A stretch of 63,460 nt of DNA, counting the filler, from Octopus bimaculoides (taxonomy: Eukaryota), in assembly GCF_001194135.2 (NCBI RefSeq). It is 5 parts of 5 records of this genome, joined end to end, with 100 filler letters (N's around TTAATTAATTAA, not from the genome) between each part and the next. Parts side by side here need not be neighbours in the genome. Positions count along the whole stretch, not along the records: positions 1 to 23,243 come from NC_068994.1; 4 more parts are not named here. The stretch is one strand, 5' to 3'. A model generated the notes under the pieces. That model was not told the origin of the DNA and made no database searches. It worked only from the letters and a program-made list of their open reading frames with translations. Below are positions 1 to 63,460 of this stretch, piece by piece. The position numbers and the translations under genes are program-made. Position 1 is the first letter of the stretch. Every line of letters begins with the position of its first letter.

Positions 1-1162
1 TACAAGAAAATATCAGAGACCCTTTATATTCCATTTTCTACCATATCTTCATTTATTCAAAGATATGAAAAATCGGGAATAAGATCCGGTGCACCACGCA
101 AGATTTCCCCTAGATCTTTAAGAAAAATGAAGCAAAGATTCGAAAAAAAACGCAATGATCACCAGAAAGGAGTTGCAAGAAGATTTGTTAGCTTCAGGGA
201 CTAGTGTTACACTACGAACAATCAGCAATGAACTTCATAAGAATGAACTGAAGTCACGCTGTCCTAGAAAAACTCCACTGTTGACTAAAAGGCATAGAGA
301 TGTCTGTTTAAAATTTGTTTATGAACATAAAGATAAATCTGATACATTCTGAGAAAATATTCTATGGACAGACGAGTCGAAAATTGAATTGTATGGACGA
401 AATCCGCGTAGCCATGTTTGGAGGAAAGATGGTACTGCCTATTCACTGAAAAACACAATTCCTACTGTAAAGTTTGGAGGTGGAAACATCACGGTGTGGG
501 GGTGTTTCTCTGTAAATGGCACTGGCAATTTACATGTGATAGGTGGTAGAATGAATGCAGAGATGAACCAAAATATTTTGAATAATAATTTATGGGACTC
601 TGCAGAAAAGCTCCAGCTTTATAAAGGGTGAGTTTCACGACAGGATAACGATCCTAAGCACACGGCGAAGTCTACCAAAAATGGATTGTCAATCACAATA
701 TAAAATTATTAGAATGGCCAAGTCAGTCACCTGACTTGAACCCCATTGAAAATTTGTGGCATCATTTGAAAATTAAAATTCATTCAAGAGCCCCAACGTG
801 CATTCCAGATTTGAAGAAAATTTGTCAAGAAGAATGGGAAAAAAAATTCTAAAGAAACATGCGAGTCATTGATTAAGAACTACAAGAAGAGATTGGTTGA
901 AGTGGAAATGAATAATGGTTACGCTACGAAGTTTTAAATCAGAATTATCAGTTATTTATGTTCTGTACGAATACTTGTTTCACCCCTAAATATTTATAAT
1001 TGTATATAAATTCATTAGTTACTATAATTTATTAATTTCTTTTGCATATTCTTAGTTTATGCATGTGTATGCAAATATAGTATTGGTATATTGCATTTAT
1101 GTTCATTGGAAATTAAATAATTAAGAAAATTGACACGTACGAATATTTGTTTCCCCCCACTG
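1..1162 (+). mobile_element. Tc1-like DNA transposon, 5' end outside window, transposase disrupted by stops/frameshifts (coding remnant 1-937)
   Basis: Translation gives GAPRK (GRPR-like), WTDESKIELYG (D1, ~364), TVKFGGGNITVWGCF, QDNDPKHTAK (D2, ~640), WPSQSPDLNPIENLW (E, ~715) and GYATKF* (stop 935-937). Right TIR ends ...TTCCCCCCACTG at 1162 followed by TA. Confidence 0.95.
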
Positions 1163-1255
1163 TATATATTCACACAGACACAAGCACATTGTTGTGTGTG
1201 TGTGCGTGTGTGCCTGTAAGTGTGTGTGTGTCTGTCTGTCTGTCTGTGTGTGTTT

Positions 1256-1299
<44 letters not shown>

Positions 1300-1537
1300 C
1301 ATGTATTCCTGTAGGTTGGAAATCAACTCGTGACCGAGTAAGACCATATCCGAGATTCAATATGACCGTGCAAAAGTGATACAATTCGATAGTCAAAGGT
1401 CGTCTGTCCGAATGACCTTTGAATACCACATTGTATCCTTTCATTGTTTTATTATTACTATATTTATTTTGAATTGCTTACCTTGAATTAGGCAATTTAA
1501 AGTAGAAAAATTGAAATATAGTTATAAATTATCTTAC

Positions 1538-1710
1538 ATCATTTGTATCAAAGTGTATTTGAAGTGTATCCGTATTCATACAGTTGGGACATTCCTTTTT
1601 AATATCAGTTCGGAGTTTGAATAGACTAGTATTCAATGATTTTACGGCTGATTCTAAAGACACCACTGAAGAATTTACATCGTGAATTATGTTTTGAATA
1701 ATACTCATAT
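1538..1710 (-). CDS. PROM1-like: Prominin-like coding exon (extracellular loop 1, coiled region), phase 1 to 0
   Basis: Acceptor ttttcctttttattag|AT, donor GAT|gtaaga. 173 nt without stops: (N)MSIIQNIIHDVNSSVVSLESAVKSLNTSLFKLRTDIKKECPNCMNTDTLQIHFDTND. Joins in frame to the 3252-3347 exon; the heptad-like pattern plus Cys pair matches prominin loop 1. Confidence 0.8.
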
Positions 1711-3251
1711 CTAATAAAAAGGAAAATAAAACAATATGTTGAAAGTAAATATTTTAGAAAATATCTATTTCATTGAAGAACATAAATGTTGTTTGTATTG
1801 TAAATAATATTAGTACTATGGTGGTACCCGAGTCAGTTGAAACTAGGTAAAATGCGATACAGTATTTACTCTTTTTCTCTCTATCTTACTCTTTCCCCTA
1901 AATATTGTCATCTTACAATGATCTTTATTCTTTTCATCTAGGCAATTTTCCGTGTTACTTTTCTCCCAAATACATTCGCTTGCTTCGATGCCTTACTCTA
2001 ACTATACATTTCCTATCATACCTGGAACTTAAGATGTTTCCAACTCTTAAGATGTTTCCAATTCCAACACTTCTTGAACCTCTAACGATTTAAATTAACA
2101 TCGTACTAATATTTCCTAAATAATGATGTATTAGTTAGATATCAATTAAATATTAGTTAAACAGCATTCATATTAATAACTCATAAATAAATATATATTT
2201 CTTTATTGCCCAGAGGGGGCTAAACATAGTGTAAGTCGATTATATGGACCCCAGTGCGTAACTGGTACTTATTTAATCGACCTCGAAAGGATGAAAGACA
2301 ATACTTGTATAATACATATTTTCTTTGCTATGTGTAAACTCCTTTAATATAAACTTTTAGTACCCCCAAAAAAGAAATGCTGTATTGAACATCTATTTGC
2401 TCCGAATATCATTTATTTATTTATTTGTTTATTTATATATTTATGTACTTATCTAATTTATCTATTTGTTGTGCAAATAATTATTGTACTCTGTGTATAC
2501 AAAATTGTTTACACGGATAATTTCAAATTCCGGTTCGGAGAGGGGGAAAGTCGATTGCATCGACTCCAGTGTTTAACTGGTATTTATTTTATCGACCCTG
2601 AAAGGATGAAAGGCAAAAACGACCTTGACGGCATTTGACACAGAACGGTACAGATCGTAAAGACGGACGAAATGCCGCTAAGCATTTTGCCCGGGGTGCT
2701 TACGATTCTTCCAGCTCGTTGCTATAAATATTTACATGGATATTAAATTTTTATGGTAGGGCAGAATAATTCAAATAAAGCGGAGTGAGTATATACATGC
2801 GTTGTTGCATGCACATCGAAATTATTAACAATAATGTTGAGTTCTAACACTAATATCAAAACAAATTACCTTACTTTCTGGCAACCTTTTATTTCAGTAA
2901 ACTATGGGTGATTCAGTAGACATCAGGTAACAAATCAAAACTGAATCTGTTCGTTGTTTTTTATAACATGCTAAAACTTGATTCTGATATTTCTGAGGAT
3001 ATACTTTTAAGTGTATTTATAATTGAATATATTCAAGATTCCCCATAACTTTAGGTGTCAATCTTTAAGCTACTTTTCATCCAGTTGTATTTCAGAAATT
3101 GTACTGGTTTGTAAGAGAAACTTACTACGTAATTTTGGAAGTAAACTATATTAATACGATTTGCCGTCTAGGACAGTTGCTCGTAGTACGTTTGTTTTTT
3201 AATGAGTTTGATGATAAATTATCTGGAACGTTGTAAAAAGAGAAAACTTAC

Positions 3252-3347
3252 TTTTTTCAAACAGACGAAGATTGCTAAATTGTTCCTTAATGTGTGTGGC
3301 AGCATCAATATCGGTTTGTAATCCACCGCCAACATTTGTTCCAATAT
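3252..3347 (-). CDS. PROM1-like: Prominin-like coding exon, phase 1 to 1
   Basis: Acceptor ccttatttttaaag|AT, donor AAAA|gtaagt. 96 nt: (x)IGTNVGGGLQTDIDAATHIKEQFSNLRLFEK. GGG at the position of the vertebrate PROM1 INSVLGGGI segment (recalled). Confidence 0.8.
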
Positions 3348-3839
3348 CTTTAAAAATAAGGTTTAAAAAATACTAAGTGAACTAATTTCACTGATTAATA
3401 TAACATCAATCTAAAAGTTTATAAAAATCATACGAGAAATATTCACTTTCAAGTAAGAATCGTCATGAAAATTTGTTTATAGACTAAATCACATCAGATT
3501 TTTTTTAATGTGCATTAAGTATCAAGGAAGTATTCTGTTGGTTACACCGTTAAATTACCTTTCAACTAACAGTGCAAACACTGATTGCAATATAGGTAGA
3601 ATGTTAATGGTGGAGGGTTTTTTTTCAAATCTGGGAGAAAATATTAAAAGGAGTAAATATGTATCTACTCAATAAAAAGGGTCCGTTACTTTATTTTTTA
3701 CCTTTTGACATCAAGTATTCAGATCCCATCCTGGATGCATTGCAGAACAAGTGAAATGAAAGGACCAAAATAAAAACAGTGCATAAAAGGGGTACTAGAC
3801 TCCCATTTAAAACATAAGATCTACCTTAGCTGCTGTATA

Positions 3840-6800
3840 CTAGCAGAAAGGCCGCCCCTCTGTACGGTTTTATGCTACTTACTTGATAATGTTTTCACAT
3901 TTGATTCCCAATTCTAATAATTTTTATGTTATTTTACGTCTAATTATTTATTTGTATAATAGTGCTCACTTGCGTAGTAAATATTGCTTTCATTATTTTG
4001 CTTTCATTATTTTACCACAGTCATAATCTCTGTAGTCCAATTACAGAGGTGGGAGCACTTTGTTAAGTTTTACTTTCCTTTCAAAGCAACATAGAGATTT
4101 CAGCTCAGCAGTCAATCTGTAAGCTTTGCAGTGTGTGTGCGAGGGAGAGAGGCGGGGGAGAGAGAACATTGCAAACAATGAATGAAATAAACAGGAAATG
4201 AAAAATTCGTATAAACAAAAGGGCATAACTACAGATGTTAATGCCCCGACTTTGTTGCCTCATAACATCCAGAAAACGGATACTTTTAACAATGTTTTTT
4301 ACAAATGCCACTTAGATGTTGTGGCTTCAGAGTATATAGGGATTTATGGAAAAGAATTTTCCCGAGGAGTGCAGAGAGGAGTTTGGAAAAATTCACGCGA
4401 TCCGACTTTTTCCCTCATAACTTCCAGAAAATTGGTATTTCTTTATTGAAAGTTTATACAAATACCGTTGAAACAGCACGGATTACGATTATAAAGAAAT
4501 GTTTTGCTAAATTTTTTCGGAAGGGGTGGGTAGAGGAGCTTCAGATCAGGAAGACCAAATATGTTAGAACTACTGTTTTGATGGGAATTTTCCCACTTTT
4601 TTAAACAAGTCTTCCAAATGATGGGGTAGGGTGGGGGCATCTTTGTATGCGAAAAAGTTTTGAAAAATCCACTCTCCCATCATCCCACTCAACACTTATT
4701 TTGGCCAACTTTTGTAGCACTTCAAAACCACGGGAGGAGCCTTTACGATAAAAATATCGTTAATGTTTTCAGAGGGAGAAGTGAGTTATTTAAGGGAGAT
4801 TTGGTTGTTGTTTCTAGCACATCCCAAGACAACCCTACATGTTTCTTTATCACTCTCGCAGGTATTGATGTTTTTCAATAATTTTCTCCCTTTGAATAAA
4901 TACATTTATATGCTAAAGAAAAGAAAATTTGAAAAATACTGAATTTTTTGCAATCCCACACCCTGCCCCCGATTGTTTCTGTTAATAAATTAAAATACTG
5001 GAGAACCTGCGGTCATTGCTGACATTTATACACAGTAATTTAAAGATAATTCATTTTAATAGCATACTTTTCTGTTAGAAAACGTTTTTTTTCTGACACA
5101 TACGCACACGGCTTCGCTTGATTGAGTTGGGATACAAATTTAAATTACAACTTTTTTGTTGCATGTATTCCACCAATGGACCACGCATGTGTTACTTTGG
5201 CATCATCATTCTATAAAATGCGTTTAATGGGAGAAAAATATTGAAAAAATATCAATAATTATGCGAGTGAAAACGGAAAGTGATTTGGGCTGTGCTAGAA
5301 ACAACAGCGAAACCTTCCCTTGAATTGTTCACTTTTTTTTTTTACTGAAAGGCTCCCATGGTTTTTAATGAAAAAATGGCTAAAAACTGTCCGGGTAGTT
5401 ATTATTGTAAAGCTTATAGCGTTCCAAACGATAACAACAAAATCATTTCTTCTTTTTTTTACAAAATTTATACTGGTATATTAAAAACAACAACCAAAAC
5501 TCCCTTGAACTGTTCACCTTTTCCTCTGAAAATATTTACATTTTTTTTTACCATAAAGCTCTTCCCATGGTTTTAAGTTAAAGAAAAAATAGTCAAAATC
5601 GGTCCGGATAATTATTATTGTGAGGTTCATAGCGTTTCAAACAGCTATAACAACAAAATCACTTCTTCGTTTAAAAAACAAATCATACCGGTATATTTAA
5701 AAAAATTTCATTTTATCAAAAATATTCATTTAACAAACTCCGGAAACTGATAATATTATTGAAATTGTGCTTCATATCAAAGTTATACAGCTATTTTGTG
5801 TAATAGCATGCTTTCATTCAACGCAAAATCACTTATAAATTATACCAGTATATAAACAAAAATTCTCATTTTATCAAAACTATTCATTTGACAAACTCCA
5901 GAAACTGATAATATTCTTGAAAGTGTGCGTCGTATCAAAGATATTCACCTATTGTTAAATTATCATTAATGAAAGTATAAGCGAAAGAGCGTGAGAGACT
6001 GTTGCAAATGAAATGGGTAAATCTCGCCTGCAACGAATTAATATTGTTTATCGTTAAACATTAACATCTACTCAGCAGAGAATGCAATGAATATTTAAAT
6101 TTGCGAAAAATTGGACGCAATGAATGCAATGAATATTTAAATTTGTGAAAAACTGGACGTAGTGAATGCAAGGAATTTGTGAAATAGTGAATGCAATGAA
6201 ATATGCAATGAATAGTGAATGCAATGAATAGTAAAATATGCAATGAATAGTGAATGCAATGAAATTTGTGAAAAACTGGAGTTCAAAAATTGAATAAACT
6301 TCAGAAATCGAAATTATAGGAAATTTCTTAGAAAATGAATTTATAAAAATATTTCCAAGCAGTCAAGACCTTAATAATTGTTTTCTTTTAGTAGTTTTAG
6401 TAACCTAATTAATAAGCAATTTTCTCCATTATAGCATAGAAGAAGTAGATAGGCCGCCGTCCGGATGGTTCTCTTCTAGCTACTCAATAATATTTCCATA
6501 TTTGATTCCCAATTCTAATAATTTTTATGATATTTTAAGTCTAATTGTATTTTTTTGTATTATAGTACTCATTTGCTTAGTAAATATTGCTTTCATTATT
6601 TTATCAGTCATAATCTCTCTTTTTTAAACAAACATCAAGGTAGTCCAACTACGTTTAATATGCCAAAAAATAGTAGCGATCACATAAAGATATTTTGATA
6701 CCTATAGCGTATCAAATTCAGCCATAGCAACAAATTCACTTGCTAATTCTTAGATAACGACGGGAAGGAAATAAGTCACATGAGTTCGAAGCTTCAATAA

Positions 6801-7279
6801 GTTTTAATCATTTGTCCAATATAATTTATTTTCAGTATGTATAAATAATAATCTGAGGACATTTACACAGCTAATTTAAGTAAAAAAAAAGAAAAACTCG
6901 ATTTCCTCATCTGAAATAACGAAATAAAACTTGAAATGAAAAAATTGCAATAAATATATATTAAATAGATTATTATTAATAAAAACAATTAGAGGCGGGA
7001 GAGAGAGAAAGTGAGAGGCTGTGTTGCAAATGAAAACGAAAACTTTTGCCTGAACATATTAATATTGTTTATCAAATGTTAAACTACTCTGCACGTAAAG
7101 CTTGGCAACAAATTCTTAAATTTGTGATAGTAAATGATAACAGTGCCTTTTTATCGATATATATTAACAGAGGAATTTATAAAAATATTCCAGAGTGTGA
7201 AACCTATAATATGGCTATTACGGAGGGTGTAACTAACTAACTATCTATCTAACAGACATCACAGAAATTTATATGTAGA
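3840..7279 (-). mobile_element. Non-autonomous Helitron (composite/tandem)
   Basis: On the minus strand it starts A|TCTACATATAAATTTCTG (TC at 7279-7278) and ends with an imperfect CCG...CGG hairpin then CTAG|T (3843-3840), i.e. inserted in an AT target with no TSD. Internal modules are duplicated (3850-4030 ~ 6450-6620; 5985-6055 ~ 7000-7075). Contains GAATGCAATGAAT-type minisatellite at ~6080-6270. Confidence 0.75.
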
Positions 7280-7690
7280 TATATACCTGAGTCAATCTGT
7301 TATATATATTTATCATTAATAATTGGTAGAACTTGGACAGATACACACATTCACACATTCACACACAAAAGTCTGGTGCTGTGAGAACAGATGGGAATGG
7401 TGTTTCCTTACTTTTACAAATATACCCAAATTTAAAATGATCTTTCATATGTGTATTTGGTGTGCAAGATTCTTGATGTGCATAATGAACCAGTGCGTGT
7501 GTTTTTTATTACCGGCATAATGCCTCTCCCAAAGTTTAATTGTATTCAAATGATTTAATATAACGACAGCATTCATCCGGCATGTGTTGAAATATGCCAA
7601 AACAAATTAATTCCTCACAAATATGTTACTTTACATATAATCTATGTGTTAATTCTATTTACTGAAACTTGCTAAAAAACATGTTTTGTT

Positions 7691-9320
7691 TCAAAGTAGT
7701 ATCTCCTTGTCGACACAATTGTCAGTAATCACAGACGTAATTGTCAATAATCATACTGTTTCCATTTCTCTCAACCAATATTTTTACATTCATTCGAATT
7801 CTAGATAATTCAACGTACAACTGACCATGTGAGAAGAATTGTGTTGGAAGATGTATTCCAATTTGTTAAAAAATCTGTGCCTTGTTACACGTCAAGGCGG
7901 AAGCTGGCTTGACAGGAAATTGTTTGCGTGTAAATGTGAATGGAAATTCCATTTCTTGAGATACATGTGATATACTTTGGATTAGCGGAGTTGATCCTGC
8001 ATAAGGACCAGAAGCAACCCCAGCCTCACTAACATGATCATGTAAACTGATAATGATGTAGCGTGTGCCATTGCAATGTCCATTAGTAGCATCTAAATTT
8101 CTAAGAAGCACTATGCATCATTTTTTTCCTTCAGTTTGAGAATGTGTGGTGGAAACCCTGATGGTGTAAGTTTGTTGATGAACTCGATTGCGTACAGAGT
8201 TCTATTATCAACTGTATCTGAGCTTCTGTATATTTTTAGCTCACCAGGGATTCTAGTCAACAGATAATCATTCACAAATTGTGCTGCTTCATTTGTAGGA
8301 GTAAAAATGATTCCATTTGCAAGCCACATAGAGTTTGTGAAGTTATTTTTTAGGTTAGCATGTACAAAATCACGTAGATCTGAAGATCTGAAAGAGTACC
8401 ACTTTCAAGGCAAAGATCATTGGGTAGTTTGATTTTGAATTCACCTAGGCTTTGTTCATCAGAAATGTTACCATTTCCTACATGAAGAAGGTAATTAACA
8501 AACTATTTTTCTATAAGAAATCTTAGATTGGTTGTCAACTCCACTACTTCCACATGATCTCAAAGAAAAGATTGCTTTAGTGTTGCATCAACTCTTTGTG
8601 ATCCGACATCATTATTTTGAAGTAGAATGTTCTCCTCTCGAGATACCCTAACCAGTCGGTCATGTGTAGCGGAAACAGAATCATGTCTACGTGCTTATTT
8701 CGATATCTGTTTCAGTCGCTTTGCCCTGGTTTCATCTGATTCAGTTGCCCGTCTTTCTGCCGTTGTGCCTTTGCTGATAAATTTTCTTTTTCAGTCGCAT
8801 ATTTTTCTTTTGGACGCTCCATGCTAAATTGCAAAATTTAAATGTGATATTTGTGTAATAGCGAAATCAAACTTTGAGTGTGCGTGCTTATTCTAGAGAG
8901 ACAATGTGAGTGTGTGTGAGAGAGAGAAAATTGCAACCATTCAATGAAAATAAACATGAAATGAAAAAATTGTATTAGTGAAAGCTCGTTAAAAACTATC
9001 TTGTTTAGTATGCTAGAAATAGCAGTGATCATGTAGTTATTATTGTAAGGCTTATAGCGTTCCAAGCAGTCATGGAAACTGACACAAGGCACAATTTCAA
9101 GAATACTATCAAAGTTATACAGCTATTTTGTGTAATAGCATGCATTCATTCATTCCGCAAAATCACTTGAAAATTATACCGGTATATTTAAAAAGCAGCC
9201 ATACCAACAAAATCACTTCTTTATTATTTTTTTTTTAAAGTTATACCGGTATTTAAAGAATTTTAATTTTTCAAAACTATCCATTTAACAAACTCCGGAA
9301 ACTGATAATATTCTTGAAAT
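7691..9320 (-). mobile_element. Internally deleted Helitron with Pif1-like helicase pseudogene (coding remnant 7691-8822)
   Basis: Minus-strand motifs LKQSFL*DHVEVVELTTNLR, YLLHVGNG, FTPTN, EFINKLTPSGFPPHILKLK, MLLRNLD..GHCNGTR, RKQFPVK...TCNKAQ, FSHGQLYVELSR and C-terminal TDNCVDKEILL* (stop 7691-7693). The 5' non-coding part 8830-9320 shares modules with 4100-4220 and 5380-5920. Confidence 0.92.
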
Positions 9321-9324
9321 TGAA

Positions 9325-9541
9325 GGCGGCGAGCTGGCAGAATCGTTAGCGCACCGGGCGAAATGCTTAGCGGTATTTCGTCTGCCACTACTTTCTGAGT
9401 TCAAATTCCGCCAAAGTCGACTTGCCGTTCATCCTTTCGGGGTCGATAATTAAGTACCAGTGAAACACTGGGTGGTCGATGTAATCGACTCTCCCCTCTC
9501 CCCACGATTTCAGGGCTTGTGCCTACAGTAGAAAGGATATT
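9325..9541 (+). mobile_element. tRNA-derived SINE family S1 (representative copy). Other copies or fragments at about 2200-2300, 2540-2715(-), 9564-9623, 19700-19905(-), 27590-27720, 33760-33908, 36060-36270, 39495-39660(-), 42100-42420, 44170-44330(-)
   Basis: GGCGGCGAGCTGGCAGAATCGTTAG head with A-box-like TGGCAGAATCG and B-box-like GAGTTCAAATTCC. The same core (GTCGACTTTGCCTTTCATCCTTTCGGGGTCGAT...AGTACCAG) recurs in at least 10 places in both orientations. Confidence 0.85.
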
Positions 9542-10161
9542 ATATCCTTGTTATACTTTATAAGGCGGCGAGCTGGCAGAAACATTAGCACGCCGGGTGA
9601 AATGCTCAGCGGTATTTCCCCCGNNNNNNNNNNNNNNNNNNNNNNNNNNNNNNNNNNNNNNNNNNNNNNNNNNNNNNNNNNNNNNNNNNNNNNNNNNNNN
9701 NNNNNNNNNNNNNNNNNNNNNNNNNNNNNNNNNNNNNNNNNNNNNNNNNNNNNNNNNNNNNNNNNNNNNNNNNNNNNNNNNNNNNNNNNNNNNNNNNNNN
9801 NNNNNNNNNNNNNNNNNNNNNNNNNNNNNNNNNNNNNNNNNNNNNNNNNNNNNNNNNNNNNNNNNNNNNNNNNNNNNNNNNNNNNNNNNNNNNNNNNNNN
9901 NNNNNNNNNNNNNNNNNNNNNNNNNNNNNNNNNNNNNNNNNNNNNNNNNNNNNNNNNNNNNNNNNNNNNNNNNNNNNNNNNNNNNNNNNNNNNNNNNNNN
10001 NNNNNNNNNNNNNNNNNNNNNNNNNNNNNNNNNNNNNNNNNNNNNNNNNNNNNNNNNNNNNNNNNNNNNNNNNNNNNNNNNNNNNNNNNNNNNNNNNNNN
10101 NNNNNNNNNNNNNNNNNNNNNNNNNNNNNNNNNNNNNNNNNNNNNNNNNNNNNNNNNNNNN

Positions 10162-10223
<62 letters not shown>

Positions 10224-10225
<2 letters not shown>

Positions 10226-10800
10226 GCCCGGATGCAGTACCAGGCAGTGACTCTCATGGCTTCTGATCTTAATTGATTGGAAGTGTTATCATGTACATTG
10301 TTTTGTCTTGGTATAAAAGATGGGCTACAGCAAATATTCTGCTTAATACCACAGATTTGCTTGTCAGTTGTTTGACTTTAACCAGTTGAGCATGTCCCTT
10401 GGTGGCTGACGATATGTGCATCTCTGATCATGAGCACAAATAGTGGGGAAGCATCATAGCCATGTGTCGATAGGAATTATTTGGGGTTTGAATAATTCAC
10501 CTTTGGAAACATTTGTGTTTTGCTCAACATCCTTAAACAAACTTTATTCAGGGACCTTTTGAGCGGAATGGGCTACTCGACCTGAAGAAAATTCTAACTG
10601 GACCTCACCTGCGAGGTCACGCGCTGTTTATCTTGATATGAGATCACCATGTCGCGCACATATGGTTGGGATGCATGTGCCTGGTGTACCCTTATCAGAC
10701 GGGTAGTCATGATGAGCATACTGGGCTTCGTATATTTTACCCCAGTGTCACTTTGATGGTATGCACTGCTTCCTCACTCTATAATAATAATGATGATGAT
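10224..10800 (+). mobile_element. ~560-bp unclassified interspersed repeat with simple-repeat tail (copy 1)
   Basis: Homologous along its length to 11333-11883 (+) and 33189-33650 (-). Preceded by (TAA)n and followed by ATAATAATAATGATGATGAT. No ORF. Confidence 0.8.
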
Positions 10801-11260
10801 TTTTTCATCATTTGTAACTGTAAAGTCAATTATTTTGCACTTTTTATTCGCTTTATCTACAACTACTAAATCAGGTCTTCTAGCGTCTGAATGTTAAAGT
10901 TCCACAACATCTTATATTTCTTACTTTCTAATACTTTACTAAGGTTCATGTTCATACCATTTATCAGTATGGTCAAAATCAATTTGAGAGGTATAGAGAA
11001 AAGAACAAAGTACCGGAACCTAGCCATTGAATTACAAAGACTATGGAAAGTGCGGGTAAAATGTATCACAGTAGTTATAGGTGTATTAGGATCTATCCCT
11101 AAAGATTTGAACAGATGGATAGAGGATATAGGCATAAATCCCAATTTAGTACAGCCCCAGAAAACAGTGCTATTAGGGACAGCTAGGATATTTAGGCGGG
11201 TTCTTGTTAGGAATTCCGTTCTCCAATAGCCTAATCTGTTGTGCGTATATGAATAACGAA
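10799..11260 (+). mobile_element. R4/Dong-clade non-LTR retrotransposon 3' end with inverted 5' segment
   Basis: Plus strand 10975-11229: KINLRGIEKRTKYRNLAIELQRLWKV...VVIGVLGSIPK...QKTVLLGTARIFRRVL, then (TAA)n tail. Minus strand 10970-10799: KWYEHEP..KVLES..KMLWNFNIQT..ARRPDLVVVDK..CKIIDFTVTNDEKI (RLE PD-(D/E)xK region). Confidence 0.9.
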
Positions 11261-11274
11261 TAATAATAATAATG

Positions 11275-11332
<58 letters not shown>

Positions 11333-11334
<2 letters not shown>

Positions 11335-11883
11335 CAATACCAGGCACTGGCTCTCATGGCTTCAGATTTTAACTGACTGTAAGTGTTATCATGCACATTG
11401 TTTTGCATTGTTTTAAAAGATGGGTTACAGCAAATATTCTGCTTAATACCACAGATTTGCTTGTCAGTAGTTTGACCTTAACCAGTTGAGCATGTCCCTT
11501 AACGACTGACGATATGTGCATCTCTGCTCACGTGCAGCAGTAGTGGGAGAGCATCATAGCCATGTGTTGAGAGGAATTCTTTGGGTTAGAATAATTCACC
11601 TCTGGAAACATAGGTGTTTCGTTCAGCATCTTTAAACAACCCTTATTCAACATCTTTAAACAATCCTTATTTTGAGCTATCCGACTTGAAGAAAATTCTA
11701 ACTGGGCCCCACCTGCAAGGTTGTGCGCTCTTTACCTTGATATGAGATCACCATGTCGCGCACATATGGTTGTGACGCATGTGCCTGGTGTACTCTTATC
11801 AGACGGGTAGTCATGATGGGTATATTGGGCTTTGTATATTTTACCCCAGTGTCACTTTGATAGCATGCACTGCTCTTTCACTC
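11333..11883 (+). mobile_element. ~560-bp unclassified interspersed repeat (copy 2)
   Basis: Begins right after (TAA)n with TGCAATACCAGGCA and aligns to copy 1 through CACTGCTCTTTCACTC. Confidence 0.8.
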
Positions 11884-12375
11884 AAGAAGAAGAAATTGAG
11901 GGTGGAGAGGGAAGTGCTACCTTCGAATGAGTTTATTGAAAGGTGAGTGGAAGTTGTGAAAATGGCAAGAGTGGATGGTATTCTATAAGTGAAGACCAGT
12001 AGGTCGGAGAAAAGAAATTGGAGAGGGCACTTTCCCTTAGTGTTCAGGGAGATCTTGTAGAGTGGGGTTCCTCTATTATCCCTAGAGGTCCTTCTGTATC
12101 AGGAGGACAACATCGCTATCATCCCGCCTTTGTTTTTTTTTAACCTGTGTGTACTATGTATATTTCCCTTCCTTTTCATTGTATACCATATATATTTATA
12201 CTTTTTTGTTTATTAATTTATTTTATCATTTCATTATATGTAAACCGCCATACTTTATACCTATTTTGTATTGTCTCCCTCTTCCTTCACCCTGGTTACA
12301 AATAAATGAAATCATTATTATTATTTTATTATCGTCAGCAACATTATTATTTTTAAAAAATTATTTAAAACTTAC

Positions 12376-12496
12376 TTCAAATAATTTGTCAATATAGTCG
12401 TTGACATATTCCACACTTGTCTTTATTGTCTTTGGCACGGATTTAATATTTTTCTCTACTTGTGATATAGATGCAAGCGTACACGCAAGGCCAGTA
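12376..12496 (-). CDS. PROM1-like: Prominin-like coding exon (end of TM2 and start of loop 1), phase 2 to 0
   Basis: Acceptor tttcccatatctgtttcag|T, donor GAA|gtaagt. 121 nt: (I)TGLACTLASISQVEKNIKSVPKTIKTSVEYVNDYIDKLFE. Completes the split codon AT|T from the 21419-21618 exon. Confidence 0.88.
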
Positions 12497-14376
12497 CTGA
12501 AACAGATATGGGAAAATGCATTATATTTCGTAAATAATGTCATGTCGCAGGTTTCGTGCCGTTAAATAATCATACAGAAGTAAAAATAATTTCTAATAAA
12601 GCTATTTAACAAACTAATTTAATCAAGCAAAACAGAAACCAGATAAAAACGAGTCGCGCAGTAAATTGAAATATTCACATATTTCTCTTATATTCAAATA
12701 TGGAGAACAACATGACTTTGACTTGCTACCATAGTTACAGTTTTTTTGTTTTTGCTTTTTCAGAAAACTTCAGAAATGTTGTCTAGTCAGATAGTTTTAT
12801 CGCATACCATCTGCCAATATGTTTTGGTGTTAAGATCATCCTAATATTCACCCTGGCTTCTAGATACAACATTTCTTGCAAGTGATTTATTATCTAAACC
12901 TCAAAATATTAATATTTTCATGATTACAGTACTTTGGAAAACCAAACAACAAATAAGTGATGAAATTTTTACCGATGGACTCATGAAATCTAGATTTCCT
13001 GTTATTAAATTTCGTGTTTACATACAAAGGTCACTTCGTTGACGAAGTTCATCACAGGCAAAATTTTGAAGTAACTATCAACTTAGTAAAGATAAATCTT
13101 ATACTCCATATTCTGCACACATATCATAACTTCCTTCAAATGTTTGGCCTATCGCTGTACAGGCAAATAAAACAGTGTAATGCGTTTGGAGAAAAACATT
13201 ATCCATACTATATGAACAGTTATTGCCTAGCACTGCAATTTGGATATGATCCTCATCCGAACCGCGAAGGATGCCCCCTATCATCACACAGCTCACAAAG
13301 ACTTCCACCTCCCAAATTATAAATCTTTACCAAAATCTTTTCTACCAACTTTGCAGAAACCTTCTCTACTGACCCTGACTGATCCTTACATTGCCCAAAA
13401 ACTAATGCGTCCTAGAGTTAGTCACTATCCTTCTCAATTTCTCTCTTCCTCTCTCTCTCTCTCTCTCGCTCTCTCCCTAACTATCTATCTATCTCTCCCT
13501 ATCTATCTTTCCCTATCTTTCCGTCTTTCCCTATCAATCTCTCTCTCTCTCTCTATCTATCTCTCTTTCCCTATCTATCTCTCTTTCCCTATCTACCTCA
13601 CTTTGCCTATCTCTCTTTCCCTATCTCTCTCTCTCTCTATTTATCTACCTATCTATCTATCTCTCTACCTACCTCTCTACCTATCTCTTAAGATATTATG
13701 TTGATTTTTGTAAACTGTGTATTGCAGTGTATTCCATTCCTAAGAAAGGCCACCTCTTTGACTTCTGATCTATTACTTAATCCTTGAATCTCAAATGTGT
13801 TGGAGGCCACAAACTAACAACAAACTTCTTTCCACACATTGAATCTGTCTTTGTCTCTCCCTCTCTCTCTCCCCCTCTCTCTCTCCCCCTCTCTCTCTCT
13901 CTTTCTCTCTCTCACTGTCTCCCTTTCTCTCTTTCCTGTCTCCCTTTATCTCTCTCTCTTTCCCTCTCTTTCTCCCTTTTTCTGTCTCTCACACTCACAT
14001 GCACACAATCAGCTCGCACACATACGCACTCATGCATTCACATTTCTTCGATCGATGGCTTCTCAGATCGCACTCTCAGGTCTCTTGCTGATGGAACCCT
14101 GTTTGAACTCCACTCTCAACTGTAGTATGCTCTAGAATTCAATTTTATCTTCGACGCTTTTTTTCCCTTTTATCAATGGCCTAGTTCCCGTCACCAACAG
14201 AGCCCACAGATACGCACATCTCAAAATCTGTTCTTCATCACAACCAAACAGATATTTCAGCCTCCAGCAACTCTAAACATTTACAAGACTTAGGTTAAAC
14301 ACGACACAGAGTACTGCATCTACATCTAGGATTGTATTGTGTTTTATACACACAAACACACACACATATACATACA

Positions 14377-14412
<36 letters not shown>

Positions 14413-14445
14413 TACATACATACATACATACATATATACATACAT

Positions 14446-15985
14446 AAGAACCCACTATATGGGAAAAACTATAGCCACTCATAATAAAAAGGAGTACTGG
14501 TGGAATGTCCCAGTGAAGACCTCAATAAAATGTAAGCACTGCAGACCTGATATAATGATCTGGGAAAGAGAAGAGAAACTGTGTGCAGTTGAAGAAATTA
14601 TCTGCCCAGCGGATATTAACAAAGCTGAAGATCACTGAAAAAAGGAATACCTACGGTGAACTATTGAGAAATCTGCAGTTACTCTATCCAGATTACAAGT
14701 TCAGGTCTATACTTGTATTGGGGCCCTGGGATATGTAACACACTACCTAAATACCAATCTTGAGAAATTAAGCTTCTCAAACCAGAAAGTAGAAAGCTAA
14801 TTCGAAGTCTACAGTCCCAATCCATCACTGGAACTGTAAAAATCAGTACAACTTTCCAGACATTTATCATTTAAATATATATGAGCATATCTAGATCTGA
14901 AACTGTATGCATGAGAATACATACCTAAAGCAGAACATACAAATCTGAAATGACGAACATATATCAGCAGAAGACTTCGCATGGATATGTTAGTAGAAAG
15001 CTCCGAGATGATAGTAACATTGATCATCAAAGCAGTCTACTATGGACCAATAACCAGATTACTACCTCCCACTTTGAAGGGTACGTGTTTGCAATTCAGG
15101 AACAGGAAGTATCAACCAAATACCTGATGTACAAAAGGGACAGAGATGCAGGAAAAGCAGTAAAATGTGACAACCGATGCAGATTTTGTGGAGTTAACAC
15201 TGAAGATATCACTCACATCATAAGCAGTTGTCCGAAAATGTCACCACAGTATTATCTACCAATGAGACGGAATAAGGACACTATAATGAAATCCGTCGGA
15301 AGGATAACCCCGAGGACAAAGAAATAAGAACCCACAGCATGGTGGAAGCCGTAGCCACTCGTAATATAAAGGAGTACTGGTGGAATTTCCCCAGTGAAAA
15401 CCTGAATAAAATGTAAGTACAACAGACCTGATATAATGCTTTAGGATAGAGAAGAGAAACTGTGTACAGTTGTTGAAATTAGCTGTCCAGTGGATGTTAG
15501 CATAAAGCTGAAGATCAGTGAAAAAAAGAATACCTACGCTGAACTGTTGAGAAATCTACAGTTACTCTATCTAGATTACAAGTACAGGTTTACGCCTGTA
15601 ATTATTGAGGCCCTAGGATATGTAACACACTGCCTAAATACCAATCTTGATAAGTTATGCTTCTCAAAACCAGAAAAGAGAAAGCCGATTCGAAGTCAAC
15701 AGATCCAAGCCATCATTGAAACTGTAAAAATCTGTAAAACTTTCCAGAAGTTTATCATTTGAATATATATGTGCATGTCTAGATATACAACTATATGCAT
15801 GAGAATACATACATAAAAAAACATATAAATCTGCACCTATGCATACATACACACATACATACATTCGAAATACCCTGTTGTTGATGTTGAAATTCCAATG
15901 AGGGAGTCTTGGATCTAGGTTAGAAACAACTCTTTCTCTGTTGGCAAGAAATCTTACAATAAAACTGAATAATGACATACATATC
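14446..15985 (+). mobile_element. Two tandem 5'-truncated R4-clade (RLE) element 3' ends (14446-14950 and ~14951-15985)
   Basis: EYWWNVPVKTSIKCKH.RPDIMIW..VE..CPAD; FEGYVFAIQEQE; CCHC finger CRFCGVNTEDITHIISSC; C-terminus IIETVKICKTFQKFII*. Both copies share a 3' UTR. The first copy starts directly after (CATA)n. Confidence 0.9.
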
Positions 15986-17340
15986 TTTGACCGCATTCAA
16001 AGAAAGGCTACTCAACTGATGGGAATACATCGGCTTATAAGCATGCTATAAAACTCGATTGTGGACGTGCCATTTCTTCTCTCTGCCTTTTTCTACTACA
16101 GTGACCTCTAATCCTCGGATTTTGTTGGTCTCGTGTCACCTTTATTCAGGAATTTCCCATACACTCGTTTCTCTTATTGTCATTCATATTTCGTTCACTA
16201 CAGCCCAATTTTAACCTCTTCCCCCAATCTCTTCACATACTTTTCTTGCTTCGTATGCATGCTTTTTCTTGCATATTTTCAAGAGGAATATTAATAGCAT
16301 TATTCTCACCGGTATCCAAGAGCCTCGAAGGAAAGGCCACTGAGTTTTTACAGACCTTCGCTAAAGATGGGCCACAGTTACGCTAAATCTTTTTGAAGCC
16401 CTCATTGAAGACCTCTTGTTACCCTTGTTGCATCCAACCTCGTCCTCGTCCCCATCTCGCACTAACCACTATTCTTACAATTCCTTAAAAGAACGTCGGC
16501 TTTCTGTAACCTTCTTATCTGCCTGTCTGTAGGTTTTGATCCTTAAAGGCACCAAGGAAGACCTACAAGGATATTTGGGCACTGTCCCTTTGTCCAGACT
16601 CAGTAAAAAAAAAGTGTGTATCTTGGTGATGAGAAGACATATTCATTCAAGTATATAATCAAACCAACGTAAAATAGTATATTTCAAATAGCAATGGTAA
16701 CATTGTTTTCAGTTCTAATACAATGTAACTTATATACATTTTATATAGTAGCATTGCTGCAACAGCCTATGATGTAAGTTGCTGATAGTGAGTATTTTTA
16801 CATTTCTTTCAAATGAGAGCTTTCATTTGAATTGGAACTTTATAAACATTCGTATCGAACTTGCCTTCGAATTTGCATAACGCACCAAGAGTCTGTACAG
16901 TACTGTTATTACATACAATGAAGATTTGATCTCACCAAATTACTATCTATGATTACATGCGGAAACGTAAACTTGCTTCCATAGGAATTCGAAGGTCAAA
17001 TCGAGGTTTCCCTTATTCAATCATTGCTTGCTCATGTTTTCATCCTTGTATGGTCTTTATTAAGTTAGTTGTTGTTGCACTCATTCTCATTTTTATGATG
17101 CAAAAATCAGAATGAAAATGCCTATTTACATAAGCGTTAACTAAGCCATCTTTGAAGAAATCATTATCGCCAAAACTGTACCTGAATAACTAGGGGAGAC
17201 CACTGTCCAGACACTACAAAAATACAGATAGCCAGCGAACGACTAAAAGGCACCGGGTGTAAAATTGTTCCAACGTTTTAGTTGAAGTATTCAATAGGTA
17301 CAATTCTGGCGAAATTATTTAATAACATAATGAAAAGGAC

Positions 17341-17757
17341 AACACTTGACTGGATCACTGAGGGAAAACTCAACACTAATGGAAAAACTTAACATTTGAC
17401 TGGATCACTGAGAGAATAACTCAACACTTGACTGGATCACTGAAGGAAAACTCAACACTTGACTGGATCACTGAAGGAAAACTCAACACTTGACTGGATC
17501 ACTAATGGAAAAACTTAACATTTGACTGGATCACTGAGAGAATAACTCAACACTTGACTGGATCACTGAAGGAAAACTCAACACTTGACTGGATCACTGA
17601 GNNNNNNNNNNNNNNNNNNNNNNNNNNNNNNNNNNNNNNNNNNNNNNNNNNNACACTAATGGAAAAACTTAACATTTGACTGGATCACTGAGAGAATAAC
17701 TCAACACTTGACTGGATCACTGAAGGAAAACTCAACACTTGACTGGATCACTGAGGA
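17341..17757. repeat. Minisatellite, 31-32-bp unit AACACTTGACTGGATCACTGAAGGAAAACTC with higher-order variants, one small N gap
   Basis: About 11 head-to-tail copies read directly, with no unique spacers. Confidence 0.95.
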
Positions 17758-19240
17758 AAAAACTATATCAATTCCCATGACTTATAAAACAGAAAACACT
17801 CCAAACCCTTTTGACTTCTTTTTCACCTCAAAAAGTAACTTCTACCATCCCATCACCAACTTTGCAGGAATCGGATCATTTGAACTTCCTTATTGTGATT
17901 ACCCATTAGACATCCATATACTACGTTATGACTCAAGATCCTCATCATCATTGCGAGATTATTGATCCAAACTTCCTCTAATTTTATGATAACTATCTTT
18001 GGCATTATAGGTGCTTCATTCCTGATACATCAAGAACAGCCAGGCGAGCACGTAGTCTGTCTTCTTTCAAATTCCACAAACAACCAAAATCCACAGCCCA
18101 AGTCCACTAAGAGGTACACTTGTCGCTGCGCTGCAGCAGTTCAAGCAAAGAACGCTAATAAAAGTTTGGACGGTTTATACAGAATACCATCAATTATGCC
18201 TTTCTGTATCGCAGAACCTGCAAACTTTACCATCTCCTAAACTGCGGCAAAACATTTTGATCCTTGTCAAAAGTTCTCTACGAAATTAATCGAATTCTCC
18301 TTCTCTCAACTTCTTAACCATAATCCTAAAAGCCTCCACATTTGCAGCCTGTTTGCGATTATCTCCACAATGTAGACTCTTCCAAAATAACCTTTTTCTA
18401 TTACACCAGTCTTATCTCTACGCACATATTTCCACTAAGTACTTAACTCGAACTATTCCACTAGTCCTAATGACCCCCTTCCGTTATCATCAAGCAATTC
18501 ACTCCACAGTAAAGCCCTTCGATCTACGAATCTCTTTACATGTATATGTGTATGTGTGCGTGCGCGCACGTGATTTGTGTGTGTGTGTGTGTGTGTGCGT
18601 ATGCGTGTGTGTGCACGAGGGTGTGGTGAAAAGTTCCTAGCTTTAAGAGTATCGCGAACGGCCTGGCTAGAGGCCCAACCTTCCGAGTTCTTTTACAGAG
18701 ATTAGAAAAATTGAAATATTAAAGTGTTGTTTCACTCAACAGCAGAACGTTCGACTGTGTCTGGTACACATATTACTAGACAATATTGCCCGCCTGTGGT
18801 CAACTCCGGTCTGTCCCAAGGTTCGATTATGTTCCCTATATTCATTCACATATACGTCAACAACCTATTTGCTGTCACCTCCTACAATGCCCGCTCCTAC
18901 GCAGATAATACCACTCTTTATTCTTCCTTAGCCTTTTACACTACAGCCTCAGCTACAGACAGACAGATAGACAGACCAGCTACAGACAGGCAGACCGACA
19001 GACAGGCAGACCGACAGACAGGCAGACCGACAGACAGGCAGACCGACAGACAGACATGTATTGAGTTGTATACGATATAGAGCTGTATACGGTAGCCGCG
19101 TCCACCGGTGGCGGATAATGAAACGGTCTCTATATAGGGAGGACAGCTGCGAAAACAAAAAAACATTTTCATGATTAATAAACAGTTGTGGACTAACAAC
19201 AGCTGCATTTTCTAGGGTGCCGTGATCCAACAGTTAGCAC
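17758..19240 (+). mobile_element. Degenerate L2/CR1/Jockey-type LINE remnants (APE end and RT), interrupted by microsatellites and a short mariner-end fragment at ~18607-18715
   Basis: TPNPFDFFFTS resembles the APE C-terminal PNxLDLFLTS motif. VNSGLSQGSIMFPIFIHIYVNNL...SYADNTTLY resembles RT PQGS and YADD motifs. Confidence 0.65.
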
Positions 19241-21418
19241 AGTTCTACAGCAGTCACACCTTTGATTTTCAGCTGAGTCTAGGACGTAAGGATCGATAAT
19301 GAGTTTGTATGTGTTTAAGTCTGTTCGCGACTTCCAGGCAACTAGGACAGTAGCGAAAGGATGGTATCCGGTAGCTGTACATTTGCTATTTGAGTGTGAT
19401 AGCCATGAGTATACGGAGAAGTTAGCAGCAAACTAAAATTGCGCTCGAAAAATATGGCACTCCTGTCTAGGAGTTGCGATGCCAGCTAAAATCTGGGGAC
19501 ATTGTGAAAAAAAGAGAGATATTAACCACCCTCTCAACTAAATTGGGTTACCGCATTCAGTGGACTCTCCATTTCTGAAGTCGAAATAAAAGGAAAAGCA
19601 AGAAAACAAATCAGATTGTATTTTGGCTTCTGGAACACTGGAATGATGATGGATGTAGCCAATTCTGGAAAGTCTGGATGATAGTTGATAGGGAACTGAT
19701 ACTTATTTCATTACTGCCCACAAGGGGCTACACACAGAGGGGACAAACAAGGACAGACAAAAGGATTAAGTCGATTACATCGACCCCAGTGCATAACTGG
19801 TACTTAATTTATCGACCCCGAAAGGGGAATTTGAACTCAGAACGTAACGGCAGACGAAATACCGCTAAGCATTTCGCCCGGCGCGCTAACGTTTCTGCCA
19901 GGGAACTGATACTGTTGCACTGTCAAAACATAACTGAGGTATATAGAATTTAAGAGAGCTAGTTTCTAGTTTGAAAACAAAAATGCTGTACAGAGTGAAG
20001 TTGTGTTGGCCTAGTGCTGACGAACACTCTTTCAGCAATCCGTGGCCGCTTTCTGTTATTATATCCAATAGGCTAATGAAAGTGAGGTTAGCTCTGCCTG
20101 GAAATTTAAGTATAAATGTTTTTATTAGCTATGATCTACGATGACAAATGAGCTATATAAGAAGGGATGCACCAATTATGTCTGATCATGGCAAACACTT
20201 TCTTCCATTGGTTTTATAGCTGGTATCATCCACGGTCGAAACGATATCTGTTGGACTACTTACTTAGCCTCAGGGACAATATTGAGGACATAAGCTGTGT
20301 CTGAAGTACAAAAAAGTTGGGATAATTGCGCAGAAGAGACTGAATGAGAGACTAAGATTTCCAAAGTGCCACATGCACTTGCATGAAAAGAACCAGTAAA
20401 TTAGCTACAATTTATGCTTTCCGCAGATGAGGACTACGCAATATTTCTTTCTCTGTTAGCATCTTTGCGTGTTTGTGGTCGAGGTATGCGTTGTGTGTAA
20501 AGATATTTTATTGTTATACACATACAGCAAATCCTTCCAGAAAGGTGTTGTGTGAGAGAATTATACTAGTGGATATATAACAGTCTACGAAAGATATGGA
20601 TTACTATACAGTTGTGTTCATAGGGTTGTTGCCGGAGCCTTGTGGAGCTTTAGGTGTTTTCGCTCAATAAACAATCACAATGCCCGGTCTGGGAATGGAA
20701 ACCGCGATCATACGACAGCGAGTCCGCTACCCTAACCACTGGGCCACATACATACGTACACACATGCATACGTACACACAGACAAACATGCAAGCACACA
20801 CATACACACACACACACACACAACCTTTACGCTAAAAATATATGAAGACTTCCGAAAAGGAATGCAACAATAACTTGTTCTTATTCATTTGGTTTGAAAT
20901 ATAAGTGATACAAATGGCGCTACATCACCGTAGATTAAATGCAGATTATGCTTCAAGAAGATAAGACAAATATGTCATTCTGACTACTCTGCAGCTCCTT
21001 AAATTAATCACTTCATACTGGCCACTTCACACCACTTAATTGTACTAGACATGACTACGCTATACCACCATAATTATATTTAGATACAGCTAACGGAAAG
21101 AATACTAAAAATCTTTCATCACTTAATCTGTGATACCATATCATATTCTCGCTATGATATATTTCCATTGGTGTTTTTGTTCGGATCAGATGATTAAGAA
21201 TCTATGCCATCTTGCGCGATGTTTCACAGATCAAGCTCTACTACTCACTCTTTTATCTTGCCTGTATTGTCTAACCAGTCTATGATATTTAATCATGCAA
21301 ACAAAAATGACAATTGAAAATCAGTTATGTGGTCATAAGTATACTACTATAACACGTGCAAGATATTTTCTTTATGTTATTTTGAATTAGAAAGAAACGA
21401 AAGTTTAATTTGACTTAC

Positions 21419-21618
21419 ATGCATAATATTATAGTCGTCAGGAGCAAGAGCACATATATTCTCCGTCTCGTGTTACTTACATGTTTTTGCATTCGTTTAC
21501 CACCACAGTTATTGCAATTTCGGCAACAGCAAAAGCACAGTCCGACCAAAGAGAAAATAATGATAAAGAGAATGCCAACAACAACAGCAATAACAAATCC
21601 AATGTTTTTCATGATTAA
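21419..21618 (-). CDS. PROM1-like: Prominin-like coding exon (TM1, Cys-rich loop, TM2), phase 0 to 2
   Basis: Acceptor ttttctttttattttttatattctag|TTA, donor TGCAT|gtaagt. 200 nt: LIMKNIGFVIAVVVGILFIIIFSLVGLCFCCCRNCNNCGGKRMQKHVSNTRRRIYVLLLLTTIILC. TM helix followed by the CFCCCRxCxNCGG signature typical of prominins. Confidence 0.93.
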
Positions 21619-22324
21619 CTAGAATATAAAAAATAAAAAGAAAAGTGAAGGAAATTATAATCCCAGCAACAGAAATTCAACCAAATCTGTACATGTAGTT
21701 GCACAATTTACACTTTTTCTTACACAGTATCTCAGTGCTTTTACAGTTCTTGGGTAAAACTAAACGTTCACATACCAAGATGAAAAATACCTCTTTCACT
21801 ATTTTCTTCAAGACTCTGTCAAGAGGTTTCTCTTCTCTTTGTACCTTCACACTCATTCCCATACTCAACATTCAATATTATTAAATATCCAGCTGAAGAT
21901 AAGATCATTTGTGTAAAGTAGAACATTACGTAACGCAATATAACAAGCTACTGAAAAATTGTAATATACATTTTCATAACTTGTCAGAGCAAAATGTGAC
22001 ATTATATATATAGATACACTTTTATTCTTTTTCTTGTTTCAGTCATTTGACTGCAGCTATGCTGGGGCATCGACTTTAGCCGAACAAATCGATCTCAGAA
22101 GCCTAGTACTTATTCTATCGGTCACTTTTGCCGACCCCTATGTTACGGAGAAATAAACACTCCAGCATCGGTTGTCAATATGGAAGTACAAACACAGACA
22201 TATATATACACACACACACACACACACAGATAAGGAAAATAATTTTATTCTCAAACGCAGGATGATGCTAATAACATAGCATGAACAGGATAAACTATTC
22301 ATATTTTGCAGAAAAATCTGTCGG

Positions 22325-22397
22325 TGGCCAGCCATGAGATTCGAACTCACATCCCTGTGATTACGCGTCAAGTGCTTTACCATTAAGCTAAACTGCC
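22325..22397 (-). pseudogene. tRNA-Thr(CGT)-like sequence embedded in a ~302-bp tandem unit
   Basis: GGCAGTTTAGCTTAATGGTAAAGCACTTGACGCGTAATCACAGGGATGTGAGTTCGAATCTCATGGCTGGCCA. D stem GCTT/AAGC, T arm GTGAG-TTCGAAT-CTCAT, anticodon loop CGCGTAA. Acceptor and anticodon stems are mismatched. Confidence 0.6.
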
Positions 22398-23714
22398 CGA
22401 ACGTCAAATTCTTCTGCAAATTTAGGATATATAGATCTACCTTTATAAGACGCTATCGTATGTTAAATTCGACTTACATTGAAAGTCAACAAAGTTTGCT
22501 TTAGAAACATTGAGATGTATTGAAAGATACAGATAAAGAAATAATTTTATTCTCAAACGCAGGATGATGCTAATAACATAGCATGAACAGGATAAACTAT
22601 TCATATTTTGCAGAAAAATCTGTCGGTGGNNNNNNNNNNNNNNNNNNNNNNNNNNNNNNNNNNNNNNNNNNNNNNNNNNNNNNNNNNNNNNNNNNNNNNN
22701 NNNNNNNNNNNNNNNNNNNNNNNNNNNNNNNNNNNNNNNNNNNNNNNNNNNNNNNNNNNNNNNNNNNNNNNNNNNNNNNNNNNNNNNNNNNNNNNNNNNN
22801 NNNNNNNNNNNNNNNNNNNNNNNNNNNNNNNNNNNNNNNNNNNNNNNNNNNNNNNNNNNNNNNNNNNNNNNNNNNNNNNNNNNNNNNNNNNNNNNNNNNN
22901 NNNNNNNNNNNNNNNNNNNNNNNNNNNNNNNNNNNNNNNNNNNNNNNNNNNNNNNNNNNNNNNNNNNNNNNNNNNNNNNNNNNNNNNNNNNNNNNNNNNN
23001 NNNNNNNNNNNNNNNNNNNNNNNNNNNNNNNNNNNNNNNNNATGTATATATGTATATGTATGCGTATGTATATGTTTACGTATGTATATGTTTATGTATG
23101 TGTATGTATATGTTTGTATATGTACGTTTATACGTGTGTATGTACATGTATGTATATGTATATGGATGTATGGATGTATGTATGTATGTATATGTATGTA
23201 TATGTATGTGTGTATGGATGTATATATATATATATATATATATNNNNNNNNNNNNNNNNNNNNNNNNNNNNNNNNNNNNNNNNNNNNTTAATTAATTAAN
23301 NNNNNNNNNNNNNNNNNNNNNNNNNNNNNNNNNNNNNNNNNNNCTGTATACGCAAATTAAATCTAGCCATGGAGGAATGTAGTGGCGGACAAAAAACAAG
23401 ACAGGAAAACAAACAGAAAAGGCTTTACGGCCAGACGAGAAAAATTATGTGTGTATGAACGCGATGAGGCACGGAACCGAGAGAGACAAAGTGGTGGCGT
23501 GTGTTACTTGGCGAAAGCCAAGGAAGGAAAGGATTATTGACCGGAAGCATGTGACCATGCCGGTGTAAAGGGAAGAGAGAGAGAGTGGTAGAGGGAGAAA
23601 GAGAGGGAGGAAGTAGAAGAATGGTGAGCAACGAGAGGAAAAAAGAAAAAGAGGAAATACGAGGGGGAAAAAAGAGATACGTAGTAGTAATATATATATA
23701 TATATATATCATAT

Positions 23715-23880
23715 ACACGACGGGCTTCCTTCAGTTTCTGTCTACCAAATCCACTCACGAATTTTGGGCGGCGCGAAGCTATAGTAGAAAACACTTACTT
23801 GGTCACGGTGCTGTCCAGTGAGACTGGACCGAGAACCAGGTGATTGGGAAGCAAGCTTTTTACCACACAGACACGCATGA
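23715..23880 (-). mobile_element. tRNA-derived SINE family S3 (representative). Other copies at about 34110-34260(+), 45295-45430(-), 56175-56385(-, internally duplicated)
   Basis: Recurring GGGCTTCTTTCAGTTTC..TACCAAATCCACTCAC...GCTATAGTAGAAGACACTTGCCCAAGG...GGAAGCAAGC..TTACCACACAGCC block. Confidence 0.75.
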
Positions 23881-23969
23881 TAATTATCACTTCTTTTTAG
23901 TCTTCTATACCAACTGCATATATACTAGAAGCTAACCAGCTACGATCGGTTGCTATCTTCATATAAATA

Positions 23970-24795
23970 CGAGGTGCTATCAAAAAGTTCCTGGACTAGC
24001 TCTGTAGCATACCAATAGATGGCAGCACACTGTTGCGTGCGCAGTGAAAGCTGCAGTGACCTTCATGAAGCAATGCGCCTTGTGACATTGCTGTGTTTAC
24101 TTCACAAGTTGTGAAATTTGTGTTTTTGTGATCACGTGTACGTTGTAGTCTGCGATTTTTTCATGGACAGGAAGCTGGAACAAAGAACTAAAGTGAAATT
24201 TTGCTTTAAACTTGGGAAGTCTGCTAGAGAAACATTGAGTATGCTTCGACAAGCTTACGTCTACGAGGCAATGGGTCGTATGCAATGTTTCGAGGGATCT
24301 GGAACACCTGCCACGAGCATCATTCCCAGAAATGTTGAGAAAATTCATCAGTTTGGACATGAGGATCGGAGAAAGGCAATCAATGACATTGCTGATGTTG
24401 TAGATCTGTCATATGGGTTCATGCAAGCAATCCTATCGTCTGGATTCTTCGCGACGACAATGCACCCTACCAAAAGCAACATGATATCACTTCCACACCC
24501 ACCCTATTCACCATATTTTTCACCCACAGACTTCTATGTCTTCCTCAAGATGAAAATGCAGCTCAAAGGTCGCCTTTTTAACACCGCTGTCGAGGTCCAG
24601 AGCGAATCGCAGAAAGTCCTCTACTCGCTTACGGCAAACGACTTCCAGGCCAGATTCCAAAAGTGCAGAAAGGCTGGGACCGGTGTATTGTTGCACAAGG
24701 TGACTATTTCGAAGGAGATGATGTTAAAACTTAGATAAATAAGTTAGCTTTTATCAAACATAACTAATCCGGGAACTTTGTGATACCAACTTTTG
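23970..24795 (+). mobile_element. Internally deleted mariner element
   Basis: TA-flanked imperfect TIRs (CGAGGTGCTATCAAAAAGTTCCTGGACT; reverse complement of right end CAAAAGTTGGTATCACAAAGTTCCCGGATT). Transposase remnants EQRTKVKFCFKLGKSARET and PHPPYSPYFSPTDFYVFLKMKMQLKG (YSPDL motif). Catalytic core is missing. Confidence 0.93.
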
Positions 24796-25399
24796 TATAT
24801 ATACATATATATACACACACACATATATGTATATACATATACATACATATATACATATACATACATATATACATATACATATATACATATACATACATAC
24901 ATACACACATACACACACACACACACACACAGACACACGCACACGTATCATGGACCCCCACCCCTTGTCAGACGACAGATGAGGATTCGCAATTTCTTGC
25001 TGGAACAACTGCACAGTTGAGTTGTTCATGGTGTGCAAGTGTTTGTGTTGCATAACAGTCCACTCTCTCCACTAATTCGACATTGCCTGTGTAGGTGCAC
25101 AAGTGTGCCTCACGACACGTCTCGAAATGATTGCAGAGCAATGTGAAATGAAATGTTTTGCTTAAGAAACACCACACGCCTCCCTTGTAGGGAATCGAAC
25201 CTACGATCTAGCGATCGTATGTGATACACCTTGATCGCTATGGCGATGAGAAAAAGACTTTGCTAAAAACAAAACTTGTGTTTTGGATAGTAATGAATTT
25301 TATGTCCTTTAAAAGTATCCTAGGAAATTTAAAAATTACCATTGTAAAAAAAATAATCCTATAAAGTAAGCTAAGGGAGAAAACTCTTGAAAATTTGAA

Positions 25400-26780
25400 A
25401 GGCTTATCTCGCTAATGGCTTGGTATTTTTGAACTTTTTAAGCGAAAAATATAATTAACTATCGATAAATCTGAAAAGGGCGTTGAGCCAAAGCAAGAAC
25501 AACAATAAGAGAAATCAAGAGCGAAATACGGAAATAAATAAGGAAACAAAGCAATAATAAAGTAGGAAAGCAAATTTTCACGACAAATGTTCAATGGAAA
25601 TTTTGTTTCTTCGTTCCTGCTGCAAATATATAGAAGAAATCATTATCATCGAATGTCTTTAATTTCGATTTAAATATAATCATGTCACTTAAGAGTTTTT
25701 TCGAAATAAGTTCACTTCTCGGAGTTGACTTATCTACAATTTTCCATATGATACTATATACCACTGCTTTCTCTTTCTGTAACGACACGTGGTTTGAAAA
25801 CGTTGTTATTTTGCGTTTCTCAACGTTCCTGAAGGAAGAGATGTAGTTCTGAAAACTCTTTTTATGATGGCTCTCTATTATATCGATGTAGGGGTTCAAG
25901 ATGATTCCATAGTGTATTTGATTTGATCTCTGCCTCATGTATAGGGGCCTCTCTTTTACAGAATCCATATAGAAGCCATATAGCATAAGTATCTCTGCAT
26001 GAGTATCCAGTCTCAGTGGCTGGGCTGAAATATAATCTGTTTCATATTGGTGATGGAGCTGAAAGTAGACTTAATTTTGTCTTTTAAACAATTTCTTAAA
26101 TCTATTATTGAGAGAAATACTAATTTAAGGAAGATTTACTATGTTATACTTAACATTTAGTTAACACTAGGGAGCCAATCAAACCATCTTTCTACATCTT
26201 TTCCTTATAGTTAGACGATGTTAGAGTTGTAGGAAATTTTATTTTTAATTACCAGCTTCAAATGTTGTCGTTATCAGAAACAGTCTCTTTACTGGATGTG
26301 AAATTTCAAATTTTATTAACTGCATCACTCTAAGCATCCCATTAAGTTTCTCAAGGGGTATTTATATATTAGTCTGTACTAAAATCTTGTGTCATATCCA
26401 GGAAATTAACTATAATTAAGTTAGACACTATGGTAGTTGCAAAGTCTAAAGATCTGAATTGCTGGATAACATCCTTCCTTAGTTTGTCTAAGGTACGTCC
26501 CTTTAGATAACTAACACTTTTTCCCTTTTCTTTTATAGGTTTAAACAAAAAGAGGGGAACTTTTCGTATGATGTGGATACATAAAATCGCAAATATCTGT
26601 ACTATTAAATGATTCCATGATTATGACAAAGGAACTACTCGATCTTTTCGTTCGAGCCAAGCCTTTATGAAAAAACTGAGTTTCTGCAGCCATATATCCT
26701 AGCAAAAGCTAGTTCTTCGCCTAATAATGCTTCAGAAATCGATATTGGTTTTATTACTTACACTATTAAAGTTAGTAATT
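25400..26780 (-). mobile_element. Penelope-like element remnant (RT and GIY-YIG C-terminus)
   Basis: VNFLDMTQDFST at ~26400 (PLE RT NFLD motif). NYISSFRN..RKITTFSNHV...YSIIWKIVDKS at 25740-25860 (GIY-YIG tail pattern). Boundaries approximate. Confidence 0.65.
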
Positions 26781-27059
26781 ACTTCAAAGGTCATTTTTTG
26801 TTCTAGATATCAGCAAGCCTTTGATCATGTTTGGCATGGGAATTTTTCTTAGCGACCACTGTATCCGGCTTCGACAGAGCTGGATCTATTGGGACCCCAT
26901 TCAGCAACATCCTTAAGCACAATAAATACTCAGTTATAGTACCCAAATGCCGTTCATCACTATCATCCCTGACGACCTCTCTCAGCAAAAGTACATAGTT
27001 AACGAAGATAAAAATGCATCTCAAATATTGGCCCATCTCAGGAAATATTTCAGTCCCAA

Positions 27060-27420
27060 ACAATTACTGGCACTTTACAACAATTAAGTTAAGACCACGA
27101 TGGAGTATTACTCTCACATCTGGAACGACACCGCTGCTATATACAGTGACATCCTGGACTGCAACTAGTTAAAGGCCATTAGTTCCAGCTTGTATCCCCA
27201 AGACATGCTGTACCCTCTCCCGACACCTACTATAATGGTTCTATCCCTCGAAGCTGGCCAACCATCTTCTCTTAGACACTAGTGACCCACTCGTATCTTC
27301 ACTTTTCATCACTAGCCATTATACCCAATCCATCTTCCCTAGAGCATCAGTTCTCTGGAATTGCTTTCCAGTTCATGTCTTTTCTGTAATTTTGCATCAC
27401 ATTAATGGCATCCATCTGAC
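27060..27420 (+). mobile_element. L2/CR1-type LINE 3' coding fragment
   Basis: ...RPTMEYYSHIW... and FPRASVLWNCFP resemble the RPxxEYCSHIW and FPRTxxLWNxLP C-terminal motifs. Confidence 0.55.
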
Positions 27421-28170
27421 ACTTCAGACCCAGAAAGAGTTACTCTTTTGGGCTGAAATTGCTAGTTAGTTTGATATTAATGGCCTTCAAAATATTCTTG
27501 CTAAACCGCTCCCGAATTTAGCCGGGCTTATATACCTACCTCTAATTTAGTATATTATTTCGGATTAGCTATTTAACTACGATGCTTTACGTTCTGAGTT
27601 CCAATCTTGCCGGGTTCGATTTTACTTTTCATCCCTCCAGTGTCCATAAAATAAAATGCCAGTCAAATACTGAGATCGACTTAATCTACTACCTTCTTCC
27701 TCTGAAAATTAGTGGCTTTGGGCTTCAAGTAGAAACAATTATTTGCTCTCTCAGGACTTTGTCTGTTCATTCTATCAACACTTTGTTGTTGATGTCGTTG
27801 CACGTCCATGCCTAAATCCAAAGGATAATTCCCCAAGATGTACACGTTACCGAAACAAAGAAAACATTCAATGCAATGCTAAAATATCCTAAAAATAGTC
27901 TTTCTTTCTCAGTCAATCTTATCTGCCTGCTTATCTATGCCTCTGTCTCACTCTCTATCTCTCTTTCTTTCTCTTTCTCTCTCTCCATCCCCTTCAGATT
28001 AACTGATAAATTAATCGCGCTCATCACTGAAAAAAAATGTTTTTAAAAAAAAATGCCAAATGCAAGGGAAATAATTCTTATAAATCTTTTGAAGATTTAT
28101 CTCCCGTAAGTGACTTTTTAAAAAAAAAAAACCATGTATATGATTTATGGGCTTATATGCATGTTTGTTT

Positions 28171-28203
<33 letters not shown>

Positions 28204-28526
28204 CTTTTGAAAGATATACTTTATATCATGGTGTTCAAAAATAAAGTGTATGAGAAGTTAAGAAATTATTTTACTGGCCTAAACAACATAATCTGTTCGG
28301 ATTCACAGTTCTCCCATCCAATCAGCGTGAATAGAGTGTTTTTGTTTCAGACAGTTCGAAACGGTGTTGATGAAAGAAGTTGAGATGTGCAAAATTAGTA
28401 ACCGGGGCAAAGTGAGTAACTTCTGATTTCTCGTCATTTTCTCCCTACCTGAAACCATTATATTGCAAGTATTGCATCATCATTTTGTACTGTTGCATCA
28501 TTTTGAGGGGCAAAAATTGGTCAACA

Positions 28527-30348
28527 TTGTTGTTGTTGTTGTTGTTGTTGAGAAAGTTCAAAACAGTCAGTTGACAAGTACTTCTTTTCTTTCAAGTAAT
28601 TTTTCCTCAACTTTGACCCGATTGTAATTGAGGTTGCTAATGAGTTTCATTAATTTCATATCAATTGCCATTTTCCATGACCCTTTTTCTTTTGACCTGG
28701 ATATTGTAAATCTTCAGCCATTTGTTTATATCTTGGTTTACTGTTCCCAACGTACCAATCATTATAGGCATGACCTTTACTGTTCGCATGCTCCAAATTC
28801 TTCCTTATTTTAAACTTGAAGGGATTGTATCTTTTCCTGTTTTATTTTTCTGCCTCTTTCTTTACGATCCTGAAATCAAACGGGCATGATGGGTCGATAA
28901 GTAAGCCACTTCGCTTTACCTTATCGTTATGTCTGGTCCATTATTTTTTAATTTCTTGTCGATTTGAATAGGAAAGTCCCACAAAATCTTACATTTCTCC
29001 AACTCAAGTACTCTTTCGACTCGATGATTGTACCATGTGTTTCCAGTTTCAAATCCCCCTTTCTGACACAGTTTCCAGTGTATAACTCTTACGACCTGTT
29101 CGTGCCTCCATTTCTTATATTCTTCCTGTGCCAACTCGGGGCATTTTGTTACAATGTGTGCCACAGGTTCTACATTTTTCCGACACATTCTCTCCATATA
29201 TATTTTTTCTCAAGTTGTTTGTTTTTGGCACTTTGATCTTGGGCTGCTACAATTAAGCTCTCTGTTACTATTTTTTAATTGCCCCTTTTTTTTAACCAAG
29301 CCCAGGATTTTGTTCCATATACATCTTCAGTAACTCTCCAAAATCGGCCATGCAGAAGTTTCTCTTCGATCTGTCTGTCGTACTATCTTTCTATTTCATT
29401 CTTGTCCTTTTCTCCTATTACGCGCTTCATCACCTGTTCTTTCTGAACTGCCTTCAGTAGTCTTTCTGTGTTGTTCTGTAAATACTCTTCTAGACTTTTT
29501 CTTTCCATCTGTACACATTCTTCTTCTGCTATTAAGCCTCTTCCACTCTGGTCTCTCCTCAAGTACAGCCGGTTGATGTCAGCTTTCGGATGGGGTTGGG
29601 CTCCACACATCGTCAACAACTTCCTAGTTTTTCTGTTAAGCTTCTTTATATCTTTTCTGGTCCAGTCTATAATTCCAATTCCTTATCTGATTAAGGTTAC
29701 TGCTCTTAAATTTATTGCTTCAATAAGACTTTTGGAATTCAGCTTTGACTGCAATAATTTTCTGACTCTCTTTGTGTACTCCCTACTAGTAATTTGTTTC
29801 ATTTCTTCACTTTTTATCTCGTCTGCTTCCAGTATCCTCAAGTATTTATACGACTGTCCTTTCTCAACCGCTCTCATTGTTTGCCCATTTGGCAATTTCA
29901 ATTCCCTGGCTTCCTTCAAATCTTCCTCGTTTCATTTTCAATATAGCGCACTTTTCTATCCCAGGTTCCATACTTACGTCATTTGAGAAAACGCGGATAG
30001 TATATACAAAACTTTCAAGCTGTTTCTCATTTATCGCATAAACCTTTATATCATCCATGAAAAGGAGATGATTTATCTGACCTTTTCCTTTTCCCAAATC
30101 GTAAGCAGTTTTAACTTTTCGTAGTATCACAGTGAGCGGTGCCATGGCCAATACGAATAGTAATTGAAATAACTTATCACCTTCGAATATTCTACGTCTG
30201 ATGTTCACCTTTCCGAGTTTTTCTTTTCCTCCGATCAATTCAGTATTCCAATGTTTCATACTTTCATTAAGCATTTTCTCCATGTTTTTTGCTATTCCAA
30301 ACATGCACATTGTTTTACTTATCCACTTGTATGGTACCATGTCATATG

Positions 30349-30381
<33 letters not shown>

Positions 30382-31370
30382 TTATCTAACCATGCTACAT
30401 TCAGTCCCGTCAATCTGCGTCTACAATTTCTAATTATCATTTTATCAACTAATAAGGGATCTTTTGTTGCCCTACTTTGTTTCTTGCATCCTTTCTCTTC
30501 TTCTGGAAATGGATTGTTACTTTCCAGATGGTTGTATAACTCTTCCGCCAATACACCAGTCATAAGCTCCCACATTAGGGATAAACAGGTTATAGGTCGA
30601 AAATTTGATGCCAAGTTCCTTTTCAAGGGATCCTTGTGGAATAGCAGCGTTCATTCACTTCTCATTCAGGCAGGGACGTGACCTTGCTGCAGGCAGTCAT
30701 CCAGTTGCGCAGCGATCCTTTCATGCAACTGTGTAAAGTTCTTCAGCCAATAGCCTTGTACTCCACCTGGTCCTGCTCCTTTCCAATTTGCTATCTTTTT
30801 TAACTTCTGTCTCACTCTATATAGATTAATTCTCACGTCCTTTTGTCTTGGCACAGTCGCAAGTTGTCTTTCCTCCTTTGTTAGACACTCCGTGCTTTCT
30901 TTATGTCTCACCGGCCTGTTCCACAGTCTTTCCCAAAATTCTTTATTTTCTTCCGCATCTGCAATCAGTTCCTGGTGTTGACCTCCCTCTATTTCCTCAA
31001 ACAGACGCGTTCTATTTGAATGGAACAGTCTATTCTGTTCGAAACCTTTGCATCTTGCATCATATATTTTTAATTTGGCCTTTAATGCTGTCACCTCTTG
31101 TGTCAATTCTTCATGTACTGTTTGTTTTTGCCTTTCTTCTAACCTGTATTATCCATTCAATTTTCTGATTGCTACCTTATTCTTGAGCTCTCCTCTCATT
31201 ATCCAATTCAATTGCCCCAATTCTTTCCACGTCTTTTCCTGCTTCATTCGTATTCTCTTCCTCTAGTTTGGTTTTTTCTTTTCGTTTGCTTTTATATCTT
31301 CAATTTTTTGCTTGTAGCTTACTATGTTAGCAACGACATTAGCAGCGGCTATGATTAGCTGATTTGTTTC
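28527..31370 (-). mobile_element. Long 5'-truncated R4/Dong-clade retrotransposon (RT, CCHC, RLE), degraded, with (CAA)n tail
   Basis: QNRLFHSN, NWKGAGPGGVQGYWLK, SNFRPITCL, D(K)nAYD, RRRIFEGD..LLFVLAM, NHLLFMDDIKVY, YKYL, HPKADINRLY, CRKNVEPVAHIVTKC, ILWDFPIQ..NNGPDI, LLIDPSCPFD..KKEAEK, IWSMRTVKVMPIMIGTLG. (CAA)n at both ends. Confidence 0.95.
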
Positions 31371-31438
31371 TTGTTGCTGTTGTTGTTGTTGTTGTTGTTG
31401 TTGTTGTCGCCGTCGTTGCCGTTGCTGTTGCTGTTGCT

Positions 31439-31830
31439 TAATCTGCACATTTGTTACAATCACTTACCAAGACACACCCAGCGTCCTAGGGCGAGTGAAG
31501 GATAAGAGATGTTACAGTATGACTGAAAGATTGGGGAGGGGAAGTGGCAGGGGCAGTAGCGAGATATCTTCATGTAATACAGCACAGACATTTAAATTGA
31601 TAGAGTTTTTGTAAAGATATGGGCATTACTTGTCAGCACAATCTTTTAGATTTCTCTGAGACATGGTTGTCCTGGGACGTTGTGTACATATTTCTAACAT
31701 ACTTTTCTTCTCATACCTAGGGAACCTACAGCAACAAGGACAGTTCTTGTTTTAAGATACTGCATCTTTTGTGCTGCAATTTCCAGGTCCCTATATTTAT
31801 ATAATTTGTCAAATTCCTTTATAGGGCATT
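31439..31830 (-). mobile_element. R4-clade RLE 3' end with 3' UTR, tailed by (CAA)n at 31371-31438
   Basis: KYRDLEIAAQKMQYLKTRTVLVAVGSLG...VPGQPCLREI*KIVLTSNAHIFTKTLSI*. Confidence 0.8.
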
Positions 31831-31891
31831 TATTATTGTTGTTGCTGTTNNNNNNNNNNATTGTTGTTGCTGTTGTTGCTGCTGCTGCTCC

Positions 31892-31959
<68 letters not shown>

Positions 31960-31989
31960 TTGTTGTTGTTGTTGTTGTTGTTGTTGTTC

Positions 31990-32384
31990 AACATTTGGTA
32001 GTCATAGAAAATTCCTACTGCATCACCTGCTGCACCACCTGGTGTGTGCAGCATTGTGTGTTCTTTTCTGTTGTTGGGAGTGTACAAACTCGGTATTGTA
32101 TTGCATCAGTTTTTGTTGTTGTTTTTTTGTTGAGGTGTGGTGCAGTCTTTTGTTGTATTACTGCTTGTATTGTGTGTTGAGTGTGTAATGCGTTGGTCAT
32201 TTGTTTGCTGGTGGAATTTTATTTCATTGGGTAAATGCTGTATAGAGTTTGAGTTGTGTTTGTAGGTTGTCTTGTTTAGGTTGTATTATTGAATTGATAG
32301 TGTCTTGCGTAGGATGTGGGCTGTTCCTAGTAGAGCTATTTTCTGGATAGTGTGGTACATAGCTTCTACGTTTTATTTTGGGGA

Positions 32385-32385
<1 letters not shown>
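31990..32385 (-). mobile_element. R4-clade RLE extreme 3' end with ~300-nt 3' UTR, tailed by (CAA)n at 31840-31989
   Basis: IQKIALLGTAHILRKTLSIQ* immediately downstream of (TAA)n at 32386-32450. Confidence 0.8.
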
Positions 32386-32450
<65 letters not shown>

Positions 32451-33058
32451 NNNNNNNNNNNNNNNNNNNNNNNNNNNNNNNNNNNNNNNNNNNNNNNNNN
32501 NNNNNNNNNNNNNNNNNNNNNNNNNNNNNNNNNNNNNNNNNNNNNNNNNNNNNNNNNNNNNNNNNNNNNNNNNNNNNNNNNNNNNNNNNNNNNNNNNNNN
32601 NNNNNNNNNNNNNNNNNNNNNNNNNNNNNNNNNNNNNNNNNNNNNNNNNNNNNNNNNNNNNNNNNNNNNNNNNNNNNNNNNNNNNNNNNNNNNNNNNNNN
32701 NNNNNNNNNNNNNNNNNNNNNNNNNNNNNNNNNNNNNNNNNNNNNNNNNNNNNNNNNNNNNNNNNNNNNNNNNNNNNNNNNNNNNNNNNNNNNNNNNNNN
32801 NNNNNNNNNNNNNNNNNNNNNNNNNNNNNNNNNNNNNNNNNNNNNNNNNNNNNNNNNNNNNNNNNNNNNNNNNNNNNNNNNNNNNNNNNNNNNNNNNNNN
32901 NNNNNNNNNNNNNNNNNNNNNNNNNNNNNNNNNNNNNNNNNNNNNNNNNNNNNNNNNNNNNNNNNNNNNNNNNNNNNNNNNNNNNNNNNNNNNNNNNNNN
33001 NNNNNNNNNNNNNNNNNNNNNNNNNNNNNNNNNNNNNNNNNNNNNNNNNNNNNNNNNN

Positions 33059-33104
<46 letters not shown>

Positions 33105-33121
33105 TATTATTATTATTATTA

Positions 33122-33158
<37 letters not shown>

Positions 33159-33188
33159 GATCATCATCATCATCATCATCATTACTGT

Positions 33189-33650
33189 TATGTGAGAGAG
33201 CAGTGCACACCATCAACGTGACACTGGGGTACAAATATATGAAGCTCAGTATACCCATCAAGGCTACCTGTCTGATAAGGGTACACCAGGCACATGCATC
33301 ACAACCATATGTGGTGATTTCATATCAAGATAAACAGTGCATGACCTTGCGGGTTGGGCCCAGTTAGAATTTTTTTCAGGTGAGTAGCCCATCCCGCTCA
33401 AAAGGTCCCTGAATAAGGGTTGTTTAAGGAAGTTGAGCGAAACACTCATGTTCCCAGAGATGAATTATTCAAATCCCAAACAATTTCTCTCAACACATGG
33501 CTATGATGCTCCACCACTATCTCTGCTCGTGGTCAGAGACACACATATCGTCAATCACTAAGTGACATGCTCAACTGGTTAATGTTAAACAACTGACAAG
33601 CAAATCTGGTATCGAGCAGAATATTTGCAGTAGCATATCTTTTATACCAA
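33189..33650 (-). mobile_element. ~560-bp unclassified interspersed repeat (copy 3, 5' end at gap)
   Basis: Reverse complement aligns to copies 1 and 2. Its 3' end runs into (GAT)n/(AAT)n at 33059-33185. Confidence 0.8.
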
Positions 33651-33908
33651 TAATNNNNNNNNNNNNNNNNNNNNNNNNNNNNNNNNNNNNNNNNNNNNTT
33701 AATTAATTAANNNNNNNNNNNNNNNNNNNNNNNNNNNNNNNNNNNNNNNNNNNNTTTCACGTTCCCGTTCATCGGACAGTTTGTGTGTTCTGCCGAGGTC
33801 GACTTTGCCTTTCATCCCTTCCAGGTCGATAAATTAAGTACCAGTTGTGTACTAGGGTCGATCTATTCGACTGGCCTCCTCCCCCAAAATTTCGGGTCTT
33901 GTGCCTAG

Positions 33909-33958
<50 letters not shown>

Positions 33959-34449
33959 ATGTACGTATGTATGTATGTATGTATGCATGCATGTGTATAT
34001 GCGTATTTGTGCGTGCGCGCGCATTGTTGTATGTTCGTATTGATGTATGTATGTGCATGTATGCGTGTTTGTGCGTGTGTGTGTAAGTGTCTGTATGTAT
34101 ATGTATGGACATAAACTGGCAGGCACTGTGTGGTTAAGATGTTCAGTGATTATCTACACGCCATGTTGTGGCCCCATGGGCATGTGACTTCTATTATAGT
34201 CCCAGGTTGACCAAAGATCTGTGAGTTAAATTTGATTGATAGAATCTGCATGGAAGCACGTTGGTCAAATCATCTCTCTAATTAATCGAACATCCACCAG
34301 GATCCTCGGATCCCTTTAGGCACCTTCACTCCAAATCAAGAATTTAAATATCATCATTCTTAAGGATACTTTTTTCGTCATTTTTTTTCTTTTTGTGTGT
34401 GACTAGTCTTAGAAGCATTAAAAGACATAATGATCACTGTACCTTCATC

Positions 34450-34485
<36 letters not shown>

Positions 34486-35144
34486 ACAAACACACACGCA
34501 AACACACACACNNNNNNNNNNNNNNNNNNNNNNNNNNNNNNNNNNNNNNNNNNNNNNNNNNNNNNNNNNNNNNNNNNNNNNNNNNNNNNNNNNNNNNNNN
34601 NNNNNNNNNNNNNNNNNNNNNNNNNNNNNNNNNNNNNNNNNNNNNNNNNNNNNNNNNNNNNNNNNNNNNNNNNNNNNNNNNNNNNNNNNNNNNNNNNNNN
34701 NNNNNNNNNNNNNNNNNNNNNNNNNNNNNNNNNNNNNNNNNNNNNNNNNNNNNNNNNNNNNNNNNNNNNNNNNNNNNNNNNNNNNNNACATCGCGTACGT
34801 GCAAAACGTTATTGATTTTGCGACGCGAAAGCACTATTCAAGGGAGACGACTCACTTAGCACAAAATATTTCAGAACCGTAAAAGCAACAAAAAATCATA
34901 TAATTATATAATTCAATAAAAGATAAAAAAAAAGGAGGGAAAAGAAAAGAAAAATCGTACAAACAACACTGTGACCTTTCAACAAAGACTAACTTGCTTC
35001 ATTGTAATATATTTTTATCATCTATTTCTTCTCATTTCATTTTTAAGCTTTAGTACTTAATAATAAATGATTTAATTAATAAAAGAAATATACGTGCAGA
35101 GTTTTTTACGTTACAAAGATCCGTCATAGGTATGAGTGTGTGTA

Positions 35145-35203
<59 letters not shown>

Positions 35204-35550
35204 AATCTTTTATTCTTTTACTTGCCTTTTCAGGAGCACTGCCTTGAAAGGTTTTTAACCGAACAAATCGACCACAGGACTTATTTCTTTTAAGTGTAGT
35301 ACTCATTCTGCCGATCACTTAGGCCGAACCGCCGATATGATGGAGATATAAACACACTAACACCGATTGTCAAGCGATGTTGGGGTGACAAACACAAACA
35401 CAAGAACACATACACATAGAGACAAACATACATACTTACATACATATACATATATATATAGTGAGAATTTACAAAAAAAAAAAAAAGACGAAGACAGGTG
35501 TGCAAACAACAAACAGATGTATTAGTTTAACGCTCGAGAAGTGAGAAAGT

Positions 35551-35586
35551 CTTTTACGTTTCGAGCCTACGCTCTTCGATAGAGAG
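35551..35586 (-). ncRNA. Degenerate minimal hammerhead-like motif in a Penelope-type terminal repeat
   Basis: CTATCGA-A-GAGC[GTAG]GCTC-GAAA-CG-TA-AAAG. Stem II, GAAA and the palindromic ACGT are intact, but the CUGANGA box is mutated. Confidence 0.4.
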
Positions 35587-35673
35587 GAACACAGAAATAA
35601 ACAGAGAGAAAATAATAATAAAAAAAAGGTTTAATGGCTAGGGTTCTATCATGGCGACTGCTGGACAGAGGGG

Positions 35674-35716
<43 letters not shown>

Positions 35717-36639
35717 ATAAAGGAGTAAAAAACAAGATAACAGCGGTGGAATTTAAATGCAGGGATCCTATAACATGATTTTGAGGGAAGGTGGTTAGTT
35801 GATACTTTTGATACCAGTATTTAGACATACTTTATTATATTAGACGCCGGAGATGCGGAGGGCAAAGTAGAACACAGCGGGATTTCAACTCAAAACATAA
35901 GGAGCCTGAAGAAATACCACTCTGATAATTCTGCCACTCCACGCCCTCCTTTTTGTTTTTCAAAAACAAAAACAAAAACAAAAAAAAACATCAATAATAA
36001 GCTACAATGAATATTTTATAACAATTTCTAGATCGTTTAGTAAAATTAATAGCTAGTTGAAGGCACCGAACTGGCAGAATCGTTAGCACGCCGGGCAAAA
36101 TGCTTAGCGGTGTCTTTTACTTTCGTCCATTTTTACTTTCTGAGATCAAATTCTTCCGAGGTCGACTTTGCCATTCATCCTTCCGGGACCGATAAAATAA
36201 GTAGCAGTTGAGCTCTCGGGTCGATCTAATCTCCGAAAATACTAGCTTTACTGCCAAAATTTGAAACCAATATCTGGTTGCAATTTTACACTCTAACCTG
36301 ATTTTTGCACTTATCTAATATTCGAAAAAAGCCTGTGAAAGTTTAGTTGAACCATTCAGTGACTGAGAAAATGGTCAAATCAGTTGAGCAGCAAAGATTT
36401 CCGATTTAGACAGAATTTTGAGCGGTGGTCATTATTCGATATCATTAGGCTCAGTACTAGACTAGTACTTTATTTAATCGACCTGACGGATGACAGGTGA
36501 AGTTTTTGTGACGCTCATGCAATTCTGCCAGATCGCTGTCTTTCATTTCACAAACATGTTCTGTGCAAAAATGAAAATAAAAGCTCATTTAAAGTTATAC
36601 ACACATACACATGCGCTTACATTGGCGCATACATACATA

Positions 36640-36723
36640 CATTGAAGCATACATTACATACATTGAAGCATACATTACATACATTGAAGCATACATTACA
36701 TATATTGAAGCATACATTACATA
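36640..36723. repeat. 21-bp minisatellite CATTGAAGCATACATTACATA x4
   Basis: Four direct copies read directly. Confidence 0.95.
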
Positions 36724-37019
36724 CACGACATACATATATGTTCCTCGACGTGTGTAGCCAAGAGTCGAGGGTAATACTCAGCGTGGGAGCCTATTCATTG
36801 AATATACGATGAATACGCTCTTGAACATTAATGCCACAATAACCAGCCTTGGTAAATAATTGGTTATTCTTCTGATCACATGTACTGAAGTAAGCATTTA
36901 ATCGAAGTAATAGTGAACATGTTTCAAATCTGAATCCACTAAGAAGGCCTATATTTAAGAGATGAGGAATTATGTACATTATTTACATTATTTACATTTG
37001 ACGGATCTTGTTTGTTGTT

Positions 37020-37065
37020 AATACAACGTTTCAGCTGATATAACCCCCAGCCTTCATCAGGTGTC
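37020..37065 (-). ncRNA. Minimal type I hammerhead ribozyme (copy A)
   Basis: GACAC-CTGATGA-A-GGCTGG[loop]TCAGCT-GAAA-CG-TT^GTATT. Core intact; stem I has one mismatch. Confidence 0.7.
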
Positions 37066-37132
37066 TTGGGGAAATTTCGAACCTGGGTTCTCATTCCTAA
37101 GGTATTTTTCAATGTTGTTGTTGTTGTTGTTG

Positions 37133-37203
<71 letters not shown>

Positions 37204-37384
37204 NNNNNNNNNNNNNNNNNNNNNNNNNNNNNNNNNNNNNNNNNNNNNNNNNNNNNNNNNNNNNNNNNNNNNNNNNNNNNNNNNNNNNNNNNNNNNNNNN
37301 NNNNNNNNNNNNNNNNNNNNNNNNNNNNNNNNNNNNNNNNNNNNNNNNNNNNNNNNNNNNNNNCGATTCCAGGCAGTGACCTGG

Positions 37385-37444
<60 letters not shown>

Positions 37445-37491
37445 TCGAAAAATACCTTAGGAATGAGAAATCAGTTTCGAAATTTCCCCAA

Positions 37492-37537
37492 GACACCTGA
37501 TGAAGGCTGGAGGGTATATCAGCTGAAACGTTGTGTT
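37492..37537 (+). ncRNA. Minimal type I hammerhead ribozyme (copy B)
   Basis: GACAC-CTGATGA-A-GGCTGG[AGGGTATA]TCAGCT-GAAA-CG-TT^GTGTT. Stem I GACAC/GTGTT, 6-bp stem II, palindromic AACGTT in place of helix III. Predicted cleavage after 37532. Confidence 0.78.
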
Positions 37538-38559
37538 AACAGCAAACAAGATGAGAACAAATATCCGTCAATTGTAAATAATGTCCACTAATCAGGAATT
37601 TGCTACAAAAATCACATGACTGGAAACTAGGGCATTAACGGTGACGATGAAGTTGCCACAGACAAAACATTGTAAAAGGTAAACATAATCTTTTTAGGTT
37701 TAGCTACAGAAGAAATTGTAATTATAAAAACCATTTTTTTTTGTGAAGTTAAGAACACAATGATGACCTATTTATTTGCTATAGTGTTGGCCAAATGAAA
37801 TTTTATTTGGAAAAACTTTATCCAAACTTAGTTATTTTATGGCTAAACAATAATTAACAATGAACAAGTGACATTTGTTGAATGTATTATTAATTACAAG
37901 CGAATGATCTTATGCTAATGGTACTTAACAAAATCAGAGGAAACTATTTACCACATCGTAAATAAATCTCATTCCAGTAAAGAAAGGTAAAAAATATAAT
38001 GAAAATGCCATAGAACACATTTGTTATATAGGGGAAAAGACCGTTGATCTTTGGAGAATTATCAGTTATATGGCATTATTTATGACATGCTAGTGGTCGA
38101 ATATTTATTACATTGTCAACTAACAAAGAGCAAAGAATAAAACAGAAATCAATGTTTGGAGACAGTAAAGTAAAGAACACCTGGGTACTACCAATCCTCT
38201 CCAAGCATTATCTAAAAACTATTAAGGAAAAGCATCGGGATCAGAAGAGAGTTAGTTAATAGGAAAATCATTTAGAAATTTAATCGAAACCAATCAGCAG
38301 TCTTTATAGAAATGAAGGGAGAATCAATATGTCACTGATTCTCTTTCTCAGGAAAACACAAAGTCTGGAATCAAGCAAAGGAGCTTACTTTGGGTGTAGT
38401 GTGGCTACAAGAAATCTGAAGAGCTTACAGTATCAATGGCGAGGCCATTCAGATTGTGATTCAAAACCTTCATGATAGGAAAACGTCAGAGAATGATTTG
38501 ACTGTCAGATGCTGGAATAAAAAGAAAAAACTTCTTTGCGAGGCATATTATGAATTTTT

Positions 38560-39200
38560 ACCAGCAGACTCTCAATGAAGGCATATTATCAATCCGGTAG
38601 CGCTGGCTCAAACAAAACTGATACCCGAATCGATACCTCTCATATAGCAAAATAACTACAAGTGGCCAATTGCATGCCAGAATCTCATGTATAAAGTGTA
38701 TATAAGTTGTCTGAACCTATTCTTCCAACATCACTGGGAGAAAAGAGAAAAGAGTATGCTGAACAACATGGCCAGCTACACTTTGATGTGCAGCAGCATA
38801 GAAAGAATTTGGCCACAGTCTGGTTTGTTTCCAGGAAAGTGTTCAATTCTGTTCTCCACACGTGGTTGCTAGAGTCCCTTCGACATGATAATGTTCTAGA
38901 CACTAGTACCAAGGACAGAGACAACCTGGTTTCCTCTTTGGTCACCTTTCTGAAGCTATTTAGAAGTTGTTCTATTCGAATTGGTTGGAAACACTATCCC
39001 AGAAAGATGTATTCCAAGGGAATAGTGTTTCTATGATCTTGAGTATACTTTCAATACAACTCCTGTTTTTTCAGTTAAAGAAAATTTGAAGAGTATGTGA
39101 TTGGCTCATAAGACATAAGCATCAACTGAACTCATTGCTTCCTTCTGAACGATCTCAAAATATATACCAAAAATATAAACAATATAAAGAAAATACTGCG
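38560..39200 (+). mobile_element. Highly degraded R4-clade RT fragment
   Basis: YKWPIAC..LMYKVYISCLNLF; HRKNLATVW..SRKVFNSVLHTWLLESL; colinear with the copy at 46641-48750. Boundaries approximate. Confidence 0.7.
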
Positions 39201-39719
39201 TAAAGAAATAGGGATTAACTTTGGGAAATTTAAATGTTATTTTTAAAGTGTTTATTAGTAAATAAAGCATATACATATATATTTAATAAGTTTTAAAGAA
39301 TAAAGTTAATTATATTTCAATGAGAAAATAAAATAAAAGCCTGTCTATTAAAATTACAGTAAATTGCTTGATATGGGATGAGGGATGTCAAAAGTAGTTA
39401 AGAATAGATGCAGCCAAAGAAGCTAACGTCGGGATAAAGAAAATACGATTGTTTTTGTATCTCATTTAGGTACAAGGTTAGCAATTTTGAGAGGGTGGGT
39501 AAGTAAATACCATCGGACCCAATACAAGACTGACAGTTAACTTTTTCGACCCCGGAAGAGTGAAAGACAATGTTGATTTCGATAGGATTTAAACTCAAAA
39601 TGCAAGAGAGCCAGAATAGATGTCACCGTGCATTTTTCTCGACGTTCTAATGATTCTACCAAGAAATTAGTAATTAGTTTCATAGAGCTTATTCAGAGTA
39701 GATACGACGGCATTCATAA

Positions 39720-39900
39720 AATAACACTGAATGATGCTTTAAATAATGTATGCTATTACTATAAGGATAATCATTTTATCTTAAATCCTTTGAAAACACA
39801 AGTTTCTATATTCGAGAAAGAGAAGAAAAACGCTAATAGAAAGTTAAATATTGAAAATGGAATATCGCCAGAATTCCAAATATGTTGGTGTATTACTGAA
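39720..39900 (+). mobile_element. Old LINE RT C-terminal fragment (possibly Ingi/I-like)
   Basis: LNDALNNVCYYYKDNHFILNPLKTQVSIF..ANRKLNI resembles the L..DL....YY..N.L..NP.KTQ pattern. Confidence 0.4.
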
Positions 39901-40101
39901 CTGTAACGTAACCTTCAGGAACAGTTAATTGTTTTCAGGGCCAATGTGTGTGTGTGTGAGTGTGTGAGTGTGTGATTGTGTGCATGTGTGTGTATGTGTG
40001 TGTATGTGGGGGGGGGAGGAAATCGTTAAAAGATTGCGAAATGAAAATGTGCGCATGTGAAGGAGATAGACTGTGTGTATGTGTGTGCGTGTGAGAGGAA
40101 C

Positions 40102-40158
<57 letters not shown>

Positions 40159-40164
40159 CGTAGG

Positions 40165-40201
<37 letters not shown>

Positions 40202-40386
40202 GGACGGACGGACAAACAGAGACAAGTAGGCAGATAGACAGACAGATAGATAAATAGATAGATAGACAGACAGACAGAGAGATAGAGAGATAAACNNNNN
40301 NNNNNATAGATAAATAGATAGATAGACAGACAGACAGAGAGATAGAGAGATAAACAGACAGACAGTCAGATAGAGAGATAGAGAGA

Positions 40387-40420
<34 letters not shown>

Positions 40421-40959
40421 AAAGGAAGAGAAAAAGATAGATACGAATGAAAAAGAGTAAAAGTAAAAATGGGCATTTCTCCAGTCAAACTATTAGCAAA
40501 CGTTAACCTTAAGTTCTTATTAATTCTGCTAAAAGAATCGGTTTACTTGTAAAATAGTAAATAGATAAATAGAAACTACTTATAAATGTATTTCAATTAT
40601 GTTTCAATTGGAATTGGTTCCTTATATTTAACACATATGCCACCCCGAAAGACCGTATTTGAGAAAGATCCAAAACATATTTCTCCATTCCAAACGTTTG
40701 CATCATTCCTGAAACGTAGTCTTTTAGGGCAAAATATAATGAACAGCTTGCTACAGAAATATTAAATTAATTTTTCTTGGGAAGTGTTTGATGGAAACAG
40801 TATTTTTTTTTCTCTGATAAGAGTGTAATAGAATGGACAAGGGCATGGCTGCCTATTTCAGGATTTCGTTTCGCAGCTACGAGATTTCATTTTCAGTCCA
40901 ACTGAGCGTCATTTTCTCTTAGGCAGTTTTTGAACTTGAATCCACTGCACATCATCTTA

Positions 40960-41310
40960 TTGCAATATCAGATTTAACCCAGTTGCGTACCATCTTAGTA
41001 AGTATACCATTTCAGTTTCTATCGGTGTGTATCGCACCTTTGACAATAGTGTTTTCTGTCGTAGTCTCAGATCAGTCGGAGAGACAGTTCTTATTTTGTT
41101 TGGCATATTTGATCCATCTGTTACCAGGTTTAACACCATCACCTGGTCCATGGAGGCCTTTTGCAGATAATGCTCTATTACAAGCATTCATCCCACATCA
41201 CCAGTTCTGCTTACCAAAAGTGGCTCACTTGGCACCGTGTATTCGTCGCGATAACACAATTGTACGGCCGCCTCCGATCGGGAGAGGAGCGGCCCGTTTT
41301 GGATTTTGTT
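40960..41310 (-). mobile_element. Possible Merlin/ISXO2-like transposase relic
   Basis: Broken frame PIGGGRTIV...FGKQ...IVKGAIHTD loosely matches IGGxGxxVExDESKFGKR...GxxIHTD. Several stops; weak. Confidence 0.3.
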
Positions 41311-42499
41311 CTTAAATCTAAGTTATTTTGAGAAAGCAATAAACCCTCTTCAGAAAACCACGTAAATACTGTCATTTATTACAAACTTATTGTTTATTTT
41401 AGCTCTTTACAACAAACGGACTCAAACCTTTCCTTTAAAGATCAACACTTTCATCAAATGCTCATTCATCAAATTATAATATATTTTATTTAATTAAATT
41501 AAACCACTTTAATATGAGACGATTCGTCGACAGGGGAATGACAATAGATGACAACATTAGTTACATTGTGATTTTTGGAGCTTTGTACAGTTTCCATCGA
41601 TCAAAGCTACTCATAAGGTAACTATCTTGCATAACCACACAGATAAACATACCCTCGTGAAATTGTGACCCCTATATTTTACATATAAAATAATTTCTTT
41701 TACTATAAAATTTTTGTTTTCTAGATATGAAATTGTGACCATGTAAATTTTATGTTTTAATTTTTTCTGTTTATGGGGAAAATGGAAAAAATACGAGTGA
41801 ATATTTATTTCATGAATGCTGTGTATTATTAAATCCATAAAATTGTGCATAAAGTATATAAAGTGTATATATATAAAGTGCACTAAGTAGTCATCGTACT
41901 CCAATTTCCTTCAATTTTCAATAAATAGCAGATGAGCGACTATCTTTTGATACAGACACAACACAGGCCACGCTTTCGGGCTTTTTGGATAAAGTTTTCA
42001 GGAGCAACCCAATAGGTTTACTATTAATTCCGTGAAATATTCAAGGATCCCGTTAGTAATGAATAATCCCTTCTCTTATTGGCACAAAGACTGATATTTG
42101 GGAGGAAGAGTGTAGTCGATTACATCGATCTCAATGCGAAGGTGGCGAACTGGCAGTTAGCATTCCGAGCAAAATGCCTGGAGGCATTTTGTCCGACTTT
42201 ACGTTCTGCGTTCAAATTCCGCTGAGGTCGTCTTGCACTATCACCCTTTCGGAGTAATCGACTTACTCTCTCCTCCGAAATTGTGCCAAAATTTGAAACC
42301 AGTTATATCGACCCTGATAGGATGAATGCCAAATTCGACCTCGGTGACATTTGAACTTAGAGCAAAAAGCCGGGAGAAATGTTGCTAAGCATTTTGTACA
42401 GTGCAGGAACAATTCTGGCCTTGTTGATAATTATGAATAATGACAATGGCTTTAATTGATGTATTCGTCACCATTAGATTATTTGGAACTCTTTATACC

Positions 42500-42720
42500 T
42501 CCATACAAGAGACAGGGGGAACAGGCCTGATGGAAAATAACAGACGTCAAGAGACAAAGATCAGACGGCGAGGATTCAAAGAGCGACTCGCACTTCCTTA
42601 CCTCCAACAAACTTTCCCCTGCCATAAATGACCCCGGCTCTTCTATACCATCCTTGGTCTGAGCAGCCACCTCAGGCATGAGAGCCCTTCGCACCCTTCA
42701 AGATGAAGAGTCTCAATCAC
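42500..42720 (+). mobile_element. RTE-clade LINE 3' end remnant
   Basis: RRRGFKERLALP..QTFPCHK*PRLFYTILGLSSHLRH matches the terminal C2H2-like tail of RTE ORFs. Confidence 0.55.
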
Positions 42721-42930
42721 TACCTACAACTCTACTATTCGGATACGAGTTAATGCCACCGCCGACGACGACACTTTATCATATATGTAGATTGGTTGTA
42801 ATCTTCTGAAAATTAGTTGCAGTTTTCAGTTCATGACACATAGATATCGCAAACACACTTGGTTATTATCTATTTATCTTTTTTTACCCTCAAAACTAAT
42901 TTCAACCAAATTCTGTAACAGTCTATACAC

Positions 42931-43363
42931 ACCGAGAGTATTAAGTTTTATTGTGTCCGCTGGGTTGCAGAGACATGCTGAACAGAGTAGTTTCAGTTCA
43001 ACCGCATGGCTATTTCTGATAGCTCAGGAGTGAAACGTAGATGCTACTGGAGGTTGTTGTCATAAAACAATGCGAAGGTTTTTGTTGTTGGCACTCCGTC
43101 GCTTACGACGTCGAGGGTTCCAGTTGGTCCGACCACTGGGTCTTTGCAACTCCTCGACAAATACCTGCAAACCACACAACGCTCACAACCGCCACGTACT
43201 CTACTAACGTGTCGATACTCCACCAGTTTTATGACAACAACCTCCAGTAGCATCTACGTTTCACTCCTGAGCTATCAGAAATAGCCATGCGGTTGAACTG
43301 AAACTACTCTGTTCAGCATGTCTCTGCAACCCAGCGGACACAATAAAACTTAATACTCTCGGT
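42931..43363. repeat. Perfect 138-bp inverted repeat with 157-bp spacer
   Basis: 42931-43068 is the exact reverse complement of 43226-43363 by eye. Confidence 0.95.
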
Positions 43364-43741
43364 ACCGTACATAGCTCACTAAGGTTTCACTGGAGCTATT
43401 TCAGCAATGTAACATTCCAAAAGATACCAGTGTGCGCGCGCAGCCACACGTGCGCACGCGCGCAAACAAGACCGTAAAGCTACGCCTCACGGAATTTTGA
43501 CCATTCTGCTTATTGCTCCAGTCACACGATTATTGCCCTTTTATAGGGCTTAAGAGAACCGTCCGTGTTATGTCTGACAGCGTTTAGGCACACAATGAAA
43601 ATACTAGTTCAATGTTACCTATTAATCTGTTACGCCCACAGGATAAGTATATATTTTATAACATATTGCTTCAAGCAGAAGGCTTTCAGTGTCGGAAAGA
43701 GTACTGCTGCCGATATAAGCCTTTCCATTTCTACAATAGGT

Positions 43742-44127
43742 TGTTGTTGTTGGCACTCCGTCGCTTACGACGTCGAGGGTTCCAGTTGATCCAATCAACG
43801 GAACAGCCTGCTCGTGAAATTAACGTGCAAGTGGCTGAGCACTCCACAGACACGTGTACCCTTGACGTAGTTCTCGGGGATATTCAGCGTGACACAGTGT
43901 GACAAGGCTGACCCTTTGAATTACAGGCACAACAGAAACAGGAAGTACGAGTGAGAAAGTTGTGGTGAAAGAGTACAGCAGGGTTCGCCACCATCCCCTG
44001 CCGGAGCCTCGTGGAGTTTTAGGTGTTTTCGCTCAGTAAACACTGACAACGCCCGGTCTGGGAATCGAAACCGCGATCCTATGACCGCGAGTCCGCTGCT
44101 CTAACCACTGGGCCATTGCGCCTCCAC
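43742..44127 (-). mobile_element. Complete tRNA-derived SINE (family S4) with 12-bp TSD. Partial copy at ~20630-20746
   Basis: Head GGAGGCGCAATGGCCCAGTGGTTAG with A box (44105-44115) and B box GGTTTCGATTCC (44061-44072), (CAA)n tail, TSD TCTACAATAGGT at 43730-43741 and 44128-44139. Confidence 0.92.
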
Positions 44128-45833
44128 TCTACAATAGGTAGGTCTGGAATTTAAAGCAAGAGGGGAGAATAGTGGATTAAACCGACTCAAGTGCTCATCT
44201 GGTACTTCTTTCATTGATTCCGAAGGGACGAAAGGCAGAGTTGACATCGGCAGAATTTGCACTCAAAGCGTAAAGCCGGAAGAAATGCGGCGAAGCATTT
44301 TGTCTGGCGTGCTAACGATTCTGTCTGCTCGGTGTTCTATTGAGGCCGCTATAATCAAGAAACCTCTTTCTTTAAAATTTCAGGCTTTGTGCCTTAATCA
44401 GAAATAGTTACTGGTGTCTTTTGGAATAGCTAGAGAAATGGAAGGGAGGTAACTCATGCAGCATTATCGGAAATGATCATTCATAAATCTAAAGAAAATG
44501 TTCTATAAGTTACTTTGAGAACGACGTTTATTTTCTCATTTATTTTACAATTAGTACTTTTTTCGTAATTATAAAAATGTACAGCATTTTATATATATCA
44601 TTATTAGATAATATTATACAACTAAGTGCATTAGATAAATTAAAGTGTAATTTTTATTAGTAAAACTTTACGTTTAGTTCTCTCCCTTAGACTGATAATT
44701 TCAGCGATTCTAAGCGACTGAGGGAAAAAAATATTTACTACCTTCAGTCATTGGACTACGCCATACTGAAGTATTTGGCTGATGGCTATACTGCACCATA
44801 TAGAACTCATTACTTATCTTTGAGTCTGGTATATATTTTATCGACCTATATTCGTCAAAAATCTAATTATGTGACAAAATATGTTACAGCACAAAGTTAA
44901 ACATGCGATAAACACACATAAAAAGATAGACACACACGCATACACACACAACCGCACACGCGACGGGGTTCAGAACAGTCTTCGACCACTAAGTTCCATT
45001 CATGAACCAGTGATCAACGGCCATAATCATATATACCTTTATATCTTTGACTTGTTCCAGTCATTCGTCTGAGCCCATACTGGAGCATCACCTTAAATGG
45101 TATAATGGAAGAAATCGACTCCAGTTCATATTACTTTTTAAAGTTAAGTACTTAATTTATCGGTCTAAATTATCGAACCGCTAATTTTACGTACCGTATA
45201 TAAACCAACACTGGTTGTCAAGTGAGGGTGTCTGTAGGACCAAAACAAGCACAAACATACACACAAACACATACACACATATATTTAAATATATAATGTG
45301 GGTTTCCACCGAGTTTCCGTCAATGCACTGGGGCTGTCAGAAGACTGTTGACGAAGTTGCCGAGCAGTGGGATTGAACCCGAATCAACGTGGTTGCAAAC
45401 GAATCACTTAACCGCACAACCATATCTGTTCCGCTGACATACATACGCACATACATACGCACATACATACATACATACATACATACATACATACATACAT
45501 ACATACATACATTACATGCATACACACATACATATGCACGTGTATGTGAGTGTATGAGTGAGTGTAATTACGCATGCACATACATACATACATACTACGT
45601 TTACAGGTTCTGTAGGGACGAAGTTCAAATCACTTGAGTAATGCAGAACTTTTGGCAAGCATCTTCTGCAAAAGATCTGACTATAATACGCCTTTGATGT
45701 AAGTACGAGGGAGTGCAGAAAAATTCCTGGTTTTGAGGGTGTCACGAAAGGACTGAGTGGAGGCCCAAACTTCCGAGTTCTTTTACAGGGCTAAGAAAAA
45801 CTGAAGGACCGCTGCAATGAGTGTGTGAATCTG

Positions 45834-45880
<47 letters not shown>

Positions 45881-45914
45881 TGTGTGTTTGTGTCTGTGTG
45901 CGCGTGTGTGGGTG

Positions 45915-45957
<43 letters not shown>

Positions 45958-46197
45958 ACGCATGGTGTGCATGTGTATTTGCTTCTTGTTGTTTCTATTA
46001 CTCACCGCTTGACAACCACTGTTAGTGTACATCCGCGTAAATTTCTAGTGATTGATAGACTACATACAGAATTTAAAGTAAGTACTGGGTCGATTTGATT
46101 GATTAGACATTTCAAAGCGATGGCCCAACATGGCTGCAATCCAATTAATGAGATAAATAGGAGAGCACGCACACGCACGCACACACACGCACACACA

Positions 46198-46230
<33 letters not shown>

Positions 46231-46640
46231 TTTCTCTCTCTCTCTTTTTCTCCCTTACACATACATCGTGAGATAATAATTATTCCCACTTAAATGTGGA
46301 TGTTCTTTTAGAACAAACTTTACTGCAGTAGATAACATGGGAGAAACTTTCTGATAGGACGGTTTTTCGTCTGTCTCTCTGATTGTTTTTAAACGCAGTA
46401 CGTCCATAAAAGCTTTTATGTTGGACGAAAACCGTAGTAATTTGCAAGTCAATGGTTTATATGCATTTATTATGACGTATTGATGACTATTTTAATTTAA
46501 TGATGTTTCAATTGGGCACACCAAATTTTGCATGCATGCATGCATGCATACATACATACATACATGCATGCATACATACATATATACATACATACATACT
46601 TACATACATACAGACAGACAGACAGACATACATACATACA

Positions 46641-48750
46641 GATGAAGAAGGAAAATATTACCATTAAGAAAGCTCCCTTCCAAGAAGATCTACAATTATT
46701 CTGATCAAAAATTTGGAACGAGTAGAAGGATTTCAACCTGAATGCATCATGGTTAAATACAATTGAGAGAGAATACTGTACCAACACTAAAAGTAAAACA
46801 TACAAAACTGATGCAGAAACCTTCGCTATAGCAGTAGGCAAACTGCAGAATGAGAAGGGACCTAAGAGTTGAACATTGGCACAAGAAGCTGACATTTTAT
46901 AGAAGCCAATTGATATGTATGTTCAAAAGGACTATGGAAGGTCGGACAGATATACCACATTGGCTCGCTACAAGGGCAAATCTTGTTGCCAAAAATGAAA
47001 TCACCGAGATGGCAGGAAACTACAGGCCCATTGCTTGCCTAAACATTATGTACAAACTGTACATAAGTTGTCTCAACCATTTCCTCCAGGACCATTGTGA
47101 GTTGAACAACATTGTGGCTGATGTACAGGCTGGTAGAAAGAAGGGAGTGTGGGGAGGTGCCGAACAACTTTCAATAAACAAAGCTGTACTGTCTGAAGTA
47201 AGAAAACAACGCAGAAAGCTTGTGACAGTATGGCTTGACTATAAGAAGGCATTCGAATCTCTCTCATTCATAGCTGTTGAAGTGTCTACACCTGGCAAAA
47301 GTACCTATGATCTTAATTGCTGCTATAGAGAGACCTACAAAGACATGGACAACTATTCTTATCCTTACAACTGAGAAGAGAATAATTGTTTCTAATAGAA
47401 TAGTCATTGCAAAGGGAATATTCCAGGGAGATATTCTTTCCGTACTTCTTTTCATTTTGGCCCTGAATCCATTATCGTTCCTACTGCAGAAAACAAATAG
47501 TAACATGCTAGGATCTTTAACTGCCAGAAATATCAATGTAACTCATAATTTCTTTGCAGACGACTTGAAGATTTATGCTAAAAGTGTTAAGAATGTCAAA
47601 AAACAAAAAAACAAAAAACAACTGAAATTAATAACATTTTCAGCTGATGATATAGGCATGGCATTTGGCCAAAATAAATATTCATTATTGATTATAGAAC
47701 GAGGAAAGTCAGTCCCCCAAACCCCAAACCTGTGCATTTACAGTCTCTCCATTCCACACAAAGAATGTTACAAGTACCTAGGCATAGACGAAAATGTATC
47801 ATATGAAGGCAATGTAAATAAAGATAGAGTGACACGAGAATATTACACCAAACTTAGGAAAATATAGCAGTCGGAACTCTCCTATTACAACAATAGAATA
47901 TTTCACAATGCATTTTCAGTACCAGTGCTGATCCCAATATTTGGGATATTTGATTGGTCTATAGAGGAAATCCACTCCATAGATATCAAAACCCGCAAAA
48001 TCCTGACAACAACTGGGAGCTTACACAGAAACAGTGATGTTGACAGGCTCTACCTAAGAAGAAATGAAGGTGGTAGATGCCTGAGATCAGTACAGACGGC
48101 CTTCGAAAGCCGTATTGTATCTCTTAGGCAGCATCTGCTAAACAGTAGCAGCAAAAATAAATATATTAATGCAGTCCTGAAAAGTGAAGTGAGCAACATA
48201 GTACGAGTTGAAGTGAACTCCTCAAGAAACACTCCCTTCCTGATGATCTCCAATACAGTCTCAAAACAGCTGTGCTCTCTTACCTCAGAGAAGACCTGGA
48301 TGGAAAGCACTCTGCCCGGAAGCTTGAAGAAAACAATAAAATTGACACAAAGCGCAGCCTGTCTTGGACACAAAACCACTGCATCACATCACACTTTGAA
48401 GGCTATGCGGTTGCAATCCAGGAACAGGAGATTACCACAAAGTGCCTGGTGAACAAGAGAGACAGTGACGATCTTGTAATCCCAAGGTGCAACCGCATGA
48501 GTAGGCTATGTCATGTTTCTGTGGAAAACATTACGCATATGACTGGCAGCTCACATGCATAATGTCGTCACGGTACTACATCGTCCTAAAATGTTCTAAA
48601 ATGTCGTCTCGGTATTACCTCCCTATGTAGCACGATGCTGTTGCTAAAACAATTTACAATGCCATCCGCAAAAAAAAAAAAAAAGAGAACTGTCCTGAAA
48701 TAAACTTAGAAAATAAAAGCCATAAGACATATTTTTATACATAAGAGTGT
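46641..48750 (+). mobile_element. 5'-truncated R4-clade retrotransposon (RT to CCHC), degraded
   Basis: NYRPIACLNIMYKLY, VWLDYKKAFES, GIFQGDILSVLLFILALNPL, THNFFADDLKIY, YKYLGIDEN, HRNSDVDRLY..GGR, FEGYAVAIQEQE, LCHVSVENITH. Starts immediately after (CATA)n/(CAGA)n. Confidence 0.93.
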
Positions 48751-48755
48751 ATAAA

Positions 48756-49218
48756 GAGAAGACCCTTGCCAGGACTTCTTACATGCTAAAAAAGGCAGTT
48801 AAACCCAAACCACGAAAAAATAATTCTTAAGGCACGCTGTCAATGGCACTAGAGTAAACAAAATAAAAAGATTAGCTAACCCCATAGTTTAAATTTATTT
48901 AGTGTTGGACTATTTGACTACGCTCGCGCACTAAATTTGAACCGATAATGTATAAATATGGAGCTGTATGGTGCACGTGTTTTCGGTACGTATTAAAGCT
49001 ACATAATTATGCATTTTTTAGCGATCCCATTGATGACCTACGAATGCCAAATTTATTTATTTCGTTAATAATAGCGAAACTCGAGTATGGGATTAACTAA
49101 TTTTTTATTTTGTTCACTCTAGTGCCATTAACAGCGTGCCTTAAGAATTATTTTTTCGTGGTTTGGGTTTAACTGACCTTTTTAGCATGTAAGAAGTCCT
49201 GTCAAAGGTCTTCTGTCT
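48756..49218. mobile_element. Long-TIR MITE/foldback element (possibly Mutator-like)
   Basis: ~129-bp near-identical inverted arms (48757-48885 vs 49086-49214). Flanked by GTGTATAAA (48747-48755) and GCGTATAAA (49219-49227), a candidate 9-bp TSD. Confidence 0.8.
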
Positions 49219-49237
49219 GCGTATAAATCTTTATACC

Positions 49238-49310
<73 letters not shown>

Positions 49311-50344
49311 GCAAGTGTGCGTGTGTAAATATATATATATATATATATATATTCCCGCATGCGCACGCGCATACATACATACATACATGCATACAGGCAG
49401 GTATACATACATACATACATACAGGTATGCGGGTATGATTTTTTTATTATTTAAAAATAGAAAGTAATATAGACACATGTATAAAATCCCACTCACGCGT
49501 GTATGCGGTAGCTATGTATGAATATGAGTATGTAACTACATACAAACATAAATGAACGAATGCCTACGTGTATACACGCACACACACACATACATAAACA
49601 GACACATACACATACACACATACGCACACTCGCGCACACAAAACACATACACACACACACACACAGACACACATACACAAACACAGTCACAAACGCACAC
49701 AATGGGATTTTTGAGAATACAAGCTTGGAAGTGTCAAGTTCTTTAAAACAACAGCAAAAAAACAAAAGAAAAGAAAAATACACAGAAACAGCAATAAAAC
49801 AAAACAAAATAGAATAACATCGTCTATCTCTTTCACTCTGGAAAATTCAATAAACCCTTGAGTATGACATCAAATCCTTCATTTTGCACAACCTTACAAA
49901 GATGCGATTCGTTAGTATACTGAACATAATAATAATAAAGATTTTAGAGATACCAATATATTTCAGATTTGTTTTTCCCAATACTTGACATGAATGGAGT
50001 GCGTTGGTATCCTAGCAATTATGTTCTTCTGTCATAACTATTTAGCACTCCACGGAAAATTTATAGCTCATAAACATTTCTGTGTGGCTTGACAAAATTA
50101 TATGTATTATTGTCATTTTTAAGCGTCTAATTAGCAATCGGTGCATCACAATAAAATATACTATAGAGAACTACGGCATTTGGGTAAAATAATGACAACA
50201 CTTTTTTATTTAACTATTCTTCCTCTTGACGATATCACAAATTCAGAACTATTCAAATATGTATATAAATATGTGTTTATACACATTATTCATTATATCT
50301 GCTTCGTGCTCCACTGTGTCTGTTTTTCGGTTTTAGCTAGTATA

Positions 50345-51201
50345 CTCTGGTCAATAAGTATCCGGACTGTTGCCATAGTAATGAAGCTAAATTACGCAGA
50401 GTAAAGCCGCTTGGCAAAGATTGACCTTGAACACTGCTGTGCATGCGCACTAAGTTTTAACGTCATATCTCACTTCCGCTGTTTACAGCGGTGCTTGGGA
50501 GGAAGGTGTGTAGCGTGTGATCGTCACATTGAACATGACAGAAAAAGTTGAGCAGAGAATCTGCATCAAATTTTGCCTAAAACTTGGCGATACCTGCTCA
50601 GAGGCATACTCAAAGTTTTCAAATACAATGGTTTTCGATACAATCAAGGAGACCTTGTGCAACTGAAACCCGAGTGTCTTTTAGGTCAGCTGAAAGTAGT
50701 TTTGTCACAAACTTTGCAGACACGTATCTCATACCCAAATCTTCAGTGATAATGGACTGAAATGAATCGTAACGGATGGTTATTCGACGATTTTCCCTCA
50801 GCTGCACGCACATCTGCGATGCTTTTTTCAGTCCTGCCGGTTGCGGGTCTCCCAGAAGGTCCGTCAATATCAACATTTTTTCAGCCGTCTTGGAAACGTC
50901 TGAACCGCTCGCACACTTGTGTGGGGCTCATACACTCCTCTCCATACACTTTCTGCAACATTGCGTTGGCCCCTGAGCAGGTGTCACGATGACAACTTTC
51001 TCTGTCATGGTCAATGCAACGATCGCACGCTACACACGTTCTTTCCAAGAACTGCTGTAACAGTAGAAATAAGCTAGAACATTAAAACCTAGTACACACG
51101 CATAGCTGAGTTAAAGGTCAATCCTTGTTTAGCGGCTTCACTCTGTGTGCTTTAGCTTCGTTACTATGGCAACAATCCGGATACTTATTGATCAGACCTT
51201 G
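50345..51201. mobile_element. Mariner derivative with two 5' ends in inverted orientation
   Basis: TA-flanked ~50-bp TIRs (GGTCAATAAGTATCCGGACTGTTGCCATAGTAATGAAGCTAAA and inverse). Plus strand MTEKVEQRICIKFCLKLGDTCSE; minus strand MTEKV..DTCS..MLQKVYG..GRP..NRRITIR..DLGMRYVSAKFV. Confidence 0.88.
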
Positions 51202-51221
51202 TATGTACTTAAATAAGTTAA

Positions 51222-52195
51222 AATGTGTGACCTTTCTAATTTCCAAGAAAGAACAAGTTGGTGAAGTTGTTTGGATGAAGCTTCAGTTATCAGAACTGTT
51301 GAATGGTCTCATGTTTCAAGACGTTCAGTCTAGAAACTCACGTTGACATAATTCTGGGCGGAATGCTAAGCTTCTGTAGTAGGACGGCAGAATAGTGAAA
51401 CGTATTGTGTCTAAGAACTATCGAACTACGACAACGAAAATGACAGCAGATCTAAACCACTGTCTTGCTAATACTGTGGGAAACAGTAGCTGCTAAAACT
51501 CTTCTCTCCCCTAGTTAGATCCATTAGCAGGAAAATGATGTCTCGACTTTCAAAAGTTGTTAATGGTTCAACAGTACAATGTCATCTCTGATGAATCCTC
51601 ATTCACCCTCTTTTACCCCACTCTCAAGTCTAGTATATTTTTGGAGAGAGCCTTTATTCTAAATTTTTTGGCCTCAACCGTGGAGCATGGAGGTGGGTCT
51701 GTGATGATTTGGGCAGCTATATCATGGAATTCTCTCGGCTCTTTAGTTGTTCTACATAGTAGAGTTAACGCAAAGGATGATCTGAGTATTTTAGCTACTC
51801 TTGTCCATTGTATAGTACAAATTTTGTTTCCTGATGGCAGTGCCATCTTCAAGGACGAAAATGCGTTAATTTACAAGGCTAACGTTTATCTAAAACTGCT
51901 ACGAAGAACACAAAAGTGGAGTAGACTTCTTCGATTAGCTTACATAATTACCGGATCTCACTACAATCGAAAATTTGTGGTGGATTTTGGATCAGCAAGT
52001 GAAGAGTCACTTGCTTCCACCATTGCCGCTAAAAGAGCTATAGCAGGTTTGAATTAAAGAATAGTTCAAAATTCTCCTAACAGTTCGGAACCAGTTCAAG
52101 TCAAATCCTTGACATATTATTACTTTGTTTGATGCCAAATGTTGAACTGACTCCGTATTAGATAATAAAACTTCCATTATTTTGTCCGACCCCTA
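51222..52195 (+). mobile_element. Degenerate Tc1-like transposon
   Basis: HNSGRNAKL, SDESSFTLF (D1), TVEHGGGSVMIWAAISW, IFKDENALIY (D2), PDL..IENLW (E). Right TIR TTCCATTATTTTGTCCGACCCCTA|TA. Confidence 0.88.
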
Positions 52196-52735
52196 TAGAT
52201 TGAAATGCATCAGTTGAGAGCACTAGCATATTGTTTAGAATTCCATAACAAGCAAAACTAAAATATTTACTATAGCAACTTTAATAGCAAAATGCAATAA
52301 CATTTTACTGTTAATTGCATCAAATACAAAAAAAAAGCAAGAAAAACAAAGCAAAAATCTACAGATGCATTATCTGTGTAATAAACTATGAAATTAACCT
52401 TGACTTAACAACAGAAACAAATTTTTAAAATCCTGCAAAGAAGATTATATCACTTGCTACCCGATTCCCATGAACAAGAATAAAAAAAAAAAGAAAAAAA
52501 AAACACGCCAACAACAGCACTGCTATCATTACATCTTTAAGAAGATGGAACCAGAAACGGTCTAAAAAAAACCCTATAGTTCCAAATTAAACATAAAAGA
52601 CTGCAAAGGAAATGTGATAAACCATTACTGAAAAGAGAAAAAATAGAATCTTGATAGAGTCGTGTCTTCACTACTAGAACGTGTGTGTATGTGTGTATTA
52701 CGTGTATATGTATATACGTATATGTTACACACACA

Positions 52736-52779
<44 letters not shown>

Positions 52780-52819
52780 NNNNNNNNNNNNNNNNNNNNN
52801 NNNNNNNNNNNNNNNNNNN

Positions 52820-52864
<45 letters not shown>

Positions 52865-54356
52865 CAATATAATATAAGTATTTTATTGAAGTGGAAACAT
52901 TTCAGTCTTTTCTAGTTTTAATAGAAATACTATTTTACTCTCCATTTCTTATTAGGACTATTTGGCATTAGTACTATTTTCTATTACTTTCTTGTTCTCT
53001 GAATGAAACCGGTAGTGTTCTGACTTAGGTAGAGCTTGGCTCCCCAGCATTAAAATACCCAAAACATGCCGAATATTTATGCCGTCCCCTCAATACATCT
53101 CCATCAGACTCATTACAACAACAACAACAACAGCAGCAATACAGACACATCCATGTGTGTATGTGCACATTCATACATATATTCTTTATAATTAAATATA
53201 ATAATCACGTTCAAAACCAAAAGACAAACAATGATGTCATTTTTCCGTTGAAAGTATATTTGCATACAACGTTCCCTCTGCGGAAAAAAAGCTAAATGAA
53301 ACTATTTCTCTTTTATTTTACTATAATAATATATTCATTGGTGCCTGAATCAGTATCGTTTCCCTGAAGCTCCCAAATCCCTTTGGTCAGAGTAGTAATA
53401 TTTCTCTTATATACTACACATGTGACTTTAAAATAGACATAAAAAAAAAGACTTTAAAATAAAATATCCAACGAGTACCGTATCTGATCTTGGAAGGTTA
53501 TGGGTTAGCGGTGTAGAAAATTTTCTTCTTGAAGGCGCTGTTAGCTAAAGCATTGCCAGAGAATGGGGACGCCTTAGCAAAGATGCATTTAGAGGAGTAC
53601 AGGGTGGATTTTCGAAGCTGAAGTACACAGAACTAATTACGATAAGCAGAAAATTATTTTTAGAACGAAGCAGAACACATGTTAACGAGGCTGAAAATGT
53701 TGGTTTTCTGTAGCATGAAAACCCGCATATCTTGAAATCAAAATACTTTATGCACTGTTTCACAATTCTTACCTCTGTCTTAATTACAAATTCATATTAC
53801 ACAGACACAGACACAGACAAACACAGACACACAGACACAGACACACAGACAGACAGACACACACACACACATACACACACACACACTTACACACACACAC
53901 ATACACACACTTACACACACATGCACGCACACACACACACACACACACACATATAACTCTTAAGAATATTATTGACAGTGACTTCGATACACATACACAC
54001 GTGTGTGTGCGTGCGTGTTTTCGCGCGCGTGTGTGTGTAAAATAAATGTCTGATCAGTCAATGGAAAATACAATCAATATAGGAATAGTCTGCAATTCTG
54101 AGAACACTTAGTAGTTTCCGTTCACACTATAAACTTCTATTCTCGTTGTCCTTCAAATGGTTTCTCCTGCTTTCTTCTGACACACACGATTTCATATATC
54201 GTTACACACATCAACGTATGTTGTTACATTTCTCTAATTAAATATATCCAGAAAGTTTCCAGATATCGATCATACAAGCATCGATACATACATACATACA
54301 TACATACATACATACATACATACATGCATGCATGCATGCATACATGCATACATACA

Positions 54357-54390
<34 letters not shown>

Positions 54391-54559
54391 CATACATTCC
54401 AATAAATTCTAGCCAAACTGCATTGCTGGCTCAAATAACTGACCACTGTCCCCCTATTACGACTATGGTAAATAGCAGGCACAACCGCAACGATTATTGT
54501 AGTAGTAGTAGTGGTAGTCAGGATTATATGCCGGTGAAATGTGCCCTTTCGGGAGAGAG

Positions 54560-55745
54560 CATTCTATACCAAAGTAAGTAAAAAAAAAAAAAATTACCAG
54601 ATACGGTATTAAAAGCTGTTAACAAAATTGGTGATGAGTGTTTACAACAGTGTGATGAACCCACATACTAGCAGATTAACGCCTGTCTATATGCGCTGGC
54701 TACTACTGTAAAACGGTACATGAATGATATTCAAAAATCAAACAAAACCGAAATAACAAAGAAAGTACCATCATGGGTTTTGACGATAGAAAAGAAGATA
54801 ACTGGTTTATGGAAGACCATCAGTCATGTAATGATGCATATTGCATGCAAACAAGCAAATCACTATACGTCCCGCCAACAGATAGAAATGATGTTTGGAG
54901 ACAGCAAAAAGGAGACACTTGCAAACTGATTACCTTAAAGCAGGAGCTAAAAGCTGTCAGTAAAAAACTCCGACATCAGAACAGAATAACCGAGAGAAGA
55001 ACAATAAACAAAAAAGTTAACCGCAACCAGGCAGCAATATACCGAGACATGAGAGGAGGAGCAATAAATATCACGAAACCGATTCAGGAGAAGACATAGA
55101 CTCCTTCTGGAGGAAAATCTGGAGTGAAAAGAAGGAATTTAACCAAGATGTTCTGTGGCAGGAAGAAATCCGAAAAAGTTATTCCTCCTGAGTTACACCC
55201 AAAACATACAACATTAATGCTAGCTCTGGCAAAGATAAAATTGATCCTCAAATGCAGAACAACCAACATAGCAAAAGCTACCGGCAGAACTTAATGTATA
55301 AGATATATACAGCATATTGAAACCTCTTCCTCCAAGACCATTATCACAGCTGAACAAGCAACTGGGAAGAAGGGAATCTGAGGATGTGTCGCGCAGTTGC
55401 TAATCAGCAAAATTGTGATGTCAGAGGTGTGAGAGCATAGGAGGAACCTAGTTTCAATGTGGCTAGATTACAAGAAAGCCTTTGACTCTGTTCCCCACTC
55501 ATGGATTCTAGAAGCCCTTCAACTTGCTAAAGTTCCAGTGAGAATAGTCAAAGCCATAGCTGATCTGACTTCATCGTGGGCCACCATCTTGAAATTAAAC
55601 ATAAAGAGTGACTGTATTATAACCGATAGAATACAATATCGCAAAGGCATATTCCAAGGAGATAGCCTCTCTGTGATATTGTTTATACTTTCTGTAAAAC
55701 CCGTGTTATTCATGTTAAGGAAGTCTGAAGGGTATCTCACTGTTT
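54560..55745 (+). mobile_element. R4-clade fragment (N-terminal region to RT domain 4)
   Basis: KVPSWVLTIEKKI, RRTINKKVNRNQAAIYRDM, MWLDYKKAFDSVPHSWILEAL, YRKGIFQGDSLSVILF. Lies downstream of (CATA)n at 54285-54396. Confidence 0.88.
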
Positions 55746-56019
55746 CACAAAGAAACAGAAGAGAATGGTTTGGTAAATTCACACCTGCCGACCAACAGAG
55801 ATGAACATCCACTTTTGGTGTGAAAACGCACTGACTGAAGGTATTAAGAAACTAGTACAAATTCGAAGGATTTAGCCGGACAAATTGACTCCAGTACTTA
55901 TTTTTGAAGCCTGTTAATTTATTCTATTGTCCTCTTTCGCCGAATTGCCAAGTTACAGAGACGTCAACAAACCAACACCAGTTGCTAAACGGTAGCGTGG
56001 AACAAACACAAGCATGAAG

Positions 56020-56080
<61 letters not shown>

Positions 56081-56886
56081 CACGCACGCACGCACACACA
56101 TACACATGTATGTATGTATGTGTGTATGTATGTATGTATGTATGTATGTATGTATGTATGTATGCATGTATGTATATGACAGGCTTCTTTCAGTTTCTGT
56201 ATACCAAGTCCATTCAAGGCTTTGATGAGCCCGAGGCTATAGTTGAAGATACTTGCCCAAGGTACCACAGAATAGGACTGCTCCCAGAAATATATGGTTG
56301 GGAAGCAAACTTTTTACCACACAGTAGGACTGATCCCGGAACCAAATGGTTGAGAAGCAAACTTTTTACCACACAGCCGCACCTATATATATTATCACCA
56401 TGACTTGCGGCCTTGCGTTTCGTGTTTCGTATTTCGTATTTTTAAACATAGTACATCCATATAACTAGCTGATTTATAACTGGCGTCAGTGGAGTTAATT
56501 AAGGATGCTGTCAAATGTAAAATGCTTCTTAAAAACATTGTTGAAAAAAATCTGAGATGTTCGAAGGAAGACAAAACATCTAAAATTTCAATGCTGTCTA
56601 TTTCGTTAGCAAAAAATTTGGCGAATGAACTCGTAAAACTAACTAAAAACTAATTCTAATTTAATTTATGGAGATGAGAAAAATAACAATTGAAGAATAA
56701 GAAATATAATGACTTAGATATAGCACACTGTGTTTCGTACAAAGAATTTTTAGCAGAGAACTAATGAATATGAAAAAGAAAATAGAGCACCTATAAGTAT
56801 ATTACACACACGTACACACTCATCTACACATAGATACACACATATATACACAAATATATACATATATGTATATATATGTATAGGAA

Positions 56887-56951
<65 letters not shown>

Positions 56952-57059
56952 CTGCTCTCTCTCCCCCTCTGTCTGTCTCTGTCTGTCTGTCTATCTTTAT
57001 ATATATATATATATACACACTTAAGCATACGTTTATATGCATGTATATATGCATTATAT

Positions 57060-57640
57060 GTTTTAAGAAACAGAGGACAATCTTGAAATAAGAGTTGATA
57101 CAGATGTCTACACAAGGAACATTATTAAATTCTATTCTTCTGAAGAGCAACTTGAAATAAATGGACCAGTTCACTGAGAAGGTAGTGCATGGGTACTTGG
57201 CACGAAAGACCCAAGCCATAGAAAGAATAAATCATATAAAAGCTTGATATGGGCAAGTGGCAAGTTTATGATATTCTACTTTGAATGTTACTCGTATGCA
57301 ATTCAAGAGCATCCCAACAACTTCCTGCAGCATAAAAGACAGAACATATTAACGGACAACAAATGTAGGCTTTGCAAAACCAGGATTAAAGACATCAACC
57401 ACATTATTGTTACCGCGAAATCTTGTCTTCTAGATATCATCTTCCCATGAGGCACGATGCAGTAGTTAGAACTATCTGGGACAAGATAAGAAGGAAAAAA
57501 AAAAACCAACTGACGAAGTTGACTGTATTAAAAGCGGTGTGTTAAAGACTATTGGTGGAACTAAAACAATTAAAACAGCCACCAAGTTAAAGTACAATTG
57601 GTCAGATGTGTGAGACTATAAGAAAAATATACTCTATTGT
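57060..57640 (+). mobile_element. Degraded R4-clade CCHC/RLE fragment
   Basis: AIQE...DNKCRLCKTRIKDINHII...PMRHDAVV, DYWWN; homologous to 15050-15400. Confidence 0.7.
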
Positions 57641-60003
57641 GGAAATCAATGTAGTCAGAAAAAGGACTCCTATGGGCAACTGACAAGTGTTTGGAAATGT
57701 AGCATGTCGCTAGCAGGAATGTTCTGTATGAAGTTACGCAAGGCATTGTAAAACTTTTCATTCTATGCAGGACGAACCTGAGAAGTGGGGCTTGGCTGCT
57801 GAAAAGTTTGATATACCACCAGGTTCGAACTGGGAAGCGTATGGAGATAATGCGGTCTGAGCGACCCGTTGGCAGGTTTTCATGTTTTGAGGAAACGGAG
57901 TTCCTGATCCCAAATCTTACACACCAGATGTGTCTTTAATCTCCAATAGGCTGGATCAGCAGACGGTATAATCGGTGTCATGGTTTCCAAGGTTAACTTT
58001 CTTTGGAAGTAAACTTCACTTAGAGCCGTGGAAGTTCATGTACAATCAGAGCTGAACGATGTTATGAACGATCAGTGTTATAGTGTGAAATGAATTGTAT
58101 GTTGGCTTAACAACTTTGACACAGTAATATCCATCATTGGGTGACTAACTCTATGAATTTAACGGAAAGTTGACAGTATTATATATGACCTTTATACTTT
58201 TCCTAACTCCATTAGAGAGGACAGCAAAATTCATCAGCTACTGGTAGATATGAAAGTTGATCGCAGACATGACAAGTTGGTGGCATACTCATGCTTTAAG
58301 TTAAATAAATTTGTTCTGTTATCTTTTAGTTGATCTTAGACTTACGCAGGTTTTCTGCAAAAAACGCAATATAGAAATTGTTTAAATCTTGGCTGCAGCG
58401 GAGCTAGTGAAAAATGCAATTAGTCTGGATACCGTCGTAATTGAGTTGCCATTTCTGTTACATAGCCGAATACTGAATCTTTACTTGAAGTTCTTACAGA
58501 CCATTTCTAAATGTGTTTTAATATGTGTAATTAAATAACACTGAGACTATTAGCAGCAATAACAACTTGGATAACTACAAATTCTGCAACAACAGCAGCT
58601 CCGACATATAATCATAGTAATGACAGCAACAAAAATAACAGCTTTGATAACGGGAACGCCAACACAATCTTGCTGTAGCAGATATTAGTCCTCACACATT
58701 GTACCACCACACAAAAATTTATTATCAAACGATCAGAAATATTTACAAAAGCTCAGAACACTAGTATGACACTGTCTTTGAAAACGCTATCTTATACACT
58801 CAGCTAAGAGAAACAGGAATACATGCATGCACACTGACGTAGGTGTATCATTAGCAATGGACTCATTAGATAATGTCCAGCCTTTCAAATTGCACGTAAT
58901 ATGCGAGGTAGAGGCATGGCATAGCTAGAACAATAGAACTGTGGGTTTCACCTACTTAAGAGGCCCACTGCTTATATTTCATAACACTCAACCACGACTA
59001 TAGAGCAATGACAACATCGAATCAATGAAGGAGCTTCTAATTTTCGCTTAACTTGGAGAAACTTGCTATTAAATTTTCCTGAAAAATTTCTTTTCTCACT
59101 GTGTTGGAAAAAGGAGTGTAAATTAAATAATATATTCGTAGACTTCCACAACTGGAATACAACTAGAACATAATTGGAATACATTTCCGAGGCGTCCACA
59201 ACTGGAACACATTTGATCATAGGGTTACTCGATCAGGACTGACCGGGAGTTGAACAACAACAATAAAAACAGTAACACTAGCAGCAGCATCAGTAGACCG
59301 ACAGTTTGATGATTTATTGATTTCCGGTGCATCTACTGACAGATAGACTCCACGAAAGGGTGCAGTTTGTTGCTGCAAATTGTTGAGATAGTGCCTAATT
59401 GACGCGTTTATTCAGTGACACCAAACGATGAGCTCAGATCCTATCATAAACCAATCTTGAAATGTAACGTATACAGCGTCGTAACCTCATATATTTTGTC
59501 TGGCTGTGAAATTGGGCAATACCACCACCGCTGCTGGCAGATGATTTTCGTCCGGTACATATATANNNNNNNNNNNNNNNNNNNNNNNNNNNNNNNNNNN
59601 NNNNNNNNNTTAATTAATTAANNNNNNNNNNNNNNNNNNNNNNNNNNNNNNNNNNNNNNNNNNNNAGAAAGTTAAACTTTCTGAGTAAATGCAAGATTTG
59701 GATTGTCCGCGTTTAGCTGTTATTTCTAACATATCAAGTTTCGTGGTGGGGACTCCACATGTGATCCTTTTTGTTTCAATATAAATTGAAGCCGTTCATT
59801 TTCACATCTAAGTTGCGAGAAGGCTACTCGTACGACCTGGACATGTAGAACACAATGTCAAAAATGAAAATCCTCCCCCCCCCGTGGGTGGGTGCGGGGG
59901 TATGTGGAGATGTCAAAAAAATTTTTTAGGGGGAATCGCATGACCGGGACATATAGAACACATTATCGAAAACGAAAATCGCCTAACTTAAAAAATAAAA
60001 AAG

Positions 60004-60420
60004 TTACAGCCATTTTCCTTCAGTGCCTAATTTCAATGTCCACCATAATTTGGCAACTTCTTCACAACTAATCTTTTTCAAAACATCTCTATGAACATAG
60101 CATATTAGAATATGATTCAACCTTTGCTGAATCATGGTCGACCGCAGCCAAGTTTTGACTCTGCAGAGCGCTAAAAGATCTTTCAGCTTCACAAGAACTG
60201 ATTGGAAACACTAAGCCTAAGCAATCGCTCAACATTTGGAAACATGCAACGGACATCTTGCTGCATTTCACCGAATATTTTACGATGATCCTCGAGAGAT
60301 GATCCACTATGCTGATTTCTATAAAAATGTATTTCAATTCTTAAAGAAAACTCATTAATCTCTGGATACTGCATGATCACTTCAGCACAAAAATTTCCAC
60401 TGAGTAAAATATTGGCTCAA
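60004..60420 (-). mobile_element. hAT transposase C-terminal dimerisation-domain remnant
   Basis: MFPNVERLLRL, SSCEAERSFSAL, RVKTWLRSTMIQQRLNHILICYVHRD. Confidence 0.85.
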
Positions 60421-62017
60421 TTTTTCATAATCTGCTAAATCCTGTGGGAAAAAAAAACTTTCAAATTTGCTATTACAGTATTCACTACCTGCACTCTGTA
60501 AGCGCTGTGTTGGTATTTTAAAGCATTTCCTTCATATCTTTTAGGAACTTTTCGTTCCCTGGGTAGCTCTAAAGAAGAAATATCGAGTTGATAAATCATT
60601 TTTTATGTTGTATTGAACAGCTCCCCGACATTTTTCTTCACTGCATCGATCTTTTAGCTCCTCCTGCACCAGTTTGACACTATTGAACAGGCCCACCTAG
60701 GATGACGGTCATACTTTGTTTTCTAATTGGGAAAAAGTGTGGGGGGGACTTGTCCCCTGGTACCCCCACAAGGCCCTTGTTTCCAAGTCAAGTCAAAATA
60801 CCATATCTTTCTTGTTACATATGACTGTTAGCTAACAGCCACTATGTCCGACTCTATTTTATAGGAATGTCAGTACCTTATCAAATTGTGAATTTTTCCC
60901 CAACACCATCGATTTTTATTCACACACATTTTCAAAAAAATTGGGAAGGAAGGAATTCCACTCTTGAAAATGCGGAAATTACGAAATTGAAAAACGTTTT
61001 CATAATTTCAATACATGTGTTAATTTTCTACTTCCAATTTGTGAACAAAAACCAAAAGGATATCGACATTTTTATCTAATAAAATCATATTAACGTTGAT
61101 TTACCTTATAAAATTCAGGGTTGTGAGTTGAGAAAGTTTATGTAGTGTGAACACTATCACAGATATATTATCACCACGATGATAAAGGTTAATATCTTCC
61201 ATATTTAACTTAGCACTATAACTTCTCTTCTATTCTGTCGGCCTCAGTAACGTTTCTCAAAAGTAAAGCGTTCTTTCCTTTTTTGTATAACGAACGCGGC
61301 AGCGTCCGCATGGTCACGAGACCTCACTGTCGTCGTCGTTAAGTATCGTTCACGTGCAGCGATTTGATGACAGCTCAACGGAAATTCTCCCGATTAAGCG
61401 CGAGTTCTCCAGTTGACTTTTGTCCAACCAGCTCCTGACATCCATTGCGTTCTTTAATCATCTACCCTCTACTTTTCCTTCCATGATAATGTTTTCTAAA
61501 CCTCTGCTTCTTTGAATATGACCATAATAGATGAGCTTTTGTTATTTCACAATGTTCAGTTGCCATCTTTCACCTACTTGTAATATTCATTTGTCCGATG
61601 ATTCTTGTAAGAGTCTCATAACATTCTCCTATACACCCACATTTCGAACGCATTGACTATAGTCTCTTCAAATTTGTTGAGAGTCCACATTAAATCTGCG
61701 AGAAATAAAAGTAAAATCTTTAATTACACCTTGTGATACGCCGGTGGTAGGGTTAAGTATACAAGCAGCCTTTGTTTCACTATAACCCTTCTGGCTTTAA
61801 AAGAAACAAATGATACCGGTATGGGATTCAATTGGTTAACCTCCAGTTTTTGACCCGAGCAAAAAAATGAAAACAAATTGTGTAATAGATGTAAAACAAC
61901 ATGTAGTAAACGAAAATGCAAAAAAAAAACGCGCGCTGGCGAACTGGGTGGGGGAAAGAGGACTCGGAAAATTCACACTATCAAACTCACAGGATCCGAA
62001 AACTCAACGTTAACACC

Positions 62018-62263
62018 CGGTCACAAAAATGAAGAAAAAAATAGTGTAATAGGTGTAAAACATGTATTAAACGAATATGAAAAAAAAAATGCGCGCTGGC
62101 GAACGGGGGCGGGGAGAGGACTCGGAAAATTCACATCTGGAGTGTTCCGAGTCCTCTCACCACTTCCCCGTTCGTCAGTGCAATTTTTTTTTTATTCATA
62201 TTCGTTTACTACACATTATTTTACACCTAGTACACTATTTTTTTTTTCAACTTTTGTGACACG
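62018..62263. repeat. Imperfect palindrome (~115-bp arms, 17-nt loop) preceded by a third direct copy at ~61860-61980; cut by a gap
   Basis: Perfect inner stem GAGAGGACTCGGAA (62114-62127) / TTCCGAGTCCTCTC (62145-62158). Outer arms imperfectly complementary. Confidence 0.8.
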
Positions 62264-62466
62264 NNNNNNNNNNNNNNNNNNNNNNNNNNNNNNNNNNNNN
62301 NNNNNNNTTAATTAATTAANNNNNNNNNNNNNNNNNNNNNNNNNNNNNNNNNNNNNNNNNNNNGAAAAAATGTTAGAATCAAAATTGGATTTAATGCAAT
62401 TAAATTTAATGCAGAAGAAGAACTATCTATATAAGAAAAGACATCTGTATCGGAAATAATTTTACA

Positions 62467-63428
62467 CTAGTATAAAGAGGTTTTAGTCTTAAAAATACTA
62501 GACATAAACTTGATTCTGTTGGAATTGACTTCAGAGACAATAACCTTGTTGTTAATATTTTTAGAGAGATGGATGGTATTAGCTAAATTAATGTTATTAT
62601 TTTCAGTAATTGGATTCCTATTTAACAGAATAATATTATGTGAAGAGATAATCTGTGAAAGGTTTTTTTGTTTTTTGTGTGTGTTAAAAAAACCAATCCT
62701 AACCATGTGTGAGTTGATAATCGAGTAATACCTAGGATTCTTTGGAAAATTCCTAATAATAGCTTCCCGAAACTGGAATGGAAGATAAGATTTAATTTGC
62801 CTCCTATAAGGAATAATAAACCAAATAGTTTTGCTAGTATTTGCATTATTTTTTTGTGTAACTATCATTAAAAGACATTGATTTACCTTTAGAATGAAAA
62901 AAAGGGGCTTAAATAACGGTTACCTCCCTTACGCCGTAAAAAAACCATTCCTCCGATGTTGACGTCTGAATTAAAAACGTTCATATCGTTACAACTAGAT
63001 TTCATGTCTCCATTACTAAAAGTAGAATAAGATTGAATGGAATTAATGTACGTAACTTTATCTGCATAACCTGCTTTAAAATTCAGCCTTGTCATTGAAA
63101 ATGTCAACATTAGCAGATAACTTAGACAATCTAAATGAAATATTCTTAACTAAATTCTTAGTGATTGCCCTAGAATGATTACAGAATTTGCTAATATACT
63201 TGGTTTGTGGTATGGGAAGTACGAATTATTGTGTAAGTTAAGTGTAATGTCTAAAAAGTTGGCTTTCATTACATCATCATCAAAAATTATGCCTAAGCCC
63301 ATTCTATGGAAAAACTTAGCTAAACTATTCTTAACCTTTTGTACTTTCTGGTTAGAAACATTTTGAAGGTAGAGTAAATAACCATCACAATATAGACCTC
63401 CACAGATGCTTGGGAACTGGTCTGCCAT
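62467..63428 (-). mobile_element. Penelope-like element RT remnant
   Basis: GLYCDGYL, KANFLDITLNLHNNSYFPYHKP, KAGY, TIWFIIPY, NFPKN..INSH.VRI...LSQIISSHN match PLE RT patterns GLYRDDGL, NFLDxTL..PYxKP and WFNPPY. Confidence 0.8.
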
Positions 63429-63460
63429 TTCATAAAGTATATATATATATACCGACCAAA

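What the first reader, a model, noticed from the sequence alone, without database searches (positions are those of the whole stretch)
1538..21618. Prominin gene hidden in TE-filled introns, with vertebrate-like exon phases
Four minus-strand exons splice into a prominin N-terminal half; most are absent or only partly shown in the ORF track. Phases are 0-2, 2-0, 1-1 and 1-0 with lengths 200, 121, 96 and 173 nt. From memory, the matching human PROM1 exons start at the same residues (IVYYEAG vs LIMKNIG) and share these phases, implying ancient intron positions. Prominins shape microvilli and photoreceptor membranes, which is relevant if the host is a cephalopod (inference).
Basis: partly seen in the sequence, partly recalled or inferred. 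Interest (0 to 1): 0.7.

Follow-up and report, generated by a model that had tools for sequence, protein, structure and literature searches.

The report
Unannotated 5' exons of octopus prominin gene
The four exons are real and belong to the Octopus bimaculoides prominin-1-like gene: two are missing from the RefSeq model, one further 67-nt exon is probably lost in an assembly gap, and the intron positions match those of vertebrates, which is expected for this family.

Summary
All four minus-strand exons exist at the stated coordinates, with the stated lengths and phases and canonical AG/GT sites. Spliced A+B and C+D match Pfam Prominin (joined E=1.6e-26, 93 bits against a cut-off of 34).

The window is 100% identical to Octopus bimaculoides chromosome CM046614.1. 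RefSeq already names the gene "prominin-1-like" (XP_014770153.2). That model starts with a 7-nt coding exon inside the A-B intron, skips exons A and B, uses exons C and D exactly, and is also truncated at its 3' end.

Exact exon maps give these lengths:
- Argonauta: 200-121-67-96-173
- Lingula: 212-121-67-96-191
- a fish: 206-121-64-90-230
- Chinchilla and dog PROM1: 206-121-64-90-218

Intron columns and phases coincide in all of them, so the "vertebrate-like phases" claim holds.

Correction: B (ends phase 0) cannot splice to C (starts phase 1). A roughly 67-nt phase 0-to-1 exon is missing. It is absent from all readable sequence and probably lies in the 538-N gap (9624-10161). The 51-N gap sits inside an intronic minisatellite and has no coding effect.

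This is an annotation repair of a known gene, of low novelty.

The parts
21419..21618 (-). Exon A, 200 nt, phase 0 to 2. It is the counterpart of vertebrate PROM1 exon 4 and Argonauta exon 3. It encodes LIMKNIGF..., TM1, the Cys-rich loop CFCCCRNCNNCGG and the start of TM2. It is not in the RefSeq model.
   Evidence: ttctag|TTAATC ... TGCAT|gtaagt. (Prominin profile 90-190 together with B). (49% identity to Argonauta residues 109-161). (same length and intron columns). (hydrophobic segments at residues 5-32 and 53-78).
12376..12496 (-). Exon B, 121 nt, phase 2 to 0. It is the counterpart of vertebrate exon 5. It encodes the rest of TM2 and the start of the first large extracellular loop. It is not in the RefSeq model.
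   Evidence: The counterpart is 121 nt in every mapped species and in the dog table.
3252..3347 (-). Exon C, 96 nt, phase 1 to 1. It is the counterpart of vertebrate exon 7 (90 nt). It encodes (N)IGTNVGGGLQTD... and is used by RefSeq XP_014770153.2.
   Evidence: (100% match to P0001). (RefSeq exon boundaries are identical)..
1538..1710 (-). Exon D, 173 nt, phase 1 to 0. It is the counterpart of vertebrate exon 8 (218 nt). It encodes the extracellular-loop helix with NSS and NTS glycosylation motifs and the CPNC motif. It is used by RefSeq.
   Evidence: (173 nt in Argonauta too).
9624..10161 (.). Assembly gap (538 N) in the B-C intron, with (AAT)n and a SINE-like repeat at its edge. It is the most likely location of the missing exon of about 67 nt, phase 0 to 1 (the vertebrate exon 6 counterpart, Q...LD + 1 nt).
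   Evidence: Phase mismatch between B and C. Pfam profile positions 190-219 are unmatched. Homologues have a 64- or 67-nt exon there. No candidate exists in the readable intron or anywhere in the 79.5-kb locus, while the same filter recovers the true exon in 4 control loci.
12497..21418 (-). Intron A-B, 8.9 kb (390 nt in Argonauta). It holds retroelement remnants, microsatellites, and the 51-N gap (17602-17652) inside a 31-32-bp minisatellite.
   Evidence: zf-RVT at 14950-15324. (minisatellite at 17340-17770). (Argonauta intron size).
19566..19572 (-). The 7-nt first coding exon of the RefSeq model (ATGGAGA|gtccac). It supplies Met-Glu plus the first base of the Asn codon and is spliced straight to exon C. 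It is probably a gene-prediction device rather than a real start.
   Evidence: The donor GTCCAC is weak. No homologue starts there.
3348..12375 (-). Intron B-C, 9.0 kb including the gap. It holds a Pif1/Helitron-like fragment and two copies of a dispersed repeat of about 620 bp with an (AAT)n tail.
   Evidence: Pif1_2B at 7866-8108. (10162-10779 vs 11265-11883, 85.6% identity)..
155..631 (+). Tc1/mariner transposase remnant in the intron downstream of exon D.
   Evidence: HTH_Tnp_Tc3_2, E=1.3e-13. One search reported one stop codon in the translation of 155-631 (+).

Best explanation
The window holds part of the Octopus bimaculoides prominin-1-like gene on chromosome CM046614.1, minus strand of the window. 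Exons A, B, C and D correspond to vertebrate PROM1 exons 4, 5, 7 and 8, which are Argonauta exons 3, 4, 6 and 7.

Together they encode:
- the end of the N-terminal extracellular domain
- TM1
- the cysteine-rich cytoplasmic loop
- TM2
- the first part of the large extracellular loop of a pentaspan prominin

The introns have been inflated roughly 2- to 23-fold relative to Argonauta by transposon and satellite insertions. The counterpart of exon 6 (about 67 nt, phase 0 to 1) is needed to keep the frame. It is not in readable sequence and most likely sits in the 538-N gap.

The RefSeq model is truncated at both ends. It replaces the whole 5' part, including A and B, with a 7-nt start exon, and it ends by reading through a GTAAAT donor.

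Shown: the exons, family membership, species, intron-position identity and the state of the annotation. Inferred: that the exons are co-spliced in vivo, that the missing exon lies in the gap, and that the protein works as other prominins do, organising curved or protruding plasma membrane such as microvilli.
For: Canonical splice sites and open frames.

Pfam Prominin at 93.2 bits, E=1.6e-26.

The window is 100% identical to GCA_001194135.2 CM046614.1, and the RefSeq protein is named prominin-1-like. The RefSeq model uses C and D with the same boundaries.

Exons A and B align to Argonauta prominin residues 109-214.

Exon lengths:
- Argonauta 200/121/67/96/173
- Lingula 212/121/67/96/191
- fish 206/121/64/90/230
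- Chinchilla 206/121/64/90/218
- dog 206/121/64/90/218

In an unconstrained MAFFT alignment the introns fall in the same columns with phases 0, 2, 0, 1, 1, 0.

Two hydrophobic segments flank CFCCCRNCNNCGG. A rough dN/dS against Argonauta is 0.3.
Against: No transcript evidence was available here for the A-to-B junction. No protein containing A+B from any octopus was found in the 5.8-billion-protein search.

The exon 6 counterpart is not seen, so an intact reading frame is not demonstrated.

Exons 1-2 were not found. The upstream region has little readable sequence.

Identity to Argonauta is only 37% over these exons and dS is saturated. P0002 may therefore be a paralogue, and the dN/dS figure is weak.
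Confidence: 0.92

Rival explanations
1. The RefSeq model is right. The expressed product starts at the intronic 7-nt exon (19572-19566) and skips A and B. This would give an N-terminally truncated prominin without TM1 and TM2, and exons A and B would be relics or belong to a rarer isoform.
For: XP_014770153.1 and .2 both carry Met-Glu-Asn joined to exon C. Exact-word homology search found no A+B-containing octopus protein.
Against: Only 7 nt of coding sequence and a weak GTCCAC donor. No homologue has such a start. Exons A and B keep open frames, strong splice sites and the family's Cys-rich motif. The same model also ends in an obvious intron read-through, so it is a patched partial model.
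Confidence: 0.05
2. The locus is a decaying or rearranged copy. The exon 6 counterpart is truly deleted, or A-B and C-D come from different copies joined by scaffolding across the gap, so no full-length prominin is made from it.
For: The missing exon is 3n+1 nt, so its absence breaks the frame. The scaffold has many gaps.
Against: Order, orientation, lengths and phases of A, B, C and D equal those of one contiguous Argonauta gene. All visible exons are intact. A 538-N gap bordered by repeats lies exactly in the right intron. Downstream exons of 75, 64, 153 and further lengths continue the conserved pattern.
Confidence: 0.04

Closest known systems
Octopus bimaculoides prominin-1-like, RefSeq XP_014770153.2 (314 aa)
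   Same: It is the same gene and the same assembly. Exons C and D are identical in sequence and boundaries.
   Different: The model lacks exons A and B, and presumably exons 1-2 and the 67-nt exon. It starts with a 7-nt exon inside the A-B intron and stops by intron read-through. Full-length relatives are 770-890 aa.
Argonauta hians prominin-1-like GAB1604340.1 (P0002)
   Same: It is the closest full-length relative found. Consecutive exons are 200/121/67/96/173 nt with identical phases. It has the same Cys-rich motif.
   Different: Only 37% amino-acid identity over these exons. Introns are 0.4-2.3 kb, against 1.5-9 kb in Octopus.
Vertebrate PROM1/CD133 (Chinchilla XP_005402576.2, dog, fish prom1)
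   Same: Pentaspan prominin family, PF05478. Introns fall at the same alignment columns and phases. The 121-nt exon has the same length.
   Different: Protein identity is about 25-30%. Neighbouring exons differ by whole codons: 206 vs 200, 64 vs 67, 90 vs 96, 218 vs 173 nt. Vertebrates have an optional 27-nt exon 3 before the exon A counterpart.
Lingula anatina prominin-1-A (XP_013397800.1)
   Same: It is a lophotrochozoan prominin with exons 212/121/67/96/191 nt, the same phases and the same intron columns.
   Different: The gene is compact (15.6 kb for 28 exons). The octopus gene spans more than 20 kb for four exons.

Membership tests
Prominin (Pfam PF05478) | Sequence match to the family HMM above the curated gathering score | tested here: met
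   A+B score 73.6 bits and the joined peptide 93.2 bits, against a cut-off of 34.3. Profile positions 90-295 are matched collinearly.
Prominin (Pfam PF05478) | Cysteine-rich cluster at the TM1/first cytoplasmic loop boundary | tested here: met
   CFCCCRNCNNCGG aligns with CFCCCRLCGNCGG (Argonauta), CFCCCRCCGNCGG (Lingula), FFCMCRCCDNCGG (fish) and FFCLCRCCNKCGG (Chinchilla). The feature is described in PMC5049760.
Prominin (Pfam PF05478) | Pentaspan topology (five TM segments, two large extracellular loops) | tested here: inconclusive
   The window shows TM1 and TM2 only. Two further hydrophobic stretches, likely TM3 and TM4, are visible by eye in the RefSeq protein beyond the window. TM5 and the N-terminal signal were not recovered, because the models and the assembly are truncated.
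Prominin (Pfam PF05478) | Conserved exon-intron architecture (introns concordant in position and phase among prominin genes) | tested here: met
   (four species mapped exactly). (dog table). The exception is the exon 6 counterpart, which is not visible in Octopus.
Prominin (Pfam PF05478) | Localisation to plasma-membrane protrusions and cholesterol binding | not testable with these tools
   This needs antibody or tagged-protein localisation and biochemical assays.
Orthologue of vertebrate PROM1 specifically (as against PROM2/3 or a lineage-specific paralogue) | Phylogenetic placement or synteny | not tested
   Only the RefSeq name 'prominin-1-like' is available. No tree was built.

The most novel reading that the evidence does not exclude
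Octopus bimaculoides may really lack the exon 6 counterpart and/or use an intronic, repeat-embedded alternative first exon. That would produce a prominin without TM1 and TM2, a three-span isoform unknown in the family. The full-length exons A and B would then be used only in particular tissues or not at all.
Probability: 0.04. Interest if true: 0.45.

Novelty: already known. Interest (0 to 1): 0.15.

Why it matters
The practical value is for annotation. The RefSeq prominin-1-like model of O. bimaculoides is truncated at both ends. It lacks the signal and N-terminal domain, TM1, the Cys-rich loop and TM2, so anyone using it would be misled in expression, phylogeny or structure work, for example on cephalopod microvillar photoreceptors.

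The comparison also gives a clean example of intron positions and phases being kept between cephalopod, brachiopod, fish and mammal, including a 121-nt exon of identical length. That pattern dates these introns at least to the bilaterian ancestor. It agrees with what is already stated for prominin genes (PMC5049760) and, from general knowledge, with lophotrochozoan-vertebrate intron conservation. No new biology is revealed.

Tried and rejected
1. I first assumed the 'MEN' start of P0001 was transcript evidence for a missing exon ending ATGGAAA. That string with a donor is not in the window. Mapping the RefSeq model showed the codons are ATG GAG A from a 7-nt exon at 19572-19566, so the idea was dropped.

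2. Search for the missing exon, all negative:
- splice-constrained enumeration in the B-C intron, 116 and 114 candidates, none similar and none with strong sites
- a sliding BLOSUM scan and blastn with the Argonauta exon. Its cross-phylum controls failed, so that scan alone is weak.
- a Q-start/GT filter over the whole 79.5-kb locus, which recovers the true exon in all four control loci but nothing in Octopus

3. Search for exons 1-2 upstream of exon A found nothing by tblastn with Argonauta or by splice-constrained scan. Little readable sequence lies upstream.

4. PDB sequence search gave only coiled-coil noise.

5. A first tblastn run used a multi-record file and parameters that were too loose, so it gave noise. 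It was redone properly.

6. Literature searches found no paper on cephalopod prominin.

7. A processed pseudogene is rejected because introns are present. A chance ORF is rejected by the Pfam E-values.

8. Encoding-contig look-ups failed for P0001 and for the non-longest isoforms P0029 and P0005. They were repeated with the longest isoforms P0158 and P0155.
Full report
**Observation.** On the minus strand the four segments read as follows.
- Exon A, 21419-21618, 200 nt: ttctag|TTAATCATG...TGCAT|gtaagt.
- Exon B, 12376-12496, 121 nt: tttcag|TACTGG...TTTGAA|gtaagt.
- Exon C, 3252-3347, 96 nt: ttaaag|ATATTGG...AAAAAA|gtaagt.
- Exon D, 1538-1710, 173 nt: tattag|ATATGAG...AATGAT|gtaaga.

A+B translate continuously to 107 aa (LIMKNIGF...DKLFE), with an Ile codon split AT|T across the junction. 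C+D give 89 aa (IGTNVGGG...FDTND), with an Asn codon split A|AT. In the ORF list, A, B and D lie within ORFs of 65, 60 and 59 aa. The true frame of C is not listed.

**Identity.** Pfam Prominin (PF05478) matches A+B at E=1.3e-20 (profile positions 90-190) and C+D at E=5e-4 (positions 219-295). The joined peptide scores E=1.6e-26, 93.2 bits against a gathering score of 34.3. Exon A and the start of exon B encode two hydrophobic segments flanking CFCCCRNCNNCGG. This is the Cys-rich TM1/loop signature of prominins (PMC5049760).

**Source and existing annotation.**
- A homology search returned one protein, P0001, which is 100% identical to C+D. Its cluster holds XP_014770153.2, "prominin-1-like [Octopus bimaculoides]".
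- The encoding contig, GCA_001194135.2 CM046614.1, is 100% identical to the window over all readable parts. Window position x corresponds to L001 position 29573-x.
- Mapping the RefSeq protein exactly shows a first coding exon of 7 nt (ATGGAGA|gtccac) at window 19572-19566, inside the A-B intron.
- Beyond the window come exons of 75, 64, 92, 65, 153, 130 and 87 nt. The last ends in AG|GTAAAT read as Arg-stop, which is an intron read-through.
- The gene is therefore annotated and correctly named, but the model is truncated at both ends and omits exons A and B.

**Gaps.**
- The 51-N gap (17602-17652) lies within a 31-32-bp minisatellite spanning 17340-17770. This is in the A-B intron. A-to-B is in frame and collinear with the Pfam profile and all homologues, so nothing coding is affected.
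- The 538-N gap (9624-10161) lies in the B-C intron. It is bordered by (AAT)n and a dispersed repeat of about 620 bp.
- B ends in phase 0, C starts in phase 1, and profile positions 190-219 are unmatched. An exon of 3n+1 nt is therefore missing.

**Comparative gene structure.** I mapped four proteins exactly onto their genomic loci, requiring GT/GC-AG introns and 100% translation identity. The exon lengths, starting from the first coding exon, are:

| Species | Exon lengths (nt) |
|---|---|
| Argonauta hians | 268, 53, 200, 121, 67, 96, 173, 78... |
| Lingula anatina | 274, 47, 212, 121, 67, 96, 191, 75, 64... |
| Ophioblennius (fish) | 235, 59, 206, 121, 64, 90, 230, 75, 64... |
| Chinchilla PROM1 | 229, 56, 206, 121, 64, 90, 218, 75, 64... 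|

- The published dog table gives 206, 121, 64, 90, 218 for exons 4-8. Exon 3 (CCAGA...TGAAG, PENVVLTLK) fixes the start of exon 4 at phase 0.
- In an unconstrained MAFFT alignment, the introns of all four species fall in identical columns with phases 0, 2, 0, 1, 1, 0. The octopus boundaries fall in the same columns.
- The start of exon A (LIMKNIG) aligns with VIYYEMG in Chinchilla.
Human PROM1 itself was not mapped. PMC5049760 states that dog, human and mouse agree in intron position and phase.

**The missing exon.** Homologues have a 64- or 67-nt exon beginning CAA (Gln) and ending GAY-A|gtaag.
- In the readable B-C intron, none of about 115 splice-compatible open segments resembles it or has strong splice sites.
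- A Q-start filter recovers the true exon in all four control loci but nothing plausible anywhere in the 79.5-kb octopus locus.
- A sliding-score scan was also negative, but its cross-phylum controls failed, so it carries little weight.
- The exon most likely lies in the 538-N gap. True loss, which would break the frame, cannot be excluded.

**Introns.**
- The A-B intron is 8.9 kb in Octopus and 390 nt in Argonauta. The B-C interval is 9.0 kb against about 3.0 kb. The C-D intron is 1.5 kb against 0.8 kb.
- Transposon remnants are a Tc1-type HTH (155-349, E=1.3e-13), a Pif1 2B domain (7866-8108) and zf-RVT (14950-15324).
- Dispersed copies at 85-91% identity are also present, together with many micro- and minisatellites.

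**Function (inferred).** The window encodes the TM1-loop-TM2 hairpin and the first helical part of the large extracellular loop of a pentaspan prominin. By homology the protein should associate with curved or protruding plasma membrane such as microvilli. A role in octopus rhabdomeric photoreceptors is plausible but untested, and no cephalopod prominin paper was found.

**Verdict.** The observation and interpretation are correct, with two amendments. The exons are not contiguous, because one exon is missing. The gene is already annotated, although incompletely. Novelty is low.

Noticed in passing
window 17340-17770: A 31-32-bp minisatellite (unit about AAAACTCAACACTTGACTGGATCACTGAAGG, and a 126-bp higher-order unit at 100% identity). 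It is interrupted by the 51-N gap, so the gap is probably just unresolved repeat copy number.
   Followed up: yes
window 10162-10804 and 11259-11894; also L001 62488-62891: A dispersed repeat of about 400-620 bp with an (AAT)20-25 tract, SINE-like. Two copies lie 1.1 kb apart at 85.6% identity, and a third lies elsewhere in the same gene at 86-91% identity. One copy abuts the 538-N gap.
   Followed up: partly
window 22326-22397 (-): Rfam tRNA hit at 34.8 bits (gathering score 29) that ARAGORN does not call. It may be a tRNA-derived SINE head or a decayed tRNA.
   Followed up: partly
window 19566-19572 (-): The RefSeq coding sequence starts with a 7-nt exon (ATGGAGA) with a weak GTCCAC donor. 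It looks like a device of the gene predictor to give a partial model a start codon.
   Followed up: yes
L001 69453-69542 (outside the window): The last RefSeq exon is 87 nt ending AGG TAA. Splitting it as AG|GTAAAT gives an 86-nt exon, exactly the length of the Argonauta counterpart. The annotated stop is therefore an intron read-through, and the 3' half of the gene is unannotated.
   Followed up: partly
window 14583-14738 (+) and 15490-15762 (+): Two similar ORF fragments (KLKITEKRNTYGELLRNLQLLYPDYKF and KLKISEKKNTYAELLRNLQLLYLDYKYRF) flank a zf-RVT fragment. This suggests two copies of the same retroelement tail in one intron.
   Followed up: no
window 13440-13990: A strongly CT-rich low-complexity block, (TCTC)n/(CTAT)n/(TC)69. 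GC skew is -0.56 over 13001-14000.
   Followed up: no
L002 (Argonauta hians GAB1604340.1), exons 8-10: The Argonauta model has 78- and 29-nt exons where other species have 75, 64 and about 150-160 nt. It lacks about 70 residues present in the octopus protein (ELVQNNSQ...KYWMAV), so that model also seems to skip exons.
   Followed up: no
P0055 (59-aa ORF on 2.4-kb Logan contigs): An ORF 70% identical to the exon D ORF, from an unnamed sequencing run. It is presumably another octopod's genomic copy of the same exon.
   Followed up: no
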